64,000 bases of DNA from a virus. Taxonomy: Duplodnaviria; Caudoviricetes. The notes below the pieces were generated by a model, which was not told the DNA's origin, did no database searches, and saw nothing but the letters and a program-made list of their open reading frames with translations. The stretch is taken from positions 14,663-78,662 of IMG/VR virus record IMGVR_UViG_3300033072_001201; one strand, given 5' to 3'. Shown here one piece after another: positions 1 through 64,000 of the stretch. The translations under genes were made by a program, and so were the position numbers. Every line of letters starts with the position of its first letter. Position 1 is the stretch's first letter.

Positions 1-216
1 AAAGGTGAACAATATTATTTTTTGAATATCGCGGAAGAAATTGGATTACCGACTGTTCCAGTATTAGAAAAAGATGTTGTTTTAACTCCAGAACTAATTA
101 AAAAATATTGTGAGGATATGACAGAATTAAATGGGAAACCATTTGAAGGTGTTGTTATTCAACATTCTGGCGGGAGTTTTAAGGTTATTAATAAATATTA
201 TGATTCAAAGAAATAA
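1..216 (+). CDS. RNA ligase C-terminus (Rnl2/DRB0094-like), 5' truncated by window
   Basis: Frame open from base 1; ends ...GLPTVPVL...FEGVVIQ...FKVINKYY, matching nucleotidyltransferase motifs IV (EGVV) and V (K). Confidence 0.7.
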   Translation, partial: KGEQYYFLNIAEEIGLPTVPVLEKDVVLTPELIKKYCEDMTELNGKPFEGVVIQHSGGSFKVINKYYDSKK

Positions 217-1198
217 TTTCTAAATATTTATTATATTTTCGATCTAAGTAAATAGCACAATCTTTATATAAATAATTTATAATTTTAAAAACGCTTTCTC
301 TTTTTGAGATATTAACAAAATGAATCGCTGATGGGTTTTGTATTTTATATTTAATATTAATTAAATTGTTTTTAAGTAAGATCTCCATTAAAGATTCTAA
401 AAATTCTTTATTACTACTCCAAGATATTCCTATATTATTATTTTTACATATATATAAACTTCCGTCACCATCAGTATACCCACGAATAAAATGCCGAATT
501 AAATGATCAGGAATTTGACTTTCATTTGGGAATGTTAAAGATAAAGATTTGTTTTCAAAACATTTTAATCGTTTTAAATCGTTAATTATTTTTTCGCTAA
601 ATATTTTTATGTCTACAGATTGTCTTTTTTTATTTTCTTTAATTGGTGATTCTGATTCTATAAATTTTTTAAATTTATATAAATGGCTAATATCAATATT
701 TGAAATATCGATTCTTAGTAAATAATTATTGTTTTTTGTACAAATACAGCCATCTGCCATAATGAATCCCAACCAATATGCCTTTTCTTCGGTATTTATT
801 TTTTCAAAAATATTTTCATTTAACTTGTATTTTCTTCTTCCTCTTTTTGGTTTATTCGGGAGGAATATATTATGTTTTTTTATAATTTTAGATAATGTTG
901 TTAAACAAATATTAAATTTATCGGCAATAAAAGAGTTTGTCTTTCCGGCGGTTAGGAGTTCAATTAATTCTTCTAAATTATATTTAATTTTTATTCGCCC
1001 CTTTAAGGGGGAAATTCCATAATGCCGCTTTTTATAAAAAATTTTAGGTTTTTTTAATTTGAGAATTTTATTTCCAGCGTATCTAATTTGTTCTGAAGAA
1101 CAATTGTATTTTGAACAAAGTTCTTCGTCTGTTAATCTTATATAATCATAATTTAATTCTTGTAATTTTTCTTTATTCCATTTAATCATAAACATCAT
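188..1198 (-). mobile_element. Free-standing LAGLIDADG homing endonuclease with N-terminal HTH-like repeats
   Basis: Two motifs AYWLGFIMADGCI and HFIRGYTDGDGSL; inverted relative to neighbours. Confidence 0.9.
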
Positions 1199-1234
1199 CG
1201 GTTATTAAGATAATACACTTAGGAAATTTAATTT

Positions 1235-1915
1235 ATGAAAATTTTCAAAAAATTTAATTCTAAGACTGATAAAATTTTTGTGGGAGGCTGTACCCATTAT
1301 TTCCACCAACGCGAATTTATTTTTCGTCCACGAGGTTTTAATTCTTGGCAAGAACATACAGATTTTTTGCTCAAAGAACTATATAAACTTCCCGCTGATT
1401 CTACATTTATTTTTCTTGGCGATTTTGCATTAAATACTAATAAAGAGCAAATTCAATCAGTATTAAATACTGTTAAATGCCAAATTATTTACATCCTCGG
1501 GAATCACGAAGGGGCAATTAATCAAATTGTTCAAGGACAAAAAGAATTACAATACGGAATCACTGATAAATTTACTGACGTTTGGCCAATTAAATATAAT
1601 ACAACTACTTTCCTTGGATATTGCGGGGCAATAGCTGTTGATAATCAATACGTTTATTTACAACACATGGCGCAATATATCTGGCCTTATCAATCGGACG
1701 GTAGTTGGTGTTGCGTAAGTCATTCTCATTCAAATAGTAAAGAATTAAATCCATTCGAACAAAATTTCGGTAAGATTCTTGATTGCGGTACGGATAATGC
1801 CTTAAAGTATTCAAATAATCAAAGTCCCTTTTTTACTTGGGAAGGTATTAAACAAATTATGGGGCGAAAATCTGTTAGGATTTACGATCACCACGGCGAA
1901 AAACAAAATTCTTGA
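1235..1915 (+). CDS. Calcineurin-like metallophosphoesterase
   Basis: Motifs CTH (normally DxH), LGD, LGNHE, HSH in canonical order. Confidence 0.8.
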   Translation: MKIFKKFNSKTDKIFVGGCTHYFHQREFIFRPRGFNSWQEHTDFLLKELYKLPADSTFIFLGDFALNTNKEQIQSVLNTVKCQIIYILGNHEGAINQIVQGQKELQYGITDKFTDVWPIKYNTTTFLGYCGAIAVDNQYVYLQHMAQYIWPYQSDGSWCCVSHSHSNSKELNPFEQNFGKILDCGTDNALKYSNNQSPFFTWEGIKQIMGRKSVRIYDHHGEKQNS

Positions 1916-1945
1916 ATTCTGGCGAAAATCTATTACCTTCAAATT

Positions 1946-2329
1946 ATGAAATTTAAAACCGAAAAAATTATTTCAGTCCAAGATTGGGACGAATTGGTGC
2001 AGAAAACATATGGACGAATTTATTCTTTTCAACAGCAAGACGGATGTAAAGATCGGGGAATTTTTCGGTTTAGTGTCCCAAATTCTGAAACTTTCGATTT
2101 CGAAAATAATTCAATCGTCGAACAGGTTAATGGCCCAGAAATGGGAGTTTCTTTTAAAGCGTGGTTGGAACGTGATCCAAAACGAAAAATTCCAAACCAA
2201 CAATATGATTGGGAATTAGATTTATTTTGGCAACGTAATTTTTATCCAGAATTTCAAATGATAGCGAATGACCTTTGCGCAAAAGGATTTATTGAACCCG
2301 GAAATTATATTATCGAAATAGATTGGTAA
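1946..2329 (+). CDS. Hypothetical protein
   Basis: 127-aa ORF, ATG after a promoter-like sequence, phage-like codon usage. Confidence 0.75.
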   Translation: MKFKTEKIISVQDWDELVQKTYGRIYSFQQQDGCKDRGIFRFSVPNSETFDFENNSIVEQVNGPEMGVSFKAWLERDPKRKIPNQQYDWELDLFWQRNFYPEFQMIANDLCAKGFIEPGNYIIEIDW

Positions 2330-2336
2330 TTTTGAG

Positions 2337-2663
2337 ATGAACAATCAAATTTGCGCTAAATTCATCGGCGGAAAAGCTAATGGCCGGAAAATGATAATTG
2401 AAGATTGTAGTTATTTTAATTTGATGTTTTGCAATATTGATTGGGAAACTTGTTCGCCAAGTTTAACCCCGCCATCTATTTCAACGACAGCCTATAAAAA
2501 TATTAGATATATAAATTCCCGTATCAAAGATTTTAATAACAATTATTTGTTTTATCCAGAAAATCGGAATATTAATGATTTCAAAACGATTAAAGATGCA
2601 TATTTTGGTGTTAAAAAACGAAGTCTTGACTTTTTAACGGTAAACTCTTACTTTCGGTCATGA
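2337..2663 (+). CDS. Hypothetical protein
   Basis: 108-aa ORF in a tightly packed operon. Confidence 0.6.
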   Translation: MNNQICAKFIGGKANGRKMIIEDCSYFNLMFCNIDWETCSPSLTPPSISTTAYKNIRYINSRIKDFNNNYLFYPENRNINDFKTIKDAYFGVKKRSLDFLTVNSYFRS

Positions 2664-2854
2664 AAATTATTTTTCAAAAAGATCCTGAATTTCCTACGTT
2701 TTTTATTAATATTGATTTGTCTTCCCTTCCCAGAAATCAATTCAACGATTGGGTGGCGAAAAATTATAATAGATTAGACGATATTAGAGAACTTTGGGAT
2801 TGCTATATAAATGTAATGTATAGTCAACAAAATATTTATTTTTCGAAATTATGA
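2660..2854 (+). CDS. Hypothetical protein (paralog of next ORF)
   Basis: ATGA overlap; shares KIxFxK...FxDW...YS...IxFSKL with 2851-3087. Confidence 0.65.
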   Translation: MKIIFQKDPEFPTFFINIDLSSLPRNQFNDWVAKNYNRLDDIRELWDCYINVMYSQQNIYFSKL

Positions 2855-3087
2855 ATATTAAAATCACATTTGAAAAATCATCCCCGCTTTTTGACTTTGG
2901 CCCGCTTTTTGACTTTGGCCAACCTCTCGATTTTGATATTTATTTAAAATTTATCGAAACAACTTACGAAGAATTTTATGATTGGTTAGATAAAACAGAG
3001 AAAAGAAGGTTAGAATTGGCGGAAAAATATAATTATTTTATTGATATTAGTTATTCCGAAAAAGCAATCAAATTTTCAAAATTATAA
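2851..3087 (+). CDS. Hypothetical protein (paralog of previous ORF)
   Basis: ATGA overlap; internal PLFDFG duplication. Confidence 0.65.
   Translation: MNIKITFEKSSPLFDFGPLFDFGQPLDFDIYLKFIETTYEEFYDWLDKTEKRRLELAEKYNYFIDISYSEKAIKFSKL
2884..2919 (+). repeat. 18-bp tandem duplication CCGCTTTTTGACTTTGGC x2
   Basis: Read directly; in frame (PLFDFG x2). Confidence 0.9.
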
Positions 3088-3093
3088 AATAAT

Positions 3094-3345
3094 ATGTCAG
3101 AAATTTTAAATCCAATTGGATTGATTCTCTATACTAAAGATGGCCGCAATATCGGAAATGCCATTATTATATATTATAAAGATAATATTTATACTTTAAA
3201 AACAGATTTTGGCAATATTGTTCATTTTTCTTACCAAGAAATTATTGATTGGTTTTATTTGTCAAAAGATGGATTTGAGCATCGAGTTCGACCAGAAACT
3301 TGGAGAATGGATAAAAAGATAATTGAGGACGAAAATAAATTATGA
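3094..3345 (+). CDS. Hypothetical protein
   Basis: 83-aa ORF in operon. Confidence 0.7.
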   Translation: MSEILNPIGLILYTKDGRNIGNAIIIYYKDNIYTLKTDFGNIVHFSYQEIIDWFYLSKDGFEHRVRPETWRMDKKIIEDENKL

Positions 3346-3530
3346 AAAAACTAACAACAAAACAGCTTAAGAAAATAGACCAAACAATTAAACGACTAAC
3401 TAAACTATTTGGTGAAGTTGATAATTTCGCGGAGAAAAATTCTCTCCCGAAAATTTCTACTAAAGTAGAACGAAAAACGAAGTTTTTACTTGCGCGAAAA
3501 AAGAAATTTGATAAGATTAAGAAACAATAA
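3342..3530 (+). CDS. Hypothetical basic protein
   Basis: 62 aa, ATGA overlap, Lys-rich. Confidence 0.6.
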   Translation: MKKLTTKQLKKIDQTIKRLTKLFGEVDNFAEKNSLPKISTKVERKTKFLLARKKKFDKIKKQ

Positions 3531-3554
3531 AAAACAATAAACTTACTATAAAAT

Positions 3555-3980
3555 ATGAATGTCGATCTAGGTACTATTCAAGAAATCCTCCGCGAACAAA
3601 AAGTCGATTCGACAGTTATCTCTGTCGTAGTCAAAGAACTTCAAAAAGTTGCTGCTGAGGAAGCGGCGGATAAAGGACCAAGTGGCCCAAAACAGAAATA
3701 TCAATATTCGATTATTGTTAATTCTCCGACCAATGATTTGAATAATCTTCAAGGTTGGGTTGTTAAGATGCCAGAAGATCAAAAGGCGTCCGACCTTCTT
3801 GCCAAAATTCAAACGGCGGTGGCAAAGCAAAATAATAATACAAAAAAGGGACGCAAATCCCCCTTACGCTCTCTGGCTGAGGCCTTTAATGGTCTAAAAC
3901 GCAAATTTACGAAAGAGGAAAATTTTGCCGTTATGACTCGCGAATCGGTACAAGTTATTGTTAGCGACGGAACTCTTTAA
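3555..3980 (+). CDS. Hypothetical protein
   Basis: 141-aa ORF with good coding signal. Confidence 0.8.
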   Translation: MNVDLGTIQEILREQKVDSTVISVVVKELQKVAAEEAADKGPSGPKQKYQYSIIVNSPTNDLNNLQGWVVKMPEDQKASDLLAKIQTAVAKQNNNTKKGRKSPLRSLAEAFNGLKRKFTKEENFAVMTRESVQVIVSDGTL

Positions 3981-3992
3981 GGAGAAAATTTT

Positions 3993-4376
3993 ATGTGTAT
4001 TAATTTAAGAGATAATTATAAAGAACCATATAATCCTAGTAATATTCGTTGGAAATATGCGGAAATTGTTGATGGGAAAATTATTTCTCCTTATAGATCA
4101 TATAAGTATGAAATAAATAAACAATTAAACGCCAAAAAAGATAAAAAATTAGATGTCGGATTTCATGTTTTTGTTTCTAAAAATGCATGTATTCGGGATG
4201 CCCATGCTTATTACGGAAAACTTGATGGAATTGTTTTTCTAAAATGCGAAATGTCAAACTTTCATTGCAGTGGAGAATTTGAAATGGAAAACAGCGAAGT
4301 TTGGAAAAGTATGAAAATTGTTCAAGTACTTTCTGGCGGGAAACGAGATATTACAAAAAAGTTTATAAAATCATGA
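3993..4376 (+). CDS. Hypothetical protein (paralog of 21191-21604)
   Basis: MC start, IRWK..SP..GFHVF..LKC motifs shared. Confidence 0.75.
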   Translation: MCINLRDNYKEPYNPSNIRWKYAEIVDGKIISPYRSYKYEINKQLNAKKDKKLDVGFHVFVSKNACIRDAHAYYGKLDGIVFLKCEMSNFHCSGEFEMENSEVWKSMKIVQVLSGGKRDITKKFIKS

Positions 4377-4603
4377 GTTCTCAACCTAAAAATTATTTGA
4401 TAGGGTGGATTTCAAGCAAAAAAGAAATTAAGTTCGACACTTATGATTTTATGACCCTTCCCGAAGCTATAAAAGCGGCTCAAAAAGTTGTAGTTGAAAA
4501 CGACGAAGAGGAAGAAGATTGGATAGTATTTGAAATTAAGGCGGTTAAAAAATATAAGTTGGTTAAAGATATAAAAGCGGTAGAAATTCCCGTAAAATCA
4601 TGA
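4373..4603 (+). CDS. Hypothetical protein
   Basis: ATG at 4373 (ATGA overlap) preferred over the longer ORF call. Confidence 0.65.
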   Translation: MSSQPKNYLIGWISSKKEIKFDTYDFMTLPEAIKAAQKVVVENDEEEEDWIVFEIKAVKKYKLVKDIKAVEIPVKS

Positions 4604-4866
4604 AACGGTTTAAAATAGTTCATTTTGATGATTATCACGATATTGATTTTTATAAAACCACTTTCAAACATCGTTTTGAACTAGGATGTTTTAGGCCAAA
4701 AACTGGTTATAATTACAACAGATATTATGCTGTATTTTATAATCAAAAACCCACCAAACAACAAATTGTTAATAGTCTAAATCAATTAATTCAAAAAAGA
4801 TATTATAATTTAGTTTGTCAAGAATTACAATCCACTAATTTAGAACTTGATGTTCGATATCCTTAA
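4600..4866 (+). CDS. Hypothetical protein
   Basis: 88 aa, ATGA overlap. Confidence 0.65.
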   Translation: MKRFKIVHFDDYHDIDFYKTTFKHRFELGCFRPKTGYNYNRYYAVFYNQKPTKQQIVNSLNQLIQKRYYNLVCQELQSTNLELDVRYP

Positions 4867-4869
4867 TTT

Positions 4870-5097
4870 ATGTCAAAAGAAACAAAATTCAAATTTATTA
4901 TTCAACACGGTGGTCAAACCGTTGAATTGACCGTAGAAGAAGCCGAAAAACTATATAAGGATCTTTCTAAGATTTTTGACCGCGAAACTAAGATTAAATG
5001 GTATCCTTCCGAGATAATTCCCGAACCAATTCCTTATTCTCCACCCTCTATTCCATCAAGCCCTTGGGATCAAAATACAATAATTTGTACCCTATAA
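4870..5097 (+). CDS. Hypothetical protein
   Basis: 75 aa, Pro-rich C-terminus. Confidence 0.65.
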   Translation: MSKETKFKFIIQHGGQTVELTVEEAEKLYKDLSKIFDRETKIKWYPSEIIPEPIPYSPPSIPSSPWDQNTIICTL

Positions 5098-5108
5098 TCT
5101 CTCCTAAT

Positions 5109-5348
5109 ATGCGCAAAACAATATTTCAGTCAAAAACTAAAGATTCCGTCTTCAAACTCCACAACTTTATCTCCGAAGTTTACCGCAAAGAGTATAAAAA
5201 ATCTTCTCCCGATATGTTTATTGGTATTGAAACTGTTGCCGTCAAAAATTCGCCCGACAATTGGATATTGACCGCCGAAGGGGATCGCCAAGAGCTTGAC
5301 AAGGTGGAGAAAATTGCTAAGATGATTGATGTCGAAAAACTAAATTGA
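5109..5348 (+). CDS. Hypothetical protein
   Basis: ATG at 5109 just after the previous stop. Confidence 0.65.
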   Translation: MRKTIFQSKTKDSVFKLHNFISEVYRKEYKKSSPDMFIGIETVAVKNSPDNWILTAEGDRQELDKVEKIAKMIDVEKLN

Positions 5349-5380
5349 CAATATATAACTAGAAAATATACAATATAATT

Positions 5381-5647
5381 ATGAAAAATAATTCAGTGAA
5401 AGCTCAAACGCCGGATCGTTACGTTGTTTTACACACTCACAAAGCCTATCCGAATTTTAATACCGAGCAAGCCGGCATTAGTTATTCTACTAAGTTGGAT
5501 AATATGGCACTAAATGACAAAAATAAGGTTTCCGCTCTAAATATGGCGATTCACACTGCCTCCCGTTATCACGGGGAAATCTTTGCCGATTTCGGGGATG
5601 GAGTTTTGGAGCCAGTAAAATCGTATAAGAAAGAAATTAAGGAATAA
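5381..5647 (+). CDS. Hypothetical protein
   Basis: 88-aa ORF followed by a terminator. Confidence 0.75.
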   Translation: MKNNSVKAQTPDRYVVLHTHKAYPNFNTEQAGISYSTKLDNMALNDKNKVSALNMAIHTASRYHGEIFADFGDGVLEPVKSYKKEIKE

Positions 5648-5690
5648 TTTTCGGTAGTTAGGTTTAGTTCGTGGTTTCATAGTCTAAATT

Positions 5691-5718
5691 CCCCAAGCCT
5701 AAAAAACTTGGGGTTTTT
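5691..5718 (+). terminator. Intrinsic terminator
   Basis: CCCCAAG...CTTGGGG stem followed by TTTTT. Confidence 0.75.
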
Positions 5719-5779
5719 AGTTAAAAAAAATAATTAGAAAAAGTGTAATATTAAGAGTAAGTTTTTAAGCAGAAAAAAT

Positions 5780-6016
5780 ATGTCTAATAACTCTCCCGCA
5801 AAATCAGACGACAACAAAAAATTTGCATTCCAAACCCTTGAAATGCTTGCCCCGATTTTGAATAAAAAACAATTCCAACTAGTTAATTTGGAAGTCGGGC
5901 TAAAAATGGGCAAATTGTCGAAAGAACAATTTTCAGAACAACAAGGTCGAATTGCGACAGAGATTGAAAATTTGCAAAAAAGAATTTTGCGCGAGACAAT
6001 AATAGTAGGGAGCTAG
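5780..6016 (+). CDS. Hypothetical protein
   Basis: 78 aa; preceded by AGTGTAATAT late-promoter-like motif at 5742. Confidence 0.65.
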   Translation: MSNNSPAKSDDNKKFAFQTLEMLAPILNKKQFQLVNLEVGLKMGKLSKEQFSEQQGRIATEIENLQKRILRETIIVGS

Positions 6017-6017
6017 A

Positions 6018-6263
6018 ATGCAAACCGATAATAATTTGGAAGATCAACCAATTAGAATTATTGTTTCTAAAGGCAAAAACATATCTGTCCAATATTTGGT
6101 CGATTTGGCGGCAGAGTGTTTTGCAAAAATTAATTCTTTGCCAGATGGAACTTTTGAAGTGACTTTTAATCCCTCTGATACTTCGCCGACTTTTAGTAGA
6201 TATAGTTTATTCGTAAGTATTATTAAAAATTTTGGATGTGATATAAAAAATAATGAGTTTTAA
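6018..6263 (+). CDS. Hypothetical protein
   Basis: 81 aa abutting the previous stop. Confidence 0.6.
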   Translation: MQTDNNLEDQPIRIIVSKGKNISVQYLVDLAAECFAKINSLPDGTFEVTFNPSDTSPTFSRYSLFVSIIKNFGCDIKNNEF

Positions 6264-6369
6264 TAATTAGCAATTTTATATTATAAAAAACTAAAGCCGA
6301 AATTTTTCTTGCGCAACCGTGCTTTCTGTGGTACGGTTGTTTTGTTTTAGGAAAATCGAATTCAAAATT

Positions 6370-6720
6370 ATGAAAATTCTATATGATAACTGGAATGCCT
6401 TAAATAAAGTTTCCAAAAATCTATCTTGTTTGATGCAGGCATGTCAATCTAACGAAGTTTCTATTCAACAATGTTTATCATATTTAGATCGTATGATTCT
6501 AGATATAAAACGTTATAATATTAATGATTTTGATTCATTAGAATGTTACGCTATTAGTTCAATGCTAGAAAATATTTCGAATAGATATAATGCAGAATAT
6601 CTTTATCACGATTTAATCTGGAAAAGTGATAATAATTTTTCCATTAAATCATATTTACAAAACTTAAACAAAAAACAGCTTCAAAAACAAATCGAGCTAA
6701 TTCTGATTAGAAAATTTTAA
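6370..6720 (+). CDS. Hypothetical protein
   Basis: ATG at 6370 downstream of a TTGCGC-17-TACGGT promoter. Confidence 0.6.
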   Translation: MKILYDNWNALNKVSKNLSCLMQACQSNEVSIQQCLSYLDRMILDIKRYNINDFDSLECYAISSMLENISNRYNAEYLYHDLIWKSDNNFSIKSYLQNLNKKQLQKQIELILIRKF

Positions 6721-6734
6721 ATCGCGAAAAATCC

Positions 6735-6763
6735 TTGTCTATCCCATTTCGTTCTGCTAACTT
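6735..6763 (+). promoter_or_regulatory. Sigma70-type early promoter for rIIA
   Basis: TTGTCT-17 nt-TAACTT with TG extension; same family as more than 15 others. Confidence 0.7.
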
Positions 6764-6798
6764 AGTTGGTGAAACGAAAAACCACGCAAAAACTAAAA

Positions 6799-8994
6799 AT
6801 GATCACTTCCCTTACTAAAGATAAAAACAGTGTTGTTATTGATTCCGAACTTGATACCCAATCAACTAGTTTCGGAATTCACGATATGGCTAAGGCTTTC
6901 CACGCCATTACAACCCAAGTATATAAAAATCCCGAATTTAGCGTCATTGCTGAAATTTGTGCAAATGCTTGGGATTCTCATATTTTGGCGAAAAAACAAT
7001 CGACTCCATTTAATATTCATCTTCCCAATAATTTGGAACCTTGGTTTTCGGTAAGGGATTTTGGTATTGGAATGGATCATAATTTCATGCTTGAAAAATA
7101 TACTCAAGCATTTCTTTCGACAAAAGATTCCACTAATCGTCAAAATGGTGCATTTGGAATTGGGCGACTAACCTGTTTGGCGCTTAACGACACTTATTCA
7201 GTAACTTGTTATAAAGATAAGGTTAAACGCATTTATTCTGTTTTTAAGGAAGATTCCTGTCCGAAAATTATTATGTTGTCGGCAGAACCAACGGAAGAAC
7301 AAAATGGCGTGGAAGTATCAGTAAATATTCCTAATCATTTCAGTTATTCGACTTTTAGTGAAAACGCCGCGAAGATTCTATCATTTTACCCCATTAAGAT
7401 GAATATTAGTGGGGCGGCAAATTTTTCCTATCAGCTACCAGAATACGATCTAAGAGTTAATGACAAGGAACTGAACTTTGGATTTCCGAAAGATCGGTCA
7501 AGTTATGCAATTATGGGTGTTTATGCCTACCCTATTGATAATCAATCGCTTGATAATTTGACAGATGCCGAATTCAAAATTTTGAACAAGGGTATTCATA
7601 TTTTTGTCAAACTCGGGGATTGTTCGGTAAGTCTTTCAAGAGATGGTTTGTTTTACGACGGAAAAACGAAAAAGCGAATTAAAGATGAAATTGCCAAAAT
7701 TACAACTCATTATGTTGATTTAGTTAAAAAACAAATTGAAAATGCGCCTAACCTCCTAGCGGCGAAAAAGTTGTATTGGGACAATTTTAGTCATAACGGT
7801 GATTGTTATTATCTAACGCAAACCAAGAATCCAGAAGTTAGTTGGAAGGGCGTTAAGTTTAATGATTTTCATATTGAAATTCCGGCGAATTCTAAGGTAA
7901 AATGTGATAATGTTGAAATAGAAGAAAAACGAACTTGGTTAAACGATACCAAAAAAATTCTAATTAATGACAGAATTGTATTTTTTATCAATGACCTTGA
8001 CAAGAAAGTTGGGATTAAATCTCGCCTAAAACATTATTATAATGATGGCGGGGGTTATGGTAAAAATATTTATTTGTTCGATAATTTGGACAAAGAATTT
8101 CTAGATTATTGTGGTTTGCAACTCTCTGATTTTCAATCCCTTAAAGCTATTGTCCCGCCACCTAGCCAAAAAACTTATAATTACGATAGGTCAAAGTGCA
8201 AAGTATTTATTTATGACGGTTCGGGTTATCGCTCTGATAAGTCGTCTTATTGGAAAATTCCCGAAAATTTTGACGAAACGGATATTGAAGACGCCGATGA
8301 TGCAATTTTCGTAACTTTAGAAGATAGGTTTTATGTCGAAAGTAAATATAATCATAATGCTTTTTGGCTACTATCTAAACTACGCGAATTAAATCCTAAA
8401 CTTCCAAAACTACCGGTTTACGGTATTCGTTATAAATATCCAGAAATTATTGAATCTGCCAAAAAAGTTTGGAAAAAACTTGATGATTATATTTATCAAG
8501 AGTTTGATAATTTGATTAAACAATCAAGCGAGGAAATTAAACAATATGTTTTCGAATCAAATGTTAAAAAGACTAAATTTGATACTGACGGAACTTGTTT
8601 GGATAATCTTTCGCACTTTCAATCTTATAATTCGATGATTCAGGCTTATTTTAGTCTAAGAAATAAGTTGAATGAAAAATTGGAGAGTTCTAAAGTAAAA
8701 CAGATTATTGATTTTGCTGGGAATATTGATTATAAAATTGATAATACTTCGTCTTCCGAATCTAAAATTTGTGATAAAATTATTACTCTCAAATCTTGGA
8801 TTGAAAAACAATATCCGATTTTAGGTGCAGTTAATATTAATACAACTTGGGAATATAATCGCGGTTATGTTATTCAAAGTAGAAAGGTAATTGAGGATTA
8901 TTTGGCCGATTGTGACGCCAAAAACCCGCCTTTTGAGCTTGACCAAGCTGAAATATCTGCTATTCTGGAGGAGAATAAGGTTGAAAAATTATGA
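6799..8994 (+). CDS. rIIA: rIIA-like protein (N-terminal GHKL/Hsp90-type ATPase)
   Basis: EICANAWDSH, RDFGIGM, GAFGIG motifs; followed by an rIIB-like gene. Confidence 0.9.
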   Translation: MITSLTKDKNSVVIDSELDTQSTSFGIHDMAKAFHAITTQVYKNPEFSVIAEICANAWDSHILAKKQSTPFNIHLPNNLEPWFSVRDFGIGMDHNFMLEKYTQAFLSTKDSTNRQNGAFGIGRLTCLALNDTYSVTCYKDKVKRIYSVFKEDSCPKIIMLSAEPTEEQNGVEVSVNIPNHFSYSTFSENAAKILSFYPIKMNISGAANFSYQLPEYDLRVNDKELNFGFPKDRSSYAIMGVYAYPIDNQSLDNLTDAEFKILNKGIHIFVKLGDCSVSLSRDGLFYDGKTKKRIKDEIAKITTHYVDLVKKQIENAPNLLAAKKLYWDNFSHNGDCYYLTQTKNPEVSWKGVKFNDFHIEIPANSKVKCDNVEIEEKRTWLNDTKKILINDRIVFFINDLDKKVGIKSRLKHYYNDGGGYGKNIYLFDNLDKEFLDYCGLQLSDFQSLKAIVPPPSQKTYNYDRSKCKVFIYDGSGYRSDKSSYWKIPENFDETDIEDADDAIFVTLEDRFYVESKYNHNAFWLLSKLRELNPKLPKLPVYGIRYKYPEIIESAKKVWKKLDDYIYQEFDNLIKQSSEEIKQYVFESNVKKTKFDTDGTCLDNLSHFQSYNSMIQAYFSLRNKLNEKLESSKVKQIIDFAGNIDYKIDNTSSSESKICDKIITLKSWIEKQYPILGAVNINTTWEYNRGYVIQSRKVIEDYLADCDAKNPPFELDQAEISAILEENKVEKL

Positions 8995-9197
8995 AAAATC
9001 AAATTATTGAGAAAGATTTAAAGAATTTTTTAAAAGAATTGAGTTTCGCGCAAGAGTATGATGGGAAAAACCATAAATGTTTGAGAATTAAGTTTAGTAC
9101 AAATTATGATTCTGTTTTCAATATTTATTTCGACGGCAAAGCAATACTAAGTACAACCAATATCAAAGACGCAGTAAAACAATATAACAAATTATAA
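8991..9197 (+). CDS. Hypothetical protein
   Basis: 68 aa, ATGA overlap. Confidence 0.6.
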   Translation: MKNQIIEKDLKNFLKELSFAQEYDGKNHKCLRIKFSTNYDSVFNIYFDGKAILSTTNIKDAVKQYNKL

Positions 9198-9201
9198 AAT
9201 T

Positions 9202-9465
9202 ATGAATGTAAAAATTAATAGTAAAAAAATAGAAAAGAAATTATCTTTTGATGATTTGGAGGTTGGTAAACTATATAATTATTACGACAAAGATGATGAA
9301 ACCTTAAAAGGTATTGTTTTAGTTATGGAAGAAATTGATGACTATACAAAAATTAGACTTTGTGAGATTTCGGGCGAAGATATTTGCAAAATTTGGGCAC
9401 AAAACCTTGATTTTGATTTTTACGATTTTACAGAATTTGATGGAGAAATTACTATTTCAAACTGA
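9202..9465 (+). CDS. Hypothetical acidic protein
   Basis: 87-aa ORF in operon. Confidence 0.65.
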   Translation: MNVKINSKKIEKKLSFDDLEVGKLYNYYDKDDETLKGIVLVMEEIDDYTKIRLCEISGEDICKIWAQNLDFDFYDFTEFDGEITISN

Positions 9466-9486
9466 TAATATAAAATTAAAACTAAA

Positions 9487-10434
9487 ATGACAACAAAACT
9501 ACCAGTTATCTATAAAAAAGATTCATTTATCACTGTAATTGTAAACAACAAACCTATTACAATTATTAGTTCGGAACCTAATTTCCAAGACGCAGTTTCA
9601 GCTTACCGTCAAAACGATTGGGAAACCTTGGCCGAAGTAGTAAATCGCCCGAAGTTAATTGAAAAATATTCGGATGGTAATATCCGAGTTTTTGACGGAG
9701 TTATTACTTATAAAAACAAACAAGTCCACAATTATGTTGTTGACAAGATTTTTGAACTTTTAAACGACGGGTTTGATATTAATCCAATTGTAAAGTTTCT
9801 TGATAGTCTAATGGCTAATCCTTCCCCAACTATTCAAGAAGAACTTTTTCAATTTTTAGAAGTTAATCAAATGGCCATTACAGAAGATGGTGGATTTTTG
9901 GCATATAAGTTGACCAAAAATGACGGAACTCCCTACTACCAAGGTGGTTCTATGGTTTATAAAGTCGGCGAAACTATGGAAATGAAGCGGGAAGATGTTT
10001 GTAATGATAGGTCGGAATGCGGTGGTCCGGGTTTATATTTCGGCAATAAAGGATATTGGAACAATAGTTTTGATAGCCAAGGTCGATATACTGGTGATGG
10101 TAAAATGTTTATCGTAAAACTAATGCCAGAATGGGTAGTTTCTATTCCAAGTTCTGAGGCGCAAACCAAGGGTCGGGCTTATAAAATGGAAGTGGTGGCA
10201 GAATATGAAAGTGTGAGGGAGACCGTTAATCGAAATTCTGTAGTAAATATTTCTGATGGTATTGAAGACCGAGAATTTGAAGATAGTGAATTTGTAGAAG
10301 GCGATCTTTTTATTCCGAAAACTCCTTCTATTAAACCTTCCATCAAAGCTCTTCGCCGCGCTAAAAATGGTCGATTTGTTAAAAAGAATGCACCAGTTCG
10401 GGATTCAAAAGGTCGATTTCAAAAGAAAAATTAA
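9487..10434 (+). CDS. rIIB: rIIB-like protein
   Basis: FLDSLMANPS..ELFQFL..ITEDGGFLAYK core typical of rIIB; linked to rIIA. Confidence 0.88.
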   Translation: MTTKLPVIYKKDSFITVIVNNKPITIISSEPNFQDAVSAYRQNDWETLAEVVNRPKLIEKYSDGNIRVFDGVITYKNKQVHNYVVDKIFELLNDGFDINPIVKFLDSLMANPSPTIQEELFQFLEVNQMAITEDGGFLAYKLTKNDGTPYYQGGSMVYKVGETMEMKREDVCNDRSECGGPGLYFGNKGYWNNSFDSQGRYTGDGKMFIVKLMPEWVVSIPSSEAQTKGRAYKMEVVAEYESVRETVNRNSVVNISDGIEDREFEDSEFVEGDLFIPKTPSIKPSIKALRRAKNGRFVKKNAPVRDSKGRFQKKN

Positions 10435-10448
10435 CAAGGATAAAAATT

Positions 10449-10712
10449 ATGAGACCATCTGATATTATCATCGGCCAGAAATATATACAAATCAATCATC
10501 CAGAATATGTTTATTTGGGGGTCGGAGAAAAACAAAGTTCTGGACTTATTTCCAATCGAAAACTTGTTATTATTTCCGAAGGAGAATATTATGGCCGAGT
10601 TGTCCGACCATATAAACATAACCCTAGTTTTTGGAACAATTTTGAACCAATCAAATCGTTCGCTCAAAAACAGCTCAGGGATTCGCGTGGACGTTTTGCG
10701 CCGAAATCTTGA
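10449..10712 (+). CDS. Hypothetical protein (paralog of 35464-35715)
   Basis: DI..GQKYI..YLG..NR.L.IIS shared; ends RDSRGRF. Confidence 0.7.
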   Translation: MRPSDIIIGQKYIQINHPEYVYLGVGEKQSSGLISNRKLVIISEGEYYGRVVRPYKHNPSFWNNFEPIKSFAQKQLRDSRGRFAPKS

Positions 10713-10737
10713 CTAATCGGGATTTTTCCGCTAACCT
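10709..10737 (+). promoter_or_regulatory. Sigma70-type early promoter; nearest clear promoter upstream of the RT locus
   Basis: TTGACT-17 nt-TAACCT. Confidence 0.65.
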
Positions 10738-10801
10738 AGTAGAAGATTAAGATCAATTGATTTTTTGCTAGGTTATTTTTTCAACAATCAACTCTTTAAT
10801 T

Positions 10802-11308
10802 ATGCAAATTTTATCCGAACCTCCAACCGCAAAACCAGAAATTAGTGAAAAATACAATTCGCCAACCAATAAACTTTATCTTTCAGAATATGGCACGGCG
10901 GGCAAGGTTTATGCGCTAGGAATTCAAGGCGATCAAAAATTTCAAACCGAAACATTTAATTTCCTTCAAAATTATGGTGTAATTGGAGAGACTGCGCAAT
11001 TTCATCCAATGTTTGATAATTTTGGATATTGTGTGGTTGAGAGGGAGTTACTATATCACGGATTAGTTTGTTTGGAACGAAATCTTTATTGGATTAATAA
11101 ACGGTGTTCTGTTCAAAAAAACAAAAACACTCTAGGAAAGAGAGATTTATTTAATTGGCAATCTATTCTTGATGGCGCTGGGCGATATTATTATAAACAT
11201 TTGGCAAATAAAGCATTTAGTTCGATTATTGAAGAGAATTTTATGCAATACCTAAAAGCAACTGATAATCATTATTTTCGGACGGGAAGTATTAAGGCGA
11301 AAAATTAA
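10802..11308 (+). CDS. Hypothetical protein
   Basis: 168-aa ORF. Confidence 0.7.
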   Translation: MQILSEPPTAKPEISEKYNSPTNKLYLSEYGTAGKVYALGIQGDQKFQTETFNFLQNYGVIGETAQFHPMFDNFGYCVVERELLYHGLVCLERNLYWINKRCSVQKNKNTLGKRDLFNWQSILDGAGRYYYKHLANKAFSSIIEENFMQYLKATDNHYFRTGSIKAKN

Positions 11309-11335
11309 AAAAACGATAAAAATATAGGACAAATT

Positions 11336-11983
11336 ATGCCAACAGGATATACATCAATTATTCAAGATTCAAAAGAATCTAATTACGATAAAATTTTTCA
11401 GCAATTCGCACTACAATGCGCTCGGGCCTTTGGGGCTTTAGTTTCGATGCGTGATGATAAATGGGACGCAGAAATTCCAGATGAATTTATAGCCAGCGAT
11501 TATTATAAAAATGGAATTGCACAACATAAAAAGGAATTAGCTATTGCGCGAAAACGCAAAATGTCAGAATGGGACAAATTAGCAGAAAAAGATTATTTGG
11601 AGAAGAAAGATCATTATGGCAAGAAAATTAACGAGTCTTTTGACCGTCGCGCAAAATACCAAACTGTTCTAGATAAAGTTTATGCCTTCGAACCTCCAAC
11701 GCCAGAACACGTTCATTACAAAGAATTTATGATCGAACAAATTAAAAGTTCCATCGATTTTGATTGCAGTTCTGAGTATTATACTAATGAGCTAAAGAAT
11801 CTTAAACGACTTTCAGCCAAGGAATTTAAAGATCAAACGATTGAAACAATTATCAATAGTTTGAAATACGATGAAGAAAATTACGCCAAAGAAATTGAAT
11901 CCGCCAAAAAGCGAACCGCTTGGGTCAAGGCATTGAAGAAAAGTCTTGGAATTAAACCCAACGGGGTAAAAGTTAAGAGTTAA
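11336..11983 (+). CDS. Phage hypothetical protein (MPTGYT...CARAFGA type)
   Basis: 215 aa, helical/coiled-coil; N-terminus recalled from phage hypotheticals, not searched. Confidence 0.8.
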   Translation: MPTGYTSIIQDSKESNYDKIFQQFALQCARAFGALVSMRDDKWDAEIPDEFIASDYYKNGIAQHKKELAIARKRKMSEWDKLAEKDYLEKKDHYGKKINESFDRRAKYQTVLDKVYAFEPPTPEHVHYKEFMIEQIKSSIDFDCSSEYYTNELKNLKRLSAKEFKDQTIETIINSLKYDEENYAKEIESAKKRTAWVKALKKSLGIKPNGVKVKS

Positions 11984-11989
11984 TTAGCC

Positions 11990-12720
11990 AACTACTTTGT
12001 TAAAAATTTTAGAATTAAAATTCCGAGGCGGAGATTTAAGTCTCATTTGCCGATGACGAATTAATTAGGGATTAAAATGTTTGGAAGTTCTGGACCTCGT
12101 TAAACAAAATTCCCCAAACACCTTTTGTTTAAACTCGGTCAAGAACTTCCGCTCATTTTCTTGTAAAACTTTTGACAATTTAGCTCCCCGAATTCGCAAA
12201 GCGAAAAATCTTGTTTTCCGTCAAATTTCTGATAAAGTCAGTATCTGTTGGAAAGATTGGTTTCGTCTTTTAGCCAAGGATATTAGTAGTAAAGAATTCT
12301 CTCGCGCCCCCGAGACAATTCAATTAATATCAGAAATTTGACAATTTTGTTTGCAAACTATCACTTTTAATTTTAAACTTTTAGTTTTTGAATCTTAATC
12401 TTTATGGAGAGCTAATTTTTGGCCTTTGTGCTGGCCGAAATCAAAGCTCATAGCCGAAGATTATAAAATTAGAAATGTCACTTTAAGCAACTCTGGGCAT
12501 TTTAGAAAATCTAAAGTTTAAATTTCTTTTCTACGATTATTATTTTAACTATTGAAAATTTTGAATCTTAATTATTAATTGGAACGATAAGGGAAATCAG
12601 TTTTAAATTTCTAGAGTTTAAAATCAAAATACTTAGAGTCGTATTGCCAAATAATTAAATAATCAGAAACGGACACAGCTACTATCTATCCCGTTTTTAG
12701 AAAATCTTCAATAGAACTTT
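11990..12720 (+). ncRNA. Putative RT-associated structured ncRNA (retron msr/msd-like, unusually long)
   Basis: About 740 nt without a credible ORF directly upstream of a retron-type RT; long hairpin 12083-12150, perfect 15-bp inverted repeat 12220-12234/12328-12342, further hairpins 12409-12449, 12473-12502, 12601-12623, 12665-12697. Confidence 0.6.
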
Positions 12721-12725
12721 TTTTT

Positions 12726-13973
12726 ATGATAAACTCCCTCCCGAATTTTGAAGTCAACCCATCCGATTTTCGCGTTGTTAAAATTCCCAAAAAGCGCAAG
12801 GGGGAATTCCGCGAGATTTGCGTGCCAAGTTTTGAGCTAAAACAATATTTGAGAGAGATTAATTTTGAGTTAAACAAGATTTCATTGGCTTTTGACAAAG
12901 AGGTTAATGGCTTTGTTCCCGGCAAAAATTGTGTCCTTAACGCCAAAGCCCACATTGGTTATAATTTTTCTCTCAATTTTGATCTTAAAGATTTTTTCGA
13001 CACAGTAACTCTAGCGCAAATTTCCGAACAATTTCAAACTCTTTGCGCGAAGGGGTTTATCAACGGAAGGGCTTATCAGGGTTTACCTACAAGTCCGGCA
13101 ATTGCAAATTTAGCATTTATTAAAACGGATAAACTAATCCTAAGTTGGATTGAAAATTATGTCAAAAATGTATTATTTTGCGGAGAATCTGAAAAAGTAG
13201 TATATACCCGTTACGCCGATGACTTGACGTTTAGTTTTAATCATTATGAAACTTATCACCAACTGCGGCAAAAAATCCCTTTAATTGTTGAGTCTCAGGG
13301 TTTTACAATTAATCCTCGCAAAACCCATTTACAGTCTGCAAAATTCGGGCGACGAATGATAACCGGCATCGGAGTTGATAGAAACGGAATATTTATTCCT
13401 CGCGAAATTAAACGGAAGATTAGAAGCGCAAAACACAAACAAAAATATCGGTCGTTGGCCGGATTGCAAGAATGGGCGAAATTAAAAATGCCGAATTCTA
13501 GTCCGTTGGTTAAAAATTCACTTGTTTTCAATAATTTGTCGGAAGTTAATAGAATTAATAATTTGATTGAGAAATCTAATGCGCCGACTCAGAATAATTT
13601 TGGTGTTATAACACAAGTTTTTGTTCCAAAACCAATTAACTACAATTTTATTGGTCCTATCAAAGAATGCAAAGATATTGACTTGAATAAAAAATTAAAT
13701 AGCCGTGCAAAACAAAAACGCCATATTCCAAAAAATTTGACGATCAGCCAAGTTAAACGAAATTTGAAAATTAGGTCAAAATTAGCATATAAAGAAATTT
13801 TAGGCAAACAACCTGTGCAATTTGGGCATGTTAAAAATATTGTTGACGAACAAATTAAGGAACTAAACGCTGAGATTTACCGGAAAAATTCTCCCGAAAA
13901 ATCCTTGACGCAACCAGAGTTTCCGGGTAAGGTAGTGGAAGATCAAAATTTGGCAGAAGAACTATTAAGTTAA
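12726..13973 (+). CDS. Retron-type reverse transcriptase with about 160-aa basic C-terminal extension
   Basis: IPKKRKGEFREI, NAKAH (region X NAxxH), DLKDFF, QGLPTSP, YTRYADDLTFS, GFTINPRKT, ITG (region Y VTG). Confidence 0.93.
   Translation: MINSLPNFEVNPSDFRVVKIPKKRKGEFREICVPSFELKQYLREINFELNKISLAFDKEVNGFVPGKNCVLNAKAHIGYNFSLNFDLKDFFDTVTLAQISEQFQTLCAKGFINGRAYQGLPTSPAIANLAFIKTDKLILSWIENYVKNVLFCGESEKVVYTRYADDLTFSFNHYETYHQLRQKIPLIVESQGFTINPRKTHLQSAKFGRRMITGIGVDRNGIFIPREIKRKIRSAKHKQKYRSLAGLQEWAKLKMPNSSPLVKNSLVFNNLSEVNRINNLIEKSNAPTQNNFGVITQVFVPKPINYNFIGPIKECKDIDLNKKLNSRAKQKRHIPKNLTISQVKRNLKIRSKLAYKEILGKQPVQFGHVKNIVDEQIKELNAEIYRKNSPEKSLTQPEFPGKVVEDQNLAEELLS
13905..13933 (+). promoter_or_regulatory. 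Sigma70-type early promoter embedded in the RT 3' end
   Basis: TTGACG-17 nt-TAAGGT with an A-tract upstream. Confidence 0.65.
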
Positions 13974-13992
13974 TTAACCCAAAAATAAAAAA

Positions 13993-14304
13993 ATGACTAA
14001 TACTTCAATTATTACTATCAATAATCTTACCGCGAAAAATCGCAAAGTGGTAGATAAAAATTGTGTTTCGACGGATTATTATTTCGGCGACAAGTTTTTA
14101 TTTAACGAAGTATCGTTTTCAACGAAAAATGGAAAATCCGTTGATTATCAATACTTTACAAATTTGCAACTAACTAGACTTGCGGCGAATGAGTTGGCGC
14201 AAAAAATCAATGCGCAAACGTTTAGCAATTACGACGGTCATTCTATTTATTTTAATGACTTTAATAAGGCACTAGAATTTATTAACTCTGAAGATTTTAA
14301 TTGA
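13993..14304 (+). CDS. Hypothetical protein
   Basis: 103 aa directly downstream of the RT. Confidence 0.7.
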   Translation: MTNTSIITINNLTAKNRKVVDKNCVSTDYYFGDKFLFNEVSFSTKNGKSVDYQYFTNLQLTRLAANELAQKINAQTFSNYDGHSIYFNDFNKALEFINSEDFN

Positions 14305-14349
14305 TATTTTATTAACTCACTCAAAAACAAACACTAAATCGTCAAAATT

Positions 14350-14703
14350 ATGAATCAAACTCGCAATCAAAATAATCCTATCGGCAATCAGAAACCCCAT
14401 GCCTTTCTACTTGATTATATTAAGCAAAAATATCGAGTAGTCATCGATATTAACTATGGCAATAGCTGCTGCCCGCTTTATCATCCTATTACAGATAAAC
14501 CTTATATGCAATATTGTGTTGTAACGGCATATAATAATATGGATGATTTAAATGCTGGTCGCGACGCTATTGTTAAAGCAACGAGCTATTGTTCCGAAAA
14601 AGATCAATACGACAAGCACCTCGGCCTAACAATTGCACTACGGCGACTTAATATTAAACTAAAAGACGCGGAGAAAACATCAGGATATTTGTTTAAACAT
14701 TAA
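14350..14703 (+). CDS. Hypothetical protein
   Basis: 117 aa; ATSYCSEKDQYDKHLGLTIALRR resembles a recurrent phage C..D.F.K..G..IAL.R motif. Confidence 0.75.
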   Translation: MNQTRNQNNPIGNQKPHAFLLDYIKQKYRVVIDINYGNSCCPLYHPITDKPYMQYCVVTAYNNMDDLNAGRDAIVKATSYCSEKDQYDKHLGLTIALRRLNIKLKDAEKTSGYLFKH

Positions 14704-14816
14704 TTTGACGGGAAATTGTATAACCAGAATTTTCGAGACAAAATCTTGACTATTCTGGTTTTTCTGTTAATTTTGACGGGAAACAAATAATTCTGAACAA
14801 AAAACTCCCTCCAAAT

Positions 14817-14990
14817 ATGAAATATCTTTTTCTAATCATTCGCCATATTTTTCCACGGCATAAATGGCAAACTTATCAAACAACCAATATGATTGAAAAC
14901 GGCCAAATTATTGGTTGGATGTTTGTCCAAAAAGACCAATTCGGCAATATTAAATATAAGAAAATTTATGCATCTTCTTTTTATGACTAA
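14817..14990 (+). CDS. Small hypothetical protein (57 aa, not in ORF track)
   Basis: ATG after promoter and CTCCCTCC leader; stop overlaps the next ATG. Confidence 0.6.
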   Translation: MKYLFLIIRHIFPRHKWQTYQTTNMIENGQIIGWMFVQKDQFGNIKYKKIYASSFYD

Positions 14991-15276
14991 CTCTGAAATT
15001 CGCCAGATTTTATCGACCAAAAAGTTTAAAAGTCTAACCTACCGCAAACTTAATGGATCTATCCACAATTATCATGCCGCCCAACTAGGAGTTCACCGGG
15101 AACTAATTAAAGGTGCCCCGCCACCTTCGGAATATAAAAGTTGGAAATTATATTGGGAGAAAACCAATACTATCAATCTTTGGTGCCGAAAAGAAGGAGA
15201 AGAGGCTGCGAAATTTCGTTCTCTTAAACTTGATGGCATTATTTCAGTTAGGGCGGAAGGGTCAATATTTGAATAA
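14983..15276 (+). CDS. Hypothetical protein, possible WYL/SH3-like fold
   Basis: FKSLTYRKLNGSIHNY...FRSLKLDGIISV pattern. Confidence 0.6.
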   Translation: MTNSEIRQILSTKKFKSLTYRKLNGSIHNYHAAQLGVHRELIKGAPPPSEYKSWKLYWEKTNTINLWCRKEGEEAAKFRSLKLDGIISVRAEGSIFE

Positions 15277-15365
15277 TTAAGGAAAAATTCTTGACCGAAA
15301 TCTCTTAATCCGTTAACTTGGGGAAAACTTAGGTTAGCGGATTAATTATTTGCAGAAAGGTTAAC

Positions 15366-15575
15366 ATGGCTATTAATTTTCAACCAAAATTTGGATTTAT
15401 TAGTTGGAGGGCGGGAAAGTTGTTTGTTCAATTTCTTTTTCCATATTTCGTAATTATTCGCAAAAATGGATTTAAAGTGCATTTTTGCACAGATAACAAA
15501 CTAGTAATCATTAAAAACAAAAGTTTAACAGTTAGTCTGCAACTTTTGGGTTTTGGATTTGCAATTGATTATTAA
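15366..15575 (+). CDS. Hypothetical protein
   Basis: 69 aa after a promoter. Confidence 0.5.
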   Translation: MAINFQPKFGFISWRAGKLFVQFLFPYFVIIRKNGFKVHFCTDNKLVIIKNKSLTVSLQLLGFGFAIDY

Positions 15576-15578
15576 AAA

Positions 15579-15728
15579 ATGAAAACAAAACCAACATATC
15601 AAGATTTTATCAATTATAAATTTGGTGTTCAAAAAATGGGATTTGACGCTAACCGTGCTTTTCAATTAGCTTGCGAGTGGCTAAAATCAATGGGGAGTTC
15701 TTATAAGGAGGTTGTTAAAAAATCATGA
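15579..15728 (+). CDS. Small hypothetical protein (49 aa, not in ORF track)
   Basis: ATG...TGA overlapping the next ATG (ATGA). Confidence 0.55.
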   Translation: MKTKPTYQDFINYKFGVQKMGFDANRAFQLACEWLKSMGSSYKEVVKKS

Positions 15729-15931
15729 CTTATTATAAAACTTTTAAGCGTTCTTATAAAATTGATCCAGAAAAACCATATATTACAAATAATTTTCTTC
15801 GCGGGCGAAAAATTACAGAAGAAACAGGTTTAACATATGAGCAAGCGCGACAACGTTGCGAAGATTTTAATAAAAACCGAAATAGTCGGCAAATTCGTAA
15901 AGGTACAATGTTAGAGTTTACCGCTGAATAA
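15725..15931 (+). CDS. Hypothetical protein
   Basis: 68 aa; GLTYEQARQRC motif. Confidence 0.7.
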   Translation: MTYYKTFKRSYKIDPEKPYITNNFLRGRKITEETGLTYEQARQRCEDFNKNRNSRQIRKGTMLEFTAE

Positions 15932-15992
15932 TATTTAAAGCATAAACTTTAAATAACAATAACTTTTAAATCATATACTTTAATATATTTTT

Positions 15993-16574
15993 ATGCAAAA
16001 TTTAATCGAAAACTCCACCGCGCAAGAAACTCCTGCCGAAAATTCAGATCGTCGCAATATCCTCGACAAATTTAGGGGTTGGGAGAATGATATGATTAAA
16101 AATTGCGTGCAAGCTAATACTATTAATGCCGCCGTCGCAATGTTCCACCTAAATGGGGATTTTAATATCTCAACACTACTCCGAAATACTAATTTTTTCG
16201 GTTTTAAAGAGTGTATTTATATTGGGAAGCGGCAATGGGATAGACGGGGAGCCGTTGGAACACAAAATTATAGTCGGCTTACCCATTTTCCAGACGAGGA
16301 GGCATTCTGGAATTATGCTAATGAGAATTATACTGTAATCGCTATTGAAAACAATATAGATTTTGAGATTGAAAATCTTTACTCTTTTAATTTTCCTTCT
16401 AATCCTTTGTTTTTGTTCGGCGAGGAGGGTTGTGGATTATCAAATGAAACTCTAAGTCGCGCCGCCAAGATTGTGCAAATCCCAAATTTTGGTTCCGTCA
16501 GAAGTCTTAATGTCGGAACGGCGTCGGGTATCATTATGTCGGAATATCGTAAATTTTTATATAAAAACTCATGA
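15993..16574 (+). CDS. SpoU/TrmH-family RNA 2'-O-methyltransferase
   Basis: NIS.LLR, LFLFGEEGCGLS, VQIP.FGSVRSLNVGTASGI SPOUT motifs. Confidence 0.9.
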   Translation: MQNLIENSTAQETPAENSDRRNILDKFRGWENDMIKNCVQANTINAAVAMFHLNGDFNISTLLRNTNFFGFKECIYIGKRQWDRRGAVGTQNYSRLTHFPDEEAFWNYANENYTVIAIENNIDFEIENLYSFNFPSNPLFLFGEEGCGLSNETLSRAAKIVQIPNFGSVRSLNVGTASGIIMSEYRKFLYKNS

Positions 16575-16762
16575 GCAAAGAACTTAGCATTTATTATAAT
16601 GGTCAAAATATTCCCATTCAACAATTTCTCGACAAACTATCTTATTATTTTTCTTTAAATAGTTTGGATGGAAAACCCGAGCGTCAAAAACTCCGTGCCG
16701 AAATTAAGGGAATGCTCGAAAAAGTGGTTGTTTTAGATATTGAGAAACCAGAGCCGTTTTGA
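16571..16762 (+). CDS. Hypothetical protein
   Basis: 63 aa, ATGA overlap. Confidence 0.6.
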   Translation: MSKELSIYYNGQNIPIQQFLDKLSYYFSLNSLDGKPERQKLRAEIKGMLEKVVVLDIEKPEPF

Positions 16763-16838
16763 CGAAACCCGATTTTCGCGTTGACTAATTGCGCGAATCG
16801 GGCTAAGATAGCGGAAACTTAGGAAACAAACTAAAATT

Positions 16839-17276
16839 ATGACAAAAATTCGTCCATTTGCCGAAATTTGCCCGCTTTCGAGGAAAACACTTAAACAATT
16901 AGGTTTTAAGTTCACAAGTCTTCATCTCGACAAAACAAAAGATGGTTGGCTTAGACTTTATTGTAGGTGGGAATCTAATGGTAAAAAAATGCAAAGTAGG
17001 GATAAATTTCCTATTTTAGCAGCAACTTCTTTTGAAAGTTATGCTTGTAGCATGAGTTTTTCTTTCCCAGTTGAATTTAAAAATAAAAAATTTGATTATA
17101 ATCTTAAAACAGAAATCCAACTTGGAATCGAATTAGAAGATCAAACTCAATTTATCGATTATACTCCTAAATTCCATGAAAATCTAAAATATGGAGTATT
17201 AGTTTGGTTTGCCCCAAAAAATTGGAATAATGGCGAGGGAGACGAAGAATTATTTAAATGGGATGAAAAATCATGA
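16839..17276 (+). CDS. Hypothetical protein
   Basis: 145 aa after a promoter. Confidence 0.65.
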   Translation: MTKIRPFAEICPLSRKTLKQLGFKFTSLHLDKTKDGWLRLYCRWESNGKKMQSRDKFPILAATSFESYACSMSFSFPVEFKNKKFDYNLKTEIQLGIELEDQTQFIDYTPKFHENLKYGVLVWFAPKNWNNGEGDEELFKWDEKS

Positions 17277-17494
17277 AAGAAGCCGATAAAATTTCAGAAA
17301 AACATACGTTTGTGCTAGTTACTGATTATGTTTCTGAACTTTCAGTTTCTATGGGATTATTTTTCCAAGATGAATTATTTAATGTTCCTTATCCGCAAGA
17401 TTTGAAGACGCTAAACCAATTAGAATCAGAAGATAAGGTTTTGTTAAAAACTATTTATAGCGGAACTGTAGAATTCTATAATCGAAAAATCTAA
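17273..17494 (+). CDS. Hypothetical protein
   Basis: 73 aa, ATGA overlap. Confidence 0.6.
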   Translation: MKEADKISEKHTFVLVTDYVSELSVSMGLFFQDELFNVPYPQDLKTLNQLESEDKVLLKTIYSGTVEFYNRKI

Positions 17495-17505
17495 AAACAA
17501 ATTAT

Positions 17506-18669
17506 ATGCAAAATTTTAATGTTGGTGATAAAGTTAAGGTTGTTAAACTTGATAATCGAGCTTGGACCGAACTTTTAAAATATCGTGGCAAAACTGGTGA
17601 AGTTATCAAACCCGACCCGACAGATTGCCAAATCGAATTCCAAGATGGTAAAAGATATTTTTTTAACTATCGTGAATTAGAAAAAGTAGAAGAAGATTTT
17701 AAAATCGGGGAGGAAGTTTATGCCAATGTTCCATCACTTGGTTTTGTAAACGAAAAAGTTACAATTTTTACAATTAATCAATTTGATATTGCAGTTAAAT
17801 CAAAAGAAGGATTAATTTATTGTTTTGATCCAAAACTTCTTTCTAAACAACCAATTGACACAGAAAACTCAAACGCCAAAATGAAAACACTAGAACAAAT
17901 TGATAGTGAAATTAAAGATTTGGAAGCCAAGATTCGGGATCTTAAACAAGAAAAAGAAAATTCGACTTTTGAGGTCGGGGATTGGTTTATTGCCCTTAAT
18001 GTTAAAGATTCCTTTGATTATCTAAATGGCAACATTTATGAAGTTGTTAATATTACTAACGAATATGATACCAAATTCCTTGTCTCTCGTTTAGTTGAAA
18101 GAGGTTTAAATACTAAAAATAACGGTCTTGATATTAAAAATGCCCGAAAAGCAACTCCCGCCGAAATTAAGGCGCATTTAATCAAATTGGCCGAGGAATC
18201 GGGATTAAAAGCCGGCGAGAGGACGGAAAGAAAAGGATTTGAGTATAAAGTTAAATCCATGAGTATTTATACTAAAAATAGCAAAACTTCCGTTTCTTGC
18301 ATAGATTTTCTTAAAAAGAATAATATGAAATATGGGTTGCAGTGGGATTCTAATTCAGGTTGTTTAGAAGTATCCTATCCATTTGATTATATTACTTATC
18401 TGCAAAATAAATTCCAACCCAAAATCACAATCAACGGTTATAATGCAGAATTTTGCGAAGGGTTTGTAAAATTTGGTTGTGCATCTTTTTCTAATCAAAT
18501 GTTTCGCGAAACCAAAAACTATATTGATTATGTAAGTAAAATTTGCGAATCTAATAAAACCGATCCTAAAAATTATTTTACCAACCGAAAAGTCGAAAAC
18601 ATCAAACTCGGCGCGGGGATTTTTACTCCGACCGATATTGAAAATATTGTAAAGCGGCTAAAGGATTAA
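17506..18669 (+). CDS. Multidomain hypothetical protein with KOW/SH3-like repeats (F.VGD/E.V)
   Basis: Three FxVG(D/E) starts; coiled coil after an internal ATG at 17881. Confidence 0.7.
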   Translation: MQNFNVGDKVKVVKLDNRAWTELLKYRGKTGEVIKPDPTDCQIEFQDGKRYFFNYRELEKVEEDFKIGEEVYANVPSLGFVNEKVTIFTINQFDIAVKSKEGLIYCFDPKLLSKQPIDTENSNAKMKTLEQIDSEIKDLEAKIRDLKQEKENSTFEVGDWFIALNVKDSFDYLNGNIYEVVNITNEYDTKFLVSRLVERGLNTKNNGLDIKNARKATPAEIKAHLIKLAEESGLKAGERTERKGFEYKVKSMSIYTKNSKTSVSCIDFLKKNNMKYGLQWDSNSGCLEVSYPFDYITYLQNKFQPKITINGYNAEFCEGFVKFGCASFSNQMFRETKNYIDYVSKICESNKTDPKNYFTNRKVENIKLGAGIFTPTDIENIVKRLKD

Positions 18670-18670
18670 T

Positions 18671-18880
18671 ATGCAAAAAATTGATTTAGAAAAAATCTAT
18701 AACGATCCGGAGTTTTTAGCTCTAGAATCAAAGCATATACAATTGATTTCAGAAGCCAATAAAATAATTGGCGAAATTAATGAAAAATTTGGAGTGCCGA
18801 TTGATTTTTTTGCTTGCCCAAATCTGAATGGATACGGAAAAATCGTATTGTTTAATAAGGAATATTCGGAAGATTTTTAA
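18671..18880 (+). CDS. Hypothetical protein
   Basis: 69 aa abutting the previous stop. Confidence 0.6.
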   Translation: MQKIDLEKIYNDPEFLALESKHIQLISEANKIIGEINEKFGVPIDFFACPNLNGYGKIVLFNKEYSEDF

Positions 18881-18896
18881 TATATATAAAAAAATT

Positions 18897-19361
18897 ATGT
18901 ATTTTCGACGAATTATTATTTTGGTGTTAATTATTTCGCCATTTTTAACGCCAAAACTCCACGCCGAAAACCAAGTTATAGACGACAATATTATTTTGCA
19001 AGCAATTGCCCAAGTAGAAAGCAATGGCCAATACTGGCGAATTGGAAAACATCGAGAAAAAACAAAATATCAATTTGTCGAATCTACTTGGTATCAATAT
19101 TCCGATGTTCCATTCTTTTTTATTGAACAAGGGCATTACGAAAAAGAATCCGATGTTGTTGCATATAAACATCTTGCAAAAATTAAACAGTTTTTATCTG
19201 CGCGAAATCAATGTTCTGTAAAAAATATTGCATTTATTTGGAATGCTGGTTTCGGGGCCTATAAGAGGGGTAAGTTACCAAATTCGACGAAAAGATATAT
19301 GCAAAAAGTAGAAAAACAATATTATTTGTTAATCAACTCCTTGCCCGAAAAATCTTTATAA
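18897..19361 (+). CDS. SLT/lysozyme-like transglycosylase with N-terminal signal peptide
   Basis: Hydrophobic N-terminus; AIAQVES (catalytic Glu), KYQF...TW, WNAG motifs. Confidence 0.75.
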   Translation: MYFRRIIILVLIISPFLTPKLHAENQVIDDNIILQAIAQVESNGQYWRIGKHREKTKYQFVESTWYQYSDVPFFFIEQGHYEKESDVVAYKHLAKIKQFLSARNQCSVKNIAFIWNAGFGAYKRGKLPNSTKRYMQKVEKQYYLLINSLPEKSL

Positions 19362-19498
19362 TAACAAAGTAATTTTACGAGCAAAAAACTTGACGCGGAA
19401 ACCAATAATGTTGTAGAAGATTATCGTCAATATTATAAACTTGCAAAATTCCATCTGTTTCGCTGGAAAAATCGACCCGTTCCTAGCTGGTTATTGCC

Positions 19499-19828
19499 AT
19501 GAAGAAAAAAGATAAAAATCAACAAACTTTGGATTTCGGGCAAGAAATTCCCGTGCAAAAACCCATAATTGAAATTAAAAAAGCAGAAATTGTAAATTGC
19601 TCTAATTCAACAATTTATTCTAATTCAACAATTTATATTGCCTACAAAGATGGCCAATATTTTGGAGAAACGGATTCGGACAAAAAATTGATTAAAGACT
19701 TGACAAATCAGGATTTTTTGAATAGATTTGATCTAGAAAAACTAAAGAATCTCGCCGCGAAAAATGGTATTATGTCAATTTGTATAACGCACCCTTTGCC
19801 AAAATATCAACCACCGACTAAGAAGTAA
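19499..19828 (+). CDS. Hypothetical protein
   Basis: 109-aa ORF. Confidence 0.6.
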   Translation: MKKKDKNQQTLDFGQEIPVQKPIIEIKKAEIVNCSNSTIYSNSTIYIAYKDGQYFGETDSDKKLIKDLTNQDFLNRFDLEKLKNLAAKNGIMSICITHPLPKYQPPTKK

Positions 19829-19853
19829 AAACAATAAAAACTCCCTTTTTATT

Positions 19854-20447
19854 ATGATTCAGCCCATTAATCAATTATCAATCGGAAGCATTGCCAAAAT
19901 TCCATCCCTTCCTAATATCAATAGCATCACCGTCCTTCATATTAATTTTTCGGGCGTCCGAGTAAAAGGCTCAGAAACTTTAGATGAAAAAACTACATTT
20001 TTCGATCATATTGTTTCCGGCCAAACTCCAGTAGAAAAAATTGGATTTGACGCCAATATTGCAAATCAACATGCTGAAAAAGAAGCAATAAGAGAGGGAA
20101 TTATTTTGCAAAAGGCAGAAAAAAGTCTTGCGCCAAAAGAAAAGGGTGATAAAGTAGAAGAGTCGAAAGAAACAATTCAATCAGATAACAATAATAAATT
20201 AGAGGAAACAAAAATGTCAGACGAAAATACAACTTCAGAAACTCCGGTTGCAGAAACCGCTCAAAACCAACAAGTTACAAATCAAACCTTTGTTGCGCCA
20301 ACTCCCGAGTTTTCGGCCAAGGAATTTGCAGAGGCTAATAAACTCCCTTATCCTAATGCACTTGCCTACCTTAAACTAAATGCAAAAGAAGTTGGCAAGC
20401 GTTCTAATGGCCGGGGGCGTCCCACTATCCTTTATTCCCTGAAGTAA
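19854..20447 (+). CDS. Hypothetical protein with C-terminal wHTH-like/GRGRP DNA-binding segment
   Basis: Ends ...KRSNGRGRPTILY; internal GAGG-preceded ATG at 20214 may be a second start. Confidence 0.65.
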   Translation: MIQPINQLSIGSIAKIPSLPNINSITVLHINFSGVRVKGSETLDEKTTFFDHIVSGQTPVEKIGFDANIANQHAEKEAIREGIILQKAEKSLAPKEKGDKVEESKETIQSDNNNKLEETKMSDENTTSETPVAETAQNQQVTNQTFVAPTPEFSAKEFAEANKLPYPNALAYLKLNAKEVGKRSNGRGRPTILYSLK

Positions 20448-20478
20448 TAGACTATCAAAAATTAAGAAAAAATCCAAG

Positions 20479-20511
20479 GGCTTAGAAAATTAAAAACTTC
20501 TAAGCCTTTTT
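20479..20511 (+). terminator. Intrinsic terminator
   Basis: GGCTTAGAA/TTCTAAGCC stem plus T-run. Confidence 0.7.
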
Positions 20512-20780
20512 GCTATTTTATCAATTGAGAGTTCGCTCTCACCTAACCATTAATTTTATGAACATTCCCTTTGATAATCCTAATCTTCCTTTTTTTCTTT
20601 TTAATAATTCGGTCAATTTATTTCGCTATTCAAGATTCTAGTTTTTGGGATTAGGGCAAAAAAATCGCGGAAAATTCTTTGCCTTAGCAAAGCGAAAAAC
20701 GAAGTTTTTTTCTTGCGCAAACCGTTTTGGCGTGGTACTTTTGGGACAGTTAACACGAAAACCAAAAACTCCCTTCAATT

Positions 20781-21179
20781 ATGAATTTTGATCGTCTTGT
20801 CGAAATCTCCCGAGCTTTGAAGGACGAAAAGCAAACGGGCCGGGCTTTTCATGTTACTTTTGCGTTGAGAAAGAATCGAATTATTGCCTTGGGTTGCAAT
20901 GATTACACAAAGACTCATCCTCTAACTATTAATTACCAAAATCGTTTCAACAATAGTTTTAAGTATATTTCGGGTATTCATAGCGAATCAAGAATTATTA
21001 GCCGTTTGAAAATGGACGATCTTTCTGATTTTACGTTTGTGAACATTCGTATTATGAATGATGGAAATTTGGGTATGAGTGCTCCCTGTGTAAACTGCCA
21101 TCAACTTTTGTTAACCTATAATGCAAACAAGCTTTTTTACTCTAATACTCTCGGCGGTTTTAGCAAACTAATTTTTTGA
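20781..21179 (+). CDS. Zn-dependent cytidine/dCMP deaminase-like protein
   Basis: HSE and APCVNC motifs. Confidence 0.85.
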   Translation: MNFDRLVEISRALKDEKQTGRAFHVTFALRKNRIIALGCNDYTKTHPLTINYQNRFNNSFKYISGIHSESRIISRLKMDDLSDFTFVNIRIMNDGNLGMSAPCVNCHQLLLTYNANKLFYSNTLGGFSKLIF

Positions 21180-21190
21180 AAGGAATTATT

Positions 21191-21604
21191 ATGTGTCTTA
21201 TCAATCAAAGTTATCCACAATATCAAGGATCAATCCGTTGGAAATTTTTAACCAAAGAGGGTGAATTTCTTAGAAGTCCTTCTTTTATGTTTTATTGGAG
21301 TAGAGCTAATAATCTTGCAGATAATTATAATTATCTTTTTGCGAGCAGTCAATGTGGTCTTCACGTTTATCTTTTTCAACAAACCGCAATTAATGCGGCG
21401 AAAAATTGGTTTGAAGATCATTGTGATTTTAAACAAAAAGTTTTTATCGCCAAATTAAAATGCTCAAACTTTTTGGGCGGCGGCATTATTGACAAATGCG
21501 ATAATTATTCTGACGGCAAACGCGGCGAACGATGGGGAAGGGCCGATATTTTGGCGATTTATGATATTGACGGGAGAGAAGTGACTAAAATGTTTTTTAA
21601 GTAA
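21191..21604 (+). CDS. Hypothetical protein (paralog of 3993-4376)
   Basis: Shared MC..IRWK..SP..G.HV..KC motifs. Confidence 0.7.
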   Translation: MCLINQSYPQYQGSIRWKFLTKEGEFLRSPSFMFYWSRANNLADNYNYLFASSQCGLHVYLFQQTAINAAKNWFEDHCDFKQKVFIAKLKCSNFLGGGIIDKCDNYSDGKRGERWGRADILAIYDIDGREVTKMFFK

Positions 21605-21627
21605 TCTGAAACCAATAATTACTCCAA

Positions 21628-22143
21628 ATGCACGCTTATTATCTAGGTGGATTTTTCAATAATCGCTATGCAATTATTTCAGATTTTGAATCAAAAGCAA
21701 TTCATAATCTTGATTTTGACGCAATTGTTGTTTGTGGAATTGGGGGATTATTGTTTGGCCCAATTTTGGCCCATACTTTTAGCAAAGAACTTATTGTAGT
21801 TAGGAAACCCGATGATATTAATAACCATAGTGGTTCTATTATTGAAAGTAGGGATTTACGAAAAAAGTTTAGATATATTTTTGTTGATGACCTAATCGCG
21901 AAAGGACTGACTTTCGCCTATGTAAAAATGGTATTGGAAAATTTTTGCCCAGATGGTGGTTGTGTTGGTGCTTTTACTTATAAGGGTGGAACGACAATTT
22001 ACGATGTTGGATTTTTAGAAATTACAAATACGACTGTTAATAGAACTTATAATAACAAAATAAAAGAATATAAAAAGATCATTAAAAAGTCTAAAACCTA
22101 TAATTCATTTGGATGTTTAGTAACATCAAAAGATTATGTTTAA
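21628..22143 (+). CDS. Type I phosphoribosyltransferase-like protein
   Basis: PRPP-binding loop YIFVDDLIAKGLT; G...GP..A...VVRK. Confidence 0.8.
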   Translation: MHAYYLGGFFNNRYAIISDFESKAIHNLDFDAIVVCGIGGLLFGPILAHTFSKELIVVRKPDDINNHSGSIIESRDLRKKFRYIFVDDLIAKGLTFAYVKMVLENFCPDGGCVGAFTYKGGTTIYDVGFLEITNTTVNRTYNNKIKEYKKIIKKSKTYNSFGCLVTSKDYV

Positions 22144-22342
22144 AACTCCCTTTAACACTCATTTATTTTTGCAAATCGGCCAATGCGTCCCATCTAATTA
22201 TTTTAATCCTCCAAGTTTTGGCGGCAAACTAACCGATCAACTAACTTGTTTTCGCGGAGGAACTTCCGCCGAAAATTCAGAGAAACTATTATTTAGGCGA
22301 AAAATGGGCGGGTGGGTATTACAAGATATTGAGAGGGAATAA
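22136..22342 (+). CDS. Hypothetical protein
   Basis: 68 aa in operon. Confidence 0.45.
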   Translation: MFKTPFNTHLFLQIGQCVPSNYFNPPSFGGKLTDQLTCFRGGTSAENSEKLLFRRKMGGWVLQDIERE

Positions 22343-22345
22343 ATT

Positions 22346-22549
22346 ATGAAAAATCTAATTGAAGCACTAACTATTTTTTCAAAATATACCAACTCCAACT
22401 ATCCAACAAGTTGCGAGCACGATATTTTATACGTTCAAGTTGACCCGGCAGAAGTTACTTATGATGATAAAACTAAGTTGAACGACTTGGGATTTCATGC
22501 TGATATTGATAATCATAATTTTTATTCTTATACTTTTGGATCTTGTTGA
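22346..22549 (+). CDS. Phage hypothetical protein (CEHD motif)
   Basis: LIEALTIF.KY...PTSCEHD...LGF...FGSC; GAGGG leader. Confidence 0.75.
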   Translation: MKNLIEALTIFSKYTNSNYPTSCEHDILYVQVDPAEVTYDDKTKLNDLGFHADIDNHNFYSYTFGSC

Positions 22550-22559
22550 AAGGAATATT

Positions 22560-22853
22560 ATGCAATTTTATGAAGTAGTTATTTGGACTCCTGATTATCC
22601 CGAAACAATGATTCATATTTGGGAAGACGGATCAATTGGCGATGTTTATCGATATAGAAATAATTGCCTTGCCCAAAATAATTGTCGCAATCCAGAAGAT
22701 TGGCAAAGTGGTTCTAATAGTCTTTTTAGCCATTATATTGGCAAAAACAAAAACCAATTTCGCGCCAGAGCTTTCGCCCAACTAAGACGAGATATTAAAA
22801 ATGGGGAATTAACTAATGACAAATTTGTAAAACTTTTGACAAAGGTTAATTGA
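22560..22853 (+). CDS. Hypothetical protein
   Basis: ATG at 22560 after AAGGA. Confidence 0.65.
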   Translation: MQFYEVVIWTPDYPETMIHIWEDGSIGDVYRYRNNCLAQNNCRNPEDWQSGSNSLFSHYIGKNKNQFRARAFAQLRRDIKNGELTNDKFVKLLTKVN

Positions 22854-22907
22854 TTAGTTTGTGAGAAAATTCTTGACCAAATCGCCTGATTTTGCTACCG
22901 TTTAATT

Positions 22908-23192
22908 ATGGTAAAACTAATTGAATATCAAACACTTGTAACAGCAACCAAGGCGTCCGACAATCAATCTCTTTATAGATGTCCGAGGTGTTTTAAATGG
23001 CACGCAAACCATTGGAATCTTGATTATTTAGCGGATAAACCAGAAGATAATATTAAATATTTTGGTCGGCAAAAATTTTGCGATAAGTGTGAGGAAACCC
23101 TTTGGAAATTAGCAGAAACGCCGGAATTTTCTAATCATCCTGCGGCGATTGCAGTAAAAAATCATTGTGAAATTTTGGGGAGGAGTTTGTAA
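22908..23192 (+). CDS. Hypothetical Zn-finger protein
   Basis: CPRC...FCDKC. Confidence 0.65.
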   Translation: MVKLIEYQTLVTATKASDNQSLYRCPRCFKWHANHWNLDYLADKPEDNIKYFGRQKFCDKCEETLWKLAETPEFSNHPAAIAVKNHCEILGRSL

Positions 23193-23413
23193 AAAAATGA
23201 AAAACGATAAAACGGTTTCGGATATTTTTAGTATTGTCGCAATTATTATTCTAATTTATCTTGCGATTGTTTCAATTACAAAAGTAGGATTTTAAAGCCA
23301 CTGACCCACGAATAAATTCGCGTGTCCTCTTTCCGTCATTTTATGCAAAAAGAATTACAAGATAATTGTTATAAACTTATTGATTTTATCAATTAAAATT
23401 CGGGCGAATAATT

Positions 23414-23647
23414 ATGAATCCCAATTATATTACTCTAAATCTTTATCCCCCGCAAAATCCAGAACGTGCCTTAAATTGGGCTTATGGAATTAATGTAGGG
23501 CAGAATACTTTTCTTTTAGGATATATTGAAAATCCAGTTAAGAATCAAAAGTTTTTAATGGGGAAAGTTAAGAAAGCCTATAATTATGTTTTAGCAGGAC
23601 AACCTGCCGACTGGCTAACTAATCCAAAATATAAGAAATTAAGATAA
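23414..23647 (+). CDS. Hypothetical protein
   Basis: 77-aa ORF. Confidence 0.5.
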   Translation: MNPNYITLNLYPPQNPERALNWAYGINVGQNTFLLGYIENPVKNQKFLMGKVKKAYNYVLAGQPADWLTNPKYKKLR

Positions 23648-23670
23648 TTGAAGAAAATTGGTTTTCGGCG

Positions 23671-23698
23671 TTGACTTCCTGCGAAAATCTGATACTGT
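23671..23698 (+). promoter_or_regulatory. Promoter for the tRNA/ncRNA cluster
   Basis: TTGACT-16 nt-TACTGT. Confidence 0.6.
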
Positions 23699-23818
23699 CT
23701 AATTGTTGAAGGCAAGAAACGTTTTCAACAGTTCTTTTTAGAGTTCTTTGGTTTCAATTTTTAGTTAGTGGAGAAAATTGAGTGGGACTAAAAACCCCTA
23801 CCATTAATTAAAAACTTT

Positions 23819-23944
23819 GGCGATATAGTTTAAGGACAAAACAGCTTTTTGATAAAAAGCAGATATTAGAAATTAGTTGTTTAGCATATTAGGATCTGCG
23901 TATTACACTCATGATAGTTAGTTAAAAATTTCTAATTATCGCCA
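23819..23944 (+). ncRNA. tRNA-Ile(GAU)-like RNA with a 55-62 nt insert in the variable/T region
   Basis: Acceptor GGCGATA/TATCGCC+A, D arm GTTT/AAAC, anticodon arm GCTTT-TTGATAA-AAAGC, ATTAG/CTAAT stem enclosing 62 nt; no TTC loop. Confidence 0.65.
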
Positions 23945-23956
23945 ATTTATTTTGCA

Positions 23957-24044
23957 GAGTAGTTTTTTGTTCTTTGTAGTTCGAAATACAAATAGGGCCG
24001 AAAGGATATTTGAGCCGAGAAATAATTCCCTGCTCGACTCACCA
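23957..24044 (+). ncRNA. Degenerate tRNA-Ser(CGA)-like RNA ending in ACCA
   Basis: TTTGTA-GTTCGAAA-TACAAA arm, Leu/Ser-like variable arm GGCCGAAAGG, 3' GACTC-ACCA; acceptor 5/7 paired, D arm absent. Confidence 0.35.
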
Positions 24045-24087
24045 ATTTTAAAGAATTATTAATCAGAAAGTTTTCTCGCCGAAAACC

Positions 24088-24115
24088 TTGACTCTCGCCA
24101 AAATTCTGGTAAGGT
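24088..24115 (+). promoter_or_regulatory. Sigma70-type promoter
   Basis: TTGACT-16 nt-TAAGGT. Confidence 0.6.
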
Positions 24116-24180
24116 AGTCTCAAGATTAGATTTGAAGCCGATATTTGCTCATTTAATTTTTGTTCTTTTATATTTTTAAA

Positions 24181-24332
24181 GTAATTATATAGCTCGTCTG
24201 GTATTAGAGCTTAATAAAGAGAGTTGCAAATTTCTTTATTATAGGATTTTGAAAGGATAGGAACGACCTGTTTATTACAATTTCCGAACCGGGCATTGCT
24301 TGGTGGCGTGGTTCAAATCCACAATAGTTACT
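24181..24332 (+). ncRNA. tRNA-Cys(GCA)-like RNA with 10-bp anticodon stem and about 70-nt variable insert
   Basis: Acceptor GTAATTAT/ATAGTTAC, D arm GCTC/GAGC with GG, AATAAAGAGA-GTTGCAAA-TTTCTTTATT, T arm GTGG-TTCAAAT-CCAC. Confidence 0.6.
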
Positions 24333-24382
24333 TTAGATATTTTTGTTCTTTATTCACCAATGTTCTTTTTAGATAAATTAAT

Positions 24383-24564
24383 TGATTATCGGCGTGGAAG
24401 GACACGCAGAAATGTCGGGACCGTAACAATCTGGAATTTTTGTGGTTTAGGCTTTGATTTGGTCTCCTGTTGACACAAATTTTCGCAAGTCCGAGAGGAA
24501 CCAGTACGAGCCGAGGTTTTGCCGAATATCAAGCGGAAACAAGTATCAAGCCTTGTATAATCAA
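24383..24564 (+). ncRNA. tRNA-framed ncRNA (acceptor, D and T arms; about 130-nt structured core replacing the anticodon arm)
   Basis: TGATTAT/ATAATCA, GCGT-GGAAGGAC-ACGC, ACAAG-TATCAAGC-CTTGT; flanks extend to a perfect 19-bp inverted repeat 24371-24389/24557-24575. Confidence 0.65.
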
Positions 24565-24785
24565 TTAATTTATCTAATTAGGCAATTAGTTAATTTATTC
24601 TTTATTTTAGAGAAAAACAATCTCTCCAATTTCCGCGATAAATCCCATTAGATCGTCTATCTTTTGGCGAAGGATAAGATAATAATAACTGTTAGTATGT
24701 ATAATGTGGTTTGCATTGTGGTTTATGTGTGTGTAATATCCTTCGCGGAATATTTTCTTACGCAAAAAAAATTCGCGAAAAAAGC

Positions 24786-24813
24786 TTGTTTAGGACGGAA
24801 ATTCTGCTACTCT
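24786..24813 (+). promoter_or_regulatory. Sigma70-type promoter
   Basis: TTGTTT-16 nt-TACTCT with TG extension. Confidence 0.55.
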
Positions 24814-24824
24814 TTAGAAAGTCA

Positions 24825-25055
24825 AGGTTAACGCGGCTGGCGAGCCGAATCTTAACGAAAGTTTTTTGACTCCCTCTCAAATTAGATATTGGAACTTCAA
24901 CCCAAATTATCTAATTGCGAGGTTGGTTTGTAAGATAGTAATTGTCGGAATTTATTTTCTTAGCCTTCCCGGCTAATGAAACTTCGGGTGATCTTATAAT
25001 CTCGATATGGTTATTGAACTAAGGTTCGATTGTAAAAACCCAGCCCGAAGACATT
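24825..25055 (+). ncRNA. Unclassified structured RNA upstream of tRNA-Ile
   Basis: No ORF; stems AATTAGATA/TATCTAATT (24880-24916), TAGCC/GGCTA (24961-24975), CTTCGGG/CCCGAAG (24982-25050). Confidence 0.4.
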
Positions 25056-25079
25056 TTTTGTTAATTGTTCTTTTATAAT

Positions 25080-25512
25080 CCATCGTTAGCTCAATGGTTA
25101 GAGCAGGCGACTTGAGCAATATGAGCACTACAATATTAAATGAACTAAAATTCATTTAATTAATAAGGGAAACCTTATAGTGAAATGGTGTAAATTCAAT
25201 GAACGGTGTAAAATCCCAACGTTGAGCGAAGCTTTAGATTGAAAAATCTTTAGAACGTGCAGAGACCATAATCACCGATCTAAATTAAAGTATCCCGTAT
25301 AATGAAATACACGCAATGTTGTTAGTTGGCAGTGTTTTACGGAGCGGAAATGTAACAAATACACCGAACTTTAACAAGATCAAGGCATGGCCCAGACCAC
25401 AAACAAATATGTAAACATTAGGTTCATAGCGTGATGGTAAAATATTTGGTAGTGAAAACTATAGTGGTAAGATAATCGCCCGACCTTAGTTCAATTCTAA
25501 GACGATGGACCA
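25080..25512 (+). tRNA. trnI: tRNA-Ile(UAU), exons 25080-25113 and 25472-25512, encoded CCA
   Basis: Spliced cloverleaf: CCATCGT/ACGATGG+ACCA, GCTC/GAGC, GGCGA-CTTATAA-TCGCC, CTTAG-TTCAATT-CTAAG. Confidence 0.85.
25114..25471 (+). mobile_element. Group I intron (358 nt, no ORF) in the tRNA-Ile anticodon
   Basis: U|...G| boundaries; IGS GAGCAC; P3 TGGTG/CACC; P4-like TTCAAT/GTTGAG; P7 GAGACCA/TGGCCC. Confidence 0.85.
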
Positions 25513-25532
25513 ATTTTTTAGTTCTTTTAAAT

Positions 25533-25877
25533 GCCGCTGTGATGGAAGGTATACATCAAAGTCTTAGTTAAACTCCTAATAATCAATAACTTAGGAGAAT
25601 TGAGCACTTAGTTAGAAATAATTAAGTGAATGTCCTTAAAGTCGGGGAAGGCTAAGTCATAGTAATATGATATGTTAATCCCGAACCAAGCATTGAATTG
25701 TATTTATACAATTTGAGGGCGTGTGTAGAGAGCAGACAGGGACAATCTGACCGTCTAATTATATTAGATAGAAGATTATGGGGTGCTCCTCGTGAATAAC
25801 CAGAATCGAAAGATTCATTTCGCGAAAAAAACTTTGGCCCGAAAGGGATTGTGGGGTCGAACCCACCAGCGGCACCA
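25533..25877 (+). tRNA. trnL: tRNA-Leu (probably UAA), intron-split, 5' exon 25533-25565, encoded CCA; atypical T loop
   Basis: GCCGCTG/CAGCGGC+ACCA, AAAGT/ACTTT anticodon stem, long variable arm GGCCCGAAAGGG, T arm GTGGG-GTCGAA-CCCAC. Confidence 0.75.
25566..25824 (+). mobile_element. Group I intron (about 260 nt, no ORF) in the tRNA-Leu anticodon; 3' boundary uncertain (25824-25826)
   Basis: CTT| 5' site, IGS GAGCAC, P2 CACTTAG/TTAAGTG, P3 TGTCC/GGACA, AAAGTCGGGGAA..AATCCCGAACCAAGC, P7 GAGAGCA/TGCTCC. Confidence 0.85.
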
Positions 25878-25951
25878 ATTCTTTTTACAAGATAAAAGGA
25901 GCAACTTATTAATCTGGCCTAGCCGATTAGTAGATTCTATGTTTCATAGTT

Positions 25952-26674
25952 TTAATGGTTACACACTCCGGAATGATTAGTTGGTAAAATTCCATCTTGT
26001 AAAACATTTTTATTGTTTGAAAGTTTAGTATTAATTAAATTAACTATAATTTCTAGAAAGGGTTTAGAAGATAATTCTGTGAATCGTTTTTGTCCGGAAG
26101 TATCAATTATACAAAGCTCTATTCCTTTTTCTAAACAAGCTTGAAATTTGCGATTGTCGTTGTTTTGAGTTTGTTTTAGTTTTTCCTCTCCGTATATTGG
26201 CTCATAGTGAAAAATCCCATTTAATTCAACCGCCAATTTTAAAGATGGGATATAAATATCAAGTTCAGAATTGATTGTATCTTTTCTGGAATAATGGATT
26301 TCTAATTTTGGGTATAAAATATTTAGTTCTTTTTCTAAAAATAATTCAAGTTTTGACCGACGATAGCCTTTAGTTTTATGAGTGTTATTATAAGTCGCGG
26401 CGCAAGATGAACAACAAAAGTTATTCGGATGTTTTTTGACTTGACTAGCAACTTTATAAAATTCTTTGCCGCATTGTTTACAAGTTACCAATTCTTTTGT
26501 TATATGCGCCTTGTGTTGGCACTTTCCAGAACAATATAATTTATCAATTTTTGATTTTTTAATACGATGCTTCAAAAATCTTTGAGCAATTGTAAACTCT
26601 TTATTGCAATAATCACATTCACAGCGAATTTGCGCGTTATATTTCTTGTCTAAATAAGATTCTAGTATTTTCAT
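25952..26674 (-). mobile_element. Free-standing homing endonuclease: Cys-rich Zn-finger repeats plus PD-(D/E)XK (Vsr/DUF559-like) domain
   Basis: CECDYC, CKQC..CCSSC repeats; ELDIYIP.LKLAVELNG.FHY; ATG at 26674 follows the late motif at 26695-26704. Confidence 0.75.
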
Positions 26675-26761
26675 AATTTTTAATGTTACATCTAGTAATA
26701 CACTAAAAACTTGAAATTTATTAAGAATCTTATCTAGAATACTATTTTCTTTTATTTTTAT

Positions 26762-26871
26762 GATCCTGTAACGCCGATGGTTTCTACCCATCCCAATCTA
26801 GGTTTTCATTAACCTTAAATAAAAAAGCGTAATTGGAAGGTATGGGCGTTCAACTCGCCTCAGGATCTCCA
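26762..26871 (+). ncRNA. tRNA-like RNA with a 34-nt expanded anticodon loop, encoded CCA
   Basis: GATCCTG/CAGGATC+TCCA, T arm GGGCG-TTCAACT-CGCCT, stem CCAAT/ATTGG enclosing an AGGTT/AACCT hairpin. Confidence 0.6.
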
Positions 26872-26902
26872 TTTTTATTATCAACTTACCAAATCCCCCA
26901 AT

Positions 26903-27199
26903 ATGCAAATCCACATCCTCCTTCTAAAATACTTTATCAATTTCCATGACGCCGACGATGGAGATTGTTATGCTGGCGAGGGTAGCAAAATCATTAAAGT
27001 TTTTGCCGACAAACAAAATGCCGTCGAAATGGCTAATCGTCTAAATCCAGTATTGAAAAGTGCGGAGAAAGAAGATATTATTTTTCCAACTCAAAAATAC
27101 AACGGAATACTTAAACAAGAATTAGGATTTGATCGATTTGATATTGATGACGGATATGATTTTAATCTAGTAGTTGAAACGTTTGAAATTGAAAATTAG
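26903..27199 (+). CDS. Hypothetical protein
   Basis: 98-aa ORF. Confidence 0.7.
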   Translation: MQIHILLLKYFINFHDADDGDCYAGEGSKIIKVFADKQNAVEMANRLNPVLKSAEKEDIIFPTQKYNGILKQELGFDRFDIDDGYDFNLVVETFEIEN

Positions 27200-27362
27200 A
27201 CGAAAAGATTTTTTTACAAAAATTCCTCCAAATAATTCCCTCTCAAATTTTCCCTTTTAGTATTTCTGCTTAGCAGAACGTTTTTGCAAAGCAAAAAATC
27301 TTGACTAATTGGGAATTTTGGCGCATAGTAGGGTCGAAATAAAAACCACGCAGAAAAATATT

Positions 27363-27611
27363 ATGAAAAAATTCCAACTTCAGTATTTAGAAGTAATGTT
27401 AACTAGCGAAGAACTTACTTCTTATTTTAAGATTTTTGGTGATCGTTTTTGGAACGATACCGAAAATCAAATATTTATTCCGTTAGATCGTCTTAGCGAA
27501 AGCGATAATTTTACCGAATTTTTTGACAAAATTTGCAACTTTTTTGGAACAATTAATCTTGATCTCGTTAGTGGAATTTATATTGATTGCAATAACCTTT
27601 TGGTCGAATAA
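27363..27611 (+). CDS. Hypothetical protein
   Basis: ATG at 27363 after a promoter. Confidence 0.6.
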   Translation: MKKFQLQYLEVMLTSEELTSYFKIFGDRFWNDTENQIFIPLDRLSESDNFTEFFDKICNFFGTINLDLVSGIYIDCNNLLVE

Positions 27612-27620
27612 CTCTTCAAT

Positions 27621-27827
27621 ATGAAAACTTTTCGCGTAGATGTTTGCTGCCGGTGGATTAGTTGGCAAAATAATCAAGAACGCCAGCAAGGAATTACTAC
27701 AAAAATTTATAAGGTTCACGCCAATGATAAACATCAGGCTTCTATAAAAGCCGAAGATATGGCGTCAAGGGATGGTAATTTTAATCTTGGAAAACCAGAT
27801 GAAGTAACTGCAATTGAAGTATTTTAG
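27621..27827 (+). CDS. Hypothetical protein
   Basis: 68 aa. Confidence 0.65.
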   Translation: MKTFRVDVCCRWISWQNNQERQQGITTKIYKVHANDKHQASIKAEDMASRDGNFNLGKPDEVTAIEVF

Positions 27828-27838
27828 AGGGAAATATT

Positions 27839-28051
27839 ATGCAAATTGATAATGATATTTTTGATGATTTTAATAATCAGATTGATAAACTCAAGCAGGA
27901 ACTTTCTGTAAAAACTCCACCCGAAAATTGTTCGGTCGAAACAATTAATGGTTTTTATTCAATTATTGCACGTCATTTAAATCGCCTAGAAATTGCGCGA
28001 CGAATTTTTAACGAATATGCAAATTCTGGAATTGTAAAAATCCCCGATTAA
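27839..28051 (+). CDS. Hypothetical protein
   Basis: 70 aa, GAGGG leader. Confidence 0.6.
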   Translation: MQIDNDIFDDFNNQIDKLKQELSVKTPPENCSVETINGFYSIIARHLNRLEIARRIFNEYANSGIVKIPD

Positions 28052-28053
28052 TT

Positions 28054-28275
28054 ATGAAAAAATCATTGCAACAAACAATTTCAGACCTATTTGATAGTTT
28101 TACAGCTAATAATTCCAAACTTATCACCGATTATTTTTATTCCAAATATTCAACTGGATATTTTAATCATACCACTTTCGTCTTTCCGGGCGGATTAATA
28201 GACCACAATCGTTATATTAGAGAGAGGAATGAGTTTATCGTCGGACTAATTAAAGATAATTTGCCGAAAAGCTAA
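28054..28275 (+). CDS. Hypothetical protein
   Basis: 73 aa. Confidence 0.55.
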   Translation: MKKSLQQTISDLFDSFTANNSKLITDYFYSKYSTGYFNHTTFVFPGGLIDHNRYIRERNEFIVGLIKDNLPKS

Positions 28276-28420
28276 TATCGAAAAAACTCTCGCCGAAAAT
28301 TTTTCTCTTTAGAGAAATGAAAAACGAAGTTTTTTCTTGTCTAACTCGTTTTTTCTGCTACTTTATGGGGAGTTAAGGCAAATTCTGATTAAAAAACCAA
28401 AAACCAAACAATATATTACA

Positions 28421-29290
28421 ATGTCCTCTAATATTGATATTAAAACCCTCGCCGAAAAAGCATTGGTTACAAAAGTTTCCATTAGTTGCTTTAATGGAAT
28501 CGTTCAAGACAAGCAAATTACAAAAGATACTAATGACGCCAACGGTGTTAAAGGCAAGCGGGGAAGTTATACAAAGCGAATTTTGCAAGGCGATCATTTT
28601 AATGCAATGCAAAACAATCAGCAAAAGATTCGCAATTATATTATGGGAATTTCACTTCCTTGGCTTGACGGCGGTTGGCGATTGATTAAAAGTGTCGATT
28701 TTATTGAAACAAAGCGGAAACTTGACGAATTGATTGCCGATTTTAATAAGTCGGTAGATGATTTTATTGCAAATTATCAAGTTATCAAACAAAAAGATAT
28801 GGTCGAATTGGGGTCTGCTTATAATCCCAATGATTATCCTAATATTGAAACCATGCGCAATAAGTTCGGCGTAAAGTTTGTTGCCGAAAAGATTGCGGAA
28901 ACTGATTTTCGAAATAGTGGTTGGGATGCCGCTATTATTCAGGAAATGCAAGATAATGCACTGGCGGAATTTGAAAGTCGGCTAAATGCTGGTAAGGTTG
29001 AGATTATTACTCGTTTGCGCGATGAATTGGCGCATTTGGCGGAGAGGCTTGCAAAAGGATCTTTTAAGCAAAATAGCTTGACTAATATTCAGGAGGCTAT
29101 TGCATCGATTCGCAATCTTAATATTACCGATGATTCTGCACTTGAAACTCTTGTTTCTAATATTGGTGCGATTATTCCAACCGATGCGGAAGAAGTGCGC
29201 GATTCGCAAACTAAAATTGATGAAACAAAAGAAAATGTAAAGGTTAGTATTGAGGCGGTTGACGATTTGATTAGTGATGTTCTCGGTTAA
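28421..29290 (+). CDS. DUF3150-like protein
   Basis: ALVTKVSIS...SLPWLDGGWRL...YP..E.MRNKF pattern and linkage to AAA+VWA genes. Confidence 0.7.
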   Translation: MSSNIDIKTLAEKALVTKVSISCFNGIVQDKQITKDTNDANGVKGKRGSYTKRILQGDHFNAMQNNQQKIRNYIMGISLPWLDGGWRLIKSVDFIETKRKLDELIADFNKSVDDFIANYQVIKQKDMVELGSAYNPNDYPNIETMRNKFGVKFVAEKIAETDFRNSGWDAAIIQEMQDNALAEFESRLNAGKVEIITRLRDELAHLAERLAKGSFKQNSLTNIQEAIASIRNLNITDDSALETLVSNIGAIIPTDAEEVRDSQTKIDETKENVKVSIEAVDDLISDVLG

Positions 29291-29296
29291 TTAAAT

Positions 29297-29509
29297 ATTA
29301 TTAAACCTCCCAAATGCACAAATTCTCGTCATAGTTGGAAACCTGTTGGCGGTTGCAAAGAAAATCCCGGATATTGGGGAATCGGTGGCTCTGCAATTGC
29401 TTATGGCGAAAAATGCCGGCATTGTGGAATGGAAAGAAGCCGAGTTTTTGGCGATGTAAATAAATGCGGAAATAGAAATCATGGTTGGCGATATTCTCCG
29501 GAATATTAA
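29297..29509 (+). CDS. Small Cys-containing hypothetical protein without an ATG start (ATT?)
   Basis: KCTNSRHSWKPVGGCKENPGYWGIGG...CRHCG; in frame with the upstream stop. Confidence 0.5.
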   Translation: MIKPPKCTNSRHSWKPVGGCKENPGYWGIGGSAIAYGEKCRHCGMERSRVFGDVNKCGNRNHGWRYSPEY

Positions 29510-29532
29510 TAATTAGTTGTTGAAATAATATC

Positions 29533-29574
29533 AATTAGCCAATTTGCTTATTGCCGATTGGCTAATTTATTTTT
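29533..29574. terminator. Intrinsic terminator (possibly bidirectional)
   Basis: AATTAGCCAAT/ATTGGCTAATT stem with a T-run. Confidence 0.6.
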
Positions 29575-29751
29575 ATGACAAATTTCAAAGTAGGACAAAA
29601 AGTTAAAACTTCAAACGCCGAAGTTGGCAAAATTATAGAAAAACATCCTGTTATTTCAGAAGCTTGGAATATTAAAATAGAGAGAAAATTTGGGAAAGAA
29701 ATTGAAAGCGTGACGGAATATTATTTTGAGGAAGAAATTATAAAACTTTAG
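29575..29751 (+). CDS. Small SH3/KOW-like hypothetical protein (58 aa, not in ORF track)
   Basis: MTNFKVGQKV..VGKII; stop overlaps the convergent HEG stop. Confidence 0.55.
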   Translation: MTNFKVGQKVKTSNAEVGKIIEKHPVISEAWNIKIERKFGKEIESVTEYYFEEEIIKL

Positions 29752-30581
29752 GTTGTTGGTTGGTTTAATTGATAAAATTTATCAACTTTTTCTTTGTATC
29801 TTTCTGCCCATTTTATATTTCCATTTAGATATTTTACTTTAATTAACTCGGAATCTATAACTGGATCAATGTATTTAAAAGTCCAACCTCTTTCGGAGCA
29901 AACTTTTTCAGCCGCTTCGCGTTTCGCTTTATTTTCAATGGTCGATTGAAGTCTAACTGGTTTTATCTCAACCCATTGATTATCAATAAGGTAGTCACCA
30001 AAATAATTACGGGTTTGACCATTATAATCAATATATTGAACTGCATATTCTCGTTTTTCTAATGATATATAAGGTTTGTTGTTATCTATAAGGTCGATTA
30101 ATATCATTAATTCGCGAAGGCTTCTAAAGTAAACGTTTTTATACCAACCTTTCCAACCGTTACCGGAGCCTTGCGGGCTAGGTTTTCCATACATATGATT
30201 ATTTTTACCAGACATTTGAATTCTTCTCTTCTCTTTCATTAATTCCATTCTTTTATCTGCTTCTTCTTTCCCATATTTTTTTAACCAAACAGAATAAACA
30301 GAACGACCTTTCATTGGATTATTTTCTGTACTAATTTTTCGCATTTTTTCTAAAAATTCTGGAGTCTTCCAAACAGCGTATCCACTATCTTTTCTTTTTT
30401 GTCGCGCTTTTTCTATTCCCTCTTTTGTATATTTTACTTTACATTTATTACAACTCCTCCGTTCCTTATTTGCGACGGAAGCGTTTCCCCTTAAAGTATA
30501 AAAAACAACCGATTTACATTTTGGGCAAATTCTAGTATATTTTACTTGACCGTCTATTATTACTTTATTAATGTTATCCAT
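29748..30581 (-). mobile_element. Free-standing homing endonuclease: NUMOD3-like repeats plus TnsA-like PD-(D/E)XK domain
   Basis: ENNPMKG / GKNNHMYGK motifs; YFRSL.E...YFGDYL...VEIKP. Confidence 0.75.
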
Positions 30582-30684
30582 AGGTTTTATAAGTTCACCC
30601 ACAAATACACTAAAAACATATCCTTTTCCGGGAAAACTAGAAAAAAGTAAATTTTAGTTGATTTTTTGAAAAACGAGAAAAGAC

Positions 30685-30713
30685 TTGTGCAACGGGAATT
30701 TTTCTGCTATTTT
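30685..30713 (+). promoter_or_regulatory. Sigma70-type promoter (near-identical to 31804-31832)
   Basis: TTGTGC-AACGGGAATTTTTCTGC-TATTTT. Confidence 0.7.
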
Positions 30714-30746
30714 CGAGAATCAGCCAAAACTCTAACCACATATCAT

Positions 30747-31736
30747 ATGAAACCGTCTCAAGTTATCGAAGTTCTTAAGGTTGCTTATGTTAATAATCGT
30801 CGAGTCTTGCTTACGGGCTCGCCGGGAATTTCCAAAAGCGAAATTATGAAACAAGCTGCTAAAGAAGTTGGTTATGAAATTGTAATGCTTCACCCTGTTG
30901 TAAGTGATCCGGTAGATTATAAAGGATTTCCGTTTGTAAATGCGAATGGCGAAGCCGATTTTATTCCCTTTGCTACTTTGAAAAGAATGATTGATGCGGA
31001 TAAGCCAATTATTTTTGCGTTTGACGATTTAGGTCAGGCGCAACAAAGTGTGCAAAGTGCTCTTATGCAAATACTTCTGGAACGCGGGGTAAATGGAAAA
31101 AAGATTTCCGATCATGTTCGATTTGTAGCTGCAACTAATCGACGCAAAGATAACGCTGGAGTTGGAAACCTTATTACCCCTCTTCTTAATAGATTTTCTT
31201 CGATTATCGAATTAGAGCCTAATGTTGAAGACTGGTGCGCGTGGGCACTAAAAAATAATGTTCCAATTGAAGTTATTCAATTTATTCGATTCCGGCGCGA
31301 ACTACTTTCTAATTTTAAAGCCGAAAAAGATATAAAGAATTTTTCGTCACCTCGCAGTCTATACGAAATGGGGTTATGGATTCAACAAGGAATTTCTGAT
31401 ATTGAAGTTCTAACTGGTTGTGTAGGAGAAGCTTGCGCAGTAGAGTTTCTGGCTTTTTACAAAATTTTTCAGTCAATTAGTAATTTGCCCGACCAAGTAT
31501 TTAATAACCCCCTTTCCGCCAAAATTCTTGATAAACCCGATCAAATGTTTGCATTGTTGGGTGTTCTATCGAAACGTGTAAACGACGTTAATATTACCAA
31601 TCTCTTCAAATATCTTGATCGAATTCCAAAAGAATTTCAAATGGTAGTTGTGTCGAATATTATTTCTGGCAAACCTGAATTGCAAAATACAAAAGCTTAT
31701 ATTGATTGGCAAATCAAAAATGCTGACATGATTTGA
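30747..31736 (+). CDS. MoxR-like AAA+ ATPase
   Basis: Walker A GSPGISKS, Walker B FAFDD, AATNR, LLNRF, SPRS. Confidence 0.9.
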   Translation: MKPSQVIEVLKVAYVNNRRVLLTGSPGISKSEIMKQAAKEVGYEIVMLHPVVSDPVDYKGFPFVNANGEADFIPFATLKRMIDADKPIIFAFDDLGQAQQSVQSALMQILLERGVNGKKISDHVRFVAATNRRKDNAGVGNLITPLLNRFSSIIELEPNVEDWCAWALKNNVPIEVIQFIRFRRELLSNFKAEKDIKNFSSPRSLYEMGLWIQQGISDIEVLTGCVGEACAVEFLAFYKIFQSISNLPDQVFNNPLSAKILDKPDQMFALLGVLSKRVNDVNITNLFKYLDRIPKEFQMVVVSNIISGKPELQNTKAYIDWQIKNADMI

Positions 31737-31803
31737 GATATAAAATGGGCCGGAACTAAAAAATCCGGCTCTTTGTATTGCAAAAAAATCCCTCTCAAAA
31801 TTC

Positions 31804-31832
31804 TTGTGCAACGGGAATTTTTGTGCTATCTT
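31804..31832 (+). promoter_or_regulatory. Sigma70-type promoter
   Basis: TTGTGC-17 nt-TATCTT. Confidence 0.7.
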
Positions 31833-31860
31833 ATTTCAAATCAGAAAACTCCCTCCAAAA

Positions 31861-33003
31861 ATGAATCGCGCAAATTTACCCAACAAACTAGTCAAAGCTA
31901 TTAACGCTCTAATACTAGACAATCCATTTTTTGCAACAATAGTATTGCAACGCGATATTATTATTGACGAATCTTGTGATACTGCATGGACCGATGGACC
32001 TACAATTGGATTTTCGCCTAAATTTATTGAAGAAAACGATTTGGACGTTCTAAAGTTTACTTTAGCTCACGAAACTTTGCATATTACAAATTGTCATCAC
32101 ACTAGAATGAATGGCAAAGATTCTGAACTTTGGAATAAAGCCGCCGATTATGCAATTAATTGGCTACTTCGCGAATATGGATTTAAATTGTGGCCGAATT
32201 GTTTGATTGATAATAAGTTTGCAAACAAATGCGCCGAGGATATTTATCGGACTTTGCAATCTGAGCCAAAAGACCCGAATAAACAAAATGGCCAAAATGG
32301 TGGAAAATCCGGGCAACAAGCTTTCGGCGAAGTAAGACCGTGCCCAAAAGGTAAAGAAACCGAATTAGAAGAAGAAGCAAAGATTCAAACCAAGCAAGCC
32401 GCGCAAATTGCGAAACAGCAAGGCAAGTTGCCAGCCGGAATGCAAAAAATGTTTGATAATGTTCCGGCAAATGTTGATTGGCGTGAGGCTCTAGCCCAAT
32501 TTGTATCAGTTGTCTCAAATAATGATTATTCTTTTAATAAGGTGAATACTCGTTATAGTCAAACGGGATTTATTTTCCCCGGACTTTATAGTAAAGAGAT
32601 TGGCAATGTTATTGTGGCATGTGATACTTCGGGCAGCGTTACGGCCAAGGAAGTTAGTATTATGATGAGTGAGCTTATTAGTATTTTGGAAAATTTGTCG
32701 GAACGCCAAGATATTGAAGTTCCAACTATATATTGCGATTCACAAGTTAATCATTTTGAAATTTTGACTAGTGGTGATGTTCCCAAACCAAAAGGTGGCG
32801 GCGGAACTGATTTTCGGCCACCTTTTGAATATGTTAATAAGAATTTGGAAACTCCCGCTTGTTTGGTGTATATAACTGACGGCTATTGTAATTCATTCCC
32901 TGAAAATCCGGGCTATCCTGTTTTGTGGGCGTTGTTTGTAAACAATCCCTCTTTCAAACCTCCGTTTGGCGAAGTTGTATATATTTCGCCGGGAAGTTAT
33001 TGA
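31861..33003 (+). CDS. DUF2201-type metallopeptidase plus VWA domain protein
   Basis: TAWTDG, HETLH, WNKAADYAIN; MIDAS DTSGS; GGGGTDFRPPF; YITDG. Confidence 0.9.
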   Translation: MNRANLPNKLVKAINALILDNPFFATIVLQRDIIIDESCDTAWTDGPTIGFSPKFIEENDLDVLKFTLAHETLHITNCHHTRMNGKDSELWNKAADYAINWLLREYGFKLWPNCLIDNKFANKCAEDIYRTLQSEPKDPNKQNGQNGGKSGQQAFGEVRPCPKGKETELEEEAKIQTKQAAQIAKQQGKLPAGMQKMFDNVPANVDWREALAQFVSVVSNNDYSFNKVNTRYSQTGFIFPGLYSKEIGNVIVACDTSGSVTAKEVSIMMSELISILENLSERQDIEVPTIYCDSQVNHFEILTSGDVPKPKGGGGTDFRPPFEYVNKNLETPACLVYITDGYCNSFPENPGYPVLWALFVNNPSFKPPFGEVVYISPGSY

Positions 33004-33034
33004 TGGGATGGGAAATTAATATATTAACAAAAGT

Positions 33035-33226
33035 ATGAAAACCAAATATTATACAATTTTATTTTATGGCGATGGGTATTCATTTGAATATCTTGGAGAG
33101 TTTGAAAATTTTACGAATGCACAATCTGCGGCATGGCTTAAATCTACAGCAAAACTTAATGTAATTTCAGAATCGTTGCTAAAAGATATGATTAAAACCA
33201 TCAACCAAATGTTGGCTAAATCTTAA
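33035..33226 (+). CDS. Hypothetical protein
   Basis: 63 aa. Confidence 0.55.
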   Translation: MKTKYYTILFYGDGYSFEYLGEFENFTNAQSAAWLKSTAKLNVISESLLKDMIKTINQMLAKS

Positions 33227-33227
33227 T

Positions 33228-33428
33228 ATGAAACCTTCAATCATTGATTCTATTGACTATCCGGGCGGATTTATTGTAACTGGCGTTGATCGTGAAAATA
33301 AACGATTCAATCGGCGCTTTGCATCTAATCAAATTCATTTTGTTTTTAGTATTAACCTTTGGCGCGGTCATGTTTGGGGTGTTAATAAAGACGGAAAGCG
33401 AAAGATGCTTAAATCAGTTTATAATTAA
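33228..33428 (+). CDS. Hypothetical protein
   Basis: 66 aa. Confidence 0.7.
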   Translation: MKPSIIDSIDYPGGFIVTGVDRENKRFNRRFASNQIHFVFSINLWRGHVWGVNKDGKRKMLKSVYN

Positions 33429-33503
33429 AAAACGGCAAAACTAACAATCCGATTATATTAGTTTATAGTCGGACGATTTATTTTATCAAAATCCCACCGA
33501 AAT

Positions 33504-33884
33504 ATGAAATTCCAAACTTTCAAATCTGCATCCGATTTAGTTTTAGCCGCGAATCTTGCAATTGAAAATAAATTGTTTATTCCAAATTGGGGATTGATTG
33601 ACGATTTGAATATTATTGCAAATTGGTTGAATGCAAATTATAAACTGACTTCCTCTTTTAAAATTGTCCTTTGTTTTTCTAGCGGGAAACCAATTGCAAT
33701 TAGTCTTTTTGACAAAAAATCTAAGCAATTATCAACTTTTGTTAAACCTCTTTATCGGAATCGGGGAATTGCAAAGAAATTAACGGAAATTCAAAATATC
33801 CGGTCTTATTGTTGGGTTGGAGAGGGTAATAAATATTCTGCCAAATTTGCAAAATCGGTGAATTTGGAATATAGAAAAAATTAG
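33504..33884 (+). CDS. GNAT-like acetyltransferase
   Basis: Motif A-like FVKPLYRNRGIAKKL. Confidence 0.6.
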   Translation: MKFQTFKSASDLVLAANLAIENKLFIPNWGLIDDLNIIANWLNANYKLTSSFKIVLCFSSGKPIAISLFDKKSKQLSTFVKPLYRNRGIAKKLTEIQNIRSYCWVGEGNKYSAKFAKSVNLEYRKN

Positions 33885-33895
33885 ACGGAAAATTC

Positions 33896-33924
33896 TTGTC
33901 TAGCGGGAATTTTTCTGCTACCTT
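33896..33924 (+). promoter_or_regulatory. Sigma70-type promoter
   Basis: TTGTCT-17 nt-TACCTT with TG extension. Confidence 0.7.
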
Positions 33925-33944
33925 AAAGAATCAAAGGAGATTTT

Positions 33945-34370
33945 ATGCAAAAACAAACTTACGTTGTCAAATTTGATTCGCGCAATCTTTATTGCGACAA
34001 TCTTGTTTTTATTGGAACGGAAGAGGAATGCATTAACTTTGCTTACAAAAATAATGAGCAAAGCCGCAAAACCGGCGATTATTTTCTTTATCGGGTTCGC
34101 GATTTTTTTAATGGGCGATCAATTTATATTGATAATAAGTTCGCGGGCGAATTCGTTGAAAATCTAACTGATTATATTGGTGAAACCCTAGAATGGCGGC
34201 AAAAACAATTGTCAAAAGGTCCAATTGGAGAACATAAATTTGAAGGAATAAATTGCCTACCATACAAAATTTATGGTCGGCGCAAAGTGTTTTCTATTGA
34301 ACACGGATCTGTTAATCAAATTTTGGTTAAAAATCTAACTGGCGATGATTTGGTTTGGATTAATATTTAA
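33945..34370 (+). CDS. Hypothetical protein
   Basis: 141 aa, AAGGAG leader. Confidence 0.7.
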   Translation: MQKQTYVVKFDSRNLYCDNLVFIGTEEECINFAYKNNEQSRKTGDYFLYRVRDFFNGRSIYIDNKFAGEFVENLTDYIGETLEWRQKQLSKGPIGEHKFEGINCLPYKIYGRRKVFSIEHGSVNQILVKNLTGDDLVWINI

Positions 34371-34380
34371 GGAATTATTT

Positions 34381-34650
34381 ATGAAAACTTTTTCTACTCT
34401 TAAAAATGTTCCGGGAGTTCCTGATAATTATTTTGGTTTGATTTTCGGACAGCAAATCGAATATCGTTATAAAATTGCAGATTATACAAAAACGGCTAAG
34501 CAAATTCATTTGTCGCAAAAACGCCAATCTTATAAAAAGGCGATTAGAGAATTCGTAGAACTTTATCGTCCTATTAATTATTATATTCCGCAATTTAATT
34601 GTGATCAATTTTGTTCAGATGATTCTTTTATTGTTTACTATAATAATTAA
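34381..34650 (+). CDS. Hypothetical protein
   Basis: ATG at 34381 after AAGGA. Confidence 0.7.
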   Translation: MKTFSTLKNVPGVPDNYFGLIFGQQIEYRYKIADYTKTAKQIHLSQKRQSYKKAIREFVELYRPINYYIPQFNCDQFCSDDSFIVYYNN

Positions 34651-34662
34651 CTTTCTTTATTT

Positions 34663-34911
34663 ATGAAAACAGCTTCCACCCTCTGTTATAAACCCTATAA
34701 ATGTTCCCAATGTGGTTTTGAAAAACAAATTCAAACAAATCATTTCGGCGAATGTTATTCGCTTGGCAATTATAATGCCTGCCCTAATTGTGCGCCTTTT
34801 AAACGGCCGACAACTTGGATTTGTCAACTAGAGTGTCCGCCAGATATGCAAAAGCCCGAACCGTGGAAAACGGTAAAATTAAGTGATGTTTGCGAAATTG
34901 TTAAAATTTAA
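34663..34911 (+). CDS. Zn-ribbon hypothetical protein
   Basis: CSQC...CPNC. Confidence 0.75.
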   Translation: MKTASTLCYKPYKCSQCGFEKQIQTNHFGECYSLGNYNACPNCAPFKRPTTWICQLECPPDMQKPEPWKTVKLSDVCEIVKI

Positions 34912-34921
34912 CAATAATACT

Positions 34922-35083
34922 ATGAAAAATCAATATGCTCTTATAGTTAATGGCCGATTTCATGAAATCGGCGAAGAAAATTATATCAATAATCTTTTTA
35001 ATAATCGAACAAAAGATGGTTCGGTTGTTTTTATTGCGCGAGGACATTTCAATAAAAAGATGATGGGAACTAATTATAATTGA
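34922..35083 (+). CDS. Small hypothetical protein
   Basis: ATG at 34922. Confidence 0.5.
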   Translation: MKNQYALIVNGRFHEIGEENYINNLFNNRTKDGSVVFIARGHFNKKMMGTNYN

Positions 35084-35119
35084 TAGAATTATTATAGAAA
35101 AAATTCCCGCCGAAAATTC

Positions 35120-35148
35120 TTGTTCAAACTGATTTTTTCTGCTACTTT
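35120..35148 (+). promoter_or_regulatory. Sigma70-type promoter
   Basis: TTGTTC-17 nt-TACTTT. Confidence 0.7.
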
Positions 35149-35200
35149 TGAGAATCGACCAAGATTGTAACTAAAAACTTCAAAAACGAGGATTTATTTT

Positions 35201-35428
35201 ATGATTGCAAACCTTACTCTCGCCGATTTGTCTAAACTTTCTTATCGTTCAATTCTTTGTCATAAAGTTTTGAAAAATGCCGATGAAACGGCTTTGCGCT
35301 GCCGAGTTAATGGTAAAATTAAAACTTGGAAAACTCGGCCGAATGATTTTCAATTGCCAGTTAAACATGGTTTGCGCGATTGTTTTTATATTAATCAGAA
35401 TACTATTGGCGACTGGTATATTGAATAA
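35201..35428 (+). CDS. Phage hypothetical protein (RVNGK.KTWKT motif)
   Basis: 75 aa, GAGG leader. Confidence 0.75.
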   Translation: MIANLTLADLSKLSYRSILCHKVLKNADETALRCRVNGKIKTWKTRPNDFQLPVKHGLRDCFYINQNTIGDWYIE

Positions 35429-35463
35429 TTACCAGAATTTTAACATTTAACTGGATTTTTTCT

Positions 35464-35715
35464 ATGAAAACTTGTGATATCAAAGCTGGCCAAAAATATA
35501 TTCGAATTGATCCTATTACTAAAACCCAAACTATTTATTTGGGTATTGTAAAGGAAGCTTATAATCCAGATCGCATTGTAAATCGCGATTTGATTATTAT
35601 TTCTAGCGAATTTCCTCATTTAGTAGGTCAAACTGTCAGAAAATTTGGAGATAAATATGGTCGGCGCGAATTTTGGAATGAATTGCAGGAATATAATAAA
35701 GATGTGACTATTTGA
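35464..35715 (+). CDS. Hypothetical protein (paralog of 10449-10712)
   Basis: Shared motifs with 10449-10712. Confidence 0.7.
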   Translation: MKTCDIKAGQKYIRIDPITKTQTIYLGIVKEAYNPDRIVNRDLIIISSEFPHLVGQTVRKFGDKYGRREFWNELQEYNKDVTI

Positions 35716-35740
35716 GTATTTTTCTTTGTTTATTATTTTG

Positions 35741-35768
35741 CCCGGCAATTAATTTTGCCGGGTTTTTT
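35741..35768 (+). terminator. Intrinsic terminator
   Basis: CCCGGCAA/TTGCCGGG plus T-run. Confidence 0.75.
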
Positions 35769-35797
35769 GTATAAAAAAAGAAAGAAGAAAAAATTTC

Positions 35798-35826
35798 TTG
35801 TCTAAACGGAATTTTTCGGCTACTTT
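35798..35826 (+). promoter_or_regulatory. Sigma70-type promoter
   Basis: TTGTCT-17 nt-TACTTT. Confidence 0.7.
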
Positions 35827-35845
35827 ACGGGACAAACAAAAAATC

Positions 35846-36043
35846 ATGAAAACATTGATTCAAATTCTTAGTTTTTGGGATTGCTTCGGTTTCAAGGGAA
35901 TTATTTCTCTTTTTCGTAAAGTTAGTTGGATTCAAGATATTAATCTTGCAAACAACGGAATTGATATTATTTCGTTTGATAAAAATGCTGGTTATTTTAC
36001 CGGCACTTATTTTCAAATGCGCAAATTCACCAATAGTAAATAA
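35846..36043 (+). CDS. Hypothetical protein
   Basis: ATG at 35846. Confidence 0.5.
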   Translation: MKTLIQILSFWDCFGFKGIISLFRKVSWIQDINLANNGIDIISFDKNAGYFTGTYFQMRKFTNSK

Positions 36044-36091
36044 GAATTTTTCAAACTAATCCAAGTTATAAACTAAAACAGAGGAAAAATC

Positions 36092-36358
36092 ATGAATATG
36101 CAATCTTTTTTTAATTCTCTTTCGGTTGCTGAAAAGGTTGAACTCGACGATCTTATTTATGTTTGGAAAAAGCAAAATGCTACCGAAGTTGCTAATTCTA
36201 TTATCTTGAACGAAATGGAGATTGCTGATGTTCAGAATAATTTGAAAATCGAAGCGATTAAATCTATTAAAGATCGTTGCGGTTGTTCTCTTCTTGCCGC
36301 TAAAATTGCGGTTGATAATTTTGAAGAAAAGATTCGTTTGATTGGGCTTAAGAAGTAG
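36092..36358 (+). CDS. Protein with a ribosomal bL12 (L7/L12) C-terminal-like motif
   Basis: KIEAIKSIKDRCGCSLLAAKIAVD resembles the bL12 CTD KI.VIK.VR...GLGL.EAK..V.; GAGG leader. Confidence 0.65.
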   Translation: MNMQSFFNSLSVAEKVELDDLIYVWKKQNATEVANSIILNEMEIADVQNNLKIEAIKSIKDRCGCSLLAAKIAVDNFEEKIRLIGLKK

Positions 36359-36377
36359 TTTTAAGTATATTATTTCT

Positions 36378-36417
36378 AATCCGCAATTTGGACTAATAAT
36401 CCGGTTGCGGATTTTTT
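36378..36417 (+). terminator. Intrinsic terminator
   Basis: AATCCGCAA/TTGCGGATT plus T-run. Confidence 0.75.
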
Positions 36418-37316
36418 GTATTTAAAAATTTAAGATTCTATATTATAATCCAATATCTGGTATAATTATATTTATTTATAGTCTGAAGAATTTTATCGTT
36501 TAACAGAAAATTGATTGTTGAGTCAACTAGTCAACAAATCAGAGAAACGGCGCAAGGAAACCGCGCAAATCCCTAGTGGGGCGGACAGTTGAGCCGGCCG
36601 GGAAAGGGGGCGGAAGGTGGCAGGAAACGAGCAATTGGGCGACGCGAGAGAGTTTGGGCGCGGAAGTTCTCCGCCAAAAATTGAAAATAAATCGCCAAAA
36701 TACTAATAATTGGTCAATGTTAAAGTATTTTCAAATGAGTTTGCAAATCAATAATGGTTATTTGACCTAATTATTAACTGGTTTGACGAATTAATTTTGG
36801 CGGTGAATTATTTATCGAAAAAATAAATAGAAACTTTATTGTAGATTATAAAGTTTGGTTGGTGATTTATTTTTTGGCGGCATTTTGATTTCGCGGCAGA
36901 GTTATTTTTCGCGGTGGAGTTTGCAAAGGAAATAATGCAGAAAATAAATACGAAAATAAATAGAGAAATTGATTTAATTTACCTATGGAAATAAATAGAA
37001 AAGACGAATTATTTATTGACTGATTTTTCAGTCTAAAAATAAATAAGACAAATAGAAAAATCTGATATAGAAATACTATAAGGAGATACTAGAAAGAATA
37101 GAAATGATGTTTGATTAATTTTTATGTATGATTATAAAATTAGGCTTTTATATTATACTATAATAAATCTCCCTAAAATAAATCCTCCTATCATTTTTTG
37201 TATATCACCTGACATTTTTTGCTAGTCAAATTGAAATTTCTGGTCAAAAATAATTCCTTTATCCTCTTTTTCTATGTTTACTACTAGTATTTTCTTCAAT
37301 CGGCCGGGTGAAAAGT

Positions 37317-37595
37317 TATAATAGAGGCAAATGGCCCTATTAGTAAATTACTCATCTAGGGTAAATTACCTATATGCTATTTAATTTTTCGCATTTATTT
37401 TTAATTAGCCTCCTAACTATATTTGCATAAAAGTGTTTTTTGACTATAGCTTGGATTCAAATTTTTCCGGGTTTAATACAAAAAATCACCATTTTTAGCC
37501 AAAATAAATAGTTTGACGAATTATTTTATTTGTAGGGTAAAATACCTATATGCAAACATTAAATTTCCGTCCTATAATAGAGGCTTTCGGCCCTA
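37317..37595. repeat. Two repeated motifs arranged A-B...B-A in a long non-coding region
   Basis: A = TATAATAGAGGC-N4-GGCCCTA (37317, 37573); B = TAGGGTAAA(T/A)TACCTATATGC (37357, 37533). Confidence 0.75.
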
Positions 37596-37873
37596 GTGAT
37601 TTGCAAACACAAATGAAAAACGGCAATTATTTTATCTACCACTAATTATTTTTTGCTTTCAACTAATTATTTTTTGTTATTTTGGCTATTTAATTTTGCA
37701 AACCAATTTTTTGTCTAATTATTAATTTGGCCTATAATTATTTTACAAAAAGTTCCTCGCAGAAAAAAATTGTCTAATCTCTTTTTCTGTGCTACCTTTA
37801 GACAGTTGGGCGATTTCTGCTCAAAAGTTTTATTTTTACCCTAATATAAAACAATAAAACCTTTATTTTAACT

Positions 37874-38026
37874 ATGAAAACTTATGTTTTTAAAGTTATT
37901 TATGGCGATGATTATTTTATTGAGGAAGTCATCGCGGATTGTATTCAATCGGCCGAAAAAGAAATAGAAGCTCTTTATATGTATTTTGGCAAAAATTATT
38001 ATTATCGTTTGATCAAAACGAAGTAA
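37874..38026 (+). CDS. Small hypothetical protein (50 aa, not in ORF track)
   Basis: ATG after a promoter-like TTGTCT..TGCTACCTT. Confidence 0.55.
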   Translation: MKTYVFKVIYGDDYFIEEVIADCIQSAEKEIEALYMYFGKNYYYRLIKTK

Positions 38027-38043
38027 TAAAAACCATTCCTAAT

Positions 38044-38193
38044 ATGAGCTATAAAATCACCGCGTTTTCTAACTGGCAACCGCCACAAGTATTTTTCGCC
38101 GAAAGTATTGAAGAAGCGAAAGAAATAAAGGCCGGACTGAAAAATCAACAGTATCTTGTTGAAATTGAAAAAGTTGCAGAAATTGTAGAATAA
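38044..38193 (+). CDS. Small hypothetical protein
   Basis: ATG at 38044. Confidence 0.55.
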   Translation: MSYKITAFSNWQPPQVFFAESIEEAKEIKAGLKNQQYLVEIEKVAEIVE

Positions 38194-38236
38194 CAGCAAC
38201 AATAATAATATTTCATCAAAATAACCCCTCCAAATT

Positions 38237-38554
38237 ATGAAAAATAATTCAACTAATAATACAATCGTCGATAAACTCCCAGCGAATTGCGAATTTGTAG
38301 AGACAAATTTTTACAAAATTTATCGTTATTATGCCACTGATATTGTCAAAATTGAAAATGATAATGTTGGAACGAAAGTTACTTTGCAAACTGGAGGTTA
38401 TTATACAAAATCGACAAAAATGCATATGATTAATTTTCTTGCCCGAGAAGGAATTAATATCGATATTGCGTTTAAAATCGGAAAATATAGTGTCTTTTAT
38501 AAGGGGCGGGAAATTCCCTTTAATATGAAAGATGTTTGTGAGTTTTATTGCTAG
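38237..38554 (+). CDS. Hypothetical protein
   Basis: 105 aa; Y.TDIV...L.TGGY.T.STK..IN motif; CCCCTCC leader. Confidence 0.7.
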   Translation: MKNNSTNNTIVDKLPANCEFVETNFYKIYRYYATDIVKIENDNVGTKVTLQTGGYYTKSTKMHMINFLAREGINIDIAFKIGKYSVFYKGREIPFNMKDVCEFYC

Positions 38555-39771
38555 ACTTTTAAGTTTAAAGACTAAATGGCGCTTGTAAATCCCTTATAAT
38601 CAAATAGATAGCTGCATAGTAACTAATAAATAGCTGCGCGGCGGCTAAATAAACGATCTATAATTATGATAAACAACCAATCTGCAAATAATAATAACTC
38701 GGCAAATTCACAAACTGATCTTTCAGAAGACGATAAAGCGCAAATAATTAAATCGTGGATGGGATAATAGGCAAAGTGTTTGTTTATAGGCGAAATAAAT
38801 AGCTGAAAATAAATCCTTTTAACCTAAATACTCCCTCCAAATGATTATTTTATTCGTCCTGTTTGCTTTAGTTATTTGCAATAAAGTTTATAATAAGATT
38901 GCGAGTTGATAATAAATGGCGAAATAAATAATAGATAGCGCAAAATAAATGCCCGATGATTAAGTTTGTCGGGTTTTTGTTTGCAAATATAGTATCCTAA
39001 AAGTGAATACACAAGAGCGAAATATATAATATATGTTATTATAAAGGTCTGTATCTGATTTATAATAACGAATTATATGTCATTGATCTATAACTACTTA
39101 TAATAATCAGTTGAATTGTATTATAAGTTTGGGTATATATTTTTTGTCAATAGATTATATGCCAAATTTACATATTTTTTACAATTTTGTCCTGTTTAAT
39201 TTTTTACTTATTTTTTACCTTTAAAGTCTTGAGTATTTATTTTTCGATACTATATCCACAAAAACACTACAACGCAAAAGTCAAACGCCGAAAGTGTCGT
39301 CTAGCATTTTTACAATTTTTTTACCATACCCCGTGGTGGTGGTCCCCTACCCTCGGCGGACTTCGCCTGTTGAAAAAAGCCTAGCAGATTGGGTGGAAAG
39401 GTCAAGCGCCCAAACGTAAAAATTGTGTAAAGATTTGCAAACCAATGATTTGTAAAAAGATTGTAAAGAACTACTTGCGCCAATTATTTTGTTGCCTGAT
39501 TTATTTTGCCAGCTATTCGCGCGCACACGTTACGCGCGCGCATATTATTAAACACTAGAAACGTAAGGACGAGAGAACTACGCAAACCTTGTCAAGTAAA
39601 CCGGGACTTTTTTACAAAACATTTACTTCGTGTAAAAAACAGAAAAACGCGTCGAAGGTGTTGACGGAAACTAAAGGAGGGTGTTTGTTGTGTGCATCGA
39701 AAGGGAGCATCGCTCCTAATCACCCACCCAAACGGGCAATTGCCCAAACCGTCAGAACGAAAGTCAATACT

Positions 39772-40239
39772 ATGGCCAAAAACGAAAAGAATAGCACCGC
39801 CACCAAGTCCGCCACCGCTTCTTCCCTTGCTCGCCTTGCCGAAATCAAGGCGAAACAGGAAGAGGCTCGTAAGCTCCTCGCCAGTCTGGCGCAGGAAGCC
39901 GAGAACGAGAGCAAGGCGATTAAGGAGGAGGTCGCCGACAAGATTGCGACGCTACCCGAGCTTTTCGGCGTCGCCACTGTCGCCGATGTCCGGTCCCTGA
40001 TTTCGGACTATCTCCGCGCCGCTTCCACGGGCAACTCGCCTCGCACGAAGTTTTCGGCCGAAACGAAGGCGAAGGCCATTGAGCTTTACAAAGCCGGTCG
40101 TAAGGCCGATGCCACCACCGAGGAACGTGTCGCCGGGCAACGTAGTGCGATCATGGAAACGATCGGATGCAGCGCCCCGACTCTCCAGAATTGGCTCGAC
40201 GAAGCCGGACTTGTCAACAAGCGCAATGCCGTCGCCTGA
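39772..40239 (+). CDS. GC-rich coiled-coil plus HTH DNA-binding protein (resembles Opitutae/Verrucomicrobiota nucleoid-associated HTH proteins)
   Basis: SLARLAEIK..coiled coil..LPELFG...RTKFSAETKAKAIELY...IGCSAPTLQNW; about 60% GC by spot count; family assignment from memory. Confidence 0.7.
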   Translation: MAKNEKNSTATKSATASSLARLAEIKAKQEEARKLLASLAQEAENESKAIKEEVADKIATLPELFGVATVADVRSLISDYLRAASTGNSPRTKFSAETKAKAIELYKAGRKADATTEERVAGQRSAIMETIGCSAPTLQNWLDEAGLVNKRNAVA

Positions 40240-40309
40240 TTGGTCTCCTATTCGTGCCCTCATTCGTGAGGGCATTTTATAGCAGATTAACTAACACCCC
40301 CAAACACCC

Positions 40310-40405
40310 ATGAAGTCCCCTCGTTTTCTCGTTCAAGTTGCCGAAACCATCGTTTGCGCTGCGATTGGCGCATTGATCGGCTGGCTTGCTTCCCTTGCTC
40401 TCTAA
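40310..40405 (+). CDS. 31-aa single-TM peptide (GC-rich, not in ORF track)
   Basis: MKSPRFLVQVAETIVCAAIGALIGWLASLAL. Confidence 0.5.
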   Translation: MKSPRFLVQVAETIVCAAIGALIGWLASLAL

Positions 40406-40424
40406 CAATCAATTTCCCCTCTTT

Positions 40425-40745
40425 ATGCTTTCCCTTTCTCCTACCCTCGCCAAACGGGTGGCAATTGCCCTAGAAACAGTTGCCCGCGCCCCCCTTGCTC
40501 CTATCGTCAACCGTGACACCCCGCGCAACTTGTCGGCCCTTCCGCCTTCTATTCGTGCGCTTCCTGTTGAATTGCAGGTTGCGGAATTGGCAAACATGCT
40601 GGCCGATGCCCGCGCTCAGCGAAACGACCGCAACGGAGTTGTGCAGGATTTGCGCAAACGCCTTATGTTTTCGGAGCAAGCTTGCGGACGCGCGTTGCGC
40701 GAACTCGACCACGCCAGACAACAAATCGAAACCCTTTCCCGCTAG
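40425..40745 (+). CDS. GC-rich coiled-coil hypothetical protein
   Basis: 106 aa, followed by a terminator. Confidence 0.6.
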   Translation: MLSLSPTLAKRVAIALETVARAPLAPIVNRDTPRNLSALPPSIRALPVELQVAELANMLADARAQRNDRNGVVQDLRKRLMFSEQACGRALRELDHARQQIETLSR

Positions 40746-40752
40746 TTTTATA

Positions 40753-40790
40753 AAACCCCCGGTTTTGCCTAATAAGCAAGCCGGGGTTTA
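40753..40790 (+). terminator. Intrinsic terminator
   Basis: CCCCGG..TTGC/GCAA..CCGGGG plus T-run. Confidence 0.7.
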
Positions 40791-40872
40791 ACTTTGCCCA
40801 TATAGTATCTATAAACTAATGACATATAACAAAGAGGGGATGGAATATATAGTAATCAACAATCTAATACAT

Positions 40873-40894
40873 GCAATATAGGGTATTTACCCTA
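40873..40894 (-). repeat. Inverted copy of motif B (near-palindrome TAGGGTATTTACCCTA)
   Basis: Reverse complement TAGGGTAAATACCCTATATTGC matches the 37357/37533 copies. Confidence 0.65.
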
Positions 40895-41792
40895 GAATGA
40901 CACGTAGGTAATGGATCAATACGGACGTATGGAGAAAGTAGATATGTAACCATAAAACCAATATGCAATTTGTATTTATAGGGTGAATATGGATGTAGTT
41001 ATAGGGTGTATACCCCTTTTACGAATTTTTTACAATTGGGTCGGCGGGGTTGCGGCGTGCATGGCCCTCCTCCACGCAACATCAATATTAAAATTAAATA
41101 ACATTTTTTATTATACTTTTTCTGAATGATTCTTTGTATTATTGGTATATCAAACTCATACCCATACCCCTTTTAAAAAATCCTAAAAATCTTTATAGAA
41201 AAATTCATAAAATTATTTAATAAAAATGGGGAATATCTTCTTATGTAAGATACAAACAACATTTATTTTAGAAAAGTTTTATTATTTATTCTAAAGAATC
41301 TTTTATTCCTTCTTTGTATCCTAATTATCTATCCCGATATCAAACCCAAATCTAAGAACATTTTTTATTCTTCTCCTTGTAGAATAATCTACCTATTCTT
41401 TATCTCTCTCTTACTATTTTAATACTATCCTTTGAAGGGGCATAGGGGTATTATTTATTGGAAAACTAATTTTTTATCAAAATAATTACTTCAAAAAAAT
41501 AAAAATTTTTGAACTAAAAATTTAATTCAATTTCGTCTTTAATATTTTTAATAATATAAAGAGCCATTATAATAAAGAATAATACCATAAATAAAAAGAT
41601 TTGTTTACTTACTCTCTCTATCCTAATCTTCTTTCGCCGAAACTCAAGCGCAAAATTGATTGGCGATTTATTTCGGCGGGAAACTCCTCGCCCGGCCGAA
41701 TGTCATTTTCTGAAAATCTGGACGCGCCAAAATTCCGAAATAATTACTTAAAATTAAAAAATTTTCGGAAGAGATTTTTACAAAACCATTTT

Positions 41793-43721
41793 TTAAAATA
41801 ATTGAAAATTAAAATCATTATCGAAAGCGTCAGAATCCGGTAAATTTAAACTATCGACATAAAGCTTGCAACACCAGTTAGCCAAAAATAATGCAGAATA
41901 ACTATCCTTCCTCGCCCTATTAGGATTTTTATTCCGGCGAACACTAGACGGTAAATCATAAGAAACAGAACCTAATCTACTAACCGTTGGTTCTATTAGC
42001 GCACATTCTTTTTTTGTCTGATCCATCAGTAAATCTTGATTTTGAATAAAATAATATTGATCGCCCGCGCTACTATTCTTGCCATCTTTATCGGTAAAAG
42101 TAGTAACGAATTCGGGATGAGTTTTATAAATATCCCCAATGTTAATCATTTGGAGTTTTTCAACCAAATTGGGAACCGCGAGTGCTTTGCCCGCAAACAA
42201 TAAATCACCGAAATCAAAACAAGCTTTCATGTACTCGTTTGCTGCTTTTTGGAAAGATGCATGAAAATATTGTTTTTGAACAATCCGCTTTGCGACTAAA
42301 GAATAAGAGTTCCTAACTTGCTTAGTTAAATCCTCAAATCCTTCGCGGGTAGAATCCAATTCAATAGGTAGTAAATTAATATTTTTTAATTTAAATAATT
42401 CCGATTCATTACAAATATTAATAAAATCCATATTGTCACCTTGGGAAGTATCGCAACCAATATAAACAATATTAAAGTTTCGGAGCAGGTAATAAAAATA
42501 ATCTATATGATGTTTTAGTTCAACGCCCGCACAAGCATATTGATGAACTACCAGCCCAATTTTTTTATTATTTTTAGGATTAGTAATTATTTTTAATACG
42601 CACATCGCGAAATGGTCAGAACTTTCAGACGCTGACATATTAGGATCAATACCAAGAATATATTCTGCTGATGGGTCGCCCTTTATTTCGATTGTCGGAG
42701 TATTACCGTCTGGAATTGTGCATTCAGCCATTTTTTGCGCGGAGAAGTATCCATCAGAATTTTGAGTGAAGATTGCGCGATATTCTCTATCAATAACAGA
42801 TTGCGGGATTTGACCAGAAGTTATTTCTTTTTCGATTGCTGGATCAAGAATTGTTTTCGGAATTGTTTCCCAAGATAATTGTTGGACTAAATAAGACGCC
42901 TCGCCAGTTGTGCCGCGTTCTGCCGAATCATAAATTTCTTGCAGATATTTTTTATATCTAGTAAAAAGAGACTCCCATTGATAAGAAGCAGATGACAAAA
43001 TTATCATTTTCGACGTAGATTTACGTTTTCTTTTATCGAAGATAATACCTTTCTCTTCTAACTTTTTCTCTAATTCTGCTCTTTGCTGATTTTTTTCTAC
43101 GTCAGAAGATGCGGCCAAGAATGGTTTAAGAACCATTTCAATAACATTTTCGGGAATAAGTAATCCTTCGTCAATAAAAAGGACATTACAACGTTGACCA
43201 CGAAGTTTATTGGAATCGCCGAGAGGAACCGCTTTAATCGTTGATCCATTTTTAAAATGAACAACACATTCATCTTGGCGGCGAACAATTTCTTTACTAA
43301 AAGTTTGTTTTAATAAGACTCCGCCCAAACTTGTTTCGCTTGGTTTCTTATCCGCCCATTCTTGAATCTTATCAACTATTGAACGACTTGAGCGGAAAGT
43401 GGCGGAGACTAAAAGAATTTTAGACTTGGGATAAAAAATTGCATAAAGAATTGCAAATGCTGCCGCCATTGTACTTTTACCCCACCCACGCGAGGCGATG
43501 GTCATTATGAAATTATTATTAAACCAACCTTTTAAAATTAATCGCTGTGTTGGCTCTAAAGAAACACCGGTGAGAATCTTAGTCGCAAACCCAATATTAT
43601 ATCTCAAAAATTCGCAAAGATATTTTCGTGCCTCTTCTTCTTCAAGTTCGCCGTTGATGGCTAATAGACGTTTATTAACGTCTTCTAATTCTGTTTCTGA
43701 TTTGACGCCTTCGATTATCAT
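41793..43721 (-). CDS. terL: Terminase large subunit
   Basis: Walker A ASRGWGKS, LRGQRCNVLFIDE, IILSSA, nuclease LGIDP, C-terminal KDSYSAL. Confidence 0.93.
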   Translation of the reverse strand: MIIEGVKSETELEDVNKRLLAINGELEEEEARKYLCEFLRYNIGFATKILTGVSLEPTQRLILKGWFNNNFIMTIASRGWGKSTMAAAFAILYAIFYPKSKILLVSATFRSSRSIVDKIQEWADKKPSETSLGGVLLKQTFSKEIVRRQDECVVHFKNGSTIKAVPLGDSNKLRGQRCNVLFIDEGLLIPENVIEMVLKPFLAASSDVEKNQQRAELEKKLEEKGIIFDKRKRKSTSKMIILSSASYQWESLFTRYKKYLQEIYDSAERGTTGEASYLVQQLSWETIPKTILDPAIEKEITSGQIPQSVIDREYRAIFTQNSDGYFSAQKMAECTIPDGNTPTIEIKGDPSAEYILGIDPNMSASESSDHFAMCVLKIITNPKNNKKIGLVVHQYACAGVELKHHIDYFYYLLRNFNIVYIGCDTSQGDNMDFINICNESELFKLKNINLLPIELDSTREGFEDLTKQVRNSYSLVAKRIVQKQYFHASFQKAANEYMKACFDFGDLLFAGKALAVPNLVEKLQMINIGDIYKTHPEFVTTFTDKDGKNSSAGDQYYFIQNQDLLMDQTKKECALIEPTVSRLGSVSYDLPSSVRRNKNPNRARKDSYSALFLANWCCKLYVDSLNLPDSDAFDNDFNFQLF

Positions 43722-43738
43722 ATTTAAAAGTAATTATA

Positions 43739-44671
43739 TTATTTTAATTCTCCCTTTTCCCAATAATATTGTAAATCAAGATTTTTAACCTGTGCTCCCA
43801 GCGCAAAAATAGAAAGTAATATTTTAGATGCATCAATTCGCCCATCCACAAAAAGACATTGTAGATTGTTTGGATATTTTGTCAATAATTCGCGCAGGCG
43901 CTTAAAGATAAAAGAGGGTTTGGCTTTGGCATGGCGCATATAAGGGAGATAATCAAAACTTAATGCGGAATTAATATCTTCCTCTACCATTATTACTATA
44001 TAACTATCTAGTTGAATGGCTCTCTCGATTTCGCGTTGGAATCTGTCATAACCAGAAGAAAGCGTTGAACAAAAATCGTTTAAACTTTTCCTCTCGACAA
44101 AAATATTATTCGTCGAATCCTTTAATCCATAATCCCCGACTTTTAAAGTTCCGTGCTCTGTCGCGCAACTTAGCCGCAATTCTTTTTGCTCACGATTATC
44201 AATAATAATAGTTGGATTATTAAGTTTATTATAAACTAACTCAACGTCATATTTATATCTTGTTTTATATCCCAACTCCTCGCATATTTTGTTATAACCG
44301 CCATTAGATTCAAAATAGGGGACGGAAGGACAAAATAGAGAACGGAGTTCTGTTTGAGATGGGGAATAAATTAATTGTTTGTCGGTCTTGCGGTTAAAAA
44401 GATAATTTTTACTCCATTCCAATCCCTTGTCTGGAAAATTTTTAATATATCGCTTTAAATTATTTTTATTCAAAAAGTCAGATGTAAAATATTGATCAAT
44501 ATCTTTATAGATAATCTTCTCTCCCGTCAATAAATCTTTGCGCGGGAAGTATTCCTCAAAATAATCAGATTGCTTAATCTTGAAACGTTTTAAATGCGCT
44601 TTTAACTCGTCAATTGTTTTAAAGTCTTCTCCGCCAAAGAAATTTTGAAATATATTTTTAGGTAAACTCAT
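43739..44671 (-). CDS. ERCC4/XPF-family nuclease
   Basis: IIIDNREQ..GDYGL..VERKSLNDF. Confidence 0.85.
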   Translation of the reverse strand: MSLPKNIFQNFFGGEDFKTIDELKAHLKRFKIKQSDYFEEYFPRKDLLTGEKIIYKDIDQYFTSDFLNKNNLKRYIKNFPDKGLEWSKNYLFNRKTDKQLIYSPSQTELRSLFCPSVPYFESNGGYNKICEELGYKTRYKYDVELVYNKLNNPTIIIDNREQKELRLSCATEHGTLKVGDYGLKDSTNNIFVERKSLNDFCSTLSSGYDRFQREIERAIQLDSYIVIMVEEDINSALSFDYLPYMRHAKAKPSFIFKRLRELLTKYPNNLQCLFVDGRIDASKILLSIFALGAQVKNLDLQYYWEKGELK

Positions 44672-45240
44672 TTTCTTTTCATTAAAAACATTGTATGGCG
44701 TGTTTTACCAAAACCGTTCAATTGATATTTTTCTTTAATGTAAAATTTTCTAAAAATATATTCTGTCAAAAGTTTATCGCAATTCGCAACACCGTTTTCT
44801 ATAAAAATTAATTTATCCCCTTGATACCTTTGAATTGCTTCATAAAAATCTTGTGAATTAAGGGGTGGGTGACTGATAAATAAACAATTTGTTTTAATCA
44901 ACTCTATTGCTTTTTGGGCTGATGATTGATATATTGAACAAAATGCCGCTTCATTGTTTAAAATATCAGACGGAAAAATTTTAATTTTCTGTTCTTTTAG
45001 ATACGCCGCCCAAAGGCCAAGGCCAGAACCTAGTTCTAAAACAATATCGTTGTGGATAAAGTATTTGAGTTTTTGAATCAGAAAATTATTTGGAATCTCC
45101 TCGCCGAATTTAGACATGAACTCTTTTTTCGCGGCGATTTCGTCATTTATTACTCGGAATCCTTGGGTTTTTATTTTAGCAAAACTGTCGATTTTTGGCA
45201 GATTTTGAGTTAAAAAGAAGGTATTTTGGTTAAAATTCAT
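44668..45240 (-). CDS. Class I SAM-dependent methyltransferase-like protein
   Basis: VLELGSGLGLWA motif I. Confidence 0.75.
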   Translation of the reverse strand: MNFNQNTFFLTQNLPKIDSFAKIKTQGFRVINDEIAAKKEFMSKFGEEIPNNFLIQKLKYFIHNDIVLELGSGLGLWAAYLKEQKIKIFPSDILNNEAAFCSIYQSSAQKAIELIKTNCLFISHPPLNSQDFYEAIQRYQGDKLIFIENGVANCDKLLTEYIFRKFYIKEKYQLNGFGKTRHTMFLMKRK

Positions 45241-45318
45241 TAATTTTGGTTTGTTTTATATCTTAAATTACTAATTTTACTATGTTTTTATGTTAAATCT
45301 TAAACTAAGTCAATCAAA

Positions 45319-46428
45319 TTATCGCATTAAGTCCTTAATACTCATCCCAGCAATTAATGCAACAACTTGATCCATATTATTAAGTTTATCTATTTCTACT
45401 GCATCAGCTTTTTTCTCTAACTCCGCAATTTCTATTAATTCTTTACGATCTTTTTCTTTTTGAAATGCTTCAACAAGATTAAGAATAGATGCATTTTGGT
45501 CTAGCCTGTTTTTCAGACGAATTGAACGAGATTCTGTTAGTTCGGCTAGTAGTTTTTTTTGTCGTTCTTTTGAAGCTTCCCATTTGCCGCGAGCAGCATT
45601 GATAAGCTCTACCATTGACATTGACATTTTTTTCTTTTCGTTATCATCACCAGATAACCATTCATTGATATTAGTATCAAGTTTTTGAATCGTTCGTTCA
45701 ATTTGCGCGGTGTTAACAATTTCAGAGCAAAGACCAATATATTGATGAATTTCTTCGGCCGTAAGATCAGGTTTATCATGACAAAATCGCATAAAGTTAC
45801 CTTCAAACAAATCGCGGTCTACTTTTTTCTCATATTGCGTGGCTTGGTAAACAAAGGTTGGCGATCTAACATAACCCATTAGTTGTTTTAAGCATTTTTC
45901 TTCATATGTTTTAAGACTTTGAATATTATAAAGAGTAGTGTCTGTTGCCCCCGTTGGCATATATTCATTTACACGCCCAATTAAATGGTTCATACTTTGG
46001 GGCGGACGATAATCTTTAGCATCAACGACTTCTTCATTTTTATCGAAATCTTCCGGGCTAAGACTTTTTATATATGCGGCAATTGCGCGAAATTCGCTAC
46101 TAAGTGGAGCAAGATTATGATTTTGAAAAACCATTCGCGTTATTTCGAGCGGTTTAATATTATTATTATAATTCGTTTCGATAAAATCTTTTTGCTCTTG
46201 GGTTAAAACTATTGGACCTTTTACGATTTTTTGAACCCTAATCATCTGCATATTATTAGATACCAGATAATCTTTTACTGCCTTCCCGCGAAGAGATCGC
46301 ATATCGGCCTTCGGGTCGTTCCAAGTTTGTTTGGATAATTCATTTAATTCTAATTTTTCAAAGTTATCATTGATAAACTTTTTTTGTTCTTCAGAAAGAA
46401 CATCTTTAGGTTTTTCGTTTGGAATCAT
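45319..46428 (-). CDS. Hypothetical helical protein (late operon)
   Basis: 369 aa, coiled-coil C-terminus, between sigma and terL. Confidence 0.8.
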   Translation of the reverse strand: MIPNEKPKDVLSEEQKKFINDNFEKLELNELSKQTWNDPKADMRSLRGKAVKDYLVSNNMQMIRVQKIVKGPIVLTQEQKDFIETNYNNNIKPLEITRMVFQNHNLAPLSSEFRAIAAYIKSLSPEDFDKNEEVVDAKDYRPPQSMNHLIGRVNEYMPTGATDTTLYNIQSLKTYEEKCLKQLMGYVRSPTFVYQATQYEKKVDRDLFEGNFMRFCHDKPDLTAEEIHQYIGLCSEIVNTAQIERTIQKLDTNINEWLSGDDNEKKKMSMSMVELINAARGKWEASKERQKKLLAELTESRSIRLKNRLDQNASILNLVEAFQKEKDRKELIEIAELEKKADAVEIDKLNNMDQVVALIAGMSIKDLMR

Positions 46429-47111
46429 GCTAGTCCCTCGTCAATAATAATTTCTCGCGATAGATTTATAAATTTTCGTTTAAGCTTTAAAAGTTCTTGA
46501 TACCCCGGAATATGACTACTCGGTAAAAGTTTAAAATTCATTTTTTTACCAATATATTCTAATGATTTATGATCTATAAACATCATTTTATAGATTTTAT
46601 AGTCACGAATTGATAAAGATTCTTTTAACCTGTCATCTATCACTTGTTTTGAAAAATCAACGCTCGCCCCATCCGATTCAATATTATAAGTTTCGTTAGA
46701 ATGATCTTCTAGTGATAACGATGTTATCATATTGAATTGCTGCTGTTTTTTAACTGTCCATTTTTTATAAAGTGGACATTCAGAACATTGTTTTCTACTC
46801 TGTGTAAAAGAGCAATCGTCATTTCCAAGATTATAAACACAACCCGCAATACAAGGACGGCTATATTTGGAGAAATTATCGCGAATTAGATTATTTAGGG
46901 CATTAGTGATTAACTTATTTAACCAATGTTCAAATGGTCCTTTCGCGGTGGAATATTTGTCAAATTTAGTCCAAACGCGCAAAATGAGAATTTGCGATAC
47001 ATCTTCCCATTCCAAAGACGGAATATTCCAAGAGTATTTGCGTTTTCCAATATTTGATTTAATTATTGGTAAAACCTTAACAAACTCTTGTTGTTTTATA
47101 TGGTTTTCCAA
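46425..47111 (-). CDS. Phage RNA polymerase sigma factor (sigma70 family) with Cys-rich insert
   Basis: Region 2 EDVSQ..ILRVW.KFDKY..F..W..KLITNALNNLIRD; region 4 LSIRDYKIY..SLEYIG. Confidence 0.8.
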   Translation of the reverse strand: MENHIKQQEFVKVLPIIKSNIGKRKYSWNIPSLEWEDVSQILILRVWTKFDKYSTAKGPFEHWLNKLITNALNNLIRDNFSKYSRPCIAGCVYNLGNDDCSFTQSRKQCSECPLYKKWTVKKQQQFNMITSLSLEDHSNETYNIESDGASVDFSKQVIDDRLKESLSIRDYKIYKMMFIDHKSLEYIGKKMNFKLLPSSHIPGYQELLKLKRKFINLSREIIIDEGLA

Positions 47112-47116
47112 GATAA

Positions 47117-47464
47117 TTAAGATTTTTGCTCTTTAGTATCTTGTCCGATAACTTTATCTAACGATACTCGAAATTCTGGAATATCTGATACTGTAACATC
47201 CGATTGATTAAGAGTACGGACTAGATTCGCCTTAATTTGGTCAACTAGATTAAGATCAATATCTTCTGATTCTTCAAAATTGGAAAGCTGGCGATTTTGG
47301 TCAACGTAGACTTGCGAGGCTGGCGAGTAAGTTGTTGGGGCGGAGGTTTTCGCGACAGATTTCAGTGCAGCGTTAAGTTCTTTCCCACATTTTGGACATT
47401 TTTCGGGAGCTTTTAGCTCGAAAGTGATCTTATTTCCGCAATTTGAACAAAATTTAATAGGCAT
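47117..47464 (-). CDS. Zn-ribbon protein
   Basis: CSNCG...CPKCG. Confidence 0.75.
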   Translation of the reverse strand: MPIKFCSNCGNKITFELKAPEKCPKCGKELNAALKSVAKTSAPTTYSPASQVYVDQNRQLSNFEESEDIDLNLVDQIKANLVRTLNQSDVTVSDIPEFRVSLDKVIGQDTKEQKS

Positions 47465-47553
47465 AATAGTAAAAAAATAAAAAATAGTGTACTCTCTAAT
47501 AGATTATACAAGATAGTACACTAAAAATCAACAGATTATTAATTTTTTTGCAA

Positions 47554-48114
47554 TTATGTTGGGATTTCTGTTATTGTCCCCATTTTTTCTGATAGATAAT
47601 GAATATCAAACTCCAATAAAACTATTGCGCTGGTATCCGTGTCCGCCGAATCAGAAGACGCCAATCTAGAAATGCGCCAAACAAGTATGGCAGATTCTCT
47701 TAATCCAGTCATAGTTATTGGATTAAAAGGAAAAAGTTCACCTGTTTTAACATTTTGTGGATTTGCTACTGTTATAGTACCGCCGTCAGTATAAACTCCA
47801 TAATTATTTGCAAAATCGCTAGAACCATTGGCCACATCGTATTCTAATTTCCAGCGGGAATTAGCGGATCGCGAAGTTGGAAATCTAAGATGCAAATGCG
47901 GGCGAATTGCTGATCCCGGTTGCCAAGAATGCGGCATTTGAGCTACACCACAAATAACATTATCAGCAGTTCCGGAAAATTCTAATAATCCAGTTGTTTG
48001 GCTTCTTGTTGGATCTGAAGCTGCACCGGGTGGATTAATCCCCTGAGATGGAAAACGTAAATCATCCCAGCGTTGGAAAAAACTATTAAAATTGTTGATT
48101 ATAATGCCACTCAT
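47554..48114 (-). CDS. Putative virion protein (beta-rich)
   Basis: WDDLRFP..QMPHSW..IRPHLH pattern; late module. Confidence 0.65.
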   Translation of the reverse strand: MSGIIINNFNSFFQRWDDLRFPSQGINPPGAASDPTRSQTTGLLEFSGTADNVICGVAQMPHSWQPGSAIRPHLHLRFPTSRSANSRWKLEYDVANGSSDFANNYGVYTDGGTITVANPQNVKTGELFPFNPITMTGLRESAILVWRISRLASSDSADTDTSAIVLLEFDIHYLSEKMGTITEIPT

Positions 48115-48122
48115 TAAAATAA

Positions 48123-49205
48123 TTATTTAAGATTAAGTTCTTTAAGTTTTTTTTCGACTTCTTGTTCTAGCTCAGGCGAGTCTTTGAACCAGTCGAGTAA
48201 TTTGTCCTTTAATTCTGTTTTGTAAACTTCGGGATTTGAATATTTCATTTCTTGCACTGCACCTACAGAACAATCTGCAATTTTCTTTTCTTTATCGTAT
48301 TCTTTTTTATCAACTGCGCCAAGGCCGTGGAATAGATTTGGGATACTCCCGAAAATTAGTTTGATAATTCCTCCAACAAAACTTCCGATCCCTTTAATTA
48401 TTACCTGTAAAACATTTACGCCGGGGAAGAATATAGAAGCTAGTTTAAGAACAATACTAAAAATTGCTATAATTATAATCCAAACGAAGATTGAGCTAAA
48501 AAATTTAGATAAATGAGTGAAGGGGTTCAGACGTACATACCATTTATTTTGTTTGTCAAACTCTTTCGCTTTTTCGGCATTAATATTATTTATTTGGTCT
48601 TCTTTTTCTTTTAAACTATTTTGTTTTTCAATAATCGCGCCGTCTTTTTCTTTTATTTTTTCATCCCTTTTCGCTAATTCTTGTTCTTTTTCTTTATTTA
48701 TAACTTGAATGTCTGTTTTTAGCTTATCTTCGTTTTGTTTTAATCCAGAAATTTCGGCGTGGAGTTGTTCTATCGTTTTATCCCCTTCCGCAATCTGATT
48801 CGCTTGATCTGATATTAGATCATTTTGAGTATCTATCGCTGCTAATAAATGTTTAGTAGTAACTTTATCTTGAATGGCTTCTTTAGTTATTTCCAAGCCC
48901 TTAATTCCAGCATTAGTATATTTTGTTTTTTTAGGCTCGGCGTTAAGAGTTCCCAAAACCGCTATTGCCTGCGCTCCACCGACCGAAACTCTATTAGATT
49001 CGGAATTTTGAATATCTGTTTGCTTAGCTTTTATAGCATCATTATATTTTTGCTCTAAATCGTTTTTTTCTTTAATTAATTGTTGTTGTTGAGTTTGGAG
49101 AGTGGCTATTTCTTTTTTTTGTTTTTCGAATGTAGAATTTTTAGCTGGAATTAAGGTGCATCCAGAAAGAAAAAGAAAAAATAAGATTATTATAAATTTT
49201 TTCAT
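48123..49205 (-). CDS. Lipoprotein with long coiled coil and C-terminal TM segments (spanin-like)
   Basis: Lipobox FLSGC16; about 215-aa coiled coil; hydrophobic FFSSIFVWIIIIAIFSIVL. Confidence 0.65.
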   Translation of the reverse strand: MKKFIIILFFLFLSGCTLIPAKNSTFEKQKKEIATLQTQQQQLIKEKNDLEQKYNDAIKAKQTDIQNSESNRVSVGGAQAIAVLGTLNAEPKKTKYTNAGIKGLEITKEAIQDKVTTKHLLAAIDTQNDLISDQANQIAEGDKTIEQLHAEISGLKQNEDKLKTDIQVINKEKEQELAKRDEKIKEKDGAIIEKQNSLKEKEDQINNINAEKAKEFDKQNKWYVRLNPFTHLSKFFSSIFVWIIIIAIFSIVLKLASIFFPGVNVLQVIIKGIGSFVGGIIKLIFGSIPNLFHGLGAVDKKEYDKEKKIADCSVGAVQEMKYSNPEVYKTELKDKLLDWFKDSPELEQEVEKKLKELNLK

Positions 49206-49342
49206 TAGTTATTTTTATATTTTAATTAATTATTTATATAATATGGTGCGGAATAATTAATTATATGTTTTAGAACAAGTATTATTTTATGTAGCCGGCA
49301 AGCACGAGCGCGAGGGCTGCGGCGAGCGGGCGCATGGTTAAT

Positions 49343-50608
49343 TTATCCGACATGCCACCCGTGACGCCCGGGGCAGGCCGGTCCGACCCCCACATGCGGG
49401 GAACCATACCCATTGGCCGGAAGGTTGGTTCCAATGGTGCCCGAGTAACCTGCCAGTCGGATACTGTCCGTCGAGTCGTGAGCGGCCTGATCCCAATCAA
49501 AAACAACCGATCCCGGCGCGGCGACGCACATGCAATTTCGCATTGTCGAGCCGCTCGCCTTGCCGTCTGGATTCTCTGTGCGCACTAGCCCGACAGTGCA
49601 CGAAACGCATTCATCGCCGGCGGCTTGCTGTATCACCGTCGAGTTCAGAACTGAGACATTCTTCGAGCCTTTGAAGTAGATTCCATTCATCCCGCCGGCC
49701 ATCACGAGACTCCGGTCGATGACATCTCCGATTCCCTTCAGGACAAAGCCATAGCCACCGTTTGCAGGCCCGAAAACCTCGCATTCCGAAATGCGAGAAT
49801 TAACCGAACCTGTACCAATCAGGAAGGCGTGGGTCCCCGCACCGGAGGCAAACACGCGAACGCGGCGAACGGTCGCCGTGGTGCTATTGTTTGGCTGCAC
49901 GCCATCACGCCCGATCAGGACGCCCGCACTCCCCGAAGCAAAAACGGCGCAGTCCTGAATCGTGAGGTCTGCTACGTCGTAGATGTTTACAGCCGGCGAA
50001 GTAGCGAAGAATGTGCAATTCTTGATCGACAGTCCCGCCTGAGCAATACCTACACCACCGGAGGACGAGATAGATGTCTGCGTCGCCGCTGCATCACAAT
50101 CGAAGGTGCAGTCCTCGAACGAAAGGCCGGCAAATGCTTTCGCGAGCGTGGAATAGGCGATAGCAGACGGGACGGCAGGCAGAAGAAAACTGCATGATTT
50201 GAAGCCGATATTTGCTGTAACATCATTGTGCCGACAGAGCAGCGTTCCGCCACCTGCTCCGGTGCCGTTGGCGCGGAAGGTAAAGCCGCGGAAGATGATG
50301 TTTTGGGCAGCGAGTAGGGTTAGCGCGGTGAGCACGTTCGCGTTTCCAGCCTGCACGATGACGTTGGCCGGTGTCGTTTCATTCCCTTGGATCGTCAGAA
50401 GTGATCCGTAGGCACGATTGATGATGAGACCGGTAGTTGTTCCCTCGCTGTAGGTGCCGTCTGCGACTACGAGCGTGTGCGGGCCACCGGTAAGTGGGAT
50501 GCCGCTGGTTCCGAGCGCGTAGGTGAGCGTCAGCCACGCGCCTGCGCCTGCGGAGGTTCCGTGTGAACCATCATTTGTGCCACTCGGCGAAACGTAGTAG
50601 GTGCTCAT
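49343..50608 (-). CDS. GC-rich parallel beta-helix (pectin-lyase-like) tailspike/depolymerase candidate
   Basis: YYVSPSG.ND..GT..AW.T N-terminus; repeated I..C.F/V beta-helix rungs; ATG at 50608 overlaps the upstream TAA. Confidence 0.7.
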   Translation of the reverse strand: MSTYYVSPSGTNDGSHGTSAGAGAWLTLTYALGTSGIPLTGGPHTLVVADGTYSEGTTTGLIINRAYGSLLTIQGNETTPANVIVQAGNANVLTALTLLAAQNIIFRGFTFRANGTGAGGGTLLCRHNDVTANIGFKSCSFLLPAVPSAIAYSTLAKAFAGLSFEDCTFDCDAAATQTSISSSGGVGIAQAGLSIKNCTFFATSPAVNIYDVADLTIQDCAVFASGSAGVLIGRDGVQPNNSTTATVRRVRVFASGAGTHAFLIGTGSVNSRISECEVFGPANGGYGFVLKGIGDVIDRSLVMAGGMNGIYFKGSKNVSVLNSTVIQQAAGDECVSCTVGLVRTENPDGKASGSTMRNCMCVAAPGSVVFDWDQAAHDSTDSIRLAGYSGTIGTNLPANGYGSPHVGVGPACPGRHGWHVG

Positions 50609-51006
50609 TACCAAACCTCCACGGTTGAGGTTGCGACGAGAGTGTTGTCAGCATCGGCAACCAATTCGATTCCAGCACCAAGAACATCGCTCGAAATCGA
50701 CCCGCCCGACGCGGTAACTTGCGAGCCAACGCGGATCGTTGCGCCGGCCGGCGCGGTGACCGTGAGAAGTTGCGCAGCACGAACCGAAAACCGATACCGA
50801 GCGCCAGCCGTCACGGTGCCTAGAGTAAGCACAACTGCTCCGCTCGCGCCGGCGTTGCTGTGCGGACCGGGTTGCACTGTCGCCGATTCGGTGTGCGCAG
50901 TCGCAGCGCCTAGCCCGTGCGCCGCCGCGTCGGCGTTGTGGGCGGCAATTTTACTATCCGCCGCGTTACCAACAAAATTAACATTATCTAAATGCAAAGT
51001 AGCCAT
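50608..51006 (-). CDS. Putative tail-fibre-associated protein, AT-rich start fused to a GC-rich body
   Basis: IAAHNADAAAHG trimer-like motif; GC shift about 14 codons in. Confidence 0.65.
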   Translation of the reverse strand: MATLHLDNVNFVGNAADSKIAAHNADAAAHGLGAATAHTESATVQPGPHSNAGASGAVVLTLGTVTAGARYRFSVRAAQLLTVTAPAGATIRVGSQVTASGGSISSDVLGAGIELVADADNTLVATSTVEVW

Positions 51007-51029
51007 ATATAAAGTAATTATTTAATCTT

Positions 51030-51617
51030 TTATAACTCCCACATTACAATCGTTCTGCCGCCAGTACAACCAATAGAAATTGCCGTACCAAGTGTATATC
51101 GACCATCATATCCTCCGCCATTTAATGCGGTTCCAACATTTAATTGCGTAGAATTAAAAAAGCAAGATCCAGATTCTACTGCTATTGACCAAGATTTACT
51201 ACCCGTTGGAATAATGGCTGTACCAGAAGTAATTCCCGATAAATATGATGTATATGTTGAACCTAATATATCTACTTTGCCAGAAACGCCAACTTGCCCG
51301 ACCATGTTAACGTCCCCGCTAATTCCAAGAATACCAGATGCATTTATTATTCCAGTTATACCAATTTCATATGGCATATTAGAAATTGTAACTGGGGGAT
51401 TTCCTGTAATTGCTACAGATGATGGAACGTTTACTTGAAATCCACTTCCAGATACATTAATTGTGGCAGCAAAATCTGTTGGGACGATTGGCCTCCAATT
51501 TCCCGTGGTCGGAGGTTGTGCTCCGGTGTTTACGGCATTAGAATCAAAAATATATTGAGCGGCAATATTATGTGTTGATGGTGGGGCCGAATAGTATCTA
51601 TCTTTAAATGAGGGCAT
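51030..51617 (-). CDS. Putative virion protein
   Basis: Gly/Ile/Ser-rich VxITG repeats. Confidence 0.7.
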   Translation of the reverse strand: MPSFKDRYYSAPPSTHNIAAQYIFDSNAVNTGAQPPTTGNWRPIVPTDFAATINVSGSGFQVNVPSSVAITGNPPVTISNMPYEIGITGIINASGILGISGDVNMVGQVGVSGKVDILGSTYTSYLSGITSGTAIIPTGSKSWSIAVESGSCFFNSTQLNVGTALNGGGYDGRYTLGTAISIGCTGGRTIVMWEL

Positions 51618-51691
51618 AAGTTATTATAATATAGTTAAAATTAAAACACGAAAATCATTTATTTTATTAAAAATAGTTATTCGTCAAAATA

Positions 51692-52933
51692 TTAATTATT
51701 TATCAGTGGACTTCTTAAAAAGAACGCCGAGGTACTTGGAATGAAATAATAAAAACAAATTGTTCCAGTTGGGTCTCTTAAAACAGATGATCTATCACCA
51801 ACAAGCGCTGTACCAGATGAAATTAAGTTTTGTGTCATTTTAGGTGTCATTCTAGCTTTTTGTCGATTAAATTCATAAATACGACCGGTAATATCTTTTT
51901 GTATTATAAGTCTAGCATTTTTATATCCATCACAATAAATTCCAGAATTTGATCCGGTTGTATAGGTTTCAGTTTGGGGATAATAAGTTATTGTACTAAA
52001 AGTATTTGTAACTAAGTCATATTCATATATCGTTGAAGACGCTGTTCCACGAAGTATAACGAGCCTATTTAAAGCATTGGAATCTCCGGAGCCGGGGAGC
52101 CAGCATGTTACATGGCCAGCCCCAAGTGCAGCGGTTACGGTGGCTAGGGCTGGAGTTCCAGAATTTGCAGATGTAGTAGTCCAAGTATTCCCAACTATAT
52201 TGTAACGATATATTTGTGTTGCGTTATTTCCAGTTAAAAACATATCGGAATACCAATATGCTATTTTTCCAGAATCTACTTGCGCCACTAATGCAGAAAC
52301 CGTTATTGATGTTGCGGCGGCAGCGGCGGACGCAGTGGTAACAGCCCAAACTGGGGTGACGGCAGTACCGAAATTTAATACAGCGCCAGAGGGTAGAGCT
52401 AATGGAAGGGCTGAAACAGCTATACTCGTTGCGCCAACCAAAGCATTTGAGGTTGCCGTTATAGTATTTAATGCAACGGCGCTATGATATCCACCCTCAA
52501 ATCCATTTATTGCTGGTTCTGGACATACTAATCTGCCGTCGGTGCCGAATGCGGCTGGAACGTTTGTTACAGAAAGTGCTGAAGACCAAGTATTTGTTCC
52601 AATATCATAACGATAAAATACAACAGCGGAACCAGAGGCTATTAAAGCATAAACGGAACCATAAACAACACCATTTGTTTGCGATCCCATTTCTTTAACA
52701 TATTTCATGCAAGTGCCTGCTGCCACTGTGCCGCCCGGAGGGGAAGCTAATTGCATCCAAGTATCATTCCAAGTATCGTATTGCCAAAAAGATGATGCGG
52801 AAATTAGATAATATAAAAATCTGTAATTATCATCAACTATACAAGAGCCGGCAGCGGAATTTGCAGGTGCGGTTGTAAGTTGCTCCCAAACCGGGCGATC
52901 TATCATCGCTAAATTGTTATTTGTAATAGCCAT
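51692..52933 (-). CDS. Putative virion protein with Kelch-like beta-propeller repeats
   Basis: Repeated Y.YD..(T)NTW motifs. Confidence 0.7.
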   Translation of the reverse strand: MAITNNNLAMIDRPVWEQLTTAPANSAAGSCIVDDNYRFLYYLISASSFWQYDTWNDTWMQLASPPGGTVAAGTCMKYVKEMGSQTNGVVYGSVYALIASGSAVVFYRYDIGTNTWSSALSVTNVPAAFGTDGRLVCPEPAINGFEGGYHSAVALNTITATSNALVGATSIAVSALPLALPSGAVLNFGTAVTPVWAVTTASAAAAATSITVSALVAQVDSGKIAYWYSDMFLTGNNATQIYRYNIVGNTWTTTSANSGTPALATVTAALGAGHVTCWLPGSGDSNALNRLVILRGTASSTIYEYDLVTNTFSTITYYPQTETYTTGSNSGIYCDGYKNARLIIQKDITGRIYEFNRQKARMTPKMTQNLISSGTALVGDRSSVLRDPTGTICFYYFIPSTSAFFLRSPLINN

Positions 52934-52954
52934 AGTTTAAAATAAGTTAAATTT

Positions 52955-53233
52955 TTATGTAATTGTTAGATTGCGTCTAAATCCAGATTGATATGCAAGA
53001 TATGTAAATGGAATACCCGCGCTATCGGCAGTAATACGGCCAATTGCATTGGCATTAACGGCTGTTACGTTAGTTACGGTAGAGCAAGTTGTTACAGTTG
53101 TGACAGTTGTAATTGTTCCAGATGCTATAATAGCTTCCGTTCTTAGTCCGTTATTTGTAAAGGTTAGTTTGGATAGAAGTTTTAAAACAATTCGTTCTAT
53201 CAAAGAGGGTTCATTTAGGCGAAGTTTGCTCAT
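52955..53233 (-). CDS. Putative virion protein
   Basis: TITTVTTVTTCSTVTNVT repeat. Confidence 0.65.
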   Translation of the reverse strand: MSKLRLNEPSLIERIVLKLLSKLTFTNNGLRTEAIIASGTITTVTTVTTCSTVTNVTAVNANAIGRITADSAGIPFTYLAYQSGFRRNLTIT

Positions 53234-53238
53234 AAAAA

Positions 53239-56200
53239 TTATGTCATTATATATTGATTGTTAAAAATTATAATATCAATTGATTCGTCTTGAATTAAAT
53301 CAAAATGGTCTGAATCATCAATTAGCGCGCCACTGGGAATGAGTATTATATTATTTATTCCGATATTATTTATTGTAAATTTAAAGTTATCGTTACCAGT
53401 AACATTCGGTAGCGTAATATCAATAATACCAGTTGTAGTATTAGCTAAAATTACAGAATCACTTATCAAAACTGTATAATCTCCACTTATAGTTTTACAA
53501 CTAAGTGTTGCTCCGACCGCTGGAGTTGCCCAAGAACCATCAGCACGAAGGTACTGAGTAGTATTTCCGGCAAGTTTTGGTAAAAGACCATGATAAGAAA
53601 TTGTGGCGTTTAAGTTTATGTTGTCTGTGGGAAGTCCTAATTGATCTAATTTAACTTCATCTATTTGACCGGATAAATGACTAGAAGAGTGAGAAAGTGG
53701 GTATTTATACCCAGTTAATCTAACATCATTTCCTTTAACGACTTGATTATCTAGAGCGATACCTGAAGTTGATACATTGTACGAAGCGGAAGTTCCAGTA
53801 TTTAAAATTAAACCTAAAATTAAATTATTATTTGTAGTATCATTATTAACAGATAATATAGAATTAGAAGAAGTTATGTTTTTAAATTTTAAATCTGTCC
53901 CGATTTTTGAGCTAAAAACTCCAAAGCCGGAATTTCCAATATTTGAAGCCGTATTATTCTCACCGGATGGGATACTCCAGCTACCAACTCCATTTAAATA
54001 ATTATTTGATATCCCATTTAATTTTGGGAGAAGACCGTGATAAGAAGTTGTTGCATCTAAGTTAGTATTATTAGAGGGAATCCCTAATTCATCTAATTTT
54101 ATTTGATCTACTTGGCCAGATTTGTGGGAAGAAGCATGAGATAATGGATATTTATAGCCGGTCAAACGAATATCATCACCGCGAACCACTTGACCGCTTA
54201 AGGCTAAACCAGTTGTAGAAATATCATAAGCAGCGGAAGTTCCGGTCGGAATATTTAAGCCTAAAATAATATTATGATTAATTGAATCATCAGATAAAAT
54301 TAATTGGTTGTTTGACGATACTATATTTTTGAATCTAAGATCGACACCAATTTTATCATTATAAAGCCCAATTCCACTATTTCCTAAATTCGATGCGGTA
54401 TTAATTTCACCACCGATTCCGCCGCCAGCGGCAACGTCAAAAAGACCTAGTTTTCCGGCCGCTCTGAATTCGGCTTGATTGATATTAGTTAAATCTGTTG
54501 CCCCTTGTTTTACAACAAGCCAACCTCTAAAAGTATCGTAATTGTTATATGGATTTATTTCTACTGCATCTTGTAACGCAGATAATGCCGAGGCTTTATC
54601 AGAATAAAGTGCTTGACCATATTGGAAGTCATGAGCGTTGGTTTGTGCATAATAAGCTAAAACTTGGATTGTCCAATTGCCGCTTGGAACCGGAACTAAT
54701 CCAGTTATATTATCGTAATGATTTGGATCAATTTGATTTGTTATCGGGGTATCATTTATCCAATTTCCTATCCCGGAACGATAATAATAATAAATATTTA
54801 TTTCATTTTCGCCGTTCGAAGTTAAAATATGCGGACTTCTTTTATCATTAGTATAATTGGCATTACTATCGAATGTTGTTCCTGCCGACTTGGAACACAT
54901 TAATCCAGTATATGGATGATAAGAATTTCCTTCTATATTAAAAGCTCCAAAAGCTAAGAAAAAATCGTTTAATTGACTTACCGGAGCCGTTAATGAAAAC
55001 GGCTGAACCTTGGCTCCGCCAAGTGAAACATTATTCGTATGATCTACCCACCCGATTGAAATTAAATCTCTCCGTTGAATTGGGGTCGATCCGTTGTTGG
55101 TGTAAACTAATTCGCCGGAAGGATTAGCAAAAATATAAGAAGAAGAATCTGTGCTTAGATATTCTGGAGAAATTCCCGTTCTGGCTAAAATAGGAATAAT
55201 TGTTTTTGTCGGGCTATTCGGATTTGTATAATTATCAACTATAATTCCGACACCGGCTGTAATATCAAATTTAGAAGGATCATTGGGGTTTATAGTCAAA
55301 TTACATCCGTCTATTAAACCAGTTGATTCTAGCTGAGCTAATTCAACGAAATTTTGTATTTCTTTTCTTTGTTCTAAATTTACAGACACAATGCCATCAA
55401 TTGTTCCGATTTTTAAAACCGTTCCAATATATTGAATATTCGGAGGGGGTATATTTGTTAATCCACCACCATCAGCAAGATAAACGTCTTTACCAAGTTC
55501 AAAAGAGCTTGTATTTAATCCAGTTAATATTCCTTTTATAACAACCTTTTTAATATCTCCTATATTAGAATTTTCGGAAGCAATTGCTATAGCCGGCATT
55601 TTTGTTGCATAAAGTGAGTCGGCTTTATCAACATAAATTGCGCCATTTTGAATTCCAGTAGTGCAAAAAACTGGATCGCCCTTATTGCAATTTGTAGAAA
55701 AATGCACATAAACAGCAACTTGAGTGGAATTATCAACTATGCCATCGTTATTAGAGTCATATCCACTCTTAAACATATCGCCGAATGGCGTTGAGTGATA
55801 TTCGTTTCCGTGAATTACGGGCGTAAAATTTACTGGCTTATTCGCAAGATTATTCCAATCGCCGGAATAACTAATCCATCCAACTTGGTAATCTTGTGTT
55901 CCAGTTTTTATTAGGTACTGCCCCGTCAACCCGCCCGGTACTAATCCATAACCTCTTTCGCCAGATGGACCCGTCAAATGGGGACTTGATATTATTCCGT
56001 TTATAGAAATTTGATCACCCAAAACAGAAACTGTTGGACTAAAACCAGAAGCTCCTGTTGCGCCTTGATTTCCAGATGGTCCAGTTAAATGATCTGAATA
56101 AATTCCGTCTATAATAACTTGATCGCCAATAATCTGAACGTTCGGAGAGTACCCCGATAATCCAGACGGACCAGTTAAATGCGGGCCAGTTATGACGCCA

Positions 56201-56490
56201 TTTATTAGGAGCTGATCTTGCTCCATTGAAACAGTTGGGGCAATGCCATCTATTCCGTTTGTGCCAGAAGCTCCTTGCGGCCCAGTTAAAGGAGGTGTGG
56301 ATTGTCCATCTATAACTATTTGATCGCCAATAATTTGAATCATTGGAGAGTAACCAGATGGCCCAATATCACCCTTATCCCCTTTTATACCCGGTGCGCC
56401 CTCATAAACAGAAACAACCGATACGGTTTGCTCATTAACCGTTAAATTATTTTGCTCAGAAGTATTAATTATAATAATTTCGTCGGCCAT
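53239..56490 (-). CDS. Long tail fibre protein with collagen-like Gxx repeats
   Basis: GxxGxxG blocks with HLTGPSG repeats; duplicated about 148-aa module in the C-terminal half. Confidence 0.85.
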   Translation of the reverse strand: MADEIIIINTSEQNNLTVNEQTVSVVSVYEGAPGIKGDKGDIGPSGYSPMIQIIGDQIVIDGQSTPPLTGPQGASGTNGIDGIAPTVSMEQDQLLINGVITGPHLTGPSGLSGYSPNVQIIGDQVIIDGIYSDHLTGPSGNQGATGASGFSPTVSVLGDQISINGIISSPHLTGPSGERGYGLVPGGLTGQYLIKTGTQDYQVGWISYSGDWNNLANKPVNFTPVIHGNEYHSTPFGDMFKSGYDSNNDGIVDNSTQVAVYVHFSTNCNKGDPVFCTTGIQNGAIYVDKADSLYATKMPAIAIASENSNIGDIKKVVIKGILTGLNTSSFELGKDVYLADGGGLTNIPPPNIQYIGTVLKIGTIDGIVSVNLEQRKEIQNFVELAQLESTGLIDGCNLTINPNDPSKFDITAGVGIIVDNYTNPNSPTKTIIPILARTGISPEYLSTDSSSYIFANPSGELVYTNNGSTPIQRRDLISIGWVDHTNNVSLGGAKVQPFSLTAPVSQLNDFFLAFGAFNIEGNSYHPYTGLMCSKSAGTTFDSNANYTNDKRSPHILTSNGENEINIYYYYRSGIGNWINDTPITNQIDPNHYDNITGLVPVPSGNWTIQVLAYYAQTNAHDFQYGQALYSDKASALSALQDAVEINPYNNYDTFRGWLVVKQGATDLTNINQAEFRAAGKLGLFDVAAGGGIGGEINTASNLGNSGIGLYNDKIGVDLRFKNIVSSNNQLILSDDSINHNIILGLNIPTGTSAAYDISTTGLALSGQVVRGDDIRLTGYKYPLSHASSHKSGQVDQIKLDELGIPSNNTNLDATTSYHGLLPKLNGISNNYLNGVGSWSIPSGENNTASNIGNSGFGVFSSKIGTDLKFKNITSSNSILSVNNDTTNNNLILGLILNTGTSASYNVSTSGIALDNQVVKGNDVRLTGYKYPLSHSSSHLSGQIDEVKLDQLGLPTDNINLNATISYHGLLPKLAGNTTQYLRADGSWATPAVGATLSCKTISGDYTVLISDSVILANTTTGIIDITLPNVTGNDNFKFTINNIGINNIILIPSGALIDDSDHFDLIQDESIDIIIFNNQYIMT

Positions 56491-56491
56491 A

Positions 56492-56839
56492 TTATCGTGT
56501 TACTTCGGGAATTACTAGAAAATTACCCCTAATTAATGTTTTGCGATAATCACCGGAACTCAAATCAAGATCATATAGATAAGTTTTTGCTTGTAATGCC
56601 GACATTTGATCTTTATCTAATATAACATTAACCATCCCGCCACTTGTTAAATTCATTGAATTCCCTGTAGAAATTGCTTCGGCGGCGAAAGTGGGCGAAT
56701 TATATTTTTCGCGCAATTGCATATGCCCAGTCCAGTTTGTTAAATCAACTGGAATTCCATCTTGTGCCCACTGAAAAGCAAATTGGAAAGTAGAACCTTG
56801 ATCGCCGGAAAGATTATAAATAGACGCAACGTTAGACAT
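56492..56839 (-). CDS. Putative virion/baseplate-upper-like small protein
   Basis: QGSTF..VDLT.WTG.MQLR...YLYDL..L.RG.F.V.PEVT pattern. Confidence 0.65.
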   Translation of the reverse strand: MSNVASIYNLSGDQGSTFQFAFQWAQDGIPVDLTNWTGHMQLREKYNSPTFAAEAISTGNSMNLTSGGMVNVILDKDQMSALQAKTYLYDLDLSSGDYRKTLIRGNFLVIPEVTR

Positions 56840-56885
56840 AAAATAGTATAAAAAGTCTAACTATTATACACTTCGTTTCTTTGTT

Positions 56886-57383
56886 TTATTTAATTTCTTG
56901 AGCAGTATAAATTATACAAAAAACTCTACCCGTAATTTGACTAAATTTTATTTCGGGATCACATTTTTCATTATTGTCGCCTTTTGCGCGAATAATTTGA
57001 TTTTTATAATCAATAGAATAAATTCGATGAATAATTAATTCACCAAAAAGTTGACTATTTGGATTAATAACTTTATATGTAACAATATCACCAACCTTTA
57101 ATGTCTCTACAAATAATATTTTTTCAATAATTGCTAAACTGTTAGAATCTAATGTTGGAAGCATTGATTTTGTATCTGAAATTTTGATTATTTCAGTATT
57201 ATTGGTCAATAATTGAATTTGGCGTGCTAATTTAAGAGATTTTTGAACTGATAAATTAGAAGATGGGGTAAATTTTAATGTCGGAAATGAAACTGGCTCG
57301 GCGGGCTTTGGATCAGAGCAGGAAGAGAGAAATAAAAAACCCATTATTAGGAGAGGTGTTAAATAATGGGTTAATTTTGACAT
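56886..57383 (-). CDS. S26 signal-peptidase-like lipoprotein
   Basis: Lipobox LSSC; SMLPTL, GDIV, IIHR, KGDNN motifs. Confidence 0.75.
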   Translation of the reverse strand: MSKLTHYLTPLLIMGFLFLSSCSDPKPAEPVSFPTLKFTPSSNLSVQKSLKLARQIQLLTNNTEIIKISDTKSMLPTLDSNSLAIIEKILFVETLKVGDIVTYKVINPNSQLFGELIIHRIYSIDYKNQIIRAKGDNNEKCDPEIKFSQITGRVFCIIYTAQEIK

Positions 57384-57406
57384 AAATAAATATATAGTTT
57401 TATGAA

Positions 57407-58699
57407 TTAATTTATTATCTCCCATTGAAGATTATTTATTTCAAAAGCTCTCAATGGACTCAATTCGTAGAATTTATAATCTTTAATATTATATTTTGCT
57501 GCCGCATTTTTTATGCTATCAAAAATCTCTCCAGTAGAAATACATTTTATTTGTTTTAATGAGTGACTTTTCGTGTTCGGCAGTATATTTTGTGGTTTTT
57601 CATTTATTATTTCATTGGGAAAGTTAAGTTTATTTAAACCCACATTCCATTTTCGTCTATAAAAATCATGGGCACGAGCAGCCTCAATTTCTTTCTCATA
57701 TATTTCTCTAATTCTATTTTTTGCTCCACCAAGAGTCATTTCCCAAGTGTGAGAGGTTCTTTTATTTACCCCATTGTACTTTGAGCTTTTTCCTCCAACA
57801 CATTGAACTTGTTTATTGGGGTTTGAATAAATTTTATATATTTTTTTACCTTCTTTTATATAAGATTCATTATAAAGTTCGGGGAAGTTAAGGTCTTCTT
57901 TTTTATATCCAAAATATGATGCAACCTTGTCCCAAATTATTGCACCCTCTTTTTCTGTTTTGTACGCTCCCAAATATTGACTTTTTCCGCTTCCAATGCC
58001 TATTTTAACTGTAGCCCATTTATTGGTCGTTTTTACTCCGTGAAATTCAGCATCTATAATTCTTTTCTTTTTCATTTCCTTTGAAAAACTTTCCAGATCT
58101 TCTGAAAGAAATTGTTCTTTCTTTTCTGGGAAAAATAATAATGGATTATCAGAATAATAAAATAATTCTAATTTATCGTGTGCTATTTTAGCTTCTTCTT
58201 CTGTCTTGAATCTTTTTACACATATATTTTTACACATAAATTTCATTTTTAAATAAAATTTATTTCTATTTTTATCAAATCCTACTCCGGAAGGAAGATT
58301 ATTTTTATAATGACCGTTAAAACTTATTTGTTTTCTTGTTTCTTCTGAAATTATTCTTTTATGTCCAGAATCATATTCATCAGTAACCAAATTATAACCG
58401 TATTTTGGATCTAAACTGTTATAATATTTAATATAAAAATTTTCGAGACAAACCATATGATCATAACTCGTAGCTTGATCTATTTGTTTTATTTCAAAAT
58501 TCTCTATTCCATATTTTCGCATTGATTTATATAAATAAGTTTGACCAATTTTTTTATTTTGTTTTTTAGAATATTCGTCCCCGTATTTTGCATGAGCTAA
58601 ATGAATGCTCCAGCGATTTTTTATTGAAGTGGTAGTTCTGCCAATGTAGAACTTCCGCGTTTTTAAGTTCAAAATTCTATAGATTAAAAAATTTTCCAT
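57407..58699 (-). mobile_element. GIY-YIG homing endonuclease with repeated AP2-like domains
   Basis: FLIYRI..FYIG.T; repeated GV....W/Y...G....E.EA...D units; NUMOD1-like C-terminus. Confidence 0.85.
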
Positions 58700-58777
58700 A
58701 AGATTAGTGATTTTACATAGTATAATACACTAAAAATATGGGATTTATGAAGGGATATTAAGATTTTTTGATATTTT

Positions 58778-59572
58778 TTAATATTTTATCATTCCAAGCT
58801 TTTTTAGATAGAACCTAACAGCCCCAGATCGAACAATATCCTCTTGATTTTTTAGTTCAAAGGTAAAAACTCCATTTTCTTTAGATTCTAGATCATCGAA
58901 AGATTCAAAAATTTTTCTAAATCCAGCCTTGGAGCCAATATCGTTTTGATTTATACTATCGCCAACAAAGAAAATTTTTGTGTATTTTCCGCATCTTGTT
59001 AATAACAAAATAATATCATCATACGACATCGAAGATGCTTCGTCTACTATAATAGCTTTACAATTCCAAGATTTTCCCCTAATAAATCCAAGCGGGACCA
59101 TTTCTAGATGCTTGTCTTTGTTTAGGGCATCTACTTGACTTTTAGGAATTAACTCTTCGACTTTATCAAAAAAAATCGAGGCATATGGCGCAAACTTCAT
59201 TTCCAAACTTGAGGGTAAAAACCCAATTTTTCCGGTGGTAGAAGATTCGCAAGGATTTCTAATATATAAAATTTGATCAACTTTTTTATCATTTAATAAT
59301 TGTAATGACGCTAATACAGAAAGATAAGTTTTAGAACTACCATAAATTCCATCTATAAATACACAATTTGTATGTTTATCTAACATAGTTTCTAATATAA
59401 TTTTTTGTCTTTCTGTTAACTCATATCTTTGATGAATATCTAAAGAGAATCTAATTTTTTGGTTCTGATGGACATATGGCGAGGTATCGGACCCTTCCCC
59501 ATTTTTTAAATTCTTCGCAGAATTATTAATCTCTTCAATCTCTTTCTTCTTGAGTTTCTTCGCTCGGGACAT
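58778..59572 (-). CDS. phoH: PhoH-like ATPase
   Basis: GIYGSSKTY, FIRGKSW..IIVDEA, LLTRCG..GD..QND. Confidence 0.9.
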   Translation of the reverse strand: MSRAKKLKKKEIEEINNSAKNLKNGEGSDTSPYVHQNQKIRFSLDIHQRYELTERQKIILETMLDKHTNCVFIDGIYGSSKTYLSVLASLQLLNDKKVDQILYIRNPCESSTTGKIGFLPSSLEMKFAPYASIFFDKVEELIPKSQVDALNKDKHLEMVPLGFIRGKSWNCKAIIVDEASSMSYDDIILLLTRCGKYTKIFFVGDSINQNDIGSKAGFRKIFESFDDLESKENGVFTFELKNQEDIVRSGAVRFYLKKLGMIKY

Positions 59573-59737
59573 AAGTAGAATGTAATAAAAAAACCAAAAA
59601 TGACATATAGCTAATCAATGTTTTGACTAAAGATACTATATGTTTAATTATCATTTTTGGCTAATAGATAATAACCTCCCAATAATTATTTTTCAACAAA
59701 TTTTTAGTTTTAAAGATTTCTGTTGAATTTCAGCAAT

Positions 59738-59767
59738 AAAAAATCCGGCCAAAAAACTTGACCGGAT
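59738..59767 (-). terminator. Intrinsic terminator after Hsp20
   Basis: ATCCGG/CCGGAT stem with a minus-strand T-run. Confidence 0.6.
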
Positions 59768-59789
59768 GATTTATGCACTATTTTTTTGT

Positions 59790-60092
59790 TTAGGTTATCT
59801 GTACTTTTCGCCCCTTTTGTGTTTTGGATTTTTGCGCAGTAATTTGCAGAACACCATTTTTAACAGATGCTTTAACGCTCTCAATATCAACATCTTCTGG
59901 TAGAATTTTAGCGGTTTCAAACTCGCCGAATTCTTTGGAAGAACCTTTAATTATAACATAATCGGGTTCTTCAATTGATATTTCAATTTCTTCTTTCGTA
60001 AACCCCGGAATTCCAAGGGATAGAGAATAGATTCCGTCTTTTTCCGTAAAAGAAGAATAGTTACTATTTGTAGAATATGAATAATAATACAT
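59790..60092 (-). CDS. Small heat-shock protein (Hsp20)
   Basis: IPGF.KEEI.I...LPEDVD.ESVKA..KNGVLQI. Confidence 0.88.
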   Translation of the reverse strand: MYYYSYSTNSNYSSFTEKDGIYSLSLGIPGFTKEEIEISIEEPDYVIIKGSSKEFGEFETAKILPEDVDIESVKASVKNGVLQITAQKSKTQKGRKVQIT

Positions 60093-60373
60093 AATTATTT
60101 ATTGTTTTTAATTTAAGTTAATGTAACAATAATTATACACCAAGATTCTTGCCAAGATCAAATATTTTAGTAAGTCGTTAGTTTAGAGTGGGATACATAA
60201 TTCGCGAATAACGAATATCGATTTGGCGTGAGAAATTATATCTCTATGAGACTTTTTGGCCTAGAATTTTTGACCCAAAGTACATTTGATTACTTTCCCA
60301 AAAATTTTTAATAAATTAACTCTAAGCCGTGTATCATTAGCAAATAGTCAATTTCTACTTTTAATTTACTTTT

Positions 60374-62359
60374 ATGTCACGTTCTTATACGAAAAAAAAT
60401 CTTGCTTATTGGAATAGTCGAACCACGCCAGCACAAACATCCCAAATTGCAGAGGCCGCGCCAATGGCCGATTTGGAATATTCTTTTGATGATAAACCGC
60501 ATTACTCGGAGGCAAGCTGTGATAATGGTTATTCTCGTAGTTATCGGGATATAGGAACCAGTCCGGCAATTACCGACATAGAAAAGTATAAGAATATTAA
60601 AAGCCTTGATATTCCGTTTTATTTAGAGAATGGAAATTATTCAGTATCAGAAGTTTTAAATGTAATCTACCGTGCATTTTTCGGCATACAAATTATTAGA
60701 AATTATGTGCAGATGATGGTTGATTTCAGCAAATCTCCTCTTCATGTTAGATGTGAAAATAAAACAGTAGAAAATTTCTTTAAGGTTTGGTTAAATCGTA
60801 TAGATATTGACAAATTAATGGCCGAATATTTTATGGAATATTATCGGTCGGGCAACGTATTTATCTATAAATTTAACGGTAAAATTAAAGAGCGAAATTT
60901 TGAAACATTAAAAGCATCTTTTGGCGCGAAATCAGATACTCTCCCAATCCGGTATATCGTTCTAAATCCAATGCAGGTCCAACTTCAATATGGGCCGGGA
61001 TTTCGTAATAATTGGATTAAAGTTCTATCAAAATTTGAATTAGCTCGTCTAAAAGATCCACAAACCCCAGAAGATAAACAAATTTTTGATTCTTTGCCCG
61101 AGGCCAACAAGCAAATGATTAAAAATGGCGGGCAATTTAATTATATTTATATTCCACTAGATACTTCTCGTCTTTATTATGTATTTTATAAGAAACAAAA
61201 CTATGAACCGTTCGCCGTTCCACCGCTTTATGGACTACTAAATGATATTGAACATAAGCTAGAATTAAAACGCATGGATATGGCGCTTGCCCGCACTATT
61301 GAGCAAGTCATATTACTTGTTACAACTGGTGATAAGCCAGACCAATATTCCAAAGGTACTAACCCCAAAAATCTAGAACGTCTACAATCAATATTTAAAA
61401 ATCAAACTATTGGGCGCGTTCTTGTTGCTGATTATTCTACTAAGGCACAATGGGTAATACCAGACCTTAAAGAGCTTTTGGGTGGTGCAAAATATGAACG
61501 TGTAAATCAAGATATAAAAGATGGTTTACAATATATGTTTTTCGGCGGAGATAAATTTGCCAATGCTTCGATTAAACTTAAAATGTTTATTGGCGCTCTT
61601 AAAGAGGGGCGCGATTTATTCTTACGCGAATTCCTTATCCCGGAAGTTACTAAGATTGTCGAATCTATGGGATTTAAGAATATGCCAGAATTTAAGTTTG
61701 AAGAGGTTGACCTCCAAGACGAAGCTCTGATGAATAAAATTTATGTTCAAATGGCTCAGATGGGATTACTTGATCCAGACGAATTAAATAAGGCGATTGA
61801 GACTGGAATTTTACCGACGAAAGAAGAATCATTAGAAAATCAGAAAGAATATATTAAAAATCGTAAAAATGGTCTTTATACTCCGCTTCTTGGCGGAAAC
61901 GATATGAGCCAACAAGATAGTAGTAAAAAATCAGGCTCCGATCAATTTAATGGTCAGCAAGGTGGACGGCCGACTGGTTCAGGGACTCCAATATCAAACA
62001 AAAAAGTTTCGCCAATTGGTACTAAAGCGTCAGAAGATCGTGATCAAAAATTTAGCGTATCAAAAATTATTGATTACTTGAAGTCAACTGACCTTCTTAA
62101 AGAAGAAGTCTCTAAAGCTGCAAAGAAAAAATGGAAGATTAAAAAACTTAATGATGTTCAAGACATCGCAGTAGAATCAATTGCGAAATCAATAGTTTTG
62201 AATGAAGAACCCGCAAAATGGCAAGAAGTTGTTGGCGAATATCTCATTAAACCGAAAGATATAAGCAAAGAAGTTTCCGAGACTCTAGATAATATTTCTA
62301 TTGAATATGATGTTGATAATTGGGTATCTATGATTCTCTATAAATCTGAAATTAAATAA
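60374..62359 (+). CDS. Portal protein
   Basis: EYYRSGNVFIYK, Y..LNP, YEPFAVPP, F..VDLQDE; located before the prohead protease. Confidence 0.8.
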   Translation: MSRSYTKKNLAYWNSRTTPAQTSQIAEAAPMADLEYSFDDKPHYSEASCDNGYSRSYRDIGTSPAITDIEKYKNIKSLDIPFYLENGNYSVSEVLNVIYRAFFGIQIIRNYVQMMVDFSKSPLHVRCENKTVENFFKVWLNRIDIDKLMAEYFMEYYRSGNVFIYKFNGKIKERNFETLKASFGAKSDTLPIRYIVLNPMQVQLQYGPGFRNNWIKVLSKFELARLKDPQTPEDKQIFDSLPEANKQMIKNGGQFNYIYIPLDTSRLYYVFYKKQNYEPFAVPPLYGLLNDIEHKLELKRMDMALARTIEQVILLVTTGDKPDQYSKGTNPKNLERLQSIFKNQTIGRVLVADYSTKAQWVIPDLKELLGGAKYERVNQDIKDGLQYMFFGGDKFANASIKLKMFIGALKEGRDLFLREFLIPEVTKIVESMGFKNMPEFKFEEVDLQDEALMNKIYVQMAQMGLLDPDELNKAIETGILPTKEESLENQKEYIKNRKNGLYTPLLGGNDMSQQDSSKKSGSDQFNGQQGGRPTGSGTPISNKKVSPIGTKASEDRDQKFSVSKIIDYLKSTDLLKEEVSKAAKKKWKIKKLNDVQDIAVESIAKSIVLNEEPAKWQEVVGEYLIKPKDISKEVSETLDNISIEYDVDNWVSMILYKSEIK

Positions 62360-62383
62360 TATTTTAATAAAAAATCTTTTATT

Positions 62384-62393
62384 AGTGTATAAT
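62384..62393 (+). promoter_or_regulatory. Putative late promoter AGTGTATAAT
   Basis: Motif recurs 10-40 nt upstream of about 10 late/HEG genes on both strands. Confidence 0.65.
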
Positions 62394-62405
62394 CGTTAGA
62401 TTTTT

Positions 62406-64000
62406 ATGCAAGAACCTCTTTTTAAGACCAGATTTAGTGCAACCGCTCATGTTTTAAAACAACCTAGCGAAGATATTTTAAAAGAATCTAAAGCGTCGCT
62501 TTCTGATCTTAAAAAACTTCTACCAGAAGATATTCGGCCAGAAGAAGATCCGGACCTTCTTTATATTGTCGCCAATCTTGCGGTCCCCGGCATGGTTAAT
62601 TTAAATGATGATTGTTTAATGCCGGATAAGGCGGTTGCGGTATATAAAAAATTTGAAAAAAAACTTTCTGATATAGAGCATAATAGGTCGGATATTAATG
62701 GTTTTATATTAAAATCTTGTTTGACTGATGAGAACAACAATGAAATTTCAGAGGAAGAAGCATTATCGTCTAAAAAACCGTTTTATATTACTACAATTTC
62801 TGTTCTTTGGAAAATTGCTAATCGTAAACTTTGTGAATTAATAGAAGAAGCGTCTGACCCTTCTAATCCAAATTATAATAAATTCTCATTAAGTTTTGAA
62901 GTCGGATTTTCTACTTATGATATTGGAGTAACTACTCCGGACCGAAACGCCTTTTCTGCGAGGATATATAATTTAGAATCTCAAGATTGGCCAATTTTAG
63001 AAAAAACTTTGCGTGCAAATGGCGGTAATGGAATAGTAGATAAAGAGGGTGATATTGTATTTCGCGTTTTAAAAGATGGTATTATTCCACTCGGACAGGG
63101 AGTTGTTTTAGAACCCGCCGCTCAAGTCAAAGGAATAGAAGTAATTAAATCGTCAGAAGAAGTTAATGAGCCGGAGAACGATAAAAAAGAAAAACCGGAA
63201 GAAGATGATAAAGAAGAAAAAGAACCAGAAGAACGGGAAATTGAATTAACTCCAGAGCAATTAATTCAAATAATTAAAGATACTGTTCAATTTATTTTAT
63301 CAGAAAGTAAAAAAAATAATAAACTAATAAAAAATAGTGTATTAAACTCTATAAGTAATAATCATATGAAGAACTTACAAGAATTAGAAGCCTCTTGGGA
63401 TGAAGTTAAAACTCAAGACTCAAAAGAGGTGTTTGCCAACGTTCGACAAATTTTAACTGACGAAATCACCAAAGCCAGTGAGGAATTTGCCAAGAAACAA
63501 GAAGAGGAAAAAACTCGCGCCGAATCTCTTGCGAAAGAAAAAGAAGCGGCCGAACTCGCTCAAGTAGAACTTAAAAAACAGCTTGATACTATTCAGGCCG
63601 AGTTAAAAGCGATGAAAGACGCTGAAGTTCTCGCCCGCAAAGAGCAGTCTTATCAAGATCATATGGGTTTGATTGATCAAACTTTTGATCTAGAAGATGA
63701 TGAATTAGCTCTAATTACCGCCGAAGTTCGTGATTTAGACGACGAATCTTTCGCAAAATGGTTTGATAAGTCTAAAAAACTTATGAAAGAAAAAACTAAA
63801 GCCTTCAAAGCAGAGAAGAAAGAAAAAATGGAAAAGAAGCTCTGTGACGCTGGCGTTAAAGTTACTCTTGATGATAAAACTTTAGATTTTGTTGAAATTC
63901 TCGCTTCTGCTAGACAAGTAGAGCCGGCAATTTCAAATGTCGTCGAGACTTCTAAGAAAGAATCAATTTTCGACCAAGTTAAGAAAGCTTTTGGTCAAGA
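62406..64000 (+). CDS. Prohead protease fused to coiled-coil scaffold, 3' truncated by window (not in ORF track)
   Basis: Open frame from ATG 62406: VNLNDD, DIEHN (His), LSFE (Ser), PLGQG.V..PAA.V, acidic linker, coiled coil. Confidence 0.8.
   Translation, partial: MQEPLFKTRFSATAHVLKQPSEDILKESKASLSDLKKLLPEDIRPEEDPDLLYIVANLAVPGMVNLNDDCLMPDKAVAVYKKFEKKLSDIEHNRSDINGFILKSCLTDENNNEISEEEALSSKKPFYITTISVLWKIANRKLCELIEEASDPSNPNYNKFSLSFEVGFSTYDIGVTTPDRNAFSARIYNLESQDWPILEKTLRANGGNGIVDKEGDIVFRVLKDGIIPLGQGVVLEPAAQVKGIEVIKSSEEVNEPENDKKEKPEEDDKEEKEPEEREIELTPEQLIQIIKDTVQFILSESKKNNKLIKNSVLNSISNNHMKNLQELEASWDEVKTQDSKEVFANVRQILTDEITKASEEFAKKQEEEKTRAESLAKEKEAAELAQVELKKQLDTIQAELKAMKDAEVLARKEQSYQDHMGLIDQTFDLEDDELALITAEVRDLDDESFAKWFDKSKKLMKEKTKAFKAEKKEKMEKKLCDAGVKVTLDDKTLDFVEILASARQVEPAISNVVETSKKESIFDQVKKAFGQ
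63336..63345 (+). promoter_or_regulatory. Internal putative late promoter AGTGTATTAA
   Basis: 20 nt upstream of in-frame ATG 63366. Confidence 0.55.

Follow-up and report, generated by a model that had tools for sequence, protein, structure and literature searches.

The 742-nt leader of a phage-borne reverse transcriptase (RT) gene is, on our structural and comparative analyses, one conserved plus-strand RNA region of four tandem modules (A to D) with the predicted general msr-msd architecture of retron non-coding RNAs (ncRNAs). That these modules constitute a natural array of retron-type ncRNAs served by one RT is a reading to which we give an even chance. The window, the whole stretch of DNA analyzed here (64,000 nt), is part of an IMG/VR virus record of 78.6 kb that is estimated to be 62% complete, lacks end repeats and is AT-rich, with a genome GC content of about 33%. 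A sequence-only reading of the window had proposed a multi-unit ncRNA array in the leader, giving several templates to one RT; overall, its observation was partly confirmed and its interpretation partly supported. The leader and the RT gene are located as follows:

11984-12725, plus strand: non-coding leader (742 nt), from the stop of the upstream gene (11983) to the RT start codon
12726-13973, plus strand: retron-type RT (415 aa; Pfam RVT_1) with a basic C-terminal extension of about 155 aa

The RT is classified as retron-type by PADLOC, NCBIfam, comparison with the PDB and its sequence motifs. PADLOC retron RT models matched it at about 1e-40 to 1e-28 (8e-40 to 4e-28), with types II-A, III-A and XIII tied at 132-135 bits and no single type standing out, and the NCBIfam retron St85 model gave 137.9 bits, below its cut-off of 235. 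Neither a cut-off nor a clear best match was reached for any typed retron family (I-XIII, NCBIfam St85/Ec67). The group II model scored 55 bits (vs 300) and Drt2 22 bits, and the best solved relative was the Ec86 RT (PDB, 8e-23). Retron RTs are defined by NAxxH in region X and VTG in region Y, together with the YxDD catalytic box (Mestre et al. 2020, PMC7736814). The RT of the window carries NAKAH at residues 72-76, YADD at 163-166 and ITG at 212-214, and H76, G214 and the YADD box are invariant among 13 close and 25 wider homologs.

The close homologs of this RT (P0002-P0013), at 48-88% identity, are all metagenomic, and the next tier, at about 37-46% identity, lies on viral contigs. No relative above 35% identity was found in bacterial species genomes, and the viral-contig scans yielded none closer than 46%. 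The C-terminal 155 aa had an AlphaFold pLDDT of 62.9 and matched the protein atlas at sub-threshold levels only. The second-tier RTs (P0015-P0089; about 430 aa) possess a conserved C-terminal domain without a Pfam match, whose motifs include SNFTTxWxSCMxHP and YDRxYG and which is unlike the basic extension that ends the window's RT.

Homologs of rIIA (6766-8994; PHROG 612, 1e-85) and rIIB (9487-10434; PHROG 609, 6e-46) lie upstream, separated from the RT by a few genes, and the record also encodes a large terminase and a tail fibre. Judged by the rII homologs, the RT cassette sits among small ORFs, in a part of this large virulent-type phage that resembles an early-gene region. Shine-Dalgarno (SD)-like sequences at most 20 nt from the start were present in 8 of the 118 ORFs of the window and the 14.6 kb upstream, and A/T runs precede the starts, which together suggest that the host does not depend on SD pairing. 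The three neighbours of the RT (11336-11983, 13993-14304 and 14350-14703) had no PADLOC, Pfam or NCBIfam match, and searches of the RT and these neighbours with the same resources recognized neither an effector gene nor an effector domain fused to the RT. The gap between the RT and the next ORF is 19 nt. Across the whole window, ARAGORN detected no tRNA and no Rfam family was found.

No ORF starting with ATG and no credible gene was detected in the leader. Its longest frame (12081-12341; 86 codons) begins with TTG and contains no Met codon, and it had no Pfam match and neither a homolog nor an entry of its own among called proteins. An Rfam scan of the leader (E up to 1) returned no family, no msr and no group II intron RNA. 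No match was obtained by blastn against phage GenBank or in a search by an exact two-motif pattern. A promoter scan of the leader found none on the plus strand, and the TTGACA in the TTTGACAAT motifs lacks a -10 box at 16-18 nt.

Retron ncRNAs adjoin the RT gene on the same strand, and their 5' and 3' ends (a1/a2) are complementary. [quoted passage not shown] Ends complementary in the a1/a2 manner were found in four same-strand modules next to the RT of the window. These modules were obtained without reference to any motif, by a search for the best chain of non-overlapping helices, each enclosing 90-200 nt (span limits set after the data were seen), which returned exactly four tandem units with a score of 105, compared with 57.9±14.8 in shuffles (maximum 95 among 300; four units, P=0.01-0.03). 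The helices in this chain were 11997-12014/12161-12178 for module A, 12220-12234/12328-12342 for B, 12372-12392/12502-12522 for C and 12549-12562/12701-12714 for D. Module B had the highest helix score; scored one by one, the helices that close A, C and D did no better than those common in AT-rich shuffles. When folded alone, every module closes by its own helix and forms two hairpin arms around a three-way junction. The predicted features are as follows:

11997-12179, plus strand: module A, closing helix 11997-12014 / 12161-12179 with bulged G12012
12019-12073, plus strand: short arm of module A, with an inner hairpin at 12027-12051
12074-12159, plus strand: long arm of module A, an imperfect hairpin of about 30 bp
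12171-12181 and 12337-12347, plus strand: copies of TTTGACAATTT, at the 3' edge of the closing helix of A and B, respectively
12180-12219, plus strand: spacer between A and B, a small hairpin (12193-12205) and then a T-rich run, a weak terminator-like site
12220-12342, plus strand: module B, perfect 15-bp closing helix 12220-12234 / 12328-12342 (inverted repeat I6)
12240-12284 and 12294-12321, plus strand: two medium hairpins inside module B, with a joiner AAGUC with G12237
12372-12522, plus strand: module C, closing helix 12373-12381 and 12384-12389 / 12505-12510 and 12513-12521
12396-12463 and 12472-12503, plus strand: composite hairpin and short hairpin inside module C, with G12390 in UUUUGAAUCUUAAU and the 3' junction UUUUAGAAAAUCU at 12500
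12549-12714, plus strand: module D, closing helix 12549-12556 and 12558-12562 / 12701-12705 and 12707-12714 (inverted repeat I11)
12568-12656 and 12665-12698, plus strand: composite hairpin and short hairpin inside module D, with G12563 in UUUUGAAUCUUAAU and the 3' junction UUUUAGAAAAUCU at 12695

The spacers between the modules measure 40, 29 and 26 nt, and 11 nt separate the end of module D from the ATG of the RT. Relative to shuffles, the plus-strand folds reached z values of -4.7 (A), -5.5 (B), -2.9 (C) and -2.1 (D), and those of the minus strand were weaker (-3.6, -4.9, -1.7 and -1.6, respectively). The minimum free energy of module A was -50.3, compared with -32.1±3.9 in shuffles, with support for its closing helix and hairpins that includes inverted repeat I1; that of module B was -36.4, compared with -19.3±3.1. 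Module A, about 550 nt from the RT, has a short hairpin and then a long one, which is the canonical order of msr followed by a long msd. This order occurs in A only, whereas C and D have the reverse, with the long composite hairpin first and a short 8-bp hairpin last.

The sequence-only reading had described the leader as a possible array of hairpin modules of about 165-195 nt separated by a degenerate motif. All seven strings on which it relied are present, namely TTTTAGAATT at 12007, TTTTGACAATT at 12170, TTTGACAATT at 12337, TTTTAGAAAAT at 12500 and 12695, and TTTTGAATCTTAAT at 12386 and 12559, and the hairpin domains it named for each interval were recovered by folding. The five motifs it grouped as one family are in fact three different things: the one at 12007 lies within the 5' arm of the module A closing helix, those at 12170 and 12337 form the 3' edges of two closing helices (A and B, respectively), and those at 12500 and 12695 make up the 3' junctions of C and D, the paralogous pair. 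A regular expression fitted post hoc to all five gave 5 occurrences against 0.26 expected, but it merges different words. The leader is modular, as had been proposed, with four tandem helix-closed domains in place of homologous repeats split by a single motif.

Comparison with shuffled, AT-matched controls, the check that had been put forward for the array, gave a divided answer. Exact direct repeats in the leader exceeded those in dinucleotide shuffles of 11984-12725, both at lengths of at least 10 nt (13 vs 2.6; P=0.003) and of at least 12 nt (5 vs 0.28; P=0.005). The periodicity was no better than in shuffles, a result that the original caveat about chance had foreseen: the best offset for shared 6-mers was 168-171 nt, an equally high maximum arose in 34% of shuffles (P=0.34), and per-base identity stayed at chance level at every offset. 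Degenerate copies of both C/D junction motifs likewise occurred at chance level across the window, and no k-mer was common to all four modules beyond chance, save a borderline 10-mer with two mismatches (P=0.04).

These null results bear on a very improbable reading, in which the leader is an artefact of AT-rich composition or is partly coding in the frame 12081-12341. It finds support in the non-significant periodicity and the chance-level motif copies, and in the fact that about 90 codons remain open in DNA of 31% GC, where a replacement of 7 nt by 40 nt in one relative also preserves the reading frame and leaves it open. However, the folding of the modules, the paralogy of C and D, the covariation of their helices and the distribution of variants all exceed controls. 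The frame itself, with its TTG start, no Met codon and no Pfam match or homolog, extends over two of the most stable RNA domains of the leader.

By their alignment, modules C and D are true paralogs that arose by tandem duplication: the semi-global alignment had a z of 6.9, which was reached by 0 of 500 shuffles. Both carry the 14-mer UUUUGAAUCUUAAU, in which the G (12390 and 12563) sits immediately past the 5' arm of the closing helix. Three more elements are common to the two: a AAAUCAAA block that follows the apical hairpin, a joiner rich in A and, at the 3' junction, UUUUAGAAAAUCU. Beyond these motifs the sequences of the two closing helices differ, yet 10 (C) and 8 (D) contiguous pairs are still formed, with motif-anchored pairing P values of about 0.001 and 0.007, respectively, and the short 3' hairpin shows an exchange of U-A for C-G between the two. 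The closing helices of C and D covary between the paralogs. A MAFFT alignment of the C and D units was not structure-consistent, with 8 shared pairs.

Modules A and B gave no significant alignment with C, with D or with each other, so the four modules are not one array of homologous units. A and B share TTTGACAATTT in the same placement, at the 3' edge of the closing helix, where UUUGAC pairs with GUUAAA or GUCAAA; the 11-mer repeat by itself is not beyond chance. The 5' junction of A resembles that of C and D in 12 of 15 positions, a weak likeness, as copies of the 14-mer with three mismatches occur once per 2.4 kb. In A and B, the candidate Gs (12012 and 12237, respectively) lie in sequence contexts that are not shared.

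Sequences of the leader also recur elsewhere in the record. An exact 18-nt copy of 12161-12178, the 3' arm of the module A closing helix, lies at 22825-22842 within the 3' end of an ORF (22497-22853), with a BLAST E value of 7e-4 within the 78.6-kb record; chance is possible for such a match in AT-rich DNA. A 1.17-kb repeat-rich non-coding region at 36771-37938 contains many iterons of the AAAATAAATAGA type, two copies each of TAGGGTAAA(T/A)TACCTATATGC and of TATAATAGAGGC...GGCCCTA, and three copies of TTTGACGAATTA(A/T)TT, the last of which recurs in module A (12054-12066). It could serve as an origin or in regulation. Other gaps without coding sequence, 300-630 nt long, are found at 25156-25782, 41130-41600 and 23193-23946.

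To compare the leader among relatives, we aligned Logan contigs (four public runs; three other studies; wastewater and freshwater) to positions 11800-13000. Relatives from the three other studies contain all four modules, colinear and in the same order. Two other studies provided contigs whose similarity to the window starts precisely at 11987, after the same unrelated 30 nt. Given this shared start next to a common foreign flank, the leader and RT form one mobile cassette, with position 11987 as its left boundary, 10 nt before module A. In one relative, 12186-12192 in the A-B spacer is swapped for 40 other bases. A metagenome locus with 95% identity (L004) is without the RT 5' end and the leader, the only such locus among the matches listed.

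The leader is under purifying selection. Divergence in pieces lying wholly within it was 4.9%, compared with 10.3% in the 5' coding part of the RT (Fisher P=3e-5), and was 3.5% over 11987-12185, the module A stretch. Among the variants listed (40 of 110 substitutions and 12 of 33 indels, unphased), 6 of 26 leader changes fell on paired bases, against 54% expected (binomial P=0.001), and in 4 of 5 listed substitutions at paired bases the pair was kept by an A-U/G·U exchange. Since such an exchange is neutral only for the plus-strand RNA, this pattern supports a plus-strand RNA. The changes that keep a pair include 12019 A>G and 12030 G>A in module A and 12276 A>G in module B, and the listed indels are located in spacers, hairpin loops and bulges. 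Parts of A, of C/D and of the RT were present in a metatranscriptome run, where DNA carry-over is possible. Another RNA run (X3) had no cover over 12184-12492 and was not counted as evidence.

In the array reading, the modules would be transcribed together with the RT gene, and the RT would bind a module and prime from the 2'-OH of the G adjoining its 5' arm. Modules C and D would provide G12390 and G12563, respectively, as the putative branch residues, and G12012 (A) and G12237 (B) may have the same part. The enzyme would then copy the 3' hairpin arm into a short branched single-stranded DNA (ssDNA), so that a single RT could produce at least two distinct msDNAs; the reverse transcription of any module is what we infer here. 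Several observations count against an array. A and B are unlike C and D in sequence, so one RT would have to recognize four unlike RNAs. The hairpin order of C and D is reversed, and the canonical module is the one about 550 nt from the RT. The lack of an Rfam msr match and of an effector counts in the same direction.

An alternative that we consider unlikely, though it merits attention, is that a single module works as an msr-msd, either D beside the RT or the canonical A, and that the others are duplicated or degenerate copies or an accessory RNA regulating RT translation, transcript stability or RNP assembly. To our knowledge, the natural retrons described always have one ncRNA per RT, and full-text literature searches turned up neither a natural array of retron ncRNAs nor a comparable phage-borne retron. 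The lack of homology between A or B and C/D, the position of D against the start codon and the weak terminator-like site after A would fit such a single unit as well. However, A and B are the two most strongly structured modules (z of -4.7 and -5.5). They are also at least as conserved in relatives as C and D, which argues that they are not decaying copies, and all four modules remain colinear in relatives from several studies.

It is less probable still that the modules are structured RNAs of the phage that never undergo reverse transcription (small RNAs, decoys that bind proteins or a long 5' UTR with a regulatory function, for example), so that their adjacency to the RT would reflect cassette linkage only. 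In favour of this stand the missing Rfam or retron msr match, the generic nature of an a1/a2 helix plus a G, and the presence of other long repeat-rich non-coding regions such as 36771-37938, one of which shares a motif of 12-13 nt with module A. Yet the leader and RT travel together as a conserved block that starts at 11987 and has different sequence upstream of it. An ncRNA next to the gene is a requirement of retron RTs, and with 19 nt to the next ORF there is no other candidate nearby. In C and D, moreover, the a1/a2 helix is joined to a conserved G junction, which also argues against RNAs that never serve as templates.

Multi-module leaders seem to recur in this phage RT clade, which supports the array reading indirectly. 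A phage RT with 43% identity to that of the window (L041, on the same contig as L050) has a leader of about 1 kb at 4003-4991, with a minimum free energy of -362 kcal/mol and several perfect hairpins of 17-24 bp. Three module copies in it contain CTAGGTAG, GGCTGAA and a TGTTTCG hairpin (z of 5.1 between units 1 and 2 and of 4.4 between units 1 and 3). On these sequence repeats, the L041 leader is a possible second multi-unit leader. The L048 and L005 RTs have single leaders of about 200-250 nt with a GTGTTTCGCC hairpin as in L041; similarity between the L005 and L041 leaders beyond this hairpin was not significant. Closing helices clearly analogous to those of the window were not found in a search of the leaders of L041, L005 and L007. 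The L041/L050, L048 and L005 RTs belong to the same clade on viral contigs as the RT of the window, and the L041 leader is likewise structured and multi-module. It nevertheless represents a different sequence family (CTAGGTAG...GGCTGAA...TGTTTCG), the leaders of L048 and L005 consist of a single unit, and the L041, L048 and L005 RTs have a conserved C-terminal domain different from that of the window's RT.

Retrons are bacterial anti-phage systems in which one ncRNA per RT is accompanied by a toxic effector. Because no effector gene was recognized and the background is that of a virulent-type, rII-bearing phage, the inferred role of the cassette is less likely to be abortive infection of the classical kind than counter-defence or competition between phages by means of ssDNA decoys. 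We propose, as a tentative extension of the array reading, that this is a natural "multitron" of a virulent phage. During infection, an effector-less RT and four distinct ncRNA modules would produce several different msDNAs, which would act as decoys or sponges to counter the defences of the host or rival phages, and ncRNA copy number would be evolvable within a phage-specific retron clade. If this were true, an effector-less phage retron with an ncRNA array would invert the usual picture of retrons and suggest that phages use ssDNA production as a weapon or for regulation. The function of msDNA in a virus would also become open to direct study.

Among known systems in which an RT gene is flanked by a non-coding RNA on which the RT acts, diversity-generating retroelements and group II introns resemble the cassette in this arrangement. 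Both were considered and rejected as identifications. No template/variable repeat pair was found in the 78.6-kb record, where BLAST matches of the leader were at most 18 nt. For a group II intron, there was no RNA match in Rfam (E up to 1), the RT scored 55 bits against 300, and only 19 nt follow the RT.

Bacterial retrons (Retron-Eco1/Ec86 and the St85 family) are alike in having an RT with NAxxH, xTG and YADD and an ncRNA region directly upstream on the same strand. Their terminal inverted repeats, the G after the 5' arm and the internal hairpins also have counterparts in the modules of the window. They differ in consisting of one unit of about 150-250 nt, whereas the window contains four tandem modules in 742 nt, and in being accompanied by an effector within a bacterial or prophage defence island, whereas the cassette has no recognizable effector and is carried by a virulent-type phage. 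In contrast to bacterial retrons, the window's RT falls below the cut-off of every typed family and has a C-terminal extension, and the hairpins of C and D are reversed.

The closest parallel to several modules served by one enzyme is artificial. In engineered multitrons, tandem ncRNA/msd units on one transcript are used by a single retron RT to produce several RT-DNAs, and no natural counterpart is mentioned in that work (10.1101/2023.07.17.549397). If the array reading is correct, the multi-template use of a retron RT, so far engineered for multiplex genome editing, would already exist in nature, and the four natural modules with their RT would offer an immediately testable scaffold for multiplex editing tools. 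The engineered arrays are synthetic repeats of one scaffold with different donors, whereas those of the window are natural, diverged modules, two of them unrelated in sequence to the others.
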